A DNA stretch of 64,000 nt from Paramoeba atlantica (lineage: Eukaryota; Protista; Discosea). Under the pieces are notes generated by a model. The model was given only the letters and a program-made list of their open reading frames with translations, did not search any database and was not told where the DNA came from. A program made the translations under genes and the position numbers. The DNA is taken from assembly GCA_977017575.1 (NCBI GenBank), contig CDRNVI010000012.1, positions 558,001 through 622,000 on the forward strand, in the 5' to 3' direction. Below, one piece after another: positions 1 to 64,000 of the stretch; positions within the stretch are counted from its first letter, which is position 1; every line of letters begins with the position of its first letter.

Positions 1-474
1 GTTACTCCGAAACTTGGAGGGGTTACTCGCTGGTGCTCCGACAAGTTTACGTCCATGGAATTTCTGGCAAACTATTTGCAAACTATTCAGTTATTCATCG
101 AAGAAGCGAAAAAAGGGCCACGAGATTCTAATTCCATTAAGCGGTGTCAAAAAATCTTGACTAAATACGGCTCACAATGCATTCAGAAGCAGTGTGAAAT
201 TTTTTTGAGCGAATGTAGTGAACTACATGCGGCACTCAAGGAATTTAGTGAAAGCGAAGATACTCCTATGGCCACACACATTTGCCAAATGTTGGAGCAT
301 CTATACGAAATTTCCGAAGGTACAGGAGCACCACAAGGATTACGATCATCCCTTTTGCACCACAAGAAAAGACTAGATAAGAATCATAACATGCGTCTCT
401 GGAAACAGGTAATATGGTTTCGACCAAGTTGGGTTGTCCTGTTCGGTCGGCCAATACGTCAACATGCTTTGTGA
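1..474 (+). pseudogene. Possible hAT-like transposase fragment, cut by the window start
   Basis: Frame 1 is open from base 1: VTPKLGGVTRWCSDKFTSMEFLANY...LHAALKEFSESEDTPMATHI. TRWxS and the later helix loosely resemble hAT motifs. Weak. Confidence 0.3.
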
Positions 475-486
475 TATTGGCGAACT

Positions 487-619
487 GAAATTTTGTCTGC
501 GCAACCACCGTGAAAAAAAATTATTTTTTTGGGGGAGGAAAAAAAGTCCCCTTTCACCAAAATTTGTGCATATTAAGGGGGGGAGGGAAGGGGGTGCATA
601 TTAAAGGGGGGGGTCACAG
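487..619. repeat. Right terminus of a DNA transposon; inverted copy at 2687-2820
   Basis: About 133 bp ending GGGGGGGTCACAG|TA; near-perfect reverse complement of 2687-2820. Confidence 0.75.
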
Positions 620-625
620 TATATA

Positions 626-1140
626 TAAACCCCCCTCCCACTTAATATTTACACACACTTACTATTTACATGGCTTTTAATCTCTCAAATTTTGAAAAAT
701 ATCACTGAAGCAAATTACAAAAACGCGATGAAAGCAGTTCCTACGACTCAAGCGGCGCACCCGAATACTCATCGGAAACTCTATCCGATGAAGGCGTACA
801 ACCTTCATGTGAGCAGCCCAACCGGCCATTTGCAATGAGTCACAGCAGAGACATGAGAAAAGTAAGACTAGGAACGAATGACCCACGGCATCACATAAGG
901 AAAGGCGTTCCATCATCAGTGAAAAAACGAGTTGTTGAAATGAGATTGAACAGCATGATAAAAGTGTCTCTTCTCACCTTCAATCATGGATCGGTCAGAA
1001 AATTTTATAACACCTGCAGGAGCCCATGTAAATAATAAGTGGAATTTCCCCGTAATATTAACATGGACACTTATTATTCACACACTCTTATTATTTACCA
1101 TTTTTTGCATGTAAATATTAAGTGGGAGGGGGGTTTACAG
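626..1140. mobile_element. MITE or internally deleted Tc1/mariner-like element
   Basis: Perfect 28-bp inverted repeats at 626-653 (TAAACCCCCCTCCCACTTAATATTTACA) and 1110-1137, in TA context. Confidence 0.7.
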
Positions 1141-1182
1141 TATATATACAGGTATACATATATAGGTATATACAGATGTATA

Positions 1183-1640
1183 CAGGGGGGTGCACGAAAA
1201 TATGGGGGGGTCAAAATTCGTATAACTCGACCAATTTCGGAAAGCAGCACCGCATTCGAGAGCTCTCGCAGAGTTACGTGTCATGTGATAATGCGTTTCC
1301 AGCATTTTTAGATTCTTTAAAAAATTAAAAAAAGTATGATTTTTCAAAGTTCAGAATTCTGCTGCTTTTTGAAAAAAATGCTTTTTTTCTGAATTTATCC
1401 ACTTTTTTGATCCTAATACACTACTATGCCCCAGAAAAGGTCGTATTCGAATAATAGAAAGGTGCAGAAACGGAGTAGATTTTGTTATTCGCCTCGTGGG
1501 CAACTTAAAGCATCTCACAGGATACTTTTGGTTAAAAAATTTGAGGAAATTGATTCTTTTTCGGCTGTCGCCAAGACGTTTAGGTGACTTAAAACTTTTA
1601 GGAATCGATTTTGGAAGAGTAATGTTGCAGGGCCCGCGGA
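1183..1640 (+). pseudogene. Degenerate 5' fragment of the DD32E Tc1 family
   Basis: TA|CAGGGGGGTG terminus with the family's TTCGAGAGCTCTCG palindrome. ATG at 1426 gives MPQKRSYS...SHRILLV, homologous to the N-terminus of ORF 16475-17596. Confidence 0.7.
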
Positions 1641-2686
1641 AACTTTTTAAAAGCGAAGAAAAGCTTTTTCAGATCGTTGAAAGCGCTTTAAAAGCGCTTT
1701 TCGAGCTTTTTTTAGCTTTCGAACTTTCGAGCACGTGTGTACACCTTTACCCTGAGGATGCACTTATGTAAATGAGCATGTAGTGTGTTCATCCGTGGAA
1801 TGCCGACTGAAAATGTGCGCCAGACTTACACTTGAAACGTTGTCGTAGAAATTTGGCCTAAAGCAGTACTCCCCCACTCATTAATAATTATAAACCTCCA
1901 AAACTTATTAAAAGGTTCGTTTATAGAAATTTAATGAGATCATAATTCTCAGCCTCACTTCTATAATTATAAACCTCAAATTCTTCATTTTTTATCTAGA
2001 AAGACACCTGTACCACATACTTTGCACTAAAAATTGTTTCCAAGTTTAAAGGAGTGTCTCGAAAATCAAGAATTTGAAGTCCGTAATAAGAAAAAATCAC
2101 TTATCGAATCTCATTAATAATTATAAACTAAATTTATAATTATAAACTAAAAACGTTTATAGATTATAATTATTAATGGACACTATGAAGATTTGGATGG
2201 CACTGGATGGCAGCGGATGGCACTGGATGGCACTGGATGACTAATTTTTGTGTATGTAATGGTTTACCCAAAACGAAAATTTGTGGGACGGTTTGCTCAC
2301 ATCTCAAGTGATGGTGAGGCAAGACTATATGCCAAGACTATATGTCAAGACTATATGCCAGACGATGCACGAGATACAAGTTGCAACCCAACAGCATGAC
2401 CGGTCGTAGGGGATCAGTGATGCTAGAAGCCAAAACGCATGAAAGCTGCTCATCCAAGTATCATTGAAAATTAATAGTATAGTAATAAACCTAACCCCCA
2501 AATTACAAGTACGATACGACAATAAATAATGTAAATACAATTTGCAATAATAATTAATGAAATGAAAATGAAGTGGATTATTAGTTAAAGCACCCCTCTT
2601 CCCTCTGGTTCTCCCTCACACGTACTACAAATTAAAAGCATATAGTAAGTTTAATATAATTAAAAGCAAATAGTATTAAAAGCATA

Positions 2687-2820
2687 CTGTGACCCCCCCC
2701 CTTTAATATGCTCCCCCTTCCCTCCCCCCCTTAATATGCATAAATTTTGGTGAAAGGGGACTTTTTTTCCTCCTAAAAAAAATTGATTTTTTTTCACGGT
2801 GGTAGCGCAGACAAAATTTC
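2687..2820. repeat. Left terminus of a DNA transposon; inverted copy of 487-619
   Basis: TA|CTGTGACCCCCCCCC start; reverse complement of 487-619. Confidence 0.7.
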
Positions 2821-3901
2821 TGTACTTTCCAAGCGAGTGATTAAGCATCATATTTTTGCTACTTACACGACTCCGCTCTATCATTTTTCTTTGCACAGAC
2901 TGTAAAATGTATGTCCTATCACTTTTTGTAGTTGGGAACCTTGGATGGCGTGATAATAGAAGCATGTACCGTACGATGTGAATTAAGGAGTTCTTGTGCC
3001 GGTGACAATTACAAAGAAAAGTCCTCTGTAAGTAGGGGGGGACACATTAAATATTCTCGAAAGGGGTTGGGAAGTAGGCCTCGATGACAAGGATGCATAG
3101 AAGTAGCCGCCATCGGTTGTGTGCCGTAGTCGATTGAATCTAAACGCGGCGTCCCTGTCTCGGAACGGTCTTCTGTCTCTAAGGAAAGAGCACTACGGGG
3201 CTTCTGAGACGATGTCCTCACTTCGACGTCTACGATTCCCTGATTCCCATCCGTAGGTGGGATTCGCTTAGGTGGAACAGGACTGGTCGATGGGCATCTC
3301 TATTGCTTCCAACGGAGTTTTTGCTTCAAATTATTCTTGGAGAGTTGCCGGTTGATTTCTGCATCCCACTTTTTCAGTTGAGTTTTAGAATGCACTGTGT
3401 ATAATTCACCAAAGGTTTCTCTCATTCATTGTTGTATTGTTGCCATAGCTTTGTGGTGCGTTTGAGACATAGTTCGCCATTTCGAAACAGCCTTATCCTT
3501 CACAACGAAAGGAACATCGCGACGTACGTTTCTCCGAGAACCTAAAACGACTCTAGAACGTTTGGCAACTTTTACTTTACGGGCCCCACTGCAATCAACC
3601 AAACCTTCCTCGTTATCACTGCTTTCATCAGTGGTAGAACTTTCCTCTGTTTCGCTTAATTCCCCATCAGGGGTTTCGAGGCTAACATTTTCTATATCAC
3701 TACCATGTTCTTCATCAGAATGGTATTGGATGTTCTAATGGGTGTTCATAGGCACATTCTAAGGGGTGTTCTAGGCGCTTCCAGTGAACTTCCATGGAGT
3801 TCGGACTTGGTAATTTGAGGACAAATTACCGCCGCAAGTACCACTCCGGCTCGCGGGCTCCGCCCGAGTACGGGGACGCCGATCTCTCCTAGGTCACTTC
3901 A

Positions 3902-4024
<123 letters not shown>

Positions 4025-4026
4025 CT

Positions 4027-4048
4027 GATACAGTTTCTGTACCTTGTT
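4027..4048 (+). other. Truncated spliced-leader exon
   Basis: GATACAGTTTCTGTACCTTGTT matches the 3' part of the copy at 37732-37769. It contains the euglenozoan SL core ACAGTTTCTGTAC. Confidence 0.75.
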
Positions 4049-4102
4049 TTTTTTTTTTTTGTACTACGTTGTACAGAATGTTATGCGTCTGTAGCCCCTA
4101 AT

Positions 4103-7100
4103 ATGGCAAGCTCAGACGTTCCTGCACAAGCATCACGCGGGGAACGACATGTGAGGGTTAAAAGCACCACGTGTACAACATGGACTACGTTCGCTAGCAT
4201 TAAATCAGCCGCTGTCAGCCCACTTGTCAGACAGTTTTATCCGAATCCTGAGACCGGTCGCACCGCCCTCACTCACGCGCTTGATAAAAGTAAACCTGCA
4301 CGCGGACTCGTGGTCGAGTCAGCCGAACTATCTAGATATAGAATTCGACACCGAGGAACGAATGAAGAATGGAACTACTACTCAAGCATTGCAGATCTAC
4401 ATACCAAGCTGTTCTCTTCCACGTATTCGCGTGTCGACTCTCTCAGCCGCGCTCTCGCCAGCTACTTTAAGGGATCCCCTCCAAAGCATCTCCTTCCCTT
4501 TGACATTGAACCATTGCACGCAGAGCGCCAAGGAACTGCACCACCACGAATTGCCACGGAATGCAAGCACAGCTGCAAGAGCAAGGAAACGTGCTCCCAC
4601 TTATGTTGTAAGCGGCACCTGGAATCATACGAAACTATCAACTCGGACGCGGAGCCCCAAACTGTGCCCAACAACACTACAAACAACGAGTGTAAGCACC
4701 TCTGTGGCGACAAACGTACCTGTAAGCATGTATGCTGCAAACGGCACTTGACCTCTGAGCGACTAGAATTCCAAACTGCGGATCCACCGGACCCAACCGA
4801 ATCCTCGCAGCATCATGAAAATCAGCTTCCGCAAGCACCTATCGGCGGAGTCGAAGAATGCAAGCATATCTGCACGAACAAACGATCATGCAAGCACTTG
4901 TGCTGCAAACGACACCTCACGACCACCTTCGCCGGCCCCGACGCTAGTTCTACAATGCTAACCACGGAAACCACCAACTCCCACATTGAAATTAGTTCGA
5001 CCCAAGTCCCTCCTCCCCTCAGCGAGCCGGAGCCCCCCTCAGACCCTACACCTATCACGTCTCCTCCAGTGGGAAACCCCCTCCCGACGGTAAGTACGGC
5101 CTACGGCACACTTCATTCAATCGGCAGTACTATCGGAACCTATATTGTACATGCCGCCCGCCAAGTGCTAGCTGGAAGTGCTACCCCAGAACAGGAATCG
5201 CACCCCATCGGAGCCCATGTACACAACCCATGCAGCAACGTCAGGGAGGACAATATCGAGAAAGGACCACAACACCGCGCATCCGCCGGCCCGGTCTCGC
5301 CTCAAGCGGCCTCGCCCACAGAGTGTAAGCACATCTGCACGGACAAGCACACGTGCCGGCACCAATGCTGCAAACGACACCTGGGTATCGCTTCATCCGA
5401 ACAGCAGCGTAACACTACTGAAACTCAGCCCACAGGTGACGCGCTCCCCGCACCGCTTTCCCCACCGCGCGGAAGCACTGCAGCACCCATACCTACCCTT
5501 CCTGATACGTCCCTACCTACCCTTCCCAGCCCACGACTCACAGAAGCCTCGGAACCAAGCGACGTGCAAGATGCAACCGCTCCCTGCAAGCACGACTGTC
5601 TAAATAGATTCTCATGCAGGCACCACTGCTGTAAACGAAACCTCCCCCATCCAACGTCCCGTGCTAGCCTCTTAGCAGCCGCAGCAGGGATTGCTGGTTG
5701 CCGCATGAATCTGAAGTTAAACTACAATGTGTGGGAAGTAGCCGATACACATGCCGAAGAGCTATTCCTTCGCTTTCGTATACAAGACGTTCAAAGCAAA
5801 TCTGAGGCCGAAGAAAATGTGACTCTACTCACAGCTTGCATCGTCGTAAGTTGCGCCCTTGCCGCCACGCGAGAACACGGGGATCACGGAATTACACTTC
5901 GACAACGAGGTCCCCCGCAGTGCCTCCGTCGACGCCCTATTGCTGCCGAAAAGGCGCGTAGGTTGCTTGAAACCGAGGCGTACCTCCTCCGCAAAAAAGC
6001 GAGGCACGCAACTTCGTCTGACCGTACCAGGCTTCTAAGGGAAGCGAAGAGCGCCCAATCAGCAGCAATCAACTTCTCGAAGGAAGCGGAAAGGGTACAA
6101 ACCCGACGAGCGCAACAAGAAGCCAACCATCGTTTCGCGAGAAATGCCTGGGCGGCTGCCACCGAAGTGCTGGAGAGACCGACGGGGGAAAGCACAGTGC
6201 ACAAGTACCCGACATGCGCGGATACTGATGTCCTCGAGCATTACAAGCGCGAACTCAAAGCGTCACAATCGAAGGCAATGTTACCAGACCGTTCGCACCT
6301 CCCTGGGAATTCTATGGCGGAACAACATTACTGGTCTGATATCACACCAGGCGATGTGACACGGGCTGCCATGAAAAAGAAATCTTGTTCAGCCCCCGGG
6401 GAGGACGCCATTCAGAATACTGCACTAAAGAAACTCAAATCTCTTCACCCCCACATCGCACACTGCTTCAATAACCTCCTTCGATGGAGAGTGTGTCCCA
6501 CACAGTGGAAATCGGCCATCGTAAAATTACTCCACAAGGGTGGGGATGATAGCAATCCCAAAAACTGGCGCCCAATCGCCCTTACGTCATGCCTAGGCAA
6601 GCTGTTCCATTCCATTATCGCCTCAAGCATCACCGAGCACGTAACGAAGGAATATATTCTGGACACCAGTGTCCAAAAGGGGTTCCTACCGAAGCTAGCA
6701 GGATGCATAGAACATACAGCTGCCATTAGCCAATGCGTTCGCCACGCTAAACAGAACAGAAAGCCCCTATGCATGGTTCAGTACGACCTAACGAATGCCT
6801 TTGGATCGGTGCCACACGAGATTATCCTTGCTGCGCTCAAGTGGGCGAGGATAGACTCAGTCATTGTTGAATACGTCGAGCAAATGTACCAAGGATCATC
6901 TCTTCGCTTGAAACTCGCAGGTGGTCTCTCTGAACCCATCCCGGCCCAAAGAGGAGTCCTACAGGGTGACACTCTCTCGCCAATCCTGTTCAATATGGTC
7001 ATGGAAGTTGTCTACCGCTACATCCGCAAAGCCCGTCCGACACTAGGATTCTCCACTGGACGTGACCTACACTTCTGCAAAGCGTTTGCAGACGACCTCA

Positions 7101-8608
7101 CCTTTCTCACAGACAATGCACATCATGCACAGGAAGTGACCGAACTCCTTGAGACTGTCCTAGCGTGCTTGCATATGAAACCCAACACCCAAAAGTGCCG
7201 TGTATACAGCTTAGGGTTCAACGGGAAACGAAGCTTCACAACTCTTCGCCCCACAATCAAACTATGTGGAGAAGCGATTCCCCATGTGGCAGATAAAGGC
7301 ACAACGTTCCTAGGGATGACTATTGCCACCGGAAAGGATACCCCACGCATGGTGTTCTCCTTACTAAGAGACAGGATCCGAAGCATGATGAAGAGAATTG
7401 ATGACAGCGACCATATAGGACACGCGCAGATATGGATGTATCAGAATGCAGTACTGGGCCGACTACGATACCTTCTGACGATACACGATTGCCTTACATA
7501 TAACCTTATTCGGAGACTCCAAAAGATATGTAGCAAATATTTACGAAAGTGGATAAACCTAGCGTCGTACGCACACCCCGACCAGCTATACATCCGGAAC
7601 GGCGGCTGGGGTCTTACGTCCCTAGTAGGCTTATGGAAGGAGTGTACTGTCTCTTGCCTCACTATTTTAGCAGCTTCTACGGGCTCATCAGTACACCGTA
7701 CACTTGAAGATCGTATGCAATGGGAAGCCAGCCTTCAACACTCCCAACGGAACCGCGCAGCAAACCTCGTCGTAAACCGATTAAACGACAGAAATGATGC
7801 GCTATCCTGGGTGAGACGGCACACGGACGAAGAGATGATAGCAGCATATCAACGTCGAGCACCTATTGCAGGTAGATGGTTCAACAGCACTGACAACGAG
7901 GAATTAGCTGCGGACTATGCGAAAGCCTTACATAACTTAAACGGAAAGGAGATTTCACGCTTCACATCCATGGTGCTCACAGGATACGCCCCTCCATCGC
8001 AGACTAATACGAGATCCTGGGGGAAATCAGATGGGTATGTAACTTGCCCTATTTGTTCCGAGCGCAAACAGACACTGCGCCACATACTCACCTCATGCAC
8101 GACTTCGTTAGAACAAGGACGCTATAAATACCGGCATGACGCAGTTCTCAAAGTACTCTTTGACACTCTGAAAACCAGTGACAACATCCAGTCGATGTAC
8201 TTCGACCTCCCTGGTGTACAAAGCAGTGGCTGCCCCCCTTCCTGGCTCACGAACTACACTGTACTCCGACCTGACGGTTGGTTGGCTCTTAAGGATGGAT
8301 CTGAATTCATCCTAGAACTCACATGCCCTTGGGAAGAAAATTTTGATCTCGCACAGGAGCGAAAGAGAGCGAAGTACGAAGAACTCTTGAGATACCGTCA
8401 AACGACAAATCCCCGAACTACTCTACTAACATTTGAAGTCGGAGCGCGCGGCAAACTGAACAACAGTGTAATGGACCTCTCTTGGATTTTCGGACAAAAA
8501 CAAACAAGACAAGTCCGAGAAATGCGGCAAAGAATGACTGAGACAGCTCTTCGAACGTCTTTTATGCTATACGTGATGCGCCACTCTCCCACCTGGAGTC
8601 CCCAGTAG
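4103..8608 (+). CDS. Retrotransposon polyprotein (about 1501 aa): five Cys/His fingers, RT, CCHC knuckle, restriction-like endonuclease
   Basis: ATG at 4103 (MASSDV). RT motifs NWRPIALTS, YDLTNAFGSV, GVLQGDTLSP, KAFADD. CPIC...HILTSC, RHDAVL, RPD...ELTCPWE...ERKRAKY. The upstream CVCV extension is only microsatellite. Confidence 0.92.
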   Translation: MASSDVPAQASRGERHVRVKSTTCTTWTTFASIKSAAVSPLVRQFYPNPETGRTALTHALDKSKPARGLVVESAELSRYRIRHRGTNEEWNYYSSIADLHTKLFSSTYSRVDSLSRALASYFKGSPPKHLLPFDIEPLHAERQGTAPPRIATECKHSCKSKETCSHLCCKRHLESYETINSDAEPQTVPNNTTNNECKHLCGDKRTCKHVCCKRHLTSERLEFQTADPPDPTESSQHHENQLPQAPIGGVEECKHICTNKRSCKHLCCKRHLTTTFAGPDASSTMLTTETTNSHIEISSTQVPPPLSEPEPPSDPTPITSPPVGNPLPTVSTAYGTLHSIGSTIGTYIVHAARQVLAGSATPEQESHPIGAHVHNPCSNVREDNIEKGPQHRASAGPVSPQAASPTECKHICTDKHTCRHQCCKRHLGIASSEQQRNTTETQPTGDALPAPLSPPRGSTAAPIPTLPDTSLPTLPSPRLTEASEPSDVQDATAPCKHDCLNRFSCRHHCCKRNLPHPTSRASLLAAAAGIAGCRMNLKLNYNVWEVADTHAEELFLRFRIQDVQSKSEAEENVTLLTACIVVSCALAATREHGDHGITLRQRGPPQCLRRRPIAAEKARRLLETEAYLLRKKARHATSSDRTRLLREAKSAQSAAINFSKEAERVQTRRAQQEANHRFARNAWAAATEVLERPTGESTVHKYPTCADTDVLEHYKRELKASQSKAMLPDRSHLPGNSMAEQHYWSDITPGDVTRAAMKKKSCSAPGEDAIQNTALKKLKSLHPHIAHCFNNLLRWRVCPTQWKSAIVKLLHKGGDDSNPKNWRPIALTSCLGKLFHSIIASSITEHVTKEYILDTSVQKGFLPKLAGCIEHTAAISQCVRHAKQNRKPLCMVQYDLTNAFGSVPHEIILAALKWARIDSVIVEYVEQMYQGSSLRLKLAGGLSEPIPAQRGVLQGDTLSPILFNMVMEVVYRYIRKARPTLGFSTGRDLHFCKAFADDLTFLTDNAHHAQEVTELLETVLACLHMKPNTQKCRVYSLGFNGKRSFTTLRPTIKLCGEAIPHVADKGTTFLGMTIATGKDTPRMVFSLLRDRIRSMMKRIDDSDHIGHAQIWMYQNAVLGRLRYLLTIHDCLTYNLIRRLQKICSKYLRKWINLASYAHPDQLYIRNGGWGLTSLVGLWKECTVSCLTILAASTGSSVHRTLEDRMQWEASLQHSQRNRAANLVVNRLNDRNDALSWVRRHTDEEMIAAYQRRAPIAGRWFNSTDNEELAADYAKALHNLNGKEISRFTSMVLTGYAPPSQTNTRSWGKSDGYVTCPICSERKQTLRHILTSCTTSLEQGRYKYRHDAVLKVLFDTLKTSDNIQSMYFDLPGVQSSGCPPSWLTNYTVLRPDGWLALKDGSEFILELTCPWEENFDLAQERKRAKYEELLRYRQTTNPRTTLLTFEVGARGKLNNSVMDLSWIFGQKQTRQVREMRQRMTETALRTSFMLYVMRHSPTWSPQ

Positions 8609-8706
8609 ATGCTATAGCAGGTAAAACGCGCCCAGCATTTTGACTTGATGATTGTCAGGATCAAGGTTGGGTGAAATCTCTAGTGATATATCACTATGAT
8701 TAAATG

Positions 8707-8707
<1 letters not shown>

Positions 8708-8768
<61 letters not shown>
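8708..8768. repeat. (TG)n microsatellite
   Basis: Pure dinucleotide run directly after the 3' UTR of copy 1. Confidence 0.98.
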
Positions 8769-13157
<4,389 letters not shown>

Positions 13158-13259
13158 GTAGGAAAATCTCTTTCGGAACAAGATCCTGATCTTTGCCAGG
13201 ATTATCCGGAATGAAAATGTCTATTGTACAACACTATGATAAAATTATATATATATATA

Positions 13260-14690
13260 CAGGGGTGTAAATTTGGATGTGGGGGGGTCTAAAATTCGTA
13301 AAACTTGGCCAATTGTGGAAAATAATAGCGCATTCGAGAACTCTCGAACAGGGCTCATGAACGCAACATGGCCGCGATAGGCACAAGGGGGTATTGCCCC
13401 CTCGACAAAGGGCCCCCAAATGCGATTTGCAACTTTCTAAAGCACGGGAAAAAATAGAAAAAAAAATTAATAATTGCAGTTTCCGCCGTTCTTTTTAATC
13501 ACAATACGGCATCGCTTACGAAAGCTCTTCATAGCGTTTTTAGAGGCTATAGAATGTGTCGTTTGAAGATCTTGAAACGCTGCTTCGATCGCAATGATCA
13601 AATCTGTACGATTTCTAGGGGCCAAACCATTTTTGAAATTGTCCATTATGGACCATAAATGTTCAACGGGCATGAGATCAGGTGATTTTGCTGGCCAAGG
13701 AAGAACAGTAATTCCTGTTTCTTGAAAACTTGTCCTGGCCAGATTGTGCACCGTACAGTTATCCATTGCAATAACGCTAGAAAGGTGCCGCTTAAGGTGA
13801 GAAATTAACCCTCCAAGCTTCTTCATGGCTTCATCAAATAGCCCCCGTCACTGTACCTCGGTTTCCTTGAGAACGAACAGAAGGAAAAACGTGAAGGTGA
13901 AACCCATGCTTAAGACTCGCTGCTATCCAAACCATAACACCATTCCCCCCATGCCATGCATCCAATTCACCTTGCTGCTCCTTGGGAGCGTCAGTTTTGC
14001 GGCAGAGGTACGTGATGTGCCCCCCACTCTTCCCACAGGTAATTTTTTTCATCCATCCAAATGATATTGGACAGTTCCGCGTCACTCCACGTTAGCATTT
14101 CTTCACAGAAACGTACTCGCTTCTCTTTATGCACTGCGGTAAGTGCAGGGGATTTCCGGACTGTGCGCAAGACGATGCCATGTGATTTCATGTGGGTCGT
14201 CAAAGTTTGACGAGAGCAAGTGAACTCAAGATTTTTCATTAACCGGTGGAGCTCACTCCAGCTCCTGATGCCATAGGGTTGATCTCGAACACCCTCGTCT
14301 ATCGCTTTCAAAGCAGCCTCACGTAGTTCAGGTGTCACAGCGATGTTCGTTGGGGCGTGTTTCTGGTTCTTGGAGTCTACTTCTCCAGTATCACGATAGC
14401 GCTCCACCCAGCGCTTCACAGTAGCATCATGAACTTGGAAATTGCGCGCGGTTAGGGAAAAAGACTGCGTTGCTTCGTAATCGGCAACAAGAACCATGCG
14501 CCAGCTTGCTTTTATGTGCCCAGGCGAGGAATAAGCCCTTTCGGAGTGCTTATGTTCCGGAGGTCGTCCACAATCCCGTCGTTTTGGCATGAATAAGGGC
14601 AAAAAACAGAAAAATTGTGAAAATTGCAGGATTTCGTCTTCCAAAAAACTAAGTTTTTTTATGTGCATTCGAAAATCTAATTAACACAAA
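13260..14690 (-). mobile_element. Tc1/mariner element, DD32E family; frameshifted and lacking one terminus
   Basis: TA|CAGGGGTG terminus at 13260. ORF pieces 13991-14668, 13834-14085 and 13467-13826 contain WMDEK, MDNCTVH and WPAKSPDLMPVE. Confidence 0.88.
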
Positions 14691-14916
14691 GTCAGCCCCC
14701 CTCTTGGGAGCCGATATGGTGATTTGGTCATTTTTGGAAAAAAAAGTTGAAAAACCAATTATTTTTTTTGATTAATTTTTAAAATTTTAAAATGAGCTAA
14801 AAACAGCGGGAACGTACAGATCTCAAAATTTTGAACGAAAATGTGGTATGATAACCCACCCACGCCCCCCTGTGCTAAAAATAAGGGGGGGTCACTTATT
14901 CGTGAGCGGGGGTTTA
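14691..14916 (-). mobile_element. Truncated 5' end of a DD35E Tc1 element, head-to-head with 14919-16261
   Basis: Reverse complement of about 14919-15143; nearly identical to the end of 34556-35492. Confidence 0.8.
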
Positions 14917-14918
14917 TA

Positions 14919-16261
14919 TAAACCCCGCGTCACCAATAAGTGACCCCCCCTTATTTTTAGCACAGGAGGTCGTGGGGGGTTATCATAGCACGTTGTCGTT
15001 CAAAATTTTGAGATCTGTACGTTCCCGCTGTTTTTAGCTCATTTTAAAACTTTAAAATTCAGTCAAAAAAATTTTTTTTTTTCAACTTTTTTTTCAAAAA
15101 TGCCAAAATCACCATATCGACTCCCAAGAGGGGGGCTGACTTCTAGTGGAAAGGTTCTTTTAAAGATGAGGCACGGACAAGGAGTACCAATAAAAGAGCT
15201 AGCCCGTGATTTCAACGTTTCTAGAAGGATAGTTAAAAAATATTTGAACGAAAAAAAAATTACCCCAGTATACACTTTGAGTCCTGAGCGAAAAAAAATA
15301 ATGAAAACTCGTAAAACGAAAATTGAGAAGATAATAACCCCTCTTGACCCCGCTGGAGTACCGAGACTCAATTCATCAAGGCGCATAGCAGCCCAATTGA
15401 AGAAAAAGAATATATAAGTTTCAAAAAGAACTGTACAGAGAGACTTATCATCCCTGGATTGCAGTTATGCCGCTCGACCGCTATGCCAAGGACTTACCAA
15501 ACGACAAAAACTAAAAAGAGTTCAATTTGCGTTGAATTACAATATGGATACTTCCCGTGTCATCTTTACAGACGAAAAAATATTTGATACGAATGATGGC
15601 AGAAGAAAAATGTGGGTAAGGCGCGGTCAAAAAGCAGCCCCGCGTCAAAAAGTACGTTGGGCACCAAGATGCCAAGTTTGGGGTGCTGTAGGAGTGGGGT
15701 GAAGGTACTTGGTAATTCTACAAAATGACACATCTATTACAAGTGAGACGTACATAGAAACATTAAAAGAGGTAGATTTCCCCCCTAATCGTATTTTTCA
15801 GCAAGATGGGGCAACGGCACACACTGCTCGTGCCTCAAAGGAGTACATTGAAAGCGCAATGAGTGAACTTCTGAAAAATTGGCCCCCCAACTCACCAGAT
15901 CTTTCCCCAATAGAAAACGTCTGGTCTATGGTCCAAGGGGCGGTGGACGAACAGACCCCATCGGATAAGCCTTCACTCATCCGATGTGTACGCAAAGCGT
16001 GGTCTCGCTTGTCTCAAAATGTGATCGACAAAACGGTCTTAAGCTTTGACTCACGCCTTAAGGAGTGTATAAGATTGAAAGTCGAAAAAGTGAAAAAATG
16101 GTAATTCCTCAATAAAATATACGTATTCGCTTCTTTTTGTTTCATTTCTTCACGCGCAAAGTCCTTGTGTTGAGATCTGCAAAATGCAACAAAAATAAGC
16201 TCAAACGGACACTTACGGACGAAAAAAAAGTGGGGGGTCACTTTTCATGACGCGAGGTTTA
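14919..16261 (+). mobile_element. Tc1/IS630-like element, DD35E
   Basis: TIRs TAAACCCCGCGTCA...AAGTGACCCCCC and GGGGGGTCACTT...TGACGCGAGGTTTA, with TA flanks. Confidence 0.88.
15100..16104 (+). pseudogene. DD35E transposase with two in-frame stops
   Basis: One frame from 15100 to 16104 with a TAA at 15415 and a TGA near 15700. Motifs IFTDEK, QQDGATAH, WPPNSPDLSPIENVW. Confidence 0.88.
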
Positions 16262-16265
16262 TATA

Positions 16266-17823
16266 CAGGGGTGAAAATCCCATGGTGGGGGGGTCTAAAA
16301 TTCGTAAAATTTGTCCAATTTTGGAAAATAATAGCGCGTTCGAGAGCTCTCGCAGAGTTGTATGTTTTAAGATAGGCAGTTTGCGGGGGTTAGGGGGGTA
16401 CCCCCCTTTGATGGAAGGGTCAAAAACACGATTTGCAAATTTGAAAAACTGTAAAAAATGGTCAAAAATTACCCTTAATACCCACAGGAAGACCCGTTTC
16501 GCTCAATAACGATGCGACAACGCTTGCGGAAACTGCTCATCGTGTTAATACATTCTTGCTTGCGTTCTGATTGTAATCTTTCGAACGCTGTCTCAATGGC
16601 CGATACTAATTCAGCCCGATTCTTGGGTCGAAGATCATTTTTGATGCTGTCCATGGTCCCCCAAAGGTTTTCAATGGTGTTTAAATCGGGGGATTTTGCA
16701 GGCCAAGAGAGTACATTAATACCTTCGTTACGAAAGGTTGTTCGCGCAGAATTATGAACAGGACAATTATCCATTGCAACGACTCCAGATGGGTGGCGCC
16801 TCAAATAATTTAAAAGTCCTTTGCGCTTCTTCATGGCGTCATTGAAAGCATCCCCTGTTACAGTTACTTTTCGGCCGGAAGGGTCGTGGGAGGGAAAAAT
16901 GTGTAGACGAAATCCATGATTTAAACTGACCCCCATCCACACCATGACGCCGTTCCCTCCATACCAAGGTTCTAGCTCTCCCTGCTGTTCCTTGGCGGGG
17001 TCAGTCTTCCGGCAAAGGTAAGTAATTTTGTTTCGTCCCCTACCGCAAGTGAACTTCTTCTCATCGCAGAAAACAATTTGTCTCAGTTGGGTATCTGACC
17101 AAGTGAGCATCTCAGAACAAAAATGCACTCGTTTCCTCTTGTGTTCATCGGTCAGTGCGGGCTTTCTTTTTAAAGTTCGCATGATCATACCATGGCTCTT
17201 CATGGCGTTAACCAAAGTTGGTCTTGAACACTGAAATCCAAGAAAAAGCACAACTCTATGGAGTGCACACCAGTTCTCAATCCCGTACGGGAGGTCACGG
17301 TATCCCTCATCAATGAGGCGGATAGCTGCTTCGTGCAGCGCAGGGGTACTGACAGGAGATGGGCGTGAAATAGGAGAGCTTTCCACGTCTCCAGTGTTCT
17401 CATAGCGTATCACAAGACGTTTTACTGTATTTTCGTGGACGCCGAAGTTTTGGGCTGTCCGAGAATAGGACCCTGTCTCAAGATAATCTGAGACAAGAAG
17501 CATACGGTGACTTGGTATCACCCGTGCGGGGGAGGAATAGGACCTGTCGCTGAGTACACCACGTGAGGTTCGGGAACGAATCCGTTTCTGGGGCATATAG
17601 TGCTAATATTGACTGAAAAACAGCTAAAAACTGAAAAAACGTAAATTTGGGCAAGAAAAAAAATCACGATTTTTTTGGTCTCATCGTTTCATGTTGAGTC
17701 ACAGGCCGCAAATAGTGCTAAAATATACAACTCTGCGAGAGCTCTCGAATGCGCTATTACTTTCCAAAATTGGATAATTTTTACGAATTTTAGCCCCCCC
17801 CCACCACGAGGTTTTCACCCCTG
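16266..17823 (-). mobile_element. Complete Tc1/mariner element, DD32E family
   Basis: About 95-bp imperfect TIRs beginning CAGGGGTGAAAA, with TA on both sides. Confidence 0.92.
16475..17596 (-). CDS. Tc1-like transposase, 373 aa, DD32E spacing
   Basis: Motifs IVFCDEKK, MDNCPVH, WPAKSPDLNTIENLW; 32 residues between the second D and the E. Confidence 0.92.
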   Translation of the reverse strand: MPQKRIRSRTSRGVLSDRSYSSPARVIPSHRMLLVSDYLETGSYSRTAQNFGVHENTVKRLVIRYENTGDVESSPISRPSPVSTPALHEAAIRLIDEGYRDLPYGIENWCALHRVVLFLGFQCSRPTLVNAMKSHGMIMRTLKRKPALTDEHKRKRVHFCSEMLTWSDTQLRQIVFCDEKKFTCGRGRNKITYLCRKTDPAKEQQGELEPWYGGNGVMVWMGVSLNHGFRLHIFPSHDPSGRKVTVTGDAFNDAMKKRKGLLNYLRRHPSGVVAMDNCPVHNSARTTFRNEGINVLSWPAKSPDLNTIENLWGTMDSIKNDLRPKNRAELVSAIETAFERLQSERKQECINTMSSFRKRCRIVIERNGSSCGY

Positions 17824-17853
17824 TATATATATATATATGTGTGTGTGTGTGTG
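17824..17853. repeat. (TA)n(TG)n tract, the displaced 3' flank of HERO-like copy 2
   Basis: Continues the (TA)n run that is interrupted at 13260 by the Tc1 cluster. Confidence 0.7.
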
Positions 17854-18905
17854 AGGGGGGAATATTAATAGGAAGTAAAGCATATTCTCAACACGATTGG
17901 GGTCACCCGCATTGGGAAGTGCTCCGCCCATGGGAAAAATCAGAAGACGTATAATAAATTAACAAGGAGTGAACTGAAGTCTAAGGCGGCATAAATAAGT
18001 GCAGCATAAATATTTTGCTTTTTGAACACGAAAAAGAAGCATCGGAAATATTTATAAACTACTTTTCCAGATGCACTTGATAACATTGAAGAATTGGGAG
18101 CACAACGATTATCAATTTAATATACCGTCAAAGTATTTACCAGCAAAATAAAATCATTGGAATAAACTTTTTGTTGTAAAAATTGGCTGAATGATAATTT
18201 ACAAAATTTACTTTTCAGCGAATCGCATCGTGTTATTGATATTGATTAGGGATTTGGTTTTTATTATTTTCAATTAGCGGACACCCGCCTTCCTCCACTC
18301 TTTTACCGCGGAGGATAGTATCGCGGCGTTGCCTTTTTGAACAGCCACATTAATGGCTTGTAGTGCATGACGCAGGAAACCTTTCCTGTCATACGTATAC
18401 CTTGCGATCTCCTTTAGGAGGAGTACGGTGCGCTTCCCTGCCACACCAAAAACGGTAAATGCAAGGGGGTAGAAATGCATACCCCTTTTCGTGGCCATGT
18501 CACTGTGCGCTTTTACTTTCAAGCTTTCCACCCTTTCTAGAGTGTTGCCAGGCGCTACCCATTCGGCCTTAACATAAGAAGGGACGAGGGGGTTAACGAC
18601 GGTCACGTCCACCAGACATACAGTCAGCAAAAAAACCGTTCGAATGTTTCGGTTTTTTTTTCTTTTGTATAGAGCTATTGATTAAATATCACCGTTGCGC
18701 TGGTAATGTGTGCTAGTAGTGTAGGCATGAGTGTCACCTAATAGTACCCGTAGATAGTTCACCTCAGTTCGTTCTACCAAAGAAATAAGAATGAATATAA
18801 AAAAGTTTAGCATTCGAAAGGTTTTTTTGCTACCTATTATAGAGAAAATCTTGTCCCAAAAAATAGATGAAACGTAATCGCCCAAGAGAGATTATGCCCC
18901 TAAAA

Positions 18906-19916
18906 TTAGTATTTAGTATTCCCCCCACGAGCCTTCAGCACTGCCTTCATACGGGCAGGCATACTGTCCACCTGGGCACGACATACTGAGGGTGGTATGT
19001 TCGCCCATTCCATTTTTACCCTCTCCCACAACTCTCGGACCCCGCTTGGTGGATCATCGTGCGCTGCAAGGCGCCGCTTGAGTTCCCCCCAAACGTTTTC
19101 GATTGGATTTAAGTCAGGGGACTGCGTGGGCCACCGCATGACTTCAAACCCGGTACCCCGGAGGTGCCGTTGCGCACAATGGCTTGTGTGCTTGGGGTCA
19201 TTATCTTGTTGGAAGATGACCATTGGGGGGTCTAGACCCATAGTTTCGATGGAGGGGGCAAGATTCTCTTCAAGAATCTCGACGTACTGTGTGGCGTTCA
19301 GGTTCCCTTGAACTAGACGCACATGCCCCACACCGCTTCGGGACATGCACGCCCAAATCATGATGTGCCCCCCTCCGTACTTTACCGTGGGAATTACCCC
19401 TTTTTCACCCAGTTCCTCCCCCGGGGTCCCCCATGTCCAAAGACTTCCCCCCGTTTCAAAGCGCGAGATCTTCGTCTCGTCCGACCATACAACTGGAGCC
19501 CAGTCGTGCACTGTCCAGTGCTCATGGGCCGTGGCAAAGTCCATCCGAAGCTTGCGATGGCGCTTGGACAGGTAGGGCTTGCGGACACGCTTTCTACCTT
19601 TGTGTCCGAAGCGGTGCATCGAAACTCGGATAGACTGAGGAACAACATCAGCAACGCCCTCGCGGCGCAGCTGAGATGATACCTCTCGCGCAGAATTTCC
19701 GGAGAACACAAGTCGTCGCACACGGCGTGTGCACGGCTCGGAAAGCTTTCGAGGGCGTCCACCCTGCATCCTGAGAGTATCAGGCCTTTCCTTTTTTAAG
19801 ATCATAGAAATTGTTGAGATACTTAAATTTACAGTATCAGAGATGGACCTCATAGACACACCGCTGTCGTAGAGCTCTGCAATTTGTTTCTTTACGTAAC
19901 GTGGTGTGGGCCTCAT
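18906..19916 (-). CDS. Tc1 transposase DD34E, 336 aa
   Basis: Motifs VWSDETK, QQDNDPKH, SPDLNPIENVW, ARGGNTKY. Confidence 0.95.
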   Translation of the reverse strand: MRPTPRYVKKQIAELYDSGVSMRSISDTVNLSISTISMILKKERPDTLRMQGGRPRKLSEPCTRRVRRLVFSGNSAREVSSQLRREGVADVVPQSIRVSMHRFGHKGRKRVRKPYLSKRHRKLRMDFATAHEHWTVHDWAPVVWSDETKISRFETGGSLWTWGTPGEELGEKGVIPTVKYGGGHIMIWACMSRSGVGHVRLVQGNLNATQYVEILEENLAPSIETMGLDPPMVIFQQDNDPKHTSHCAQRHLRGTGFEVMRWPTQSPDLNPIENVWGELKRRLAAHDDPPSGVRELWERVKMEWANIPPSVCRAQVDSMPARMKAVLKARGGNTKY

Positions 19917-20013
19917 ATAGAGTGCAAAATGTAACAGTGTAAGATAAACAATGTAATAGTATAAGATAAACTCTATAACCGAAAATTCTTCTTACCTAAA
20001 ATTCTTATTTTCT

Positions 20014-21024
20014 ATGACGCCCACACCACGTTACGTAAAGAAACAAATTGCAGAGCTCTACGACAGCGGTGTGTCTATGAGGTCCATCTCTGATACTGTA
20101 AATTTAAGTATCTCAACAATTTCTATGATCTTAAAAAAGGAAAGGCCTGATACTCTCAGGATGCAGGGTGGACGCCCTCGAAAGCTTTCCGAGCCGTGCA
20201 CACGCCGTGTGCGACGACTTGTGTTCTCCGGAAATTCTGCGCGAGAGGTATCATCTCAGCTGCGCCGCGAGGGCGTTGCTGATGTTGTTCCTCAGTCTAT
20301 CCGAGTTTCGATGCACCGCTTCGGACACAAAGGTAGAAAGCGTGTCCGCAAGCCCTACCTGTCCAAGCGCCATCGCAAGCTTCGGATGGACTTTGCCACG
20401 GCCCATGAGCACTGGACAGTGCACGACTGGGCTCCAGTTGTATGGTCGGACGAGACGAAGATCTCGCGCTTTGAAACGGGGGGAAGTCCTTGGACATGGG
20501 GGACCCCGGGGGAGGAACTGGGTGAAAAAGGGGTAATTCCCACGGTAAAGTACGGAGGGGGGCACATCATGATTTGGGCGTGCATGTCCCGAAGCGGTGT
20601 GGGGCATGTGCGTCTAGTTCAAGGGAACCTGAACGCCACACAGTACGTCGAGATTCTTGAAGAGAATCTTGCCCCCTCCATCGAAACTATGGGTCTAGAC
20701 CCCCCAATGGTCATCTTCCAACAAGATAATGACCCCAAGCACACAAGCCATTGTGCGCAACGGCACCTCCGGGGTACCGGGTTTGAAGTCATGCGGTGGC
20801 CCCCGCAGTCCCCTGACTTAAATCCAATCGAAAACGTTTGGGGGGAACTCAAGCGGCGCCTTGCAGCGCACGATGATCCACCAAGCGGGGTCCGAGAGTT
20901 GTGGGAGAGGGTAAAAATGGAATGGGCGAACATACCACCCTCAGTATGTCGTGCCCAGGTGGACAGTATGCCTGCCCGTATGAAGGCAGTGCTGAAGGCT
21001 CGTGGGGGGAATACTAAATACTAA
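20014..21024 (+). CDS. Tc1 transposase DD34E, 336 aa; inverted twin of 18906-19916
   Basis: Same motifs; differs from its twin at three visible residues (R2T, L/P, T/P). Confidence 0.95.
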   Translation: MTPTPRYVKKQIAELYDSGVSMRSISDTVNLSISTISMILKKERPDTLRMQGGRPRKLSEPCTRRVRRLVFSGNSAREVSSQLRREGVADVVPQSIRVSMHRFGHKGRKRVRKPYLSKRHRKLRMDFATAHEHWTVHDWAPVVWSDETKISRFETGGSPWTWGTPGEELGEKGVIPTVKYGGGHIMIWACMSRSGVGHVRLVQGNLNATQYVEILEENLAPSIETMGLDPPMVIFQQDNDPKHTSHCAQRHLRGTGFEVMRWPPQSPDLNPIENVWGELKRRLAAHDDPPSGVRELWERVKMEWANIPPSVCRAQVDSMPARMKAVLKARGGNTKY

Positions 21025-24000
21025 TTTTAGGGGCATAATCTCTCTTGGGCGATTACGTTTCATCTATTTTTTGGGACAAGATTTTCTCTATAATAGGTAG
21101 CAAAAAAACCTTTCGAATGCTAAACTTTTTTATATTCATTCTTATTTCTTTGGTAGAACGAACTGAGGTGAACTATCTACGGGTACTATTAGGTGACACT
21201 CATGCCTACACTACTAGCACACATTACCAGCGCAACGGTGATATTTAATCAATAGCTCTATACAAAAGAAAAAAAAACCGAAACATTCGAACGGTTTTTT
21301 TGCTGACTGTATCTTCCCTCCCAGCATAAAGCAGACGTCGGGGCCCTGACCAGCAGAGAATCGGGGTTCATGATTGTCAGGAGTGAATCCGTACTGTCGT
21401 AGCAAGTGCACGAAGGCATTCTTAACAAGTTTGTGGCGAGTGGCCGCAGTGTCGCCTTTGTTAAACAAAATCTTTGTTTGAGAGGATGTCTCCGCACTCA
21501 CATTGTGCGAAAGGGTCCGAAGTAGGTGCTATCAAGTATCGCATGCGCATGGCTGTTTGCCATTCTGCGTCGCGCATGAAGTACTCACCCCGATTCCTAC
21601 GCGCCTCTGTCCATTTGCGCTTTCTCTTGTCCATCAACTGAAGTGAATGGACGTCATGTAGTTCGCTGGTTTCTTTACGCACTGCTGACTTCGACTCTTC
21701 ATATCTTGTCAAGGCAGAACGTCGTCTTTCCATACACCCTAATACCTCAGCTTTTGTGCGAGAATACAGAGTTGCCGCTTGCTGCGCAAAAGGTTTCGCC
21801 CCCAAAAGGTCGCCCGTCATGAGAGTACTGTGAAACGGGTTCTTTTCCAGGTCTTCGAAGCCTCCTAGCAGCTCTGAGGCACACTCCTGTATGGCCTTGT
21901 CCGCTAACACGTTGGCTTTTGCCGTTACCTCCGGCTCATGACACCGCATTAGGTAGTCCCACCGGGGGACTCCACATCTCTTCAGCAAAATGTAAGCACT
22001 TTGTAACGAGAGATGTTGCAGCCGATCCAGGAATGTCTGCAATTTAGGCATTTGGTTGACTACCCATCTGGTTTCATCCGCGCCTTCCTTGGAGACGAAT
22101 GCACCTAAGAGCTTTTGTCCTTGCTCCGCATGCTCTATGTTCATACCTCTGAAAGGAGCGTACTGGTCATTGAAATGCGTCGAAAGCTTACATTTGGCCG
22201 GATGTACCTCGAGTCCTATTCCCGAAGCGTGATCACAGAGAGCGCCAAACGCCTGTGCGACACGTTCTGCCGGGCCGATGATTGAAAGGTCGTCTAGGTA
22301 AGCCCAAAGCGTCAGATCACTGAACTCATCCTTCAATTTTCCAAGAATTTGGTGCAAGCCGAGAGAAAACAGTAACGGTCCTAATGGGTCGCCTTGTCGG
22401 ACTCCCCTCAGAACCTTAGTCGGCGAACACGACGAGTTAAATATCGTAGTTGGAGCCCCATATACATATGAGGTCACCCCGTATAGCTCGTGAAATTCAT
22501 CATTTCCCCTTAGATACTGAAACACCGCGCTTCTTTCAATTGAATTGAAGGCGTTACGGATGTCTACTGTCAAGAGCACAAAGTCCGCTTTTTGACGAAA
22601 CGCGTTTCTTGCCCTTAATATTATTTTAGGTCCTCCGTTTCTTGTTCCAACACCAAATTGTGTATCTTGGAAAAGTCTGCCCGTTGCTTCTGCTACCCTG
22701 TCCATGGCGATTTGGCTAGCCAATTTAAGAAAGATTTCCCCCATTGCTATAGGTCGGCAGGCTGGGGATCCTTCTACGGAAGGGCCCTCCTTGCGCAGCA
22801 AGATCAGAGTGGAGCTGGTTAAGACGTCCCTTAGCTGAGCGTCTCGGGAGTTTCGCAGCACTGCTGTAGCTATCCAAGTAACGCAGGCCACGATATCCTG
22901 GTCCTCTAGGAGCGGTATAAGAAGTTCGCGTGTCCAGCCTGATGGGCCCGGCGCGGATCCTTTGGCGAGCTTTCTAGCCCTGTCAGTTAAGGTTTGCTTT
23001 TCGATGTCCATAGATTTTGCCGGGAAATGTTAATAAACCCGAAAGGCCTTTGGGTGAAGTCGATCTATGGCCTTAGCGATCTCTTCAGTAGATAGTGGTT
23101 GTCGTTCCTTCGCCTCTAGCGCTTTTGCCGCTTTCCCGATCGCACCAAGTTTAAGCAGTGCCTCTGCTCGGCCTACCGGGTTAAACTTTGCCACACTTTT
23201 GGTTGCAAGCGAAGGGGTAAATTTTGGTTCTTGCTCGGCCATCCGCTTTCGTAGTTCATACGCCAGTTGCCGATGAGTCAGTTGACTTTCGGGCAGGAAT
23301 AAGAACTGCTTCACTGCGCATAATAGGTTCCACGACATCTTTGCTTTTGTGTCTGTGTGTTGTACTTCAAAGTCTCTGCATATTCCACCGCATAATTCCT
23401 TCCAGCACGGTAATTGCAGGTGATATAATTTACGCAGACTAGGTCGCGTAATCAGTTTTGTGTATGTTTCCCGCAGGCTTTGTATTTCGTGGAGTTGACG
23501 AGGCGGAAGATTTGTCGTATTACACAGTTTCTGTGAGATATGCGATCCCGATTGAACCTCTTTGGTTGAACAATCTTCGAATATTCCTCCAGCCATCTTC
23601 TCCAGTATGGTCCCACGTGGGACTGCTTCTGAGGCCCCAGATATGCAAGGGCTTCCAGGGTGAATTTCTTCCAGATTCAACACATCTTTAACTCTTGTTT
23701 TGCTTCCCTTGGGCCGGCCGCGTGGGCGCTCCGGGCCTGGGTTTTCCTCTATCGTCGAGCCTGCTTGGATCTGAAGTGACCCGAGATCCAACGAACCTGA
23801 AGGTGTGAACTTTCTTCCGGGGGGTCGGCCCCTCTTCTTACCCGGTCCGGGGTTGCTTTCAATGCAGCCCCGGATCAGCTGGGTGCGTACTTGCGCTTTG
23901 GACCAACCAGAGTTGGCGATGACGTTTTTAGTTGACCGGAAACACCACACTGCCCGTGGGCCGGGGTTGCTCTCAATACCCCCTCTTATTAACCATGTAT

Positions 24001-24403
24001 GAACTTGGTCTTTGGACCAGCCAGTTTCTGATGACAGAACTTCCGGTGGCCTAAAGCACCACCATGAAACCCCGCTCGCATCCTTAATCTGTTCCCAGGA
24101 TTTTGACAAAGAAAGTTCAATGCCTAGAAAGTGGCAGATAGCAACAGGGTACTCAACCGGCGCTACACCCTCAGGTATACGGATTGGGTGATCTTCAATT
24201 TGACAATAAATTGGGATTTCGTTGCCTGACTTTTCTCCTGGTGGGGCCTTGATAGTAGCCCCGTACACGCATTCCGTCGTCGGGGGACCGATAATCCCAG
24301 AGAGAGGTAACTCTTCATATGAGGTGGGATCCACGATTTGACTACTTATATACTCCCCCCTTCATTAATGTAAGCTTTGCGTTAGTAATTTAAATTGTGT
24401 ATA

Positions 24404-24780
24404 CAGGGGGGGCCACGAAAACTGACAAAGTCTGCATTTTAGCGTCCTGAGGCCGTTTGAGCTGATTTTTGTTGCAAACGAGAGATCTCGTTCTGAATAT
24501 CGTGTCTACGCTATTTGGAGCCCGTTTCTGCTAATCAAAAAAAAGAATTTACAAAAAATTGAAATTTTGGGCAAAATATTTTGCAAAAAGTATCGAAAAA
24601 CGTAAAAAAGGCTATTTTTTCTTCTTTTTACCTTACTATGGGCAAACGGAATAGACTAAACCGTCGCCAGCTATCACCAGAACATGTTCATATCCTGTGC
24701 GCATTGTCTGCGCACACGAAAGACAGGACAGGGAAAGGAGCAAGTAATCCCCAGTCGTAAGTTTCGGTTTGTTTTATATA
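24404..24780 (+). mobile_element. Tc1-like left-end fragment
   Basis: TA|CAGGGGGGGCC terminus and a short MGKRNRLNRRQLSPEH ORF start; interrupted by the 24785 element. Confidence 0.45.
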
Positions 24781-24784
24781 CATA

Positions 24785-25579
24785 CAGGGGTGCAAATCAG
24801 ATGCTGGGGGGGGGTCTAAAATTAGCAATGTTCGCGCAATTTTGGAAAAATTATAGCGCATTCGAGAGCTCTCGCAGAGATCTATGTTTTGGCGCTATTA
24901 TCACATTAAAAGAAAACAAATTTGAAAAAGATATTTTTTTAAAGGGTTTTTAACCCCCTAAAAGTTGCAGATTTTTCAATTTTTGCAGTTTTTTCCAATT
25001 TTTGCAATTTTTGCAGTGTTTTTTTGTTTCTCAGCTCACTATTATGCCGCAAAAGCGATCCCGCTCTAAATAAAACAGTAAAAGCTTATCTGATAGATCA
25101 CGTGAACCCCCGGGGCACACAAAATATTCACACAGGATGCTTCTCGTAAAAACATTACGAGAATACAAGCTCCTACAGTGCCACTTGCCAAAGACAAGGC
25201 GTCCACGACAGCATGTTAAGTTGTGGGTTAAGCGATTTGAGGAAACCGGGGATGTTCTATTGAAAAGGCGGTTGATTACATTAAAACAGATGGTCATGAC
25301 ATGCTCATAAACACTTTGAACAGCATGCCGCGGCGTTTCGACATAGTAATAGAAAAAAAAGGGGAAACTTGTAATTATTGAACGTACAAAAATTTTCATT
25401 CATTTTTTGCATTTTGACGTTTTTGGGCTTCTCCTCAGTTGACCACCCCCTTACACCCCGGGAAACCGCCTATCCAAATACATAGATCTCTGCGAGAGCT
25501 CTCGAATACGCTATTATTTTCCAAAATTGCGCAAACATTGCTAATTTTAGACCCCTCCAGCATCTGATTTGCACCCCTG
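24785..25579 (+). mobile_element. Internally deleted DD32E-family element (MITE-like, 795 bp)
   Basis: Long TIRs starting CAGGGGTGCAAATCAGATGCTGG, TA on both sides. Degenerate MPQKRSRS...SHRMLLVKHYE transposase N-terminus. Confidence 0.88.
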
Positions 25580-26599
25580 TATGCGTTGTGTATGATCCGG
25601 ATCAAAATGGTTTCGTTATTTACATACGGTTACGCGGTACAAAAGTATATATCATTGGACCTGTGTATAGAGCTAAATAGAATTCGATATGGTTTTTGTT
25701 CTATGATATTACATTCTTGAATTTCAATATTACAATTCAAAATTATTTCTATAAATGCCTTACCGAAGCTTTAGAAAAAAAATTATAGATTTGTGAAAAT
25801 TTATATTTTTGCTCGGAGGTCAACTTTTGCGACAGTTCTTTTCGGAACTATACCTATCTTGGATCAAGACGAGGACGAAGCTCATGAAACTTCGCTCCGC
25901 AAAGTGCTGATCAACCTTTTGCACTCTGAAATTATAACCAGTGCACATTTTTTTCGTCCACAGCAGCGGTTTTATTTGTATATTTGTCGTATCTAAGTTT
26001 TTCTGTGGTTTTGATTAGTGTCGTGCAAATCCTCTTTAGGTACTAGTATACCATTTTCTTTCTTTAGGTACCATTTTCTTATTTGCTGTACTTCAAGCTT
26101 GAAAGTAAATTGATTGCACGAAGTAATTTGGCGGGGGTGTAAGCACACTTGCGCAGTGCGTGAGGAGCAAAGAATTCCGACGGAAGCAGAAATTTTCGAA
26201 ACCAATTCGACACTCTTTAAATGTCAATGCGTTCGTAATTTGAACGTGTAAAGGGGCACACACGCTACTCCGTAGTTATGAGGAGCTACAAAGGTTCTGT
26301 ACGACCGAAAGGAGCGAGTACTGGGGAAATTTTAGTCGCATTAGAAAAGAACCATCGAGTCATGCGCCAGTGGGAAAAGGCTTTAGTCAATGAAATATGA
26401 AAAAAGCTGATTGCAGTTGTATGTGAACACCCGTTTTTTTTGGAATAGCGGTCGATGCAGGTGTTGACAGCGTATTGAATGAGCATGTTCTAGTGGGGAT
26501 TGTTTACGTGCCTGACCAGCAGTACCTTCTCCCGCCTCTGTATCACCCAAAGCGCAAAGCTTTCAATGGAAAGGAAACAGCCGAATGCCTGTTAGATAC

Positions 26600-26890
26600 G
26601 TTAGACGGTTGTCTTCGAAGCAGTGTAATCCGGAACATTCATCCCAGAATTTTTATCAAACTTTTGCACAAGGAAGACGGTTGTCTTCAGCGCACAACCC
26701 TTAACATTTTTTCCTGAACTTTGAACATGTCGTGAAGAAGACGGTTGTCTTTGATACAGCGTAATCCATAACATGCATCGCGGTATTTATTCGAACCTTT
26801 ACATAAAGAAGACGGTTGTCTTCGACGCAAGGTAACCCGTAACATTTTCTATCTGAACTTTTGAATATGAAGACAGTTGTCTTCGCAACA
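26600..26890. repeat. Diverged tandem repeat with a conserved AGACGGTTGTCTT core
   Basis: Cores at about 26603, 26675, 26739, 26810 and 26871; spacing alternates about 72 and 62 bp. Confidence 0.7.
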
Positions 26891-27348
26891 GCGTAATCCA
26901 TTGTATCTTCAACGCTCTCCATTGTATGCGTATAATTTTCCAAGTTTTATTGATGTCTAACGAACATAAATGCTACACTTTTTCCCTACACCAAAGCTGT
27001 ATAAATTATACCATTGTACACTTTAAATATTCTGTTGATAACGGTATCACGTAACATGTAGGACATTAATGTGGGGACGTTACGTAGGAGGGTGTGAAGT
27101 CATTTCATCAGACGATGAAGATGGTATGCGCGTAACGACATAGTAACTCTTCCAGTACTATTAGAACTACATAGCAACTAGAAGTACCTTGTAGGTGGAA
27201 AAAAATCGTATTTTCCCAAGACTGTTTTGGACCACAAAAATTCCTCTCCGATTTCATTCTACCTTTCGACGTCGAAAAGGCCACGAATTCGACGTCGAAA
27301 CACGTTCTACGCCGTAGAATGGCAATTTTCGACGTCTAATGAGAGCTA

Positions 27349-28390
27349 CAGTAAACGTCACTATTCTGAGAGTCGCTAAAAATGAGAATTGGGCTGTCAA
27401 CGTACAACTGGCTAAAATGAGAATGCACCTTGGAAAATGAGAATGGAGCTTCGGTCATGTGTCAACGTTCAATTCAATTTTACACTCAAAAGTGAGAATT
27501 GAAAAACAACGCTTTCGTTCTCTCACTGATTAACTCACTGCTTCATCTTCACTAACTGGAGAGTATGCGAGAGATCGGTGGAAATCACTGGGGATACCGT
27601 ATACTCCCCCAGTAATGGACCCCCCAGTAGCAGAGATTTCGCCATTTTTGGGCCGACACACAGTAACAAGGATTTGTCTCGGGAGGGTGGTTGGAGGGGG
27701 GGTGTCTGGACAGGATGAGGGTGGTTGTGCAGTAGCGAATCGCGTGGTTTCTGGGTTGGCTGTACAGAAAATCAACGCACTCATGAACGAAAAAGGCCTT
27801 TGCCCACCGAAAAAGCATACCCGACCCAGTAACAAGGATTTGGCCTTTGTGGTCCAAAATCGATTCTATTACTGGGGGGGTATAGGTAGGTGGAGATAGA
27901 TGGGGGTCACACGGGATCACTGCAGATCATTTTTATCGTTGTCCCTTCTCTTCTTCCATTCATGAAAGGCACACAAATATCTTAGTGAGACCAAAAAAGA
28001 AAAGAAAACACTGATTTAGGTGACTACAAGTAATGAAACTTTGTTTTTCTGAAAACAAAACGCTAATACACAAAAGGAAAACTTGTGCTGTTTGACTGCG
28101 CGGTGTTCTTCTGATGAAGAAGAACTCCTTGGTTCTGCAAACCAAGGAGATAGTGGGAGATCTCTGGGGGTCATTTTTGTGCACCCAAAGCGGCCTGCTG
28201 CTCCGCTGCTAATATTTTTCTTGCAAAACGTTTTCTTTTTTAAAAATGAGAATTATGATTTGACCTCATAAAAAAGTGCCTGTCAACGTTCAACAGACCA
28301 ATTCTGAGAATAGTGACGAAAAACGACAAAAAAGCCGTTTTTTCTGTGTCAACGTACAACTGAGCATTCTGAGAATAGTGACGTTTACTG
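27349..28390. mobile_element. Non-autonomous TIR element, 1042 bp
   Basis: Perfect 19-bp TIRs CAGTAAACGTCACTATTCT (27349-27367 / 28372-28390), TA flanks, subterminal GTCAACGTACAACTG and TGAGAAT repeats. Confidence 0.8.
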
Positions 28391-28742
28391 TACATGTATG
28401 TATAATGTTGTGTCACAGAATTCCGAGTAAAAAGCATAGCTGCTCTAATAGTTTTCATGATAATAATTATTAATAATAATTATTATTATGCGATATCGAA
28501 TTATTAAGAATTATTATAGCTTCTTCTCAGGGTGAAAGTGGCGCCGCGAACCGGCGCCGATTTTTTTTATAACGCACGTGATGGTGAGTATCTTTATCGT
28601 TTACTACCCATGCAACAAGTAAGTAGTAGATCTATAATAATTCTTAATAATAGCCTATTACTACAGGCTTCAATTATTAATAATTCTGCAGCTATGGTAA
28701 AAAGCCCTGTTACAAGCCAATAGTGCTTTCACTTGACAACAG

Positions 28743-30878
28743 CTACCTTTTTTGCCTATTTGAAGTCTCTTTTGAATTAGAATGTGCTAGACTGCCGAAC
28801 CTTAAATCTGAATCATTTTGATGGTACCGTTCGTAGAGATTTTGCAACATCATACTCAATTTCTCGTGTCGAATCAAAATGTTATTAAATTTAATGCATA
28901 GTGGTAACATGCGCAATGCTTCGTTCTTCCTGAAATTATTTAGCATGTATAGGTACACAGTCCACGCTTCAGTATACACATCGTAATTTTCTTTTCGAAA
29001 GTGGGTCGCAGCATGAGAGCCAGACATCATCATACCTAAACTTTTACTTGCTTCATACCAAAACGAATACTTATTGGAACTTATACTTTGTGCCCAACAG
29101 TATCGCATGAATTCAAGTTGCGTACGTGCATAGTCCCTTTTGAGGCGTTTTAACGTGGAAGGGCGAACGCACATTTCAGCATAGATTTGCATGCACTTTA
29201 TCCAACTATATGCGCCGCCAAAGCGCCGACATGTGTTGATTAAGGCAGACAGTTGCATGTCCGCAGGTAGACTATTACATTCTGACATTTTTTCCAACAA
29301 GAGAAGAGATTCTCTCCAGCGTTTTCCGGCAACACATGCAGTCACAAACTCGGCGCATAAGAAGGGATCGGCAACACTCGTTTCCATCCATCTTTGTTTA
29401 ACTATAATATCAAGGACTTGACTCCAGTGACTTGCCTTGTTCAAAAAATGTAGTAATTGAGCCTGAGATTGGGTAGAAACTGGGAAAGAATCTGTTTTTC
29501 CAAACTGGTGCGTTCGACAAGTTGTTTCCCACTGAGAGTTCGGGTACGCATCTGTCCTTGTTGAGATCGAATCATGCAGAGCAATAGTTTCTTTTTCTGA
29601 AGCACGGATATTTTGAACTTGATGCAAACCACGATGCCAGGATAATTTCGAAATTTCTATATTCTTTTCCATTTTAGACGCTACATTATTCAAACCCGGA
29701 ATACAACATGTAGGTTTCAAGTCTCGACCAGAAATACAGTTTCCCGGATGCTTCGCACTAAAACATTTGAGCAGCTCGATAAAAAATAATCGACTACCCT
29801 CCACAGTTCTAGATAACCTAAAAGAATGCAGCTGTCTTTTTGAAAACACGGAAATTACTTGGAGTGCAACGCGTCTCTGACGATATTGGACAGCTCTGCG
29901 CAACATTAAGAATAATATCTGCTGATTAGGTGCCAACAATGCCATCCTCCACGGTAACTGTGGATGAAAAATCAATGACTTGATGCACGCTTGGTGATAC
30001 ACTGATATGTAACTTCCAGCATTTGAATATTCGTGTAAAAATTGGAATGCCTTCCGGCATCTTGGAATGCGGAAACGACGAAATCTGGATGTCCGAAGAA
30101 GCAAGAAAGCTAACAATGCACGATACGACGGATCAAGCTTTTTGCAGTCGAGAACATAACTATCACCACGCAAGACTCTTGTTAAATACGGACACGTATT
30201 CCTTAAGTAACGTGCAAAGCTTTGCAAGTGTGGTACTTTGCGTTTTACTATGAGAACAATCAAACAAGACGTAAGTTCCCGGAATATTGACATTTTCTCA
30301 GAAAATACAGTTTGCGCAAGCCTGCTAACACTTTCTCTTAGCATACGCAGCAAGACGCTCCATTTTTCGGATTGATACAGCATTGATATAATAGCATTGC
30401 TCTGATCTACAGTTTGACCCCCATACGATACTGTCAAAGTCCACATGGCAGTAAGCCATGTGGGAGTGTGGCAAAGCGAATTGAACAATCCTATCGCCCG
30501 ATAATGCAAATTATGCGATGCAATAGACGCCATCTCCAAACTTTGCTGCGATTTTAGGAAAATAAGATGTTTTTGAGTTCGCCACTTTCTTTTCCCGAAC
30601 TGTATAAAAGATTGCATCTTGTTTAAGTGGGGGAAATGTGTACCATAATTTCCTACGAAAGGACGAGAGTAGGTGTCAATGCATATTTTTATCATTCGCG
30701 TATTGTATAAACTTACGTTCGCCTGATTATAACCCAAGCGGAATAATTTGTAGGACGCCGGTACCGCTTTGATAAAGTAACTAAGCGCAAAAAGGGCTTC
30801 TATCCAAGTTGCACCTAATTGACCGGATTGTACACGATTCATGAACATTTGCAATGTTATAAGCCAATGTGCGTGCAT
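28743..30878 (-). CDS. Probable host gene; intronless helical-repeat protein, possibly PPR-like
   Basis: Long stop-free ORF (first ATG at 30878; the track extends to a GTG at 30971). No TE motifs. Segments such as SALINTCRRFG..W..CMQIYAEM resemble PPR units. Confidence 0.6.
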   Translation of the reverse strand: MHAHWLITLQMFMNRVQSGQLGATWIEALFALSYFIKAVPASYKLFRLGYNQANVSLYNTRMIKICIDTYSRPFVGNYGTHFPHLNKMQSFIQFGKRKWRTQKHLIFLKSQQSLEMASIASHNLHYRAIGLFNSLCHTPTWLTAMWTLTVSYGGQTVDQSNAIISMLYQSEKWSVLLRMLRESVSRLAQTVFSEKMSIFRELTSCLIVLIVKRKVPHLQSFARYLRNTCPYLTRVLRGDSYVLDCKKLDPSYRALLAFLLLRTSRFRRFRIPRCRKAFQFLHEYSNAGSYISVYHQACIKSLIFHPQLPWRMALLAPNQQILFLMLRRAVQYRQRRVALQVISVFSKRQLHSFRLSRTVEGSRLFFIELLKCFSAKHPGNCISGRDLKPTCCIPGLNNVASKMEKNIEISKLSWHRGLHQVQNIRASEKETIALHDSISTRTDAYPNSQWETTCRTHQFGKTDSFPVSTQSQAQLLHFLNKASHWSQVLDIIVKQRWMETSVADPFLCAEFVTACVAGKRWRESLLLLEKMSECNSLPADMQLSALINTCRRFGGAYSWIKCMQIYAEMCVRPSTLKRLKRDYARTQLEFMRYCWAQSISSNKYSFWYEASKSLGMMMSGSHAATHFRKENYDVYTEAWTVYLYMLNNFRKNEALRMLPLCIKFNNILIRHEKLSMMLQNLYERYHQNDSDLRFGSLAHSNSKETSNRQKR

Positions 30879-31687
30879 TAGTTTTCTCTTAAACTTTCTG
30901 GAAGTTTTTTCTTGGACTTTCACGAATTGAACATATATGGATCGCGACACATGTAAAAACGCATGACACACACAATAGGGTGTAAATCAGGTTCACGGAA
31001 ACTTCAATAAAGTAAAATAAAGTTTTTTTTCTGAATAAAGTTACTACCATCAAACCATTAATTAAGAGACACATTAAACAAGGGAACGCCAACTAAGGGA
31101 ACACTGATTAAGGTACTATACCCCCCCCTGCTTATGAGTTCCCCGGTTTTGAGAAAAAGGAACTCATAAGCGTACCAGATCAGAATTCGAGCCATAAAAA
31201 CGCGAAAATTCGGGCCCGCAGCGCGAAGCGCCGCGGGTTTTCCTTTACAATAAGAGGGCGGAAACTAGAGATTTACGATCCCGGACGATCCCACCGGTCC
31301 TGGTTGAATTTACGTAGAGAAAATACTTGGTGAAAACGCGAGTTCTAAAAATTCGGCGAAAGAAATAGCGACCATTTTTTTAGAGAAACTCATTCAATTG
31401 TTAAAAATCAAAAACGATCTTCATATGAAGGTAAGAGAAACTAAACAAACATTATCACTCCTTCGTAAACACGCTTGTTACCGGTCCCAAGCCCGGCACC
31501 GCCATATTTGGCGGAGTGTGAGGGTGAAGATTTCAATCCATCTATGGCATGGTTATAAACTTAAGAATATAATTAAACTCCTCGTTTCTCGTATCCAGTA
31601 GAACTACTACATTTAGCTCCATTTAACTAAACAATTTTACACGCCTGCAAATGCTACGCATCGATTCGCTTGGTCCCGGCCTGACAA

Positions 31688-31927
31688 TATTCATCCTCTG
31701 TAACGAGGCCCATGGGCTCCGTACCCTTCGGGGTACCACCGCCCCAGCATTCGTGCTGGGAGGCCCATGGGCTCCGTGTCCTTCGGGGCACACCTGCCGT
31801 TGCATTTATATTCATCCTCTGTAACGAGGCCCATGGGCTCCGTACCCTTCGGGGTACCACCGCCCCAGCATTCGTGCTGGGAGGCCCATGGGCTCCGTGT
31901 CCTTCGGGACACACTTGCCGTTGCATT
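31688..31927. repeat. Tandem repeat of about 121 bp x2, built from hairpin sub-repeats
   Basis: Sub-units GGCCCATGGGCTCC-GTACCC[TTCG]GGGTAC and GGCCCATGGGCTCC-GTGTCC[TTCG]GGGCAC. Confidence 0.85.
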
Positions 31928-32607
31928 TGCGTTATACACCCTCCTCTCCGGCATGATTTTTTACAATAAAGTGAAAACAGAATAGAAACAGAAGGGAGAG
32001 GGTGGGAAATTGTGACGTGCTATGGCATGCCTGGCACCCAGGGCTTGGTCCCGGTAACATGGTGCTTACGAAGGAGTGATAATGAGGGAGTTGCTATGCT
32101 CTGTCCATGGTATCATGTTCAGGGGAACAGCAACTCCCCATTATCTCGGCGTAGTAAACACGCCTTGGCTTGCCTGGCACTACGATTGCCGAAAAAAAAA
32201 AAATTATTCCATTAGTCCTCACTTGAGGCCTGTTAGCGGGAGTCCTCCCCCCTAAGAAGATTTGAAGTTGAAAAAAAAAAAGTGGAGTGTTCGGGAAAGG
32301 GGGGGTATTGTTGGTACGTTATAGATCCTCCCATACGGAAGTATCAAGGCAACACCCCGGACGTCCCGGGTTGACGCTGGGAATACGGCTTTTCAGGATA
32401 TCTCGCCTAGTAGGAATATTGATTCAGAAATTCAGACCGACGATAGTGAACGCGTTGCTTTGCTTGATGCGTTTATCCCCGAATTCTTTATTAGCAAAGA
32501 TTCATCATAAATACTGAAGGAACAACTTGGTCTCTTTACATCAACACACCTTAGTTCGCAGTAAACGTTTTCCTTATATTTCCTAACTCTTAATTCGTGA
32601 TCTATAA

Positions 32608-33612
32608 ATGCCCGCAACGCGACGAGGATCCGGTTTGTGCGACTCTCCAGCGACGCAATCGACACGCAACACAGGGGATGAAAATGTACGAATTCCTTCA
32701 GAGTTGCCATCTGCTGAACGGTGTTCAACGAGAACAGATCTCAAAATACACCTACGCTTTGATCGAGCTGTAGGGTGTTCTCAAATCGCGAAATATATGG
32801 GCGAGATTTCTGAAGACGACTGCGCAGCAGCTGTCCTCGAGTACGTAGACAGTGCATTAAAGGCCGCGACGGATACTGAGCGAGTATCTGCCACCAGCCA
32901 AATACTAAGTGTGCGTCGATCTCAAGATGTTTCACTCCTGGAATCTTTGGTTTCGGAAGAAGGGAACCGTTCTGCTCTGGCTACGTTGCTAATTGATCCG
33001 CCTAAAGAGGCGAAAAAATTAAAGGTGCGCGATGGGGAAAAAGAGGGGGGGCAACTTACATCATGGACTGGAACAGAACGACGTCCTAGCCTTGGGGGTC
33101 ATTTAAGGGTAGCCCTTCTAGATGGCAACTTTCGGTTTTTTTCTTCCGGGCTGCTACAAACACGGTTCGGGCGTTTTTTCGAATCAGTTTTTCAGGAGGC
33201 TGGAAAAGGGATATCACCATCCATATGTCAGGAGTCAGAAGCCATCTCCGTATCCGCCAATCACTTTTTGCTTGAACTCGCGGCCCTTTTCCTTGCCTTT
33301 AATGCAAACTCTGATCAAGCCAATACTGGCAAGTGTGTGCAGGCGTGCCGCGAAAACGTGGGTCTTCTTCCGAAAGCGGATCGAATAATACTGCCCCCGT
33401 CTGTTCTGAGCGTGAACGGCAAACAAAAGCACCACAATTTTTACAAAAGCCAAAATGGACTCCTTGAAGAATCTAGTCGATTAAAGAGGTTCACATTCAG
33501 AGGCGACCGCAATGCCAAATTTAGTCGCGGTCATGCAAGCGGGCAAGGAAATGTGCGACGATCCGATCACGCAGCCTCAGAAAATACAGCGAAAGCTCAA
33601 AAGGAGAACTAA
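32608..33612 (+). CDS. Hypothetical 334-aa protein, possibly the gag-like ORF1 of a TATE-like element
   Basis: Open ORF upstream of, and co-oriented with, a YR relic; no recognisable motif. Confidence 0.35.
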   Translation: MPATRRGSGLCDSPATQSTRNTGDENVRIPSELPSAERCSTRTDLKIHLRFDRAVGCSQIAKYMGEISEDDCAAAVLEYVDSALKAATDTERVSATSQILSVRRSQDVSLLESLVSEEGNRSALATLLIDPPKEAKKLKVRDGEKEGGQLTSWTGTERRPSLGGHLRVALLDGNFRFFSSGLLQTRFGRFFESVFQEAGKGISPSICQESEAISVSANHFLLELAALFLAFNANSDQANTGKCVQACRENVGLLPKADRIILPPSVLSVNGKQKHHNFYKSQNGLLEESSRLKRFTFRGDRNAKFSRGHASGQGNVRRSDHAASENTAKAQKEN

Positions 33613-34170
33613 GGAAAACGAAAATTCGGCGTTTCTACGATACCATGTTTATTATGATAAGTTAGGGAAAGATGGTTATCGTTTCGAGGTTTTAAAAAGT
33701 ACAATTGTGGCAAAGGGAAAGATTCTTGGGGAGAAAAACCAAATGCCACAGGTAATTATTACAAAATATCACCTGAAGAGGGATCTGCACTAAAGGGTCC
33801 GCTAGTCTGTTTTATACGGAACAGAAAATAATTGCTAATCTGGTTACAAATCATTAATAATATATGCGTGGCATTGCTGGTGCTTCATCAATATTTTATG
33901 TTATTTTTACGTATAATTTTTAGGGGTTTTTTCCATGTTTAATATGATGTGTGTCACATCCATCAGACCTACACTTTTTCCCCACCAATTTTCTATTATC
34001 AATGCAACGCGAGGAAAGCTCTTTTACCATATTATTACTCTAGGATCATTATTACTCTAGAATCATTCAGAGCAAGCGCCCGTCTTATCTTTATTCAATT
34101 GTTTTACTCAACTGAATATTTCACAGAAAAAAAAAACTACACTTTTCAAAGACAAAAGATAAAGTTTTGT

Positions 34171-36001
34171 ATGACTGGTCTCAAGGACACTGATGACCAC
34201 CGAGGTGGTGAAAGAAGCTACATCGAAAAACTGGCGCTGCAGTCTATTGCACCGGGAACTCAAAAATTGTATCAGAACCGCATTGACACTCTCAAACAGT
34301 TTTGTACAATGCATGGGTATGAACGCATTACAAAACAAGCTTTGGACATTTTCTCCACTGTCAAGCGTCATGTGGAACTGCGAAATCAACATTACAAGGA
34401 TACCGCAGCGCTCTACTTTTCTATCAAGAAATTACTAATTTCGATCTAGATGAGAGTGAATCCCCTTGGGCGGCAGATCGCGTTATATTGCGGGCGGTGG
34501 AGGGAGCAGCGGTTGAAGGTAAGATGCACCGCCAGGAAAAGCGTCCTAGAGGTTATAAACCCCCGCTCACAAAAAGTGACCCCCCTCTTTTTTTTTCGTA
34601 CAAATGTCCGTTTGAGCTGATTTTTGTTGAATTTTGCAGATCTCAACACAAGGACTTTGCGCGTGAAGAAATGAGACAAAAAGAAACGAATACGCACAAT
34701 TTAGAGAAGAATTAACATTTTTTCACTTTTTCGCCCTTCAATCTTGTACACTCTTTAAGTCGAGAATCAAAACTTAATACTGTTTTGTCGATCACTTTTT
34801 GAGTTAAAGAAGACCATGCTTTACGTACACATCGGATAAGTGAAGGCTTGTCCGATGGCGTTTGTTCGTCTACCGCCTCTTGGACCATAGACCAGACGTT
34901 TTCTATAGGGGAAAGGTCGGGCGAGTTGGGGGGCCAGTTTCTTAGAACATCACTCATTCGATTCTCAATATACTCTTTGGAGGCACGGGCAGTATGTGCC
35001 GTTGCCCCATCCTGTTGAAATACACTATTAGGGGGGAAATCTACCTGTTTTGATGTTTCTATGTACGTCTTACTTGTAATAGATGTGTCACTTGGTAGAA
35101 TAACCAAATACCTCCACCCACAGGACTCAAAGTGTATTCCCCGCTAGATTTTTTTTCGTTCAGATATTTTTTGATTATCCTTCTAGAGACGTTAAAATCA
35201 CGGGATAATTGTTTAATCGGAACACCTTCTCCATGTCTCATCTTCAAAAGAACCTTACCACAATCCGTAAGCGCCCCTTTTGGAAGTCGATATGGTGATT
35301 TGGTCATTTTTGGAAAAAAAAGTTGAAAAGTCAATTATTTTTTTTGACTAAATTTTAAAATTTTAAAATGAGCTAAAAACAGCGGGATCGTGCAGATCTC
35401 GAAATTTTGAACGAAACAGTGGTATGATAACCCACCCACGCCCCCATGTGCTAAAAATAAGGGGGGGTCACTTATTCGTGAGCGGGGGTTTATATCAGAA
35501 AGCATGTTGAACGAATTGTTATCCTGGGTCCTCCCTCTGAAAAATGGTCCTGAACTTGCGCGTGCACTCAAGGTCCAATATTACGCGGCCTTGCGCTCTT
35601 GTGAAGTCGAAGGACTCCGTGGAGGCGACTTACAAGGGGAAGGTGCGTGGGCCTTCCTACATATACGTAGCGACAAGGTTCAAAGGCAATCTTCCGATAG
35701 ACAACGATGTAAACCACTATCTCCTATGGGAGCACAAGTAGTTCGAAGCGCCCTTTTAAATGTGGAACATGGTAAAATTGCGTTTCCTGCCTACAAAAAA
35801 CGTTGCGCTGCTAGGCTTGTAAAACAAGCATCCCAAGAGCTAGGGTGGCCCTCCAATGTATGTTTCGACGGCACTCATACTCTCAGACACGGTGGCACAG
35901 GTGTGGTCATTGAAAGCGCCGTGAATATTATATCAAATGCTCTTACAGGTATGTCAAAACAGGTTCGCCAAAGCCACTACTTGGCTCCCAGATCACAATA
36001 A
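34171..36001 (+). pseudogene. TATE-like tyrosine recombinase, frameshifted and interrupted by a Tc1 derivative
   Basis: N-terminal part SIAPGTQKLYQNRI...KRPRG. C-terminal part 35504-36001 has ALRSCE (R), SDK (K), FDGTHTLRHGG (HxxR) and SHY (Y). Confidence 0.75.
34556..35492 (-). mobile_element. Internally deleted DD35E Tc1 element, 937 bp
   Basis: TIRs TAAACCCCCGCTCAC with TA flanks. N-terminal (35059-35334) and C-terminal (34712-35107) transposase pieces are fused. Confidence 0.88.
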
Positions 36002-36889
36002 GCTTCTAGCTAAGAAAGTTTATCGATAAAATGTAAATAATAATGTAATTAGTAGCCTGTTTAACCCTTAAAATGATTAAAAATCATCATACAAGTGATC
36101 ATGGGCTTTTATAAGAGCAGTCCACAAGCGACTACCACTTTCTCCTTTATTAAGTGTTCAATCCGGCGTAGTTAGATCCTGGGTACAGTTTTAATGGTGT
36201 TACAGGATTTACCTACGTACCTACAAGTATTGTTTGCATCTATTACACTACACAATGCATACTGCAGGTGAAAACATGCATGAGCCCGGAGACAACATGA
36301 CGTACACCATGTCCATGCCGGTGCGATCTGAGGGACAATACACTTTACTATACCATATACTATGATCTTTTGGTTTATAGTATGGTTATGGCTGAATGCA
36401 TACACTATTGTCACGCAGTTACGTGACAGCCTGCCAAAGGCCTTTGATGTGTATGAGGAATGAGTGAGTGAGGAGACGAGATGACGAGGGGGGAGGCTCA
36501 CAGATAGTAGGCAATCTGGGGTTTCTTCTTCTTGCCGTCACTAGCGTTTGGGTGATTTGAAGACTGGCGAGTGGGTGGTCCCCGCCGGGGAACTACCCAT
36601 TCGCAAGAGAGAGAAAGTTTGAATATTGTTTTGTGGACGTCCATATATCTTTTGTTATCATTATAGTCAGGATAGGAAAGTTGAAAGACATGTAGTTATT
36701 TAGTTTTATTTACTTGATGAATATTATTTACTTAGGACAATTCTTTATATATTTTGTACAAAGATTTTATGATGAGCAATTCCGTTCAGAGCATCTCTTG
36801 GCACCTCCGTCAAAGGAGACTCGCAGTCCCTGAATTGATCTTCCGGTTGTAGCTGAATGGTGGGCGCCGGGGTGCCATTCGTCTGAGCA

Positions 36890-37327
36890 TCAAGGGTTCT
36901 CCACGGTTGAGGAACTTGTTGGTGTAGTATCGCTAAACTCCTCGTTTACTGGAGCTTTCTTCTCGCGTCGACGGAAAATATTTGTCAGCAGATCCTGCGA
37001 GAACAGTTTCGAGGGTATTGTTACCGTGGAGTTTTTCGCTGAGGCTGGCGGGCTGAGCGGTGGAGGTAGGGATGGTTGTTCCCCGGTGGAAACACGTTCG
37101 CCGGATTTGGTGGCTTGTAGCGGTGAAGTGGGTGCTGGGGATGATGGGGAGTGCGATCCGGTAGAGTTCTGCGAGACGTTTGAACCTGCAGTTAGGCTCT
37201 CTTTCCTCATTCTTTCCTGGCGCAGAGCTTCGTGAAATTTCCAGCGTGCTTCCTTACGTTCTTTCCTTTGCTGAAAGAGTTCTTCGTCAGAGAGGATGCG
37301 TGCAGTCGGATTCAGCGGTCGCAACAC
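36890..37327 (-). CDS. Ser/Pro-rich hypothetical ORF, probably TE-derived
   Basis: Open 145-aa frame without an ATG start; no recognisable motif. Confidence 0.25.
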   Translation of the reverse strand: MLRPLNPTARILSDEELFQQRKERKEARWKFHEALRQERMRKESLTAGSNVSQNSTGSHSPSSPAPTSPLQATKSGERVSTGEQPSLPPPLSPPASAKNSTVTIPSKLFSQDLLTNIFRRREKKAPVNEEFSDTTPTSSSTVENP

Positions 37328-37731
37328 TATGTCATCGGTTGTCCTCTCCGTTTCTTCCGTTTCTTCCGCTCTAGCATCTTTGCCTGGAGATCTGACGGGG
37401 GAGCATAGAAAGTTAGCTTGTTGTTGTTTTATTTTCCTAATCTTTTTCCTCCAAACATGGGCATGCTCACGCGTGCCAAAGCAAAGGAGACTGGCCAGGG
37501 GCGTTTCTAGTGTAAATCAGTAGTTTAGGCTGTTGGTTTAGAGTAGAAGCGTTGGGGCTTAGCGCACCTCGCCACCCGAGCTGCAAACTTCCATTGAAGC
37601 GATAAAATTACAAAGCAAAATATATAAAGTCCATATTTCATCATCATAAAGAGAAAAAGAAAAAGAAAATCTTGTTGGATAGTTCTTGGATAGTTGGGTT
37701 GCTGTTCGTCTGTTGTAGGTAAAAAAAAAAA

Positions 37732-37769
37732 AACTTTAACGATAAAGATACAGTTTCTGTACCTTGTTG
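37732..37769 (+). other. Full-length spliced-leader exon
   Basis: AACTTTAACGATAAAGATACAGTTTCTGTACCTTGTTG resembles the 39-nt trypanosomatid SL (AAC...ACAGTTTCTGTAC...TTG). It is not followed by a GT donor. Confidence 0.85.
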
Positions 37770-38460
37770 CTTGTTGATTTTACGTAGTATTCTCTCGGGG
37801 CCCAGCTCTTTTATGACGCAAACCAATACTCCTCAGAGCCCCGCACGCTCGAACGAAGACCACCCCTCATTCCATATGAGTGCAAAGGAAGGAACTCTCA
37901 GCGTAAGCGCTCTCGCCGACGAAGAACGTGCGCACTCTCTCGGCAGTTGGGACCAATTCCAAGGAAACAAGCATTTGATTCGCGCTGTCAGCACATACGA
38001 CGAACAACTCTACACTACACCAATCCCGGCGAATATTTCTAAGGAATGGTTGGAACGCGCACGTCACATCTCCCAGGAAAAGGAAACCCCAGACACGGGC
38101 CACGTAGAGGCCGAAGACGAGGAGATGCAGCACTGTGGGGTGAGAAGGCAGAAAATTACTCACGAGGCTACACCCACATCAAAGATCCCCGATGAAGCTC
38201 GGACTCTCAAATCCGCAGGCGTCAGCAGGCGTTCGGGAAGAACACAAGGCAGTAAAAACACTGGGAGCCTATATAGGAATTCATGCCATGTGTCATCGCG
38301 ATTTATAGAGACATAATTCGCGCAAATGGGCAAAGCGTTGTCGCAAGTTTCGAAACACAAACGAAGATGTTTAAGAAACATAGTTTAGACCCCTTTCGGG
38401 GCAATACCCATAATCACAATGATAGTCTCCTAAATTTCATCTCGTATACTTATAAAGAAA
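37770..38460 (+). pseudogene. SL-headed, rearranged CRE-like fragment
   Basis: ORF 37771-38316 is followed by scrambled family motifs AVKTLGAYIG and MPCVIAIYRDII, which also occur in ORFs 40035 and 60333. Confidence 0.6.
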
Positions 38461-38465
38461 TCAAC

Positions 38466-41400
38466 TTAATAGGCACTTGCGTACATCCCAGTCTTGCCTT
38501 GCGAACTTCCCAGAAACTGGCGTAACTGGGCGTAGACTTCGTTTCCATTTAAGTCTTGGAGTAATAACTTGAAGTCCATCTCCACTGTCTTCCTATCCAA
38601 CATGGCTGCATCCGCAAGTGCATGTATCAGAAATCTTGTGTTCTGGTGGAGAGAACCGCAAGAAAAGATCGGAAGGCATTGAAACGCGAACTCTGGAATC
38701 ATACCGGTTGTAACGTAGGTATCTTTCTTCCGTTTAATTACGTCTTGCATTAGTTTCACGCAAGTTTTAGATTGGTTCGATGGCGCAAGCTCGTGTATTA
38801 TAGACACGTCGTAGAAGATTTCTCCGGTGCTCCAGAAAATGGCCAGATCCGGCCCCGATCGGTATAGCTGTCGACCGGTGCAACATTTTTCATGAGTCAT
38901 TTTATTCTCGGGTTCGACCTTTCGGCTACACACACCACACCGCCACGCACTGAAGGCTCGCGGCTCTTTTTCACACGGTATCCCCGCCTTATTGGCTAAG
39001 TCGAACAGGTATTTCACCAAACTATTATGTTTTGTTGTGGCATTAAAACCGTAGCACTGCACGCATCCAGGTATGTGGTGTAGAGCAGATTGACTGTTCA
39101 GTATTGTTTTGCACCCGGGGCATAACAGCTTCTCAGGTAGACGAGGATGGGCTATTCCTAATCGCGTCATAATGGCCATCTCGAAGTGTCGCGATGGGAC
39201 GAATCTAGCGGCAGACGTTAACCAGTCGTAACTTCCCTTGCGAGTAGTGGCGCTCAGTATTTTGGAAATATTTGGATTCTGTCTCAGTCTCTCCAGTACT
39301 TCCTCATGCTCTAAGGCTGCGATCGTTTTGTCATCTGTCGGGGGCTTTCGGTTTTGACCTTCGTTGGCAAGCGCTATATGATTTTCCACTGATCCACTCT
39401 GAGCAGAAAAGGATTTTTGTCGCTCATATGAGGAATACAATGAAGCTTCATACGCTGCTGCGCGAATTTTACTGCAGGACGTCAAACCTAAACCTCCCTT
39501 TTTCGCCGGTAACCGAGCCATCTTGATCTGATTCGCCGTTAGGGATCCAAGCCATGTGCTCAAAACGTCTTCAACTTTCTCATCAAAACAGTCAGCGATC
39601 TGCTCAGTGATGTCAGGCGGATGTACACGCACTGCGTACTGCATCTTCACGTTTATGCTGTGGGATAATAAACTGAGCGACACATTGTTAAGCCCCATGA
39701 TCTTCAGCCGACTGAAAGCTAAGTTATGTTGTTCAAGTTGGCCCGTCAGCCTCTCCGCCACCGTTGTATTCTTGCTAATGAATGCTCCCAACACCTTTGT
39801 GGCTTCATTTTCGTTGATGACTCCCGCATTCTCGAGACATGGCGGAATCGCAATTTGGTTCCTCCCGCCGAACCATACACATTTCTTGGCAGCAAGCTCT
39901 ATAGATTGTTCCTTGACGATTTCTTGGAGTCTGCCGAATGCTTTTTCGATGTCGGAGGCATTCATAGATGATATTGTGACGTCATCGATGTATGCGTGTA
40001 ATTCCACGTTCGGAAATTCCTTGGCCAGCGTCTCTCAAATGGGTTGCATATAGATACAAAAATAAAGAGAAGCTAACGGCGATCCCTGCCTGAGTCCCGA
40101 CGAACTTGGCACGACTCCAAACAATTTGTTTTCCGATCCGTAGAATAGAAGTTCAGAGGTGCCAGCGTATTCGACCTGGAAGAATCTTTGAAATGGTCGC
40201 AACGCGCTAAAGGCGAAAACGTGCTTTGCTATTTCTTTCCTGCATGGAGAATTAAACGCATTTTTAAAATCAATTGCGAGCATCGAATGACCTTTATTGT
40301 AACGCTCACGAAGTTTGTGGACTATTCGTTCGCATCCAGCCCGAGCAAATACTCCCTGTTGCATTGGAGCGAAGAGTGGTGCCAGAGTGTGTTCATACCG
40401 TTGCATGAGTACTATTCCAGCCAGTTTGTTGAGAACCTCGCCCATTGCTACGGGACGCACTCCTCCGCCCCCCTTCGGTATGGCGACCAGCCGAGCCCGG
40501 TTTAGACGCTGAGTTACATCCTTCGAGAGAAAGCCGTTTAGAAGATCGCGTATCATGTGACACAAGCTTCCGCAGGACACCTCGTCATCGGTCATGAGGC
40601 GCACAATACCGTCGGTCATTCCCGTAGGCCCGGGGCTAACTCCTTTCGCCAGCCTTTTGGCAGCGCTACGTAGCTCTTCAGGTGTGACCCCAGCCAAGGT
40701 GGGCGCGTCTTCGGGTGCCTCAAAGTCACATGGTTTTTGAGGATGCAACTCTGTTAACTTGTCCAAAACCTCCTCGTCGGACAAATTGATTGATTTAAAC
40801 TTTTGACTCAATGTTTTTGCCGCTTTACACGCGCACCCTTCCAAGACTAGTCTCTTTGCTTTGTTAATGGCACGTAAATCCTGGGCAGCATCGCTGTCAA
40901 CCGTCGCCTTCGGAGTGAAAGGTTTACGTCTTGTGCTGCGTTTATCCACATCTCGTATTGTCACCAATGATAGTTTCATCGCTGACAATAGCCGATGCCA
41001 AATCTGGTTTCGTTGCGCAAAATCGACATTTGCGTAGTTCCGTATAATATCGCGCAGTGTGGCGACGACGCACGGAATAAATTCTGGACTCACCGTTCGC
41101 ATGGTTGGGATCGGGAGATGATCAATTCCCTCGTTTCCGCAAGTCAAATGCTCCGCTAGTTGATGATTTTCCATGAAAGAGTCTCGCCGTACGGTCTCGT
41201 CTATCGAGGGAGGGGCCTGGTGCCATAATATACGATAAACTCTTACGGCTTCTTGTGGCGGAAGCGTTCCTTTGAATTCGTCGCCGACGCTGTACCCACG
41301 AACTCCTTGATACAACATAGATGATTTCCCCAGACCTCCACGTTTGCTGTGTGTCCGTGTGACTTTCCCGATAGATACGTTGATCTCGTCGTTGCGATCG

Positions 41401-42776
41401 AATGTCCACACAATCGTGCATTTTGTTCCCGCTTTGATCTGTTTAGATTGCTTCCATATCTCGTCCCCTGGTATCGGAAATTGGGTTTTAATATTGGCGG
41501 TTCCTTCCAAGCTCTCTGCCCATGCTTCGTCTATATGCCTCATATCTTCCTCCGCTCCATTTTCTCCGATAAATCGAATTCGCTGCTGCGGAACACTCTT
41601 CTCGGCATTTGCTGGCTCACCGTGTACTATGTTGCTGATCCTTGCCAGCTCGGTCAAACGTATTCCGTCTCCCGTGTTGTCGTCAATCAAGTTTGTTGGA
41701 GTTGTCAGTCTGGCATTTTCAATACTTCCTTGCACGTGATTAGTGGTTTCGTTCCCTATCTGCCTCACGTCGATCTGCTTAAGCAGGTCTTGTGGAGATT
41801 CGCAGTCGTGGTAGACAATGTCCTCTCGCGATGTGATTTCGTCATCCCCCGAGGTTGTACCGCTGATCTTGGTGGGAGTAATCTCGCTAATTTTCTGCGG
41901 CGTTGCTCCCTTAGTTAGTCGCGTCACGTGGTCGTCATTTCTTGCGTTGATCTCACTTTTCCGGATGTTCTTGGGAGATTCCTCGTTCTTCTGATGTGTT
42001 GTGTGTGCCTCTGTATTCCTTCCGATTCTTGCCAAAATCTCCTCATTAACTAAGTTGAGCTTCGGTCTGCGCTTCGGACGGTTCAGAAACTTTGGCTTTC
42101 GTGGGGCAGTATTGATCTCCCCTTCTATGTCTCTTACTCGGTTTTCTTCTGCTCGACTGTCTGGGGTCCGATTATTGCAGTTTTTGTTACTTCCTGGCGT
42201 TGTTGCTCCTGGCTTTGTTCCGCACATCTTTCCTTCCTCGTCCCTCTCTCGGTCCTTTCTCGATCCCACGTCGTCCGCAGTCGTCGCATTTCGTGTGGCC
42301 CGATTTCGGCTGAAGTTGATCAATTCGCGCGTAGATGATACGATTTTAATTTTTCTGGGTACTAGCAATGGCAGTGGCAACTGATTATCCACTTTGGACT
42401 TCGAGTTTTCTTCCGTGGAAAGCGTCGCAAGCGGATGGCGACTCGGTGATTGTGACAAAGGCAGCGCGGCTGGAGGGGGAGAAGGCGCGGCGGGAGGAGA
42501 AGGCGGCGCTACGGGGGGAGTAGAAGGTGGCGCAGCGGGAAGAGGGGAAGGCGATCGCGTCGTAGGGAACGACAGCGCGCGCGGCAGAGGAGGAGGCGAC
42601 ATTGGGAGCGGCAGCGCTGGAGGTGGTGATGGCGCACGCAGCGGAGTAGGAGGAGGTGACGGTAGAGGAATTGACGGCTCGCGCGGCGGCGGTGGAGGCA
42701 ACGTCGGTGGAGGAGAAGCGCCCGACGATGGCTCCCGCCCTAAAGGGTATTTTTTCTTCCGGCGGGTCGGCGGCAC
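38466..42776 (-). pseudogene. Near-full-length CRE-like polyprotein (family B, about 1436 codons) with one in-frame TGA
   Basis: ORFs 40035-42776 and 38466-40007 share a frame. Pro-rich N-terminus; RT motifs SPGPTG, RPVAMGE, DFKNAFN, GLRQGSPL, AYIDD; CPGC..HIPGC; GPDL...YDVS. Confidence 0.9.
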
Positions 42777-42867
42777 GGCTGGACAACGGGAGCTACTCCC
42801 GTCTCCTTCGCGCGGCTCCGGGTGAACATGCCCATGAAGGGTGAGAGAATAAGAAAAGGAAAAAAGA

Positions 42868-42903
42868 CAACAAGGTACAGAAACTGTATCTTTATCGTTA
42901 AAG
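42868..42903 (-). other. Spliced-leader exon (36 nt) heading the CRE-like element
   Basis: Reverse complement reads CTTTAACGATAAAGATACAGTTTCTGTACCTTGTTG, about 90 bp upstream of the ATG at 42776. Confidence 0.85.
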
Positions 42904-42930
42904 GAGATGTATCTTTATCGTTATAGGAGA

Positions 42931-44125
42931 TGACGACACGATCAGTAATCAGCTGCTAGCCTCCCTAGAAAAGCACGCCACGATCTTCCGGAGGCTGACA
43001 AAAATGGGTGCCAACAATGCATCAATGTTAATCCTCTCCAAGTGTGTTAATGTTAGACACCGATTCCACATCCGAGTGCACCACCCTGACACAACGCGAG
43101 CCTTGGCAGAATCATTTGACCAAAAAGTTGAAGACGTCTTAAAAGTATGGTTCGGACCTCTCAGTGAGGACCAAATTGACCTTGCGAGACTGCCCATAAA
43201 ACAAGGTGGGCTCGGATTAAGTGCAACTTTTCCTCTTAGACAATCCGCATACGAAGCAGCAAAACATGCCGTTCTTGAGCGCTAAATTATCCCCTCAGCT
43301 CGGGCAGCATGTCACGTGTCGTCCGCGATGCCTTTAGGCGAAGTTACAGCAAATGCGAGCATTCCCGAGGATGAATTCACGGCAGACACACGAATCAACG
43401 ACATAACGCGCAAAAGACTGTTAGAAAACAAACAGATGGGCCCGATAATTAAGGCGTGCAGCCAAAAAGGGAGTTCTTCCTGGCTTATGGAAACGGAACG
43501 CATCATCAACAAGCAGCAATACACTTTGGCCGTAATGCCTCGTCTAGGCATCGCGCACCCACACCTTCCCGAAGAACTCACCTGCCCTGGGTGCAAAACA
43601 CTGCTCAATGCAAAAACTGCACTTACCCATATCCCGGGCTGTGTAAAGTGTAAAGGCCAAAATGCCACAACCAAACACAATGCCCTGGTCCGTTTTCTGT
43701 ACGATCTATGCTTACGTGCCGGAATACCTTGTGAACGGGAACCCCGCCAATTTACCTCGTACACTTGCTCTTCCTGCTCAACGAATGTCTCTCCCGATGG
43801 AAAGAAAGAACATGTCAGATCCTGTCAAGGCGCCACTTTCTATAGATCTGGGCCAGACCTTTGCATTCACTGGGCTACGGGAGAAGTATTTTATGACTTA
43901 ACAGTCATACACGAGCTCTCCCCCGCTAACCTGAACTCTTCATGCCAAAGCTTGCTGCGAGATGTCTTCAATCGAAAACAAAGCAAGTACGTAAAATCAG
44001 GACTTATTCCCGCAGATCAATTCGCATGCGTCCCAGTCTTCTCCAGTGGGAGCCTGCACCTCAACACTCGCACTCTGTTGGGCACTCTAGCGGACCCTCA
44101 GGGACACCTCGTGTATTACGGTTAA
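42931..44125 (+). pseudogene. 3' fragment of a CRE-like family B element
   Basis: ORFs 43004-43285 and 43316-44125: LEKHATIFRRL, HIRVH, LPIKQGGLGL, CPGC, SGPDL, YDLTV. Confidence 0.85.
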
Positions 44126-44251
44126 GTCATAGTAGACCTCGCCGTTGTTCCAATAAATAACGAGATCCGGTCCGGATCGGCATAGCCGTCAACCTGAAAA
44201 CTCCCCCTGTCTGTCTCACAGGTCCGCAGACGCGAGCGAAACCTTCTTTGA

Positions 44252-45618
44252 TTGCGTTTCCCCGCTCACGATACAGGTGCAGGAAGGAAACCAGCGCTGG
44301 GCATTCGAGTCGCAGATCGCCCGATCGATCCTCCAAAGCGCGACAAAACACGCAAGTCAAAATCCAATGTTTCTCTTAAAACGTTAGAATCATCGCCAGT
44401 AGGATCGAACAGCGCTCAAGGGCCAAATCAATGCACATCACCGCGGCCAAAGCAAACACCTCCGCCGCCAGCAAACGCCATGCCACCACCGAACACCACG
44501 CTAGAGACACAACGAGTCACCGGAACACCACCGGACACCACGCAAGACACACAACGAGTCACGTCACCGCGGCCAAAGCAAACACCTCCGCCGCCAACAA
44601 GCGCCGCACCACCACCGAAAACACCACCGCCGAACACCACGCTAAAGACACAACAAGTCACGTCACCGCGGCCAAAGCACGCAACACCGCCACCGATAAC
44701 CACGATTCCACCCCCGGACAACGCACAAGCCACACGAATCACGTCACCGCCGAAGCACACGAATCCCCCATCATTATCAACAAGAAGCCTCGTCCGTCGC
44801 AGAAAAATTTACTTTGCAAGGGAGCCTAAACCGTCTGAACATCAGGTCGTGATAAATCAGCGCACCACACAGTCACCAATGAACACCACTACACCGTCGG
44901 ACACCACGCAAAACACCGCGTCGGACACCACGCAAGACACACAACGAATCGAGACACAACGAGTCAAGTCACCGCGGCCAAAGCAAACACCTCCGCCGCC
45001 GACAAATGTCACCCGAACACCACGCTAGAATCACCGAACACTACGCTCGAGACACAACGAGTCACGTCACCGCGGCCAAAGCACGCAATGCCGTTACCAA
45101 TGAACACGACTCCACCACCAGACACCGCACAAGCCACACGAATCATGTCACCTCCGAAGCACACGAACCCCCCATCAATATCAACAAGAAGCCTCGTCCG
45201 TCGCAAAAAAATTTACTTTGCAAAAGAGCCAAAACCATCTGAACATCAGGTCGTGATAAATCAGCTCACAGGGTTCAAAAACAACGCAACAACATCTACT
45301 CCCGTGTCCTACGTAAGAGCGTTGTCGGCGTCTCCGGAGCGAATAAATTCAAATGAAACGCCCTTGAGTGAAGCAGTCCCGAATGAAGACATTACAAACA
45401 AATCTGACCGAAGGGAAGCTACCCCAAGCGAAGCCAATCCAAGAGCAGCATCGGCTGAAGCACGCGGACAGATAAGCACGCCTGAGGCTAACGAGGTGCA
45501 TTGGAATGATATGTCGGACCACAACACAACACCTGTAGCAACTCCCGGGACCAATCATCAACCAAAACATTCTATGATTGTGAGTCTCCAGAAGGGGCGC
45601 AGGCTCCGGTCCAATTAG
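44252..45618 (+). repeat. Pro/Thr-rich minisatellite-like coding repeats, probably a retroelement N-terminus
   Basis: Repeated GAGACACAACGAGTCACGTCACCGCGGCCAAAGC units (ETQRVTSPRPK) and a duplicated SLVRRRKIYFAREPKPSEHQVVINQ block. Confidence 0.65.
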
Positions 45619-45930
45619 ATCTTCGAGGCGAAATCAACGAGAACCACGCAGGGGGAAACAATGTAGGGGTAAACAACAGCGATGATGATGACGATGATGA
45701 TTTGGGCCTTTTGACTCCGAAAAGTTATGGCCCCTCAACTCCCCAAACGGGCAGTCCGAATACGTCTTGCGACGTATCCGGAGAGCCAGCCGTAGCAAGC
45801 TATGGCTGACCTCCGCTTGGAGAGGAGTTAAGTTTCCAATATTAAAATATATCAGGAATTCACCCTAGTTTTGTAGTACCTCGTTATATTGGTACCAGGT
45901 GGCCCTGATTTGGTATTAGGTTGTATGTTT

Positions 45931-46320
45931 CTAAACTTTAGGTTTTCTTATTCGACGCCGTTTTAGTTTTGAGGTTTCCTTATGTATTTCTATTTTTTGA
46001 TTCCAAATCTTCTTACTCTGGGCTTCTTGTTTCCATGTTATCTCCTTCATGTCGATTCTCTCCAAGGCATGTCGCAAAGGTTTCTCATATTGGCTTGGGT
46101 TTCCCAGCCGTTCAACATCAAATAAAATTTTGTTAGGCATTCTATCTGGACTCATGCGGGCGATGTGTCCTGCTAGTTGAAGTACTCTAGAGTCAATTTT
46201 TATTTGCAAACTTTCTATCCCTGAAATGGAAAGTATTTCTTCGTAAGTATAAATTTTTCCAACAGCGATGGAAACACAATCGATCAAGACGAAATCATTC
46301 ACACACTTGTCCAAACAATT
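45931..46320 (-). pseudogene. RTE-like LINE C-terminal fragment
   Basis: LQLAGHIARMSPDRMPNKILF...W...A...W matches the post-RT motif LxWxGHxxRMxxxRxPxxxL. Confidence 0.55.
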
Positions 46321-46322
46321 AA

Positions 46323-48636
46323 TCCTACAGAGCAATTCCCGCTTCCCCCCGATGAAGTATACGAGCGATCAAACGGAGTCAAAATCGGAGATACGTGCGT
46401 CATTGCCTGGAGCTTCGATTGCAACCCCCTGCTTAACGTGTCGAAAGGAGTGGTAAAAAGTGTTCAAAAGCGTATGAATGCCGCAGGCATGAGGAAGATT
46501 ACAATGGAATACGTCGGACTGCATGGACACAAAGTAGGGGATAAATTTCCAGGCCACATACCACCACACGCAAACGTGCGCATTTTCAGGATAAACTGGG
46601 CTTCAGAAAACAGCACAGAGGATTCAACTAAATCACGCAGTACCAAGCGAGCTTCCTATCACACCGAAACTGACTTAGACCTAGAGCCAATGCCAACCAT
46701 GCGTTCAGTCGGCCCAGATTTTACTACGTGCGTAGTCGCGATCTACCGCGATATAGTCCGGGAGTATGCTGAAAGCACTTATCCCCACCGGAACCGCATT
46801 TGGAATAAGGTCCTCTCGGCCATGAAATACTCTCTGGCCACCATTCGTAAAGTGAGCACAAAGCGCCGCCGACGTAGACCCATTGGAGAACTGCAGCCAC
46901 AAGGGAACGACCCGAAGGATCAAAGCGCGATAAACGATAAGCGAGCAATCAAAAAAGCAGTGAGCCAACTTCACGCCGTTATTAAGAGCACATCCGGAGT
47001 GCGACAAGGCTCTGCCCTCTCTTCTCTATACTTCTGTGCCCTGCTCCAAGATGCGCTAGTTGAAGTCGCCAAGCTGTTTCCTGACGTGAAAATCCGAGCG
47101 TACATGGATGATGTCACTATGTCGTCGAAAAATCAATCATGCCTAGAGGCTGCATTCTTACACCTCCGCGAACTATCTGCCGACTTAGCGCTTAAAATTA
47201 ATTTTACAAAATCGGAGTGGTTTAACAAAGAAATAGATAACGCGACGAACGAGCTTCCATCCACACTTCGATCTTTAGGTGTAGCCCAACGCGAAGATGT
47301 TATCAAAATCCTCGGTGCCTACATTGGAGAACACAATAAAGTCAGCGATCGGCTCGTTGGAAAACTTGAAAAGCACAAATGTCTGTTCCGAAGGTTAAGG
47401 AAAATGGGGCCCAGCAACATTTCTTTGGCAATGCTCCAACGATCTGCACTCCCGCGTAATGACTATCATCTACGAGTTCACCGACCGGCCGACTCCTTAC
47501 TCATTGCACAACATTTCGATAAAGAGATCGACAGCATAGTTTCGCACTGGTTTTTTGCTGATACTTCCTCAACGCAACTAGCCTCGCTTCCACAGCACCT
47601 TGGAGGACTAGGTTTGACTCCCTCCGTCTTGAAACATCGCTATTCTTTTGACACAGCATCCAAGTCTATTGACGAGGAAATGAAAACCACAAAAGCTCCG
47701 GTAGACTTGCGCAAGTCAAAGACTTCCAAGTTTGGGGACAGTGGCATCATAAAACCATCACCGAAACAACAGGCAGCCCGAACTCAAGCGATGAAGGCAT
47801 TAAAACAGGAACAGAAGAAACTGGCAACGGAGCTACGCAAAGACTTACGACTCGACTCCATACTTAAGCTAACTACATCCTCTTTTCGTCATTTACAGTC
47901 TACGTCCGGTTACGTCAATCCGTACCTCTTCCGATATGCTATTATGATGCGATTGGGGATCAAACCTCCAACATTGACAGATAAGCTTGACTGTCCTGGC
48001 TGCGCCGCCGAAATCAGCTCCTATGATATCTTCCAACACATTGTTGGGTGTACGAAATGTAACGGAATGAACGCCACCAGAAAGCATTCTTATCTCGTCA
48101 GGTTCCTTGCGTCACTCTGTTCTAAAGCTGGTGTTCCCTGTGTAGTGGAGCCGCGCTCGCATGCCTCCTTCTACTGCATGAAGTACAAGGCTCACATTTC
48201 CGAGGGAGCGATAGACAAACACCCTTGCCGAGCCCGAAGAATAAGATCAGGCCCTGATCTCGGAATCATGTGGCCTCACATGGGTGAAGTGCTATATGAC
48301 CTTACAGTAGTTCATACTGGAAGCCCTAGTTACCGTAAAATGACGGAAGCTCAGTTACTGCAGAACGCCATTGAGAGAAAACAGAAAAAGTACGTTCTAT
48401 CTGGTGGAGTAGATGAAGATTATTTTAGATGCCTACCAATGACAGAGAGTGGTTATCTTCATGAAAACACACGCAAACTATTAACATCTTTAGCCAAAAA
48501 AGCAAACCTAGATATATGTGAAGTCACCGAAGCTTTTCAACTTGAGATTGAAAAGCTGAATGCATACACTATTGTCACGCAGTTACGTGACAGCCTGCCA
48601 AAGGCCGTCTGGCTAGGCTCGATAAAAGCGCAATAA
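46323..48636 (+). pseudogene. CRE-like element with the RT N-terminal half deleted
   Basis: ORF 46438-48636 jumps from KKAVSQ to SGVRQGSALSS. It retains AYMDD, CPGC, GPDL and YDLTVVH. Confidence 0.85.
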
Positions 48637-48761
48637 TTTATAATAGTAATTGGAATTCTTATTACTCAGAATATTTGGGCCAGCGAATAAGTTAGTAGTT
48701 TACAATGTCGAAGTTTCAATGTCGAACGTTGGACGAGGTACGACATTGTAGTTTACGGTTA

Positions 48762-48900
48762 AGGCCATCTTTTTGTTAAGACCATCTTTTTGTTAAGAGA
48801 TCCCACGTTATCTCCGAACTGGGCTGATCACGGCGTACATGAGAATCCTCCTGAAGACCATCGTTTTTTGTAAGACCATCGTTTTTTGTAAGACCATCGT
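48762..48900. repeat. Short tandem repeats, AGACCATC(G)TTTTTGT
   Basis: About five imperfect copies in two clusters. Confidence 0.6.
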
Positions 48901-48997
48901 GAGCCTGGTATTAGACGGTTGTGTTTCAAAGGCGTCTCAGCTGCTAGACCAGGAAATAAGAGCGAAGGTCCTAAGCGACGCTTAAACTTTCCAAAAA

Positions 48998-50098
48998 TTG
49001 CGCGAACTGCACCCGGAGATACCTACAACGTTCCGACTACCCAGTGATGCACCAATAACGGCGTGCATCGACCCACTCGAGCTGCGAGAAGCAGGGAGAC
49101 GGATGGCAAAAGTCGCAGCGCCTGGCCCCACAGGAACCACCGATTCCATATTGCGAATGCTCCTAGACGATGAAATATGCTGCTTAAGCCTTTCGCATAT
49201 GATGACCGACCTGATCAACGGATCGCTGTCCAAAGAGGTCATGAAACGACTACTACGTGCGCGAATTGTCGCAATACCCAAGCCTGATCAAGGTGTACGC
49301 CCGGTAGCTGTAGGGGAAGTATGGCTAAAACTTGCGGAAATAGTTCTGCTCCAACGTCACGAGAAAAAACTAACTCCACTTTTCGTACCTCTGCAATACG
49401 GAGTAATGATCAAGTCCGGGTGCGAAAAAGTAGTTCACGAGCTTGCAGAACGATACTCGGAAGGTTGCGCGATTTTGTCTATTGATCTCCAAAATGCATT
49501 CAACTCGCCATCCCGGGACGATATCGCAAGAGCTGTGTTTGGCCAATGCACTCTCAGACCGTTCCAGCGCTTGTTCTACGCAGAGTATGGAACCCCCTCT
49601 GAGCTTTTGTACTATGGTAGGGACGGAGAGCTATTCGACGTGTTGTCCAGCTCTGCAGGAGTACGCCAAGGGTCGCCCTTGTCAACAATCTTATTCTGCG
49701 CATTCCTGCAGCCAGTTTTGGAAACTATTAAAGCCGAGTACCCACAGATGCACGTTTATGCTTTTATCGACGATAGGAATTTTGCATCGAAAGACACCGT
49801 ACTTTTGACAAGTGCATTCGCAAGACTTAAAGAATTACTTCAACAGAGGCTTATCGAACTGTCTCCCACCAAATGTTTATGGCTTGAAGGTACCAATCAC
49901 ATTTGCATCCCGAACGAACTACGCGAACAAGGGATAAAAACGGAGTCACATGCCATGAAAGTATTGGGTGCGTACGTGGGAGATGCCACTGAGGTAAAAG
50001 GGCAATTGTTATTGAAGCTGAAAAAGCATCGAACCGCCTTCCGCCGCCTCGAACAAATGGGCGCCAGCAACATATCCCTTCTTCTACTATCTAATTGA
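48998..50098 (+). pseudogene. CRE-like RT fragment; 5' part of an element split by the VIPER nest
   Basis: Motifs APGPTG, RPVAVGE, DLQNAFN, GVRQGSPL, AFIDD. Confidence 0.88.
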
Positions 50099-50260
50099 AG
50101 TCTACGGAAAGAATTTTGCTAGAAGATTATATAGGTTATTGAGATGATTTTATAGCATAGTGATTGTATTTCATATGTTCAAGTTGATATGTAGAATATT
50201 GGTTCATACGTTTTCATCTGTGCGTATAGATTTTATTCTCGCTTTACGAACAAAAAAGAA

Positions 50261-51313
50261 ATGGTACTACCGTCTACGAGGGATTTAGTTGCGCGTACTC
50301 GGAGCAGCTCTCCGTTAGAAAGTCTACATCGTGAGGAATCGCAACGCGAAGAACAACGTGAAGATGGAGGTCGAAAAAACCCGTTGAATGTCAATCGTAT
50401 GCGTGCCATTTGTACTCGAATTCGGGAGTTCCTTATGTTGATGCCGGGAGAAAGTCCCGCTCTTGGCATTACCGCGGAGTGGAAACGGAAAGACTCGCCT
50501 AATTCAGAGATTCGTAAGACGACGGCAAAAGTTCGCAAGGAAGGTTTGGACCTATGGGAAAATGAAGCAAGTAAGGAATATCCGTTTCCGCATCCTGACA
50601 TGAATTATTATGATATTGAAATTGATTCGGAAATTAACCAGGAACAAATGGAAGAGGAAGCCCAAGTGGAGAATGAGATTGGTGAGCACATGGACCCCAA
50701 TAATTTGGATCCGTACGAGCCCATCACTTTCGAGGCATGGATTATGTCGGCGGACAAATTCAAAGTGCGAGATTTGATACGGGAGTTGAAAGATGCGCCT
50801 GAATTCGGTTTACGCATAGATCAATTCTTTGTGGATCGAACCTTTATCAAACAACAAGAACGGAATTTTGAGAACCTTTTCGTAAAGTGGATCATCTACG
50901 CTCGATAAACCCCGAATTGGAACAAAGGCACATATCTGGAAATCGGTAAAGGTATCATACAACTCTTACGCGACTCATACTGGAAGGCACGAAGAATGGA
51001 TGTGGAAGCGGTGCACCAGAAAATGAGCAAAGATGAACGTCCTCAAGATAAATTTTACCAGCACATTGCAGAGCAGATGGAGGAGCGTAACAAGCAGTGG
51101 AACAAAAGTGTGTCTATGCGAGGACGGGGACGAGGATTTCGCGGTGGAATGACCAGTTATCGAGGGCGAAGCTACGCTCAGAATGAATTATTATGCTATC
51201 ATTGTCGTGAACCGGGGCATATGCAACGATTTTGTCCTGCATTGAAGAAAGAACAAGAGGATTTTCGTCGCAGGGTGACTGGCCCTGCCGAACAAGGCAG
51301 CAAAAGGTATTAG
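50261..51313 (+). pseudogene. gag: gag-like ORF with CCHC knuckle and one in-frame TAA at 50906
   Basis: ORFs 50261-50908 and 50996-51313 share a frame; CYHCREPGHMQRFC. Confidence 0.8.
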
Positions 51314-53595
51314 GAATACCACACCCAAACGGCCAGTATGAAATCTGCAAGAACATCGCGAGGAAACAAGAAACGTTTATTGAACCAGAAACCAATCAAT
51401 CTGCAAGTAACAAACAAGAGGAAGCCAGCAAGCACTTTCGAACGAATCTCGAAACATCGAAAGCTGGATGCACCATGTGTGAAATGCACGAAAGGCAGAC
51501 CGCTCTCTTCTATGAAATTGTATGGAGGTACTTTGAGCTTACAAACCAATTGGCATGCAAAGCAGGATTTGCTGAAGCACATGATAGGAATAAAAGAAAT
51601 TACACCTCAAATCAAATACGCCATGGATGCGATGTCCCAGACATGGACGAACGGCACATGGAACACAAGAAGCAGGCTATGGGAAAAATTGAGCACATTT
51701 TGCCGGTGGCGAAACATAGATGTCAATCCGATTCATGCTGTAGCGTTCTTAACACAGCTGCCGATAGCGTTCCAAACAAAGTTGACGTACGCCAGGAACT
51801 TACAAACATTGCTCAACCTCATGACAGCAAACACACTACCCCTAAAGCTATATTGCCGCGCACTACAAGCACAGGGAGCCGAAGAACCAATCCACCAAAT
51901 GAAGCCATTAACACCAGAGCTATTAAAACACACCAGAAGCCGCTTACCTCACCGAGAAAGTCTTGCGCTTCTGCTGTCGTGGAAAGCAGCGGCACGATGG
52001 TCCGAAACAGCGGCTCTGACAAGGGACAGATTTGTGGAGGTGAACAATCATCAAGTAGTCATACGGTGGGGGAGAATGACGAAAGCTTCACGATACAATC
52101 CTTACCGGCGGTCGATGTACACAGTTGTGACGGGACCCGGTACATCAGAGATAGCAAATTTTGTAAGGACCTTAAAGCGGCACCAACCCTTGACAGAAAC
52201 GACAGTAAGACAAATGGACCGTCTTTTAGTCCAAATACTGGGGCCAGGATACGGCACCCATTCAGTGAAACGCGGCGCAGTTACTCATCTGTTCAAAGAA
52301 GTGGCCAAGGGAGAAATACCGTTGGAAACGGTGCAAACGCTAGCCAATCATCAGGAAGTAAGCTCTCTACTCAGGTACAATGCGGATCCCATAACGACAG
52401 CGTTGGCCCTCGGAACACAACAAGCCACGCAGAAGCTGCCGACGCATTAGAGGAGGAGCAAGCATACCGCCAGTTTATGCGGGATATCCCGTATATCAAG
52501 ACCAAGTATACAATATTACGAACGAGAAGGTCTTCTAAAGTTGCAACTAAGGTTGACATGAAAATTCCTTTGCATGTAAAACATGGAATTCCACGTATGG
52601 ACGTGGATAAAGTATTTGACTTATTGAACAATGAGGCCAAAGAAAGGTATAATAAGTTGTGGAAGATGATATGCTCGACCGAGGGTTCTGTAAGCGTAGG
52701 CAGTCAAGGAATTCAGGACAAATCAGTTTCGACTATGTTTTTGTGCGACAGCGATGTGATGAGTTTGATAGAAACGGGCGTTGTGTCCAAGGTAACGCCG
52801 GAAGACCTTACATCACGACCGACCATTCAAATCATTTTACCATTTACTGTTATTGAAACCGATGAGCATGATACACTTGAACGTCGTCGATTTATTGCAT
52901 GGTGTAAGGAGGATAATGAACGATTAAAAGATTTGTACGTCCAGTATGTGCCGTTGCGACATGGATCATACTATCTACATCGGGCTAGTTACGAGTTTGG
53001 ACTAAAGAGAGATCTTGCGTGTGGCTACTATCAAATACGACTTCCCGAACATGCACGTGCCAAATTTAGGTTCTCAGATAAGGAAGGAGCGACATACGAA
53101 TTAAATGTATTGCCCATGGGCCACAGATGTGCCCCAGAACTAATGCACATGATCACAGCTGCTCTCGCAGGCGACCCCAATTACTGCAACAGAGAACAAA
53201 GCTTTACAACAAGTGCTTTGGATATATACATTGATGGATTTCGGTGTGCAGGGGATTACGATGCAGTCAAGAAGTTCGGAGATTTTGTCAATAAAAGGGC
53301 GGTTTTCATTGGGGCAAAATATAAGGATGCAGAAGAAGAACCTAAAAAACAATACGTCTTTAATGGCGTGCACTATGATCATCGTACTGCGAAAGTTTGT
53401 CTGGCGCCAAAAATTATTCATCGGTTATCAAAGGATATCTACTTTGGAATTTCGTATGGACAGTTGGAGTCATCTGTAGGAAGATTACTTCACGCATCAA
53501 TGGTTTTGGGGAAATCGATTCCGGAGCATCATTTTGCTTTGAAGTTAGTAAGAAGGCGCATTAACGCTTTAAACCGTGATCCAAAACTTTTGTAC
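51232..53595 (+). CDS. pol: pol of element 1, RT part; -1 frame overlapping the gag end and all of YR
   Basis: RDLACGYYQI, LPMGH..PELM, YIDG. The rest of track ORF 51232-54672 is element 2 gag fused in frame by the insertion. Confidence 0.8.
51338..52450 (+). CDS. Tyrosine recombinase, 370 aa
   Basis: WKAAARWSE (R), MTK (K), THSVKRGA (HxxR), LANH...LLRY (H, Y). Confidence 0.9.
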   Translation: MKSARTSRGNKKRLLNQKPINLQVTNKRKPASTFERISKHRKLDAPCVKCTKGRPLSSMKLYGGTLSLQTNWHAKQDLLKHMIGIKEITPQIKYAMDAMSQTWTNGTWNTRSRLWEKLSTFCRWRNIDVNPIHAVAFLTQLPIAFQTKLTYARNLQTLLNLMTANTLPLKLYCRALQAQGAEEPIHQMKPLTPELLKHTRSRLPHRESLALLLSWKAAARWSETAALTRDRFVEVNNHQVVIRWGRMTKASRYNPYRRSMYTVVTGPGTSEIANFVRTLKRHQPLTETTVRQMDRLLVQILGPGYGTHSVKRGAVTHLFKEVAKGEIPLETVQTLANHQEVSSLLRYNADPITTALALGTQQATQKLPTH

Positions 53596-53631
53596 CCTTC
53601 TTACTTTCTTTTACCCTTTTCAAATTGCGTT

Positions 53632-54672
53632 ATGACCAGCATTCTTAATACTGTTCGTCGCACGCTGTCGATGGGGAGGCCACAGAGTCCTATACGAGAA
53701 GATCCGGCATCTCCCAACCCTGTCGATCCGAGTCTGCAATACGGGGGACAACGTACGACGCTGAACCCGGAGCAAGTGGCGGCTTTGCTTAGGGGGGGAA
53801 CAGGCTCTGCAGCGATGTCTGACGAGGATAAGGCGGAATTCGCGCAAAAAGTCCGGACTTTGATCCTTAAGGGTTACGATGTGTCTGTAGAAGCCGTGTG
53901 GGGTCACCATGGGGATGCAGTGCGCGAAACTGTGATTGGCAACGTTCGTCTGAAATCCGACGATTCAGGAGGCATTGAAGCCGTTTGGAACGATGATCCC
54001 GGCATGGCATACGACTTTCCTTTTCCAGACATCGAATATTATTCGTTGGAAATTACCCGGGTGCGAGCAAAGATGCCTGGAGGGCGCAAAGCGGACGAAG
54101 AACCTAAGACTCCTAATGCGCCTATCACCGATCCGGCTCGTTTCACCGCAAACGATCCTCTAACATGGGGCCCGTGGCTAGAATCCGAGGATGAGTTACG
54201 CGTACGAGACCTTATTCGTGATTTACGCGTCCATCCTGAATTTGGTTTGTTACTGAACGCTCCTCCTATCCGTGAACGTCTATTTAAAATAGTCCAAGAG
54301 TGGATCCAAGCGGCACGAGTTTTTCCCCTATGGCGAGAGGAACATTTTCTCGAAATCGTACGCACAGCCATCGAAGAACTGCGAAACCACTATTGGGCCT
54401 CATCCGGAATTCAAGTCGAACGTGTACAATTAAAACTCCACAAGGATGATGACACTAAGGATGCGTACTCGAAGGCAGTTGCGGAGGAAAAGCTGCGCCA
54501 CATGAGTGTTTCAAAAATCGCCACTAATCGCCCGGCCTTTCTTTGCTATCGATGCCACAAGCCAGGTCACTTTCGCGCCAACTGCCCATTAAATCAATCT
54601 TCTACGCGTTCGACCCCGGGTTTTCGGGGCGGGGTGACGAGCGGCACAACAGGTGCAAAGAGGAGCCAATAG
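53632..54672 (+). CDS. gag: gag-like protein with CCHC knuckle (element 2)
   Basis: MTSILNTVRR...CYRCHKPGHFRANCP; near-identical copy at 62123. Start approximate. Confidence 0.8.
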   Translation: MTSILNTVRRTLSMGRPQSPIREDPASPNPVDPSLQYGGQRTTLNPEQVAALLRGGTGSAAMSDEDKAEFAQKVRTLILKGYDVSVEAVWGHHGDAVRETVIGNVRLKSDDSGGIEAVWNDDPGMAYDFPFPDIEYYSLEITRVRAKMPGGRKADEEPKTPNAPITDPARFTANDPLTWGPWLESEDELRVRDLIRDLRVHPEFGLLLNAPPIRERLFKIVQEWIQAARVFPLWREEHFLEIVRTAIEELRNHYWASSGIQVERVQLKLHKDDDTKDAYSKAVAEEKLRHMSVSKIATNRPAFLCYRCHKPGHFRANCPLNQSSTRSTPGFRGGVTSGTTGAKRSQ

Positions 54673-57449
54673 GCCAGGTTCCCCACCCCTTATATCGCTC
54701 GTGCCTGTCCGCTGAAGAAGCGGCGGGTGATTTATCCAGGTATATTCTGCAATTCATCACTGCACTCTGCAGGGAAGGTGCGTGCCTTCACGGCATGTCA
54801 CGGAACGGTACTGCATTCGCCACGGAATCCGGTGGCGGAATTAACGACAAAGTCAAATATCCCTCAAGCCAAACGCCAACGCCTGCAACCGCAAGCCAAA
54901 GAACCTCAAGAAATGCGTCCCGCGGGAGACAACACCAGGGAAACAAAATTGCGCTCAGTCCAGCAAAAACTAACATATACAATTCTAAATCTACCGCCTC
55001 TGAGTCCTATCGCACGTCAGATTCAAAGCGCAATCAATCCAATGTGGACAAATGCTACATGGCTAACGAGGGCGCGACTTTGGGAAAGACTGGGAAAGTT
55101 TTGTCTACAAAGCGGTTTTCCGCGAGATCCAGTACACGCCGTCCTTTTCTTAAATCAACTCGATCTCGCACCAGCAACACTGTTAAGCTACACCCGAAAT
55201 CTCCAGACGGTGTTTCAACTAAGCCAAAAGGATCCAATCCCACTCAAAATGTTCGCGAAAGCCCTACAAGCAAGGGGGGCTCTCGAGCCTACTCGTCAGA
55301 TGGAACCGATTACTCCATGGCAGCTGCGCCGGCTCAGGGAAAAATTGTCGTTAAGCGAAGGGATAGCCGCCTTGATTTGTTGGAAGGCTGCGGCCAGATG
55401 GACAGAGGTGGCCGAACTGACTCTGGAACGATTTGTGCGACATCAACCAAACGAAGTAATAATTTATTGGGGGAGGAATACAAAATCGACGCGTCTCAAC
55501 CCGTACCGGCTATCGATGTGCACAGCGATCCAAGGGGAAGGAACTCAGGAGATCGCAAATTACGTCCAATTCATGGGGGAAGGCCAACGCATAGCGAGTA
55601 CAACAGTTCGGGAGATGGACCGAAAGATGCAGAGGATTCTAGGTCCGGGATTTGGAACACATTCCCTGAAGCGCGGCGCGATAACTCACCTTTTCAGCGA
55701 GGTGGCGCACGGACACGTCGCTCTCTCCGACGTTCAAAACATAGCAAAGCATCAATGCATAAACTCCCTCTTGCGATACAACGGCAACCTTATTACGACG
55801 GCGAAAGCCCTCGGTACTCAGCGAGCTTCGGTTCTCCTCCCAATACAATGACTCAAAAGGATGTAAATCTTTGTTTTGATCAAATACCGCACGTTCGACG
55901 ATACAGCATTATTTGCGCGCGCCGTACATCCCGTCTTGCACGTACCGAAGATATGGACCTTCCCCTACACGTTAAAGTTGGAATACCCGTTATGGATGTA
56001 CAAAAAGTAAAGAATTGGATGAGCCCTGAAGCGCGCCGCCGGCTTGAAACGGTAATAGGTGAATTATTTAATACACGACTAGGAGCCCAACCAGAGCCTT
56101 CAACAAAAGGTAATCTTGTAAATGCCGACATCACGGGTTTACTTGAAGCCGGAGTGATAGAAAGAGTGGAGGAGGACGACATACGCCGGTATCCAACGCT
56201 GCAATACGTAATTCCATTCACGGTAGTCGAATCCGACGAGGAAGGCAACGATAGGCGCCGTTTCATATCATGGACCAAGGATGATAACTTGCGATTAAAA
56301 GACTACAAGTCAGACGTGCCTTTGTTGCATCCTTCTCGTTATCTCCATGAGGCTGCCGAAGAAGCGGGGGTGAAGCGCGATCTCCGATGTGGATTTTATC
56401 AAGTTCCAATTCCGCGCCAGGCTCGTGCCAAATTTCGCTTTCGAGATCTAAATGGCGTCTTACACCAGATGAAGGTTATGCCAATGGGGCACCGATGCGC
56501 CCCTGAAATTATGCACAAGATTACAGCTACACTAGCAGGCGATCTGGCGGTATGCAAACCCGAACTAGTTTCATGCATTGGATCTGTGGACGTCTATATA
56601 GACGGGATTCGTTTCGCAGGATCTCGAGAACAAGCTGATAAATTTGTGAAATTCGTGGATTCACGGTGTAAGGAAGTGGGAGGTTTGTTCAAGGAGGCTG
56701 GTTTTGACCCCTCCACTGAATATGTTTTTAACGGCGTCTTCTACAATCACGTAACCCATAAGGTCAACCTGGGGCCTAGGGTTATACGGAAAATGTCACG
56801 AGATCGGTTTCGTAATATTACGTACTCTCAATTGGAGACGGCGGTGGGGCGCCTCCTCTATGCAGCAGCGGTCTTGGGTCATATTATTCCAGACTATCAT
56901 TTCCCCTTAAAGATTGTTAGACGACGTATCAATGAGTTAAACCGATGCCCCGAACTCGCACATCAACCGGTTCCTCTTCCGACAGCCACCCGATCGATTC
57001 TCGCGAATTGGCGTGATATCATTTTGGTCAATGAGCCTATATCACCACCTCCGCATCCTGACGTTGTCCCGCATAAACACCGACTGTACACGGATGCGTC
57101 AGCTAAAGGATGGGGCGCGGTTCTTTACCGGGACGACGGACAAGTGATTATTGTTGGCGATAAATGGCAACCTGAGTTCAAATACGAAGTGAATCACGCT
57201 GAGGCGATGGCCGTTCGACTTGCGTTTGAAAAACTGACACACCACTTTCAAAAAGGAACCTGTGTTGATTTGTTTATTGACAACACCTCTTGCCAAGCAG
57301 CATTCAACCGCAAGATCGCGAAATCCGACAGTATTGCCGGAGAGCTCAAGCGTGTGTTGAAGACAAATCAGAACCTTGGCGTATGTATCATGGCACGTTA
57401 TGTGAGATCTGCCGAAAACCCAGCGGACCCTATCAGCCGCACCGGATAA
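54543..57449 (+). CDS. pol: pol (RT + RNase H) of element 2, -1 frame
   Basis: RDLRCGFYQV, MPMGH, YIDG. RNase H motifs LYTDAS, NHAEAMAV, FIDN, NPAD. Confidence 0.88.
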   Translation: MLSMPQARSLSRQLPIKSIFYAFDPGFSGRGDERHNRCKEEPIGQVPHPLYRSCLSAEEAAGDLSRYILQFITALCREGACLHGMSRNGTAFATESGGGINDKVKYPSSQTPTPATASQRTSRNASRGRQHQGNKIALSPAKTNIYNSKSTASESYRTSDSKRNQSNVDKCYMANEGATLGKTGKVLSTKRFSARSSTRRPFLKSTRSRTSNTVKLHPKSPDGVSTKPKGSNPTQNVRESPTSKGGSRAYSSDGTDYSMAAAPAQGKIVVKRRDSRLDLLEGCGQMDRGGRTDSGTICATSTKRSNNLLGEEYKIDASQPVPAIDVHSDPRGRNSGDRKLRPIHGGRPTHSEYNSSGDGPKDAEDSRSGIWNTFPEARRDNSPFQRGGARTRRSLRRSKHSKASMHKLPLAIQRQPYYDGESPRYSASFGSPPNTMTQKDVNLCFDQIPHVRRYSIICARRTSRLARTEDMDLPLHVKVGIPVMDVQKVKNWMSPEARRRLETVIGELFNTRLGAQPEPSTKGNLVNADITGLLEAGVIERVEEDDIRRYPTLQYVIPFTVVESDEEGNDRRRFISWTKDDNLRLKDYKSDVPLLHPSRYLHEAAEEAGVKRDLRCGFYQVPIPRQARAKFRFRDLNGVLHQMKVMPMGHRCAPEIMHKITATLAGDLAVCKPELVSCIGSVDVYIDGIRFAGSREQADKFVKFVDSRCKEVGGLFKEAGFDPSTEYVFNGVFYNHVTHKVNLGPRVIRKMSRDRFRNITYSQLETAVGRLLYAAAVLGHIIPDYHFPLKIVRRRINELNRCPELAHQPVPLPTATRSILANWRDIILVNEPISPPPHPDVVPHKHRLYTDASAKGWGAVLYRDDGQVIIVGDKWQPEFKYEVNHAEAMAVRLAFEKLTHHFQKGTCVDLFIDNTSCQAAFNRKIAKSDSIAGELKRVLKTNQNLGVCIMARYVRSAENPADPISRTG
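54727..55851 (+). CDS. Tyrosine recombinase, 374 aa (element 2)
   Basis: WKAAARWTE, NTK, THSLKRGA, IAKH...LLRY. Confidence 0.9.
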   Translation: MIYPGIFCNSSLHSAGKVRAFTACHGTVLHSPRNPVAELTTKSNIPQAKRQRLQPQAKEPQEMRPAGDNTRETKLRSVQQKLTYTILNLPPLSPIARQIQSAINPMWTNATWLTRARLWERLGKFCLQSGFPRDPVHAVLFLNQLDLAPATLLSYTRNLQTVFQLSQKDPIPLKMFAKALQARGALEPTRQMEPITPWQLRRLREKLSLSEGIAALICWKAAARWTEVAELTLERFVRHQPNEVIIYWGRNTKSTRLNPYRLSMCTAIQGEGTQEIANYVQFMGEGQRIASTTVREMDRKMQRILGPGFGTHSLKRGAITHLFSEVAHGHVALSDVQNIAKHQCINSLLRYNGNLITTAKALGTQRASVLLPIQ

Positions 57450-57680
57450 GCATGTATACATACATGTATGGAAACTCGCATAGGTATGAATGTACCATTA
57501 ATTAGTAAGACTCATTATATAGAATCAAAAAAAAAATTAGCTATATAGAAAATATATACTATTCAATTTTATTACGCGGTAGGAATTCTTGAAAAACGTT
57601 ACGAGTTTTTAGTAATTGGCCGCCACCATTTGCTACAAACACGTGCGCGCGGGAGTTTGGATTACGGGCGAACGGGTTGG

Positions 57681-57927
57681 TTCGCGGAGTTGGTGGACGG
57701 GATGCCCGTTCGTAAGTTTGAGGAGTTGTTGACTGGGTTTCTGTGATTGTTTTTATTATATTGGCCAGGTACCTTGATAATTCGTCAGATAGATATAGTT
57801 TATTGGAAACTAAAAATAGTCGGGATGATTGGACTGAAACTTTCATTGAAGCGATATATTACTAGGAAAATTGGTTTTAACATGGTTTACTTTCATTATG
57901 ATGCAGGGGAGAGAAGACGTTGATTTC
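57681..57927 (+). repeat. Split direct repeat B1, 247 bp
   Basis: Near-identical to 58167-58413 and 63178-63424. Confidence 0.92.
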
Positions 57928-58143
57928 TAGAAGTATACGTTTAGAAATTTAGGATGATTGACATAATGGCCCTTCGGGGCACATAATATTTATATTATGA
58001 ATTGTTTTTACAGATTGTGGCCCCGAAAGGGGCACCCGTTGTTAGATGTAATGAGATTTATAATTTAGTAGTACTCGGGATGAAGTAATATATATTGTTT
58101 TTGTGTATAGCGACACTCCTTCTTTTACCCTTTTCAAATTGCG
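57928..58143 (+). repeat. Split direct repeat A2, 216 bp
   Basis: Near-identical to 61905-62120, which lies directly upstream of gag. Confidence 0.92.
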
Positions 58144-58166
58144 CCCACCCACCAACCCCCAACCAT

Positions 58167-58413
58167 TTCGCGGAGTTGGTGGACGGGATGCCCGTTCGTA
58201 AGTTTGAGGAGTTGTTGACTGGGTTTCTGTGATTGTTTTTATTATATTGGCCAGGTACCTTGATAATTCGTCAGATAGATATAGTTTATTGGAAACTAAA
58301 AATAGTCGGGATGATTGGACTGAAACTTTCATTGAAGCGATATTTTACTAGGAAAATTGGTTTTAACATGGTTTACTTTCATTATGATGCAGGGGAGAGA
58401 AGACGTTGATTTC
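58167..58413 (+). repeat. Split direct repeat B2, 247 bp
   Basis: Copy of B1. Confidence 0.92.
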
Positions 58414-58419
58414 TTGTAC

Positions 58420-58905
58420 GAACTGAGCCCTCTGCCGTATGCCGCTCGGATGGATCTTCAGGAGTGGACCCAAAGTATGGTCAACAACACGCCCATTTAC
58501 CCTCCCCCACGCCCCGATACGGTCCCGCACTGCCATACACTTTTTACAGATGCTTCGTCGCACGGGTGGGGAGCGGTGTTGTATTTGGATCATGGACAGG
58601 TTGTGATCGCAGGTGAAAAGTGGCCAGATGACTTTGATTACGAAGTTAATAAAGCAGAAGTAAGAGCTGTTTCGAAAGCTTTTCAAAAATTCGATCAGTA
58701 CTTTCGGGGAGGTACTTGTGTTAAACTATTCGTGGATAACACATCATGCGTGTCTGCAATAAATCGAAAAATTACTTCGTCAGACGGCATAGCAGAAGAG
58801 CTGCGAAAGATATTGGACTTCTTAAACAGGAAAGACATGGCAGTTGACTGCTCGTATGTGCACACATTGAAGAATCCGGCCGATGCACTGAGCCGAGGGC
58901 TATGA
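58420..58905 (+). CDS. pol: RNase H part of element 1 pol
   Basis: LFTDASSHGWGAV, NKAEVRAV, FVDN, NPADALSRG. Same frame as 51232-53595; the join restores RDPKLLYELSPLP. Confidence 0.85.
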   Translation, partial: ELSPLPYAARMDLQEWTQSMVNNTPIYPPPRPDTVPHCHTLFTDASSHGWGAVLYLDHGQVVIAGEKWPDDFDYEVNKAEVRAVSKAFQKFDQYFRGGTCVKLFVDNTSCVSAINRKITSSDGIAEELRKILDFLNRKDMAVDCSYVHTLKNPADALSRGL

Positions 58906-59295
58906 TACAGAAGTAGTTGTCGAATTTTTTTTTCAATTAGTATTTTCAAAGCGTGAGGTTCACATCATTAGGATATAAATTTACAATACGTTTTTTTTTC
59001 ATAATTAAAGAATTCTATTTTTCTAAACGTACAAAAAGGAAGGGACAACCCTTTGTTCGTTTACAACAGAGATCATAATGTTTTTTTTATTATTATTAGC
59101 AAAATCGACATCGAACTGGCGTGCGGGATAAAAATTGTATAAGACTTGCGATCGGGTGGTCGCCGCCGAGGCTACCCGTTCGCTAGAGAATATGCAGTTC
59201 GATGGAAATATTGTTAATGGGGTACCCCTTTTTGATTTTAGCATAAGACGCATGTTTTTGCAGAAAAGTGATGATATACTCAGAAGAGATCAATA

Positions 59296-59919
59296 ATGCT
59301 CACCTCCGAGAACGCGATCACACACGTCACTGGGTGCGTCAAGTGCACGGGAAACAACGCCTCATCTAAACATCACGCAATGGTGAAACGTCTGCACGAG
59401 TTATGTGCGAAGGCAGGAATACCGTGCGAATTGGAACCGAGACACCTATCTTCTTACAAATGCGCAGCCTGCGGAGACACTATAGAAGGAGATCGAAAAG
59501 TGGAACACCAACGAACATGCGGCACGGCATCTTTCCATCGCTCCGGTCCTGACTTGGCTATACACTGGGCATCGGGCGTCATGTATTACGATTTCACCAT
59601 TGTGCACGAACTTTCGCAATCAAACCTAAGTCGAACCGGAACCCAACTTATGAAGGACGCCATTTCTCGAAAGGTCAAAACTTACGTAGCATCCGGGTTA
59701 CTGAATTCCAGCCAGTTCCAGTGTGTGCCGATACTATCCGGAGGGGCCATGCACACAAAAACAAAGCAACTAATACATGCTCTCGCCGATGCGTGCGGAT
59801 ATGAACGGAACAGCACGGTACAGGACTTCACACTACGTCTCCAGGAATTGAACGGAGCCGTGGCCCTTTCCCAGCTGAAAAAATATTTGGTTTCACCCCT
59901 AGATGAAGATTCCTTCTAG
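59296..59919 (+). pseudogene. CRE-like CCHC/RLE C-terminus
   Basis: HVTGCVKC, SGPDL, YDFTIVH. Confidence 0.85.
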
Positions 59920-60332
59920 TGCTGCGTATGAAATTGTATTTGCTGATTTACTTCTATGTTTGGAGACTACAACAACAACTACATGGCTGTTTTAGAAACA
60001 AAAAAAAACACGGAGTTTAACGAATTGTTTGCGAAGAAAAGGAGATCTCTTCGACATCAGATACACTGCACGAAACGCTTGCAAGTTCAGAAGCAAACTC
60101 CTTTCCAGACCCCAATTCGTGCAACAAGGCCATTGTTCAACGTTGGGCAGGGTCAATTGATCCGGCTTTTAGCTTTCCAGTTGCGACGGATATGCTATGG
60201 GAAAGATCGAAAAACGCGAGGCCAAAAGAAGAATGCCTACTGGCGTAGAGCTTTGATAACCAAGCGCTTCTAAATATATCTCACGGAACTGTAAAATCAA
60301 TAAAAAAACGTGCTGGAGTTGGAAAGCTATCG

Positions 60333-63300
60333 ATGTCTTACGAAGGAATCGTGGGGCATAAGGTTGGAAGTAAATTCGATGGTTTCCTACCGCCGCATCC
60401 GAACGTTCGCGTCTATGAAATATTTTGGCTAAAACATACAAAACAACCTGAGATCGGGATGCACCAAGAACTGCGAACCAGGACACATACAGAAGAAGAT
60501 TTGGATAAGAACCCCATGCCCACCATGCGGATAATTCCTGCGGAATTTGTGCCATGCGTAATTGCAATTTATCGTGACATCGTCCGCGACTACGCCGATT
60601 CATCATATGAACAACGAAATCGAATTTGGAATTGCATTCTATCTGCTATGAAGCACTCCCTGGCTACCATCCGCGACTTGAGCGGGAAAAAAAGGCGACG
60701 ACGTCCTTTACCTGATTCTGTTGCAGGAGAAGAAAATAACGGGAAAAGCACGAGCGACACTGATGATACCAGAGCGATGAAAAAGGCAACAAAATTGGCT
60801 CTTGAAGGATGTGTGTCCAAAGCCACCCGTGTACTGGACCAGGAAGTCAAACAGTCATCACTAAGAGATGAAGAGAAGATGGAACAACTCCAACGATTGC
60901 ACCCGCAAATTCCGGTGACGTTCGGGCTCCCTGCGGATGCACCGAAGATAGCTTGCATTGATCCTCACGAATTACGAGAAGCCGGGAAAAGACTAGCCAA
61001 AGGATCCTCACCTGGCCCAATCGGAACAACCGACACCATCGTCCGATTACTCTTAGATGATGAAATATGCTGTACGAGTCTGTGTCACATGATGTGCGAC
61101 CTCATTAACGGGTTGCTCTCCAAAGAAGTTATGAAACGTCTGCGCAGAGCACGGTTAATAGCACTTCCGAAAAAGGCAGACGCAGTGCGTCCTATCGCGA
61201 TGGGGGAAATATTTCTGAAACTAGCTGGACTTGTGTTGCTATTGCGAAATGAGCACTCGTTTGAAAGTTTGTTTCTTCCGATGCAGCACGGCGTTATGAG
61301 TAAAGCAGGATGTGAGACCATTGTGCACGAGCTCAACCGTAGATACCTTGAGGGCAACGCTATCCTTACCTTAGATTTAAAGAATGCTTTCAATAGCCCT
61401 TCAAGAGATGAGATTGCGAAGGCTGTATTTGCGTTCCATACTCTCCGTCCGTTCCAACGGTTCTTCACTGCAGAGTATGGTGATGCGTCAGAACTGCTCT
61501 TCTACGGAAAAAATGGTGAGCTTTTCGGGACTGTCAACAGTGCGGCTGGCGTGAGGCAAGGTTCTCCCTTATCGTCCTTATATTTCTGCACGCTCCTCCA
61601 ACCCATTCTCGAGTCAATAGCGCAGGATTTCCCGACGATTCGCATATATGCATATGTGGACGATATTAACTTAACATCCCCAGATACGAATCTTCTCCAA
61701 CAGGCGTACCATAAGTTGAAGGAAATGCTTGCCAAGCAAAACATTATTATGGCACCAGAGAAATGCATTTGGTTTGGAGGCATCCATAAGCTAGAAAATC
61801 CCGATGGTCTGCGTTCAGAAGGAATTAAAACCGAACACGAAGCAATAAAACTACTAGGGGCATATGTAGGAGAAACAGGCAAAGCAAGTGCACTCCTTCT
61901 AGAATAGAAGTATATTTTTAGAAATTTAGGATGATTGACATAATGGACCTTCGGGGCACATAATATTTATATTATGATTTGTTTTTACAGATTGTGGCCC
62001 CGAAAGGGGCACCCGTTGTTAGATGTAATGAGATTTATAATTTAGTAGTACTCGGGATGAAGTAATATATATTGTTTTTGTGTATAGCGACACTCCTTCT
62101 TTTACCCTTTTCAAATTGCGTTATGACCAGCATTCTTAATACTGTTCGTCGCACGCTGTCGATGGGGAGGCCACAGAGTCCTATACGAGAAGATCCGGCA
62201 TCTCCCAACCCTGTCGATCCGAGTCTGCAATACGGGGGACAACGTACGACGCTGAACCCGGAGCAAGTGGCGGCTTTGCTTAGGGGGGGAACAGGCTCTG
62301 CAGCGATGTCTGACGAGGATAAGGCGGAATTCGCGCAAAAAGTCCGGACTTTGATCCTTAAGGGTTACGATGTGTCTGTAGAAGCCGTGTGGGGTCACCA
62401 TGGGGATGCAGTGCGCGAAACTGTGATTGGCAACGTTCGTCTGAAATCCGACGATTCAGGAGGCATTGAAGCCGTTTGGAACGATGATCCCGGCATGGCA
62501 TACGACTTTCCTTTTCCAGACATCGAATATTATTCGTTGGAAATTACCCGGGTGCGAGCAAAGATGCCTGGAGGGCGCAAAGCGGACGAAGAACCTAAGA
62601 CTCCTAATGCGCCTATCACCGATCCGGCTCGTTTCACCGCAAACGATCCTCTAACATGGGGCCCGTGGCTAGAATCCGAGGATGAGTTACGCGTACGAGA
62701 CCTTATCCGTGATTTACGCGTCCATCCTGAATTTGGTTTGTTACTGAACGCTCCTCCTATCCGTGAACGTCTATTTAAAATAGTCCAAGAGTGGATCCAA
62801 GCGGCACGAGTTTTTCCCCTATGGCGAGAGGAACATTTTCTCGAAATCGTACGCACAGCCATCGAAGAACTGCGAAACCACTATTGGGCCTCATCCGGAA
62901 TTCAAGTCGAACGTGTACAATTAAAACTCCACAAGGATGATGACACTAAGGATGCGTACTCGAAGGCAGTTGCGGAGGAAAACCTGCGCCACATGAGTGT
63001 TTCAAAAATCGCCACTAATCCCCCGGCCTTTCTTTGCTATTGATGCCACAAGCCAGGTCACTTTCGCGCCAACTGCCCATTAAATCAATCTTCTACTCGT
63101 TCGACCTCGGGTTTTCGGGGCGGGGTGACGAGCGGCACAACAGGTGCAATTGCGCCCACCCACCAACCCCCAACCATTTCGCAGAGTTGGTGGACGGGAT
63201 GCCCGTTCGTAAGTTTGAGGAGTTGTTGACTGGGTTTCTGTGATTGTTTTTATTATATTGGCCAGGTACCTTGATAATTCGTCAGATAGATATAGTTTAT

Positions 63301-63895
63301 TGGAAACTAAAAATAGTCGGGATGCTTGGACTGAAACTTTCATTGAAGCGATATATTACTAGGAAAATTGGTTTTAACATGGTTTACTTTCATTATGATG
63401 CAGGGGAGAGGAGACGTTGATTTCAACCTAGAAAAACATAGAACCATCTTCCGCCGTCTCAAAAAAATGGGTGCGAACAACATCACTATGCTCCTAATCG
63501 CGCGATGCGTAAACGTTAGACACAGATATCATATCAGGGTGCACCGTCCCGAAGAATGCTTTGCACTTTCCAAGGAATTTGACAAAGAGGTAGAAAATGT
63601 TTTAAAAACCTGGCTTGGGCCACTTGATGAAAATCAAATACCACTGGCAAGATTACCTGTCAAAATGGGCGGTCTTGGCCTGACCTCCTCGGTACTGCTT
63701 CGCAAATCGGCTTATGAGGCTTCGCAGCATGCTGCTCTTGAACGACTAAACTCTTTTTCAGTTCGGGCGGCAGCTCCAAAACCTCCTCAGCCAATTGGAA
63801 ATGCAGAAGAAGGCAGCGCACGACCACCAAGCGATGAATATGTAACCGAAGCTATCCTGAACAAAGGAATACGTGACACTCTTGAGAACTTGTGA
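60333..63895 (+). pseudogene. CRE-like family B element interrupted by a VIPER derivative
   Basis: RT at 60333-61904 (AYVDD) continues in frame at 63425 (LLLE|NLEKHRTIF). Confidence 0.88.
61905..63424 (+). mobile_element. Internally deleted copy of VIPER-like element 2 (A1-gag-B2)
   Basis: A repeat 61905-62120; gag from 62123 with CGA>TGA in the knuckle; deletion after about 63148; B repeat 63178-63424. Confidence 0.88.
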
Positions 63896-64000
63896 AAGTA
63901 ATCTGCGTATTCAATTTAGTTCAATACACATGAATATTTCAGCACGTAAACCATAATATTTTATTATATACCAAGGAAAGTGTTTATATCCACGTTTAAA

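What the first reader, a model, noticed from the sequence alone, without database searches (positions are those of the whole stretch)
18621..21309. Palindromic 2.7-kb Tc1 with two divergent intact transposases that apparently transposed as one unit
Seen: two 1296-bp inverted arms, each a whole transposase ORF plus 3' end, meet ATG-to-ATG across a 97-bp AT-rich spacer that has no TIR. Both outer ends read TA|CAGTCAGCAAAA. Removing the element and one TA restores the host CRE endonuclease frame exactly (GPDVCFMLGGK-I-CLVDVTVVNP). The arms differ at only about three visible codons. Inference: a mobile element whose effective TIRs contain the transposase gene, possibly with a bidirectional promoter and kept homogeneous by fold-back conversion.
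Basis: partly seen in the sequence, partly recalled or inferred. Interest (0 to 1): 0.8.

Follow-up and report, generated by a model that had tools for sequence, protein, structure and literature searches.

The report
Mirror-image Tc1 transposon, two transposase genes
This is a real, recently active cut-and-paste jumping gene built as a near-perfect mirror image with a complete transposase gene in each half; its relatives elsewhere are ordinary single-gene elements, so the end repeats here grew inward over the whole gene, a layout I found no paper describing for this transposon superfamily.

Summary
Window 18621-21309 is a 2,689-bp element with 1,297-nt inverted arms that differ at 3 bases. 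A 95-nt AT-rich core separates the arms, and the element has TA duplications and CAGT ends. Each arm holds an intact 336-aa DD34E Tc1 transposase.

It is not an assembly artefact. The same structure sits at two to three other loci with different flanks and TA duplications. An otherwise identical host copy on contig C2 is empty with a single TA. Both arm-specific proteins are on record in ENA for a 59,880-bp contig.

- **Arm-to-arm copying.** Variants private to one element occur on both of its arms.
- **An old layout.** A family at 51% protein identity, a subfamily of it (dS about 1, dN/dS 0.11-0.16) and a third family share the build, and their arms always end at the ATG.
- **A derived layout.** All 80 metagenomic relatives fetched have one gene. 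About 60 of them show TIRs, up to about 215 bp where the contig holds both ends, built like the terminal module at each tip here. So the TIR grew inward over the gene.

The bidirectional promoter remains untested. This scan had already reported the same family at another locus (s1-396064).

The parts
18619..18620 (.). Left copy of the TA target-site duplication
   Evidence: The empty site on C2 has one TA.
18621..19917 (-). Left arm (1,297 nt): terminal module, 3' UTR and the whole transposase gene
   Evidence: Inverted repeat I1, with 3 mismatches to the right arm.
18621..18836 (-). Left terminal module of about 216 nt. The outer site is 18621-18658. An inverted inner site lies at 18799-18831. 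A conserved central block lies between them.
   Evidence: I2. The module is conserved in four families. The same plan forms the TIRs of metagenomic monomers.
18906..19916 (-). Transposase gene A, 336 aa, intact (R2, L159, T264)
   Evidence: Pfam DDE_3 and HTH_Tnp_Tc3_2. Identical to ENA protein P0127.
19918..20012 (.). Unique, non-palindromic AT-rich core of 95 nt with a 22-nt tandem duplication. Each gene's sense strand looks pyrimidine-rich just upstream of its ATG (read by eye).
   Evidence: (GC 0.25), D6, spacer comparison.
20014..21024 (+). Transposase gene B, 336 aa, intact (T2, P159, P264), with DD34E triad D146, D238, E273
   Evidence: (Sleeping Beauty catalytic domain 5cr4, E 1.2e-56). 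Identical to ENA protein P0121.
20013..21309 (+). Right arm (1,297 nt)
21094..21309 (+). Right terminal module. The inner site is 21099-21131 and the outer site is 21272-21309.
   Evidence: I3. Alignment A2. As single-stranded DNA the two sites pair, z-score -4.0.
21310..21311 (.). Right copy of the TA target-site duplication
18274..18620 (-). Host: distal part of the interrupted ORF of an RLE-type (CRE-like) non-LTR retroelement
   Evidence: The frame is restored across the junction.
21312..23011 (-). Host: proximal part of the same retroelement ORF (RT domain, then the PD...DVTV endonuclease region split by the insertion)
   Evidence: RVT_1 E 5.6e-18. Junction peptide.

Best explanation
This is an autonomous cut-and-paste DNA transposon of the Tc1 family (DD34E). 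Its terminal inverted repeats have grown inward from an ancestral two-site end module of about 215 bp to 1,297 bp, taking in the whole transposase gene. The element therefore carries two intact genes reading outward from a 95-nt unique AT-rich core.

Shown:
- It inserts at TA and moves as one 2.69-kb unit using the two outermost modules.
- It has been active recently.
- Its arms are kept alike by arm-to-arm copying.
- The layout is shared by several deeply diverged families in this genome.
- The transposase stayed under purifying selection while the layout persisted.

Inferred:
- The duplication arose once, by template switching across the TIRs during gap repair or by fusion of two head-to-head copies with loss of the inner ends.
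- The many one-armed copies come from abortive gap repair or from palindrome instability.
- The core drives or permits outward expression of both genes.
For: **Structure.**

**Family identity.**
- Pfam DDE_3 and HTH_Tnp_Tc3_2.
- Sleeping Beauty catalytic domain E 1.2e-56.
- D146/D238/E273 with 34-residue spacing.

**Mobility as a unit.**
- Complete copies at C12, C11 and C6 have unrelated flanks and TA|CAGT...ACTG|TA ends. A fourth at C42 runs off its contig.
- There is an empty site with one TA at C2:388588-388589.

**Not an artefact.**
- Both arm-specific proteins (P0121, P0127) are each recorded in ENA for a contig of 59,880 bp, whereas the window's contig is 1.2 Mb.
- Deletion derivatives keep 18-283 nt of the second arm. 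Two kinds keep 7-11 nt of the second terminus, flanked by TA.

**Arm copying.**
- C11 and C6 have 0 substitutions between arms, while different elements differ by 3-8.
- Private variants sit on both arms of one element: alignment column 126 in C12, 1242 in C11 and 1183 in C6.

**Age of the layout.**
- Family 2 (51% aa identity) has a 2,667-bp palindrome at C30 with a TA duplication. A centrally deleted copy at C56 (1,238-nt arms) also has one.
- Subfamily F2b has a palindrome at C12:421742-424356. F3 at C15 keeps a head-to-head remnant.
- F2 versus F2b gives dS about 1.0 and dN/dS 0.11-0.16.
- F1, F3, F2 and F2b group together on the tree with SH-aLRT 84, apart from the 70 metagenomic rows that entered it.

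**Derived state.**
- All 80 metagenomic relatives have a single gene.
- About 60 of the 80 show flanking inverted repeats, from about 20 to 241 nt, and about 215 nt where the contig holds both ends whole. Many contigs cut the ends short.
- The nine TIRs I read through are built like the end module here.
Against: - No expression or transposition data exist, so activity is inferred from sequence identity, intact ORFs and one empty site.
- The C2 empty site could be a paralogue rather than an allele.
- Support for one origin of the layout is moderate (SH-aLRT 81-94, quick tree, long outgroup branch). Three other families in the genome (C8, C90, C29) were seen only as decayed copies, so their build is unknown.
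- Most copies are one-ended and dead, which shows the palindrome is costly or unstable.
- Whether both genes are needed or even expressed is unknown. All 3 arm differences in this copy are nonsynonymous.
Confidence: 0.85

Rival explanations
1. Assembly artefact: a single-gene element was wrongly folded back on itself by the assembler.
For: Perfect long palindromes are a known failure mode of some long-read chemistries and assemblers. The arms are 99.8-100% identical.
Against: - The same structure, with the same 95-nt core, is found at 3-4 loci with different flanks and exact TA duplications.
- Arm-specific SNPs are reproduced in ENA gene calls on a contig of another size.
- Deletion derivatives hold partial second arms.
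- Diverged subfamilies (82-86% nt) and a family at 51% aa identity share the build.
Confidence: 0.02
2. The palindrome is made afresh at each locus. A one-armed element transposes, and a fold-back duplication after insertion creates the second arm.
For: One-armed copies far outnumber complete ones. Arms within an element are more alike than arms of different elements.
Against: - One-armed copies have only one end module, so they lack a second functional end.
- They carry leftovers of the second arm starting exactly at the shared core, so they descend from palindromes.
- The core and both junctions are the same at every locus.
- TA duplications flank the whole palindrome, and the empty site matches that.
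Confidence: 0.05
3. A composite transposon in the Tn5/Tn630 sense: two complete, separately mobile elements that happen to lie head to head and sometimes move together.
For: The two genes read outward as in Tn630-NC1 (PMC11544213). The outer ends are perfectly matched.
Against: - No inner ends exist. The arms stop at the ATG, and the core has no CAGT or AAAAAA-GTTC site.
- No cargo is present.
- No free single-gene copy with two ends was found in the genome.
Confidence: 0.05

Closest known systems
Tc1 family transposons with bipartite long TIRs (Sleeping Beauty, Minos, Tc3 and Bari-type IR/DR elements)
   Same: DD34E transposase. The match to the Sleeping Beauty catalytic domain has E 1.2e-56. 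It shares a paired-type HTH N-terminus, a TA target, CAGT termini, and two repeated sites per end about 160 nt apart.
   Different: Here the inner site is inverted relative to the outer one, not direct. That IR/DR sites are direct is from my own knowledge. The repeat extends 1,297 nt to include a complete second gene. A survey of the superfamily describes a single ORF and TIRs of about 30 bp up to several hundred bp (PMC7325037).
Single-gene metagenomic relatives (40-52% aa identity, loci L059-L138)
   Same: Same transposase clade. The nine TIRs I read (about 215 nt) have the same plan as the terminal module here: TA|CAGT..AAAAAA..GT..AATG, and about 160-185 nt inward its inverted copy.
   Different: They have one gene, total length of about 1.6-1.7 kb by my estimate, and the module at both ends. 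None of the 80 shows a head-to-head second gene.
Tn630-NC1, a bacterial composite of two IS630 copies (PMC11544213)
   Same: Same superfamily. Two transposase genes in inverted orientation read from the body outward, with perfectly matched outer ends.
   Different: Tn630-NC1 keeps both inner ends and carries four cargo genes, and its IS copies are degenerate. Here there are no inner ends, no cargo and a 95-nt core, and both genes are intact.
Long-TIR and foldback-like DNA transposons (Galileo 0.5-1.2 kb TIRs; Tec about 700 bp; a Sailor copy with 1,362-bp TIRs)
   Same: Very long inverted arms make up much of the element (PMC3688188; PMC7325037; PMC8533490).
   Different: In those descriptions the TIRs are non-coding, often internally repetitive, and flank one transposase gene. 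Here each arm is the gene itself.

Membership tests
Tc1/mariner superfamily, Tc1 family (DD34E) | DDE catalytic triad with 34 residues between the second D and the E | tested here: met
   D146, D238 and E273 are invariant in alignment A1, with spacing 34. The protein aligns along its whole catalytic domain to Sleeping Beauty 5cr4, E 1.2e-56.
Tc1/mariner superfamily, Tc1 family (DD34E) | N-terminal paired-like helix-turn-helix DNA-binding region | tested here: met
   Pfam HTH_Tnp_Tc3_2 32.3 bits (cut-off 31.5). Weak HTH_SB, HTH_38 and HTH_7 hits at residues 9-42.
Tc1/mariner superfamily, Tc1 family (DD34E) | TA target-site duplication and CAGT termini | tested here: met
   TA|CAGT...ACTG|TA at C12, C11 and C6 (both ends) and at the one readable end of the C42 copy, and in family 2 copies. 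The empty site has one TA.
Tc1/mariner superfamily, Tc1 family (DD34E) | Usual architecture: one transposase ORF between short to medium TIRs | tested here: not met
   Two ORFs, each inside a 1,297-nt TIR. This is a matter of layout, not of ancestry.
IR/DR-type Tc1 elements | Two transposase-binding repeats per end in direct orientation | tested here: not met
   Two repeats per end are present but in inverted orientation (I2/I3). Binding itself is not testable here.
Composite transposon (Tn5, Tn10, Tn630 type) | Two complete insertion sequences, each with an inner and an outer end, flanking cargo | tested here: not met
   No inner ends and no cargo; the centre is a 95-nt core.
Foldback elements | Long inverted arms that are non-coding and built of subrepeats | tested here: not met
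   The arms are long (met), but 78% of each arm is an intact coding sequence.

The most novel reading that the evidence does not exclude
The twin-gene mirror layout may be an adaptation rather than an accident. The AT-rich core would act as a miniature divergent start region. Both genes would then be transcribed outward without any host promoter and without antisense RNA. Read-through from outside would instead make a perfect 1.3-kb hairpin RNA that feeds the host's Argonaute pathway. That would give a built-in switch between autonomy and self-silencing, and could explain how the layout outlasted a protein divergence of about 50%.
Probability: 0.2. Interest if true: 0.8.

Novelty: new variant of a known kind. 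Interest (0 to 1): 0.6.

Why it matters
- **TIR length can evolve a long way.** A TIR can swallow the element's own gene, and the result can stay mobile and last through deep divergence.
- **A natural system for studying long palindromes.** It lets one ask how a eukaryotic genome tolerates 1.3-kb perfect palindromes, how fast inverted arms homogenise, and how such elements decay.
- **A link to RNA silencing.** Any read-through transcript would be a long hairpin, and the genome does encode Piwi-domain proteins.
- **A caution for TE annotation.** Pipelines that expect one ORF and short TIRs would split or mislabel these elements.
- **An independent check.** This scan had already reported the family at another locus, so this report is a confirmation and extension, not a first sighting.

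Tried and rejected
- **Genome allowance.** The empty site on C2 was therefore shown by coordinates only. Intact copies of the C8, C90 and C29 families could not be fetched.
- **Large flank searches.** The 10-kb flank searches were swamped by repeats and did not settle whether C2 is the allele of C12. Three collinear pairs between C12 and C2 in other searches suggest homology.
- **Flanks of the C11 copy.** These flanks are themselves repeats, so no empty allele could be shown. The C6 copy was not tried.
- **Organism identity.** No host gene lies in the window: of the ten further ORFs of 250 aa or more that I scanned, the five with a Pfam hit are all reverse transcriptase. The RT search returned only unnamed ENA relatives. 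'Kinetoplastid-like' comes from earlier scan notes and is unverified here.
- **Rfam.** The only hit is MIR841 at 19845-20084, 78.9 bits against a gathering score of 200. It is the central hairpin shape matching a hairpin model, not a miRNA.
- **Trans-splice acceptor.** I looked for an acceptor (polypyrimidine tract followed by AG) between the core and either ATG. There are pyrimidine tracts but no AG before the ATG, by eye.
- **Literature.** Searches for a twin-transposase or palindromic Tc1 found none. The library lacks most subscription journals and Repbase, so this is not proof of absence.
Full report

Yes. The region 18621-21309 is 2,689 bp. The repeat finder reports one inverted pair, 18618-19917 and 20013-21312. 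That is 1,297 nt of element per arm plus TA plus one chance base.

My base-by-base comparison finds three mismatches: 19127/20803, 19441/20489 and 19912/20018. All three change an amino acid, at codons 264 (T/P), 159 (L/P) and 2 (R/T).

The unique centre is 19918-20012. It is 95 nt with GC 0.25, against 0.49 for the element and 0.46 for the window. It contains a 22-nt tandem duplication (D6).

Each end reads TA|CAGTCAGCAAAA. ORFs 18906-19916 (-) and 20014-21024 (+) are both 336 aa and open.

**2. What are the genes?**

- Both ORFs hit Pfam DDE_3 (E 9e-16 and 4e-15) and HTH_Tnp_Tc3_2.
- The protein matches the catalytic domain of Sleeping Beauty (5cr4) over residues 107-336, E 1.2e-56.
- D146, D238 and E273 are invariant among relatives and give DD34E spacing.
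- This is a standard Tc1-family transposase.

**3. Did it move as one unit, and is it an artefact?**

A search of the window's own 45.7-Mb assembly finds the complete structure at three further places:

| Contig | Coordinates | State |
|---|---|---|
| C11 | 309756-312443 | complete |
| C6 | 208773-211461 | complete |
| C42 | 181365-183755 | cut by the contig end |

Flanks are unrelated. The C12, C11 and C6 copies are bounded by TA|CAGT...ACTG|TA on both sides, and the one readable end of the C42 copy has the same boundary.

The host here is an RT-bearing, RLE-type non-LTR retroelement (RVT_1). Taking out the element and one TA restores an open frame...GPDVCFMLGGKICLVDVTVVNP.... PD...DVTV is the pattern I know from R2/CRE-type endonucleases; that rests on my own knowledge.

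A natural empty site exists. C2:388119-388589 equals the left flank at 100% and C2:388588-389078 equals the right flank at 100%. They overlap by 2 bp, which is one TA. Other copies of the host element overlap by 2 bp in the same way.

The two arm-specific proteins of this very copy are each on record in ENA for a contig of 59,880 bp (P0121 and P0127). The window's own contig is 1.2 Mb. This points to a second assembly with the same two variants.

Together with the diverged copies described below, an assembly artefact is very unlikely.

**4. The rest of the family**

About 37 further copies of the end module at 97-100% identity belong to defective copies. Most keep one whole arm, the core, and 18, 45, 96 or 283 nt of the second arm.

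Two kinds still have the far terminus. One has 11 nt (TA|CAGTCAGCAAA) joined straight to the second arm (L004/L005). The other has 7 nt plus filler (L014/L015). Both have TA on each side.

Such internal deletions are what abortive gap repair after excision produces in cut-and-paste elements (established knowledge). Palindrome instability could add to them. They descend from palindromes and not the reverse, because every one starts from the shared core.

Many defective copies occur as pairs with the same flanks on two contigs (C60/C51, C24/C74, C37/C39 and others). The assembly therefore seems to hold two haplotypes or a recent duplication.

**5. Arm-to-arm copying**

In an alignment of all arms:
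- The C11 and C6 elements have 0 substitutions between their own arms.
- C12 has 3.
- Arms of different elements differ by 3-8.

Several variants are private to one element yet present on both of its arms. Column 126 is G in both C12 arms only. Column 1242 is T in both C11 arms only. Column 1183 is A in both C6 arms.

A mutation arises on one arm, so these variants must have been copied across.

The route was not tested. It could be gene conversion between inverted repeats, repair of a fold-back heteroduplex, or template switching during gap repair.

**6. The layout is old**

The protein P0002 (51% identical) is encoded in the same genome and defines a second family with the same build:

| Family | Locus | Structure |
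|---|---|---|
| F2 | C30 | 1,306-nt arms, 3 mismatches, 55-nt core, TA|CAGTAACTAAC ends |
| F2 | C56 | 1,238-nt arms; centre deleted (core and gene starts lost); TA duplication |
| F2b (about 80% aa to F2) | C12:421742-424356 | palindromic |
| F3 (about 47% aa) | C15 | keeps a head-to-head remnant |

Older relatives of family 1, at 82-86% nucleotide identity, are also derived from palindromes.

In F1, F2 and F3 the arms end at the ATG, give or take one base, and the core is AT-rich (GC 0.25-0.31) but hardly alignable between families.

F2 versus F2b gives dS about 1.0 and dN/dS 0.11-0.16. Copies within a subfamily give about 1. The transposase was therefore under selection while the layout persisted.

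On a tree, F1, F3, F2 and F2b group together (SH-aLRT 84-98), apart from the metagenomic relatives. Support is moderate and the outgroup branch is long.

**7. The layout is derived**

A scan of metagenome contigs gave 80 relatives at 34-52% identity. All have one gene. The single two-strand hit, L138, is to a distant 30%-identical ORF.

About 60 of the 80 show inverted repeats flanking the gene, from about 20 to 241 nt. They are about 215 nt where the contig holds both ends whole; many contigs are too short to hold both ends.

In the nine TIRs I read through, each is a module with three features:
- TA|CAGT at the tip.
- A site of the form AAAAAA..GT..AATG.
- An inverted copy of that site about 160-185 nt inward.

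The last 216 nt of each arm here have the same plan (I2/I3). The module is conserved across F1, F2, F2b and F3, including an invariant central block AGTAGTGTA, flanked by GC.

So the ancestor was module - 5' UTR - gene - module. Here the left module has been extended by an inverted copy of the gene. The same window holds a classic single-gene Tc1-like element at 16260-17829 with about 115-bp TIRs. The genome therefore does not turn every Tc1 into a palindrome.

**8. How it most likely works**

Shown:
- TA insertion and unit mobility.
- Arm homogenisation.
- Purifying selection on the gene.
- A derived, shared layout.

Inferred:
- A transposase made from either gene binds the outer and inner sites of both modules and cuts at the CAGT tips. 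Single arms cannot move because they have one end only.
- The origin was a single inward TIR extension, or two head-to-head copies that lost their inner ends.
- The arms stop at the ATG because the inner border of homology erodes until selection on the coding sequence halts it.

Untested:
- Whether the core promotes outward transcription. Each ATG is preceded on its own sense strand by a pyrimidine-rich stretch, and one side carries a TTTAC-type motif in every family (my reading of the sequences).

Outward transcripts from the two arms would be identical, not complementary. Read-through from outside would make a perfect 1.3-kb hairpin. The genome encodes Piwi-domain proteins.

**9. Comparison with what is known**

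By ancestry the element is a member of the Tc1 family, because every defining protein and target feature is met. Its layout departs from the family in three ways:
- There are two genes.
- The genes lie inside the TIRs.
- The two sites per end are inverted rather than direct.

A survey of the superfamily describes one ORF and TIRs from about 30 bp to several hundred (PMC7325037). The longest TIRs I found described are Tec at about 700 bp, one Sailor copy at 1,362 bp (PMC8533490) and Galileo at up to 1.2 kb (PMC3688188).

The nearest two-gene analogue is the bacterial composite Tn630-NC1. Its genes also read outward, but it keeps its inner ends and carries cargo (PMC11544213).

I found no paper describing a twin-transposase Tc1. 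The library is incomplete, so this is not proof of absence.

**10. Earlier notes of this scan**

s1-396064 is a 2,391-letter piece whose length equals the C42 copy. A follow-up agent already read it as a mirror-image twin-transposase Tc1 that moves as a unit and is an old family trait. s1-370232 notes a 2.5-kb palindromic Tc1 elsewhere. My tests agree with both.

This report adds:
- The empty site.
- The symmetric private variants.
- The single-gene metagenomic relatives and the origin of the module.
- The selection estimate.
- The tree.

Their suggestion that the host is a kinetoplastid-like protist was not tested here.

**Limits**

Noticed in passing
window 16260-17829: A classic single-gene Tc1-like element lies next door. 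It has TIRs of about 115 bp (TATATACAGGGG...) and one 373-aa DDE_3/HTH_Tnp_Tc3_2 ORF (16475-17596, minus strand). It shows the genome also holds ordinary Tc1 layouts.
   Followed up: partly
window 21094-21309 and 18621-18836; L041, L051, L056: Inside the end module a short central block (AGTAGTGTA, then G or C, then GC, read from the tip inward) is invariant across four families whose coding sequences are saturated at silent sites. Its function is unknown. It could be a third binding site or a 3'-end signal.
   Followed up: partly
L007/L011 (C21, C166) and L012/L013 (C24, C74), just outside the right end: A second short fragment of the terminus (8-15 nt ending in TGCTGACTG, followed by TA) lies 10-20 nt beyond the true end, amid TA-rich filler. 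These may be footprints or aborted insertions.
   Followed up: no
G000 contig pairs C12/C2, C60/C51, C24/C74, C37/C39, C5/C27, C23/C14, C30/C3, C29/C16: Defective copies recur in pairs with the same structure and near-identical flanks on two contigs. Matches between C12 and C2 are collinear. The assembly seems to hold two haplotypes or a recent large duplication.
   Followed up: partly
G000:C49:216883-217881, C49:237623-238621, C29:781160-806353 (three loci), C26:37638-38294, C42:115027-115683: The genome encodes several open reading frames of about 925-975 aa with a Piwi domain (118 bits for five of them). An Argonaute-type pathway is therefore probably present.
   Followed up: no
window 1-64000: The window is almost wholly transposable elements. 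Of the ten further ORFs of 250 aa or more that I scanned, five hit Pfam and all five are reverse transcriptase. No ordinary host gene was found.
   Followed up: partly
L059-L138 (metagenome contigs, 40-52% aa relatives): A large, diverse clade of Tc1 elements, which I estimate at about 1.65 kb, is common in these contigs; the sample names were not checked. In the nine TIRs I read through (about 215 bp), each is itself a small inverted-repeat unit with outer and inner sites in opposite orientation. The hosts are unknown, and some database entries label such proteins as bacterial IS630.
   Followed up: partly
window 19845-20084: Rfam MIR841 matches the centre of the palindrome at 78.9 bits, far below its gathering score of 200. 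This is a hairpin-shape match, not a microRNA.
   Followed up: yes

What the first reader, a model, noticed from the sequence alone, without database searches (positions are those of the whole stretch)
51259..51340. Candidate -1 frameshift signal (slippery heptamer + multi-stem pseudoknot) at the end of VIPER-like gag, element 1
Seen: G_GAT_TTT in the gag frame (51259-51265), 15 codons before the gag TAG. After a 7-nt spacer come GGGTG (pairs CACCC 51322-51326) and ACTGGCC (pairs GGCCAGT 51331-51337) in crossing A-B-A'-B' order. They enclose the hairpins CTGCC/GGCAG and GGTATT/AATACC, the latter carrying the TAG. pol is in the -1 frame and is already open here. Known: G_GAU_UUU is a functional slippery site in a dianthovirus. 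Inference: Gag-Pol is made by -1 frameshifting. I am not aware of this being described for YR retrotransposons.
Basis: partly seen in the sequence, partly recalled or inferred. Interest (0 to 1): 0.9.

Follow-up and report, generated by a model that had tools for sequence, protein, structure and literature searches.

The report
Gag-to-RT frameshift signal, VIPER-like retrotransposon
A short, highly conserved RNA signal at the end of the gag gene of a tyrosine-recombinase retrotransposon almost certainly makes ribosomes slip back one base to produce the reverse transcriptase as a Gag fusion, a familiar retroviral trick for which I found no published description in this class of element.

Summary
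G_GAT_TTT lies in the gag frame at 51259-65. A 7-nt spacer follows, then two crossing helices (51273-77/51322-26 and 51278-84/51331-37) around two hairpins; the second hairpin holds the gag TAG.

The support is comparative, not thermodynamic. The 45.7-Mb genome holds over 100 copies in subfamilies whose recombinases are only about 50% identical to element 1. Every intact junction examined shows:
- gag, one stop, then the recombinase (YR) in the same frame;
- RT/RH in the -1 frame, opening 3-240 nt before the heptamer;
- G_GAT_TTT or canonical G_GGT_TTT, followed by CG, 49-61 nt before the stop.

The -1 frame has no stop across 360-395 YR codons; synonymous shuffles give 10-13. It has no conserved ATG. 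All four helices keep pairing through compensatory changes.

T. cruzi VIPER has the same layout, with A_AAA_AAC and a 10-bp hairpin.

Most likely this is programmed -1 frameshifting giving Gag-linker-RT/RH. No protein or RNA data exist. YR has no conserved ATG either, so stop readthrough (Gag-YR) in the same cassette is plausible but unproven.

The scan reached the same reading elsewhere in this genome (s1-369833).

The parts
50261..51313 (+). gag of element 1 (CCHC zinc knuckle near the C-terminus). This copy is decayed: it has an in-frame stop at 50906-50908. The gag stop TAG is at 51311-51313.
   Evidence: PF00098 zf-CCHC
51211..51258 (+). Start of the -1 frame (RT/RH frame), open from just after TGA 51208-10. 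It overlaps the end of gag and has no ATG here.
51259..51265 (+). Slippery heptamer G_GAT_TTT in the gag frame, followed by an invariant CG
51266..51272 (+). 7-nt spacer
51273..51277 (+). Helix A, 5' arm GGGTG
51278..51284 (+). Helix B, 5' arm ACTGGCC (the core CTGGCC is conserved)
51285..51300 (+). Hairpin 1: CTGCC / loop GAACAA / GGCAG
51306..51320 (+). Hairpin 2: GGTATT / AGG / AATACC. It carries the gag TAG (51311-13) at its apex.
51322..51326 (+). Helix A, 3' arm CACCC
51331..51337 (+). Helix B, 3' arm GGCCAGT. It crosses helix A, giving a pseudoknot topology. The conserved block ends here.
51314..52450 (+). Tyrosine recombinase ORF in the gag frame, directly after the TAG. Its first ATG is at 51338. 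The -1 frame overlaps it completely.
   Evidence: (PF00589)
52520..53720 (+). RT domain in the -1 frame (approximate limits). RNase H is missing in this copy, and the frame runs on into the gag of element 2.
54618..54702 (+). The same cassette in diverged element 2: G_GGT_TTT 54618-24; A 54631-36 / 54684-89; B 54637-43 / 54696-702; hairpin 1 54644-56; hairpin 2 54662-82 with TAG 54670-72 in its loop.

Best explanation
The 79-nt block 51259-51337 is a programmed -1 ribosomal frameshift cassette of a VIPER-like tyrosine-recombinase retrotransposon.

Most ribosomes translating gag go on to TAG 51311 and release Gag. A fraction pause with tRNA-Asp and tRNA-Phe on GAU_UUU (GGU_UUU in other subfamilies), because a structured RNA 6-7 nt downstream resists unwinding. 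These ribosomes slip back one base and continue in the -1 frame. That frame first runs through a poorly conserved, hydrophilic linker of about 400 residues laid over the whole recombinase gene. It then runs into RT and RNase H, so the product is Gag-linker-RT/RH.

The stimulator is a branched structure. Helix A closes a domain that holds two hairpins, the second presenting the gag stop. The strand just 3' of helix A's 5' arm pairs with sequence beyond the domain (helix B), which makes a pseudoknot.

Shown: the anatomy, conservation, covariation and frame statistics. Inferred: the slippage itself, its efficiency, and whether A and B coexist.
For: 1. **Architecture is conserved in every intact subfamily**, although the recombinases are only 50-58% identical to element 1. 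The layout is gag, one stop, YR in the same frame, and RT/RH in the -1 frame.
2. **The -1 frame is kept open.** It has 0 stops over 360-395 YR codons, against 17-36 in the +1 frame. Synonymous-codon shuffles give a mean of 10-13 stops, and 0 of 2000 reach zero.
3. **There is no conserved ATG in the -1 frame.** The frame opens only 3-12 nt before the heptamer in some subfamilies.
4. **The heptamer is conserved.** G_GAT_TTT or canonical G_GGT_TTT, plus CG, is in phase in all 22 distinct intact junctions with an unmutated site.
5. **The conserved DNA block coincides exactly with heptamer to helix B 3' arm**.
6. **The helices covary.**
   - Helix A: GGGTG/CACCC, GGGCG/CGCCC, GGACG/CGTCC, with a G-U intermediate.
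   - Helix B: CTGGCC/GGCCAG, CTGGCA/TGCCAG, ACGAGCG/CGCTCGT. Three double changes separate elements 1 and 2.
   - Hairpins 1 and 2 are re-predicted from different sequences in 15 of 17 distinct inner segments, with the stop at the apex of hairpin 2.
   - 85.3% of pair cells are paired, against 74.5% in shuffles (0/500) and 37-46% with slid partners. The covariation score is 0.303 against 0.151. Cognate halves beat swapped halves, with 0 of 20000 permutations as good.
7. **A covariance model built from one clade alone found the other clades** at E of 1e-4 to 1e-6, and 140 sites in the genome.
8. **Relatives show the same plan with other heptamers.**
   - T. cruzi VIPER has A_AAA_AAC 34 nt before the stop, then a 10-bp hairpin with TGA in its loop (-37.4 kcal/mol, z = -4.8).
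   - A Logan contig has A_AAA_AAC.
   - A JGI metagenome contig has A_AAA_AAT plus a G-run/C-run stem.
9. **G_GAU_UUU is a proven shift site** in PEMV2 (PMC4737148).
10. **The sequence is not an assembly artefact.** Contigs assembled separately (Logan) from a public run of the same organism reproduce 50907-51928 without any difference. That run may be the sample the genome was assembled from.
Against: - No frameshift protein, ribosome profiling or RNA data exist. No RNA run holds the stretch.
- Nested folding energy is not significantly better than shuffles in most subfamilies (z from -2.4 to +1.6). The case for structure therefore rests on covariation among related repeats, where shuffle controls overstate significance.
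- The alignment used was fitted to a model and is out of register for helix A in one clade.
- Helix B in the third clade is rich in G-U pairs and has an alternative partner.
- With no nucleotide between the 5' arms of A and B, the first pair of B probably has to open for both helices to coexist.
- G_GAT_TTT is not a canonical X_XXY_YYZ heptamer.
- Element 1 itself is a defective copy: it has an in-frame stop in gag and has lost RNase H.
Confidence: 0.8

Rival explanations
1. The conserved structure mainly serves stop-codon readthrough, giving a Gag-recombinase fusion, or serves readthrough as well as frameshifting. Under this reading the cassette sets three outcomes: Gag, Gag-YR and Gag-linker-RT/RH. 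The confidence given is for readthrough alone, without frameshifting.
For: - gag and YR are in one frame, separated by a single stop, in all intact subfamilies.
- The first ATG in the YR frame lies anywhere from codon 1 to codon 99 after the stop. In several subfamilies it lies inside sequence homologous to the YR N-terminal region of other subfamilies.
- The stop always sits in the apical part of hairpin 2, including in T. cruzi.
- Stop contexts include TGA-C and TAG-G.
- The same in-frame layout follows from the published T. cruzi coordinates (PMC5146736).
Against: - Readthrough alone cannot explain the stop-free -1 frame, the in-phase slippery heptamer, or the 6-7 nt spacing.
- The partners of the downstream arms lie upstream of the stop, so they would already be unwound when the stop is in the A site. 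This differs from the MuLV-type arrangement.
- All three stop codons are used.
- No direct data exist.
Confidence: 0.1
2. RT/RH is translated on its own, from an internal or alternative start or a separately processed mRNA. The conserved structured block is then a cis-acting replication element, for packaging, dimerisation, priming, or a recombinase site in the DNA.
For: [quoted passage not shown]
- In T. cruzi the annotated ORF3 starts at an ATG inside the gag overlap.
- Retroelement RNAs do carry structured cis elements.
Against: - Separate initiation gives no reason to keep 1.1 kb of upstream -1 frame free of stops in every subfamily.
- ATG positions are not conserved.
- The block starts exactly at an in-phase slippery heptamer with canonical spacing.
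- Distant relatives swap in other canonical heptamers at the same place.
Confidence: 0.06
3. There is no RNA function. The block is conserved because the gag C-terminal peptide (DFRxRVxGxA) and the overlapping frames constrain it, and the complementarities are chance in G+C-rich sequence.
For: - The gag C-terminal peptide is moderately conserved.
- Folding energies are mostly not exceptional.
- The copies are related, which inflates shuffle statistics.
Against: - Changes in gag codons are matched by complementary changes beyond the gag stop, in a different coding context.
- Swapped and slid controls are much worse.
- Hairpins keep their shape with unrelated stem sequences.
- The surrounding coding DNA is far less conserved than this block.
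Confidence: 0.04

Closest known systems
Retroviral and LTR-retrotransposon gag-pol -1 frameshift signals (HIV-1, MMTV, SRV-1 type; from general knowledge)
   Same: A slippery heptamer near the end of gag, a 5-9 nt spacer and a downstream hairpin or pseudoknot. pol lies in the -1 frame without a start of its own, and the product is a Gag-Pol fusion made at a set ratio.
   Different: - The element belongs to the tyrosine-recombinase (DIRS) order and has no protease or DDE integrase.
- After the shift the ribosome must cross a complete second gene (YR), which is coded in the gag frame behind the gag stop.
- The stimulator is branched and holds the gag stop in a hairpin loop.
VIPER of Trypanosoma cruzi (Lorenzi 2006; Ludwig and Krieger 2016, PMC5146736; Ribeiro 2019, PMC6681497)
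   Same: - Order gag, YR, RT/RH.
- YR directly behind the gag stop in the same frame, and RT/RH in the -1 frame overlapping the gag end and all of YR. This follows from the published coordinates 169-1509, 1510-2517 and 1386-4214, and I confirmed it on L074.
- RT/RH is about 32% identical.
- CCHC knuckle in gag.
   Different: - T. cruzi uses A_AAA_AAC and a simple 10-bp hairpin. This genome uses G_GAU_UUU or G_GGU_UUU and a two-helix crossing structure.
- The papers I could read describe overlapping genes and alternative starts, not frameshifting.
G_GAU_UUU shift sites of plant RNA viruses (umbravirus PEMV2, PMC4737148 and PMC5009743; dianthovirus RCNMV from my own knowledge)
   Same: The heptamer is identical, and it is experimentally active in eukaryotic ribosomes.
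   Different: These are RNA viruses. Their stimulators are hairpins with long-distance interactions, and in PEMV2 a stop lies 3 nt after the site. Here the stop is 15 codons on.
Three-stemmed coronavirus frameshift pseudoknot (from general knowledge)
   Same: A pseudoknot with an extra internal stem-loop downstream of a slippery heptamer.
   Different: Here two hairpins sit between the 5' arm of helix B and the 3' arm of helix A (the junction loop), not between the two 3' arms. The sequences are unrelated.
MuLV-type gag-pol stop readthrough (from general knowledge)
   Same: A single in-frame stop separates gag from a downstream enzyme, with structured RNA nearby.
   Different: In MuLV the pseudoknot lies wholly downstream of the stop. 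Here the stop is inside the structure, and readthrough is only inferred.

Membership tests
Programmed -1 ribosomal frameshift signal | A slippery heptamer in the zero frame that allows the P- and A-site tRNAs to re-pair in the -1 frame | tested here: met
   G_GGT_TTT (canonical X_XXY_YYZ) or G_GAT_TTT (a known functional variant, PMC4737148) is in phase in all 22 distinct intact junctions with an unmutated site. Relatives have A_AAA_AAC or A_AAA_AAT.
Programmed -1 ribosomal frameshift signal | A spacer of about 5-9 nt, then a stable downstream RNA structure | tested here: met
   The spacer is 6-7 nt. Four helices are supported by compensatory changes. Stability alone is not significant.
Programmed -1 ribosomal frameshift signal | A downstream ORF in the -1 frame that overlaps the zero-frame ORF and lacks its own initiation | tested here: met
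   The -1 frame opens 3-240 nt before the heptamer, has no conserved ATG, and has 0 stops over the next 360-395 codons and on into RT/RH.
Programmed -1 ribosomal frameshift signal | A transframe protein is produced at a measurable rate | not testable with these tools
   No RNA or protein data exist. No RNA run holds the stretch.
H-type (crossing) RNA pseudoknot | Two helices in the order A-B-A'-B', each supported on its own | tested here: met
   Helix A has double changes at two positions. Helix B has three pairs with double changes and 88% of cells paired. Cross-clade swaps lose 8-9 kcal/mol in B.
H-type (crossing) RNA pseudoknot | Both helices form at the same time in one molecule | not testable with these tools
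   ViennaRNA folds take either A or B as the closing helix. The two could also be alternative conformers. Probing or a solved structure is needed.
VIPER-like YR retrotransposon (order DIRS) | gag-like ORF, tyrosine recombinase and RT/RNase H, in the order gag-YR-RT/RH | tested here: met
   Pfam matches: zf-CCHC, Phage_integrase, RVT_1, RT_RNaseH. The order comes from the ORF maps. The nearest named relatives are T. cruzi VIPER proteins and a Diplonema protein.
VIPER-like YR retrotransposon (order DIRS) | Split direct repeats (A1 ... B1 A2 B2) at the element ends | not tested
   I did not map the element termini.
Programmed stop-codon readthrough | An in-frame ORF behind the stop that lacks its own start, plus a stimulatory context or structure 3' of the stop | tested here: inconclusive
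   The in-frame YR with no conserved ATG is met. No known readthrough context is conserved, and the partners of the 3' arms lie upstream of the stop.

The most novel reading that the evidence does not exclude
One cassette of about 80 nt governs three translational outcomes at the end of gag:
- termination, giving Gag;
- a -1 frameshift, giving Gag-linker-RT/RH, which is read across a recombinase gene that is dual-coded over its whole length;
- readthrough of the stop held in the hairpin loop, giving Gag-YR.

This double recoding would be the general expression strategy of VIPER-type elements across Euglenozoa, including T. cruzi.
Probability: 0.35. Interest if true: 0.8.

Novelty: new member of a known kind. 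Interest (0 to 1): 0.6.

Why it matters
**How these elements make their proteins.** How tyrosine-recombinase retrotransposons set the ratio of structural to enzymatic proteins has not been worked out. The VIPER literature I could read speaks of overlapping genes and alternative starts. A conserved heptamer-plus-structure cassette explains three things: the gene layout, why RT/RH has no start codon, and why the recombinase gene carries a stop-free second frame.

**A natural mutational series.** This genome offers more than 100 copies in about ten subfamilies. That gives a ready series for a branched frameshift pseudoknot.

**A test in a workable organism.** The same logic in T. cruzi VIPER (A_AAA_AAC plus a 10-bp hairpin) makes the idea testable in an organism with proteomic and ribosome-profiling resources. 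In my literature searches I found no case of programmed frameshifting reported for a nuclear kinetoplastid element.

**Annotation.** The finding would also correct database names, since VIPER ORF3 products are widely labelled 'TOR kinase 1' or 'rab1'.

Tried and rejected
- **Thermodynamic significance.** Nested MFE z-scores for ten cassettes are mostly unremarkable. I did not use stability as evidence.
- **MAFFT alignment of all clades (A1).** It misaligned the 3' half of clades II and III.
- **Covariance-model alignment (A3).** It leaves helix A's 3' arm 2-3 columns out of register in one clade and misplaces helix B's 3' arm in clade III. The counts are therefore conservative for A and B. I supplemented them with duplex searches per sequence, using swapped-partner controls. 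The simple best-match script picked a wrong register for helix B in three rows. For those rows one search is the better guide.
- **RNA evidence.** No run on record as RNA holds the stretch. The one possible RNA run covers only 161 nt of gag. Nothing can be said about expression or about indels in transcripts.
- **Transcriptional slippage or assembly error at TTTT.** I rejected this. Contigs assembled separately (Logan) from a public run of the same organism match exactly, and the run is only 4 nt long.
- **T. cruzi locus L069 and Diplonema locus L068.** These are broken or 5'-truncated copies and are not informative for the junction.
- **Loci L071, L072 and L076.** These are more distant families, or copies with a different gag frame relation. 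I did not resolve them.
- **Reassigned stop codons.** I rejected this, because TAG, TGA and TAA all occur as the gag stop.
Full report
**What is at the coordinates.**
- G_GAT_TTT lies at 51259-65 in the gag frame, with 15 codons between it and TAG 51311-13.
- A 7-nt spacer follows.
- GGGTG (51273-77) is complementary to CACCC (51322-26).
- The adjacent ACTGGCC (51278-84) is complementary to GGCCAGT (51331-37).
- The order is A-B-A'-B', which crosses.
- Between them lie hairpin 1 (CTGCC/GGCAG) and hairpin 2 (GGTATT/AATACC). The TAG sits at the apex of hairpin 2.

**The surrounding genes.** The upstream ORF is a gag with a CCHC knuckle.

The gene directly behind the TAG is not pol. It is a tyrosine recombinase (YR; Pfam Phage_integrase, with the HxxR and catalytic Tyr motifs), and it is in the gag frame.

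The -1 frame is open from 51211. It runs for about 400 codons over the entire YR gene before the RT domain appears.

A second, diverged element follows in tandem with the same layout. Its gag stop is at 54670-72, its YR is in the gag frame, and its RT/RH lies in the -1 frame from 54543.

Element 1 is itself a slightly decayed copy. It has an in-frame stop in gag at 50906-08. Its RT frame runs into the gag of element 2 without an RNase H domain.

**How common it is.** The window lies in a 45.7-Mb assembly. That assembly holds at least 111 scored YR matches out of 504 candidates. It also holds 140 matches to a covariance model of the cassette.

I examined 50 loci, which fall into about ten subfamilies. 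Their YR proteins are only 50-58% identical to element 1.

In every copy with intact gag and RT frames the layout is the same:
- a gag of 360-450 codons;
- a single stop (TAG, TGA or TAA);
- YR in the same frame;
- the -1 frame open from shortly before the gag stop to the end of the locus.

**Evidence that the -1 frame is translated from gag.**
- Across the 360-395 YR codons the -1 frame has no stop in any intact subfamily. The +1 frame has 17-36.
- Shuffling synonymous codons within YR gives 10-13 stops in the -1 frame on average. Zero stops never occurred in 2000 shuffles per sequence.
- The -1 translation is poorly conserved: 24.5% mean identity, against 47.2% for YR. It is hydrophilic, rich in Ser, Gly and Arg, with 18-22% hydrophobic residues. 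It therefore looks like a linker that only has to stay open.
- The -1 frame has no conserved ATG. The first one lies anywhere from 72 nt before to 798 nt after the heptamer.
- In some subfamilies the frame opens only 3, 9 or 12 nt upstream of the heptamer. In the L029 subfamily the shift must therefore happen within about 52 nt, and that stretch contains the heptamer.

**The slip site.** All 22 distinct intact junctions with an unmutated site carry G_GAT_TTT or the canonical G_GGT_TTT, always in the gag phase. CG always follows, and the site lies 49-61 nt before the stop. Two decayed copies read GAATTTT (L020 and L030).

G_GAU_UUU is an experimentally active -1 site in Pea enation mosaic virus 2 (PMC4737148; also cited in PMC5009743).

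**The RNA structure.** Stability alone is not convincing. Nested folds give z-scores from -2.4 to +1.6 against dinucleotide shuffles. The folding program takes either A or B as the closing helix, because it cannot draw both. The evidence is comparative.

- BLASTN between subfamilies aligns only query 259-339, which is window 51258-51338. That is the heptamer through the 3' arm of helix B. The flanking coding DNA no longer matches.
- Helix A occurs as GGGTG/CACCC, GGGCG/CGCCC and GGACG/CGTCC, with a G-U intermediate in one subfamily. It is extended to 6-7 bp in others.
- Helix B occurs as CTGGCC/GGCCAG, CTGGCA/TGCCAG and ACGAGCG/CGCTCGT. The last differs from element 1 by three double, compensatory changes.
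- The segment between B and A' folds on its own into two hairpins with different stem sequences in 15 of 17 distinct inner segments. The gag stop lies at or next to the apical loop of the second hairpin.
- A covariance model built from one clade, without helix B, still found the other two clades at E of 1e-4 to 1e-6.
- On that admittedly imperfect alignment, 85.3% of pair cells are standard pairs. Column shuffles give 74.5% (0 of 500 as high), and partners slid by 1-3 columns give 37-46%. Eleven of 21 pairs show changes on both sides. The covariation score is 0.303 against 0.151.
- Pairing each 5' half with the 3' halves of other copies is worse in every one of 20000 permutations. Across clades, helix B falls from about -13 to about -4 kcal/mol.

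These copies are related, so the shuffle figures overstate significance. The distinct compensatory events are the stronger argument.

**Geometry (inference).** The two 5' arms abut. The first pair of B is weak or mismatched in most subfamilies (A-U, G-U or U-U). If it stays open, one nucleotide bridges to a 6-bp helix B. The 4-7 nt between the 3' arms spans the 5-7 bp helix A. That is within classical pseudoknot limits. The two hairpins sit in the junction loop.

Whether A and B coexist or alternate cannot be decided here.

**Relatives.** The nearest named RT/RH relatives are a Diplonema papillatum protein and T. cruzi VIPER proteins, both at about 32% identity.

- **T. cruzi.** An intact VIPER copy (L074) has gag at 1646-3124, YR at 3125-4141 in the same frame, and RT/RH in the -1 frame from 2764. 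A canonical A_AAA_AAC lies in phase 34 nt before the stop. A 10-bp stem (GGGGCTGCCG/CGGCAGCCCC) with the TGA in its loop follows, at -37.4 kcal/mol and z = -4.8.
- **Logan contig.** A contig from another sample has the same layout with A_AAA_AAC.
- **JGI metagenome contig.** It has A_AAA_AAT followed by a G-run/C-run stem.

The plan is therefore older than this genome, and the heptamer and stimulator have been exchanged along the way.

**Literature.** Ludwig and Krieger 2016 (PMC5146736) give the T. cruzi consensus coordinates: ORF1 169-1509, YR 1510-2517, RT/RH 1386-4214. These imply the same frames. The paper speaks of overlapping genes and alternative start sites.

Ribeiro et al. 2019 (PMC6681497) use 'frameshift' only for mutations. 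The DIRS overview (PMC3266345) even says Viper elements usually lack ORF overlaps. The large recoding review (PMC5009743) mentions neither DIRS nor tyrosine recombinase in the 300,000 characters held.

Searches combining ribosomal frameshifting with DIRS, VIPER or T. cruzi returned nothing. I could not read Lorenzi et al. 2006, so a passing suggestion there cannot be excluded.

**What else the cassette may do.** YR also lacks a conserved start. The first ATG in its frame lies at codon 1 to 99 after the gag stop, and in several subfamilies it lies inside conserved YR sequence. Together with the invariant in-frame, single-stop arrangement, this makes a Gag-YR readthrough product plausible. It is not shown, and no known readthrough context is conserved.

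**Data limits.** No RNA run holds the stretch. Logan contigs of a public run of the same organism reproduce 50907-51928 exactly, so the frames are not an assembly error. That run may be the sample the assembly came from.

**Verdict.** This is a real, strongly conserved -1 frameshift cassette of VIPER-like elements. The mechanism is known; the element class is one in which I found no description of it. The same conclusion was reached by this scan on another piece of the genome (s1-369833). That is not independent evidence.

Noticed in passing
window 63106-63177: A third, truncated cassette copy. The 5' half (G_GGT_TTT, spacer, helices A and B 5' arms, hairpin 1) is identical to element 2. After that the sequence diverges, and the covariance-model match is only E = 0.3.
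   Followed up: partly
G000 contig C18, 36329-44755 (outside the window): Five cassette matches with identical scores are spaced about 2087 bp apart, ahead of a YR-bearing copy. This suggests a tandem array of a short, possibly non-autonomous derivative that keeps the frameshift cassette.
   Followed up: no
window 50906-50908 and about 53720-53800: Element 1 is defective. It has an in-frame stop in gag, and its RT frame passes straight into the gag of element 2 with no RNase H domain. Element 2 therefore replaces the 3' end of element 1.
   Followed up: partly
window 54709-54729, and equivalent places in L023, L059, L062: Beyond helix B's 3' arm several subfamilies have a further hairpin (CCGC/GCGG in element 2) followed by a second GGGTG. 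That motif could pair with helix A's 3' arm once the ribosome has opened helix A. This would be a possible alternative fold behind the stop codon.
   Followed up: no
P0026-P0095 (T. cruzi and other trypanosomatid proteins): VIPER ORF3 (RT/RH) products are widely named 'target of rapamycin (TOR) kinase 1', 'rab1 small GTP-binding protein' or 'trans-sialidase' in NCBI and UniRef. These look like propagated misannotations.
   Followed up: no
L071 and L072 (ENA assembly that shares contigs with window proteins), L076: These are more distant YR families (RT 34-36% identical). They keep RT in the -1 frame over YR, but the upstream gag-like ORF is in a different frame relation or does not overlap. 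They may be broken copies, or they may use a different expression strategy.
   Followed up: partly
L068 (Diplonema papillatum, GCA_030068145.1): A VIPER-like RT/RH ORF (961 aa annotated, 1281 codons stop to stop) is present in a diplonemid. This extends the lineage beyond kinetoplastids. The copy is 5'-truncated.
   Followed up: partly
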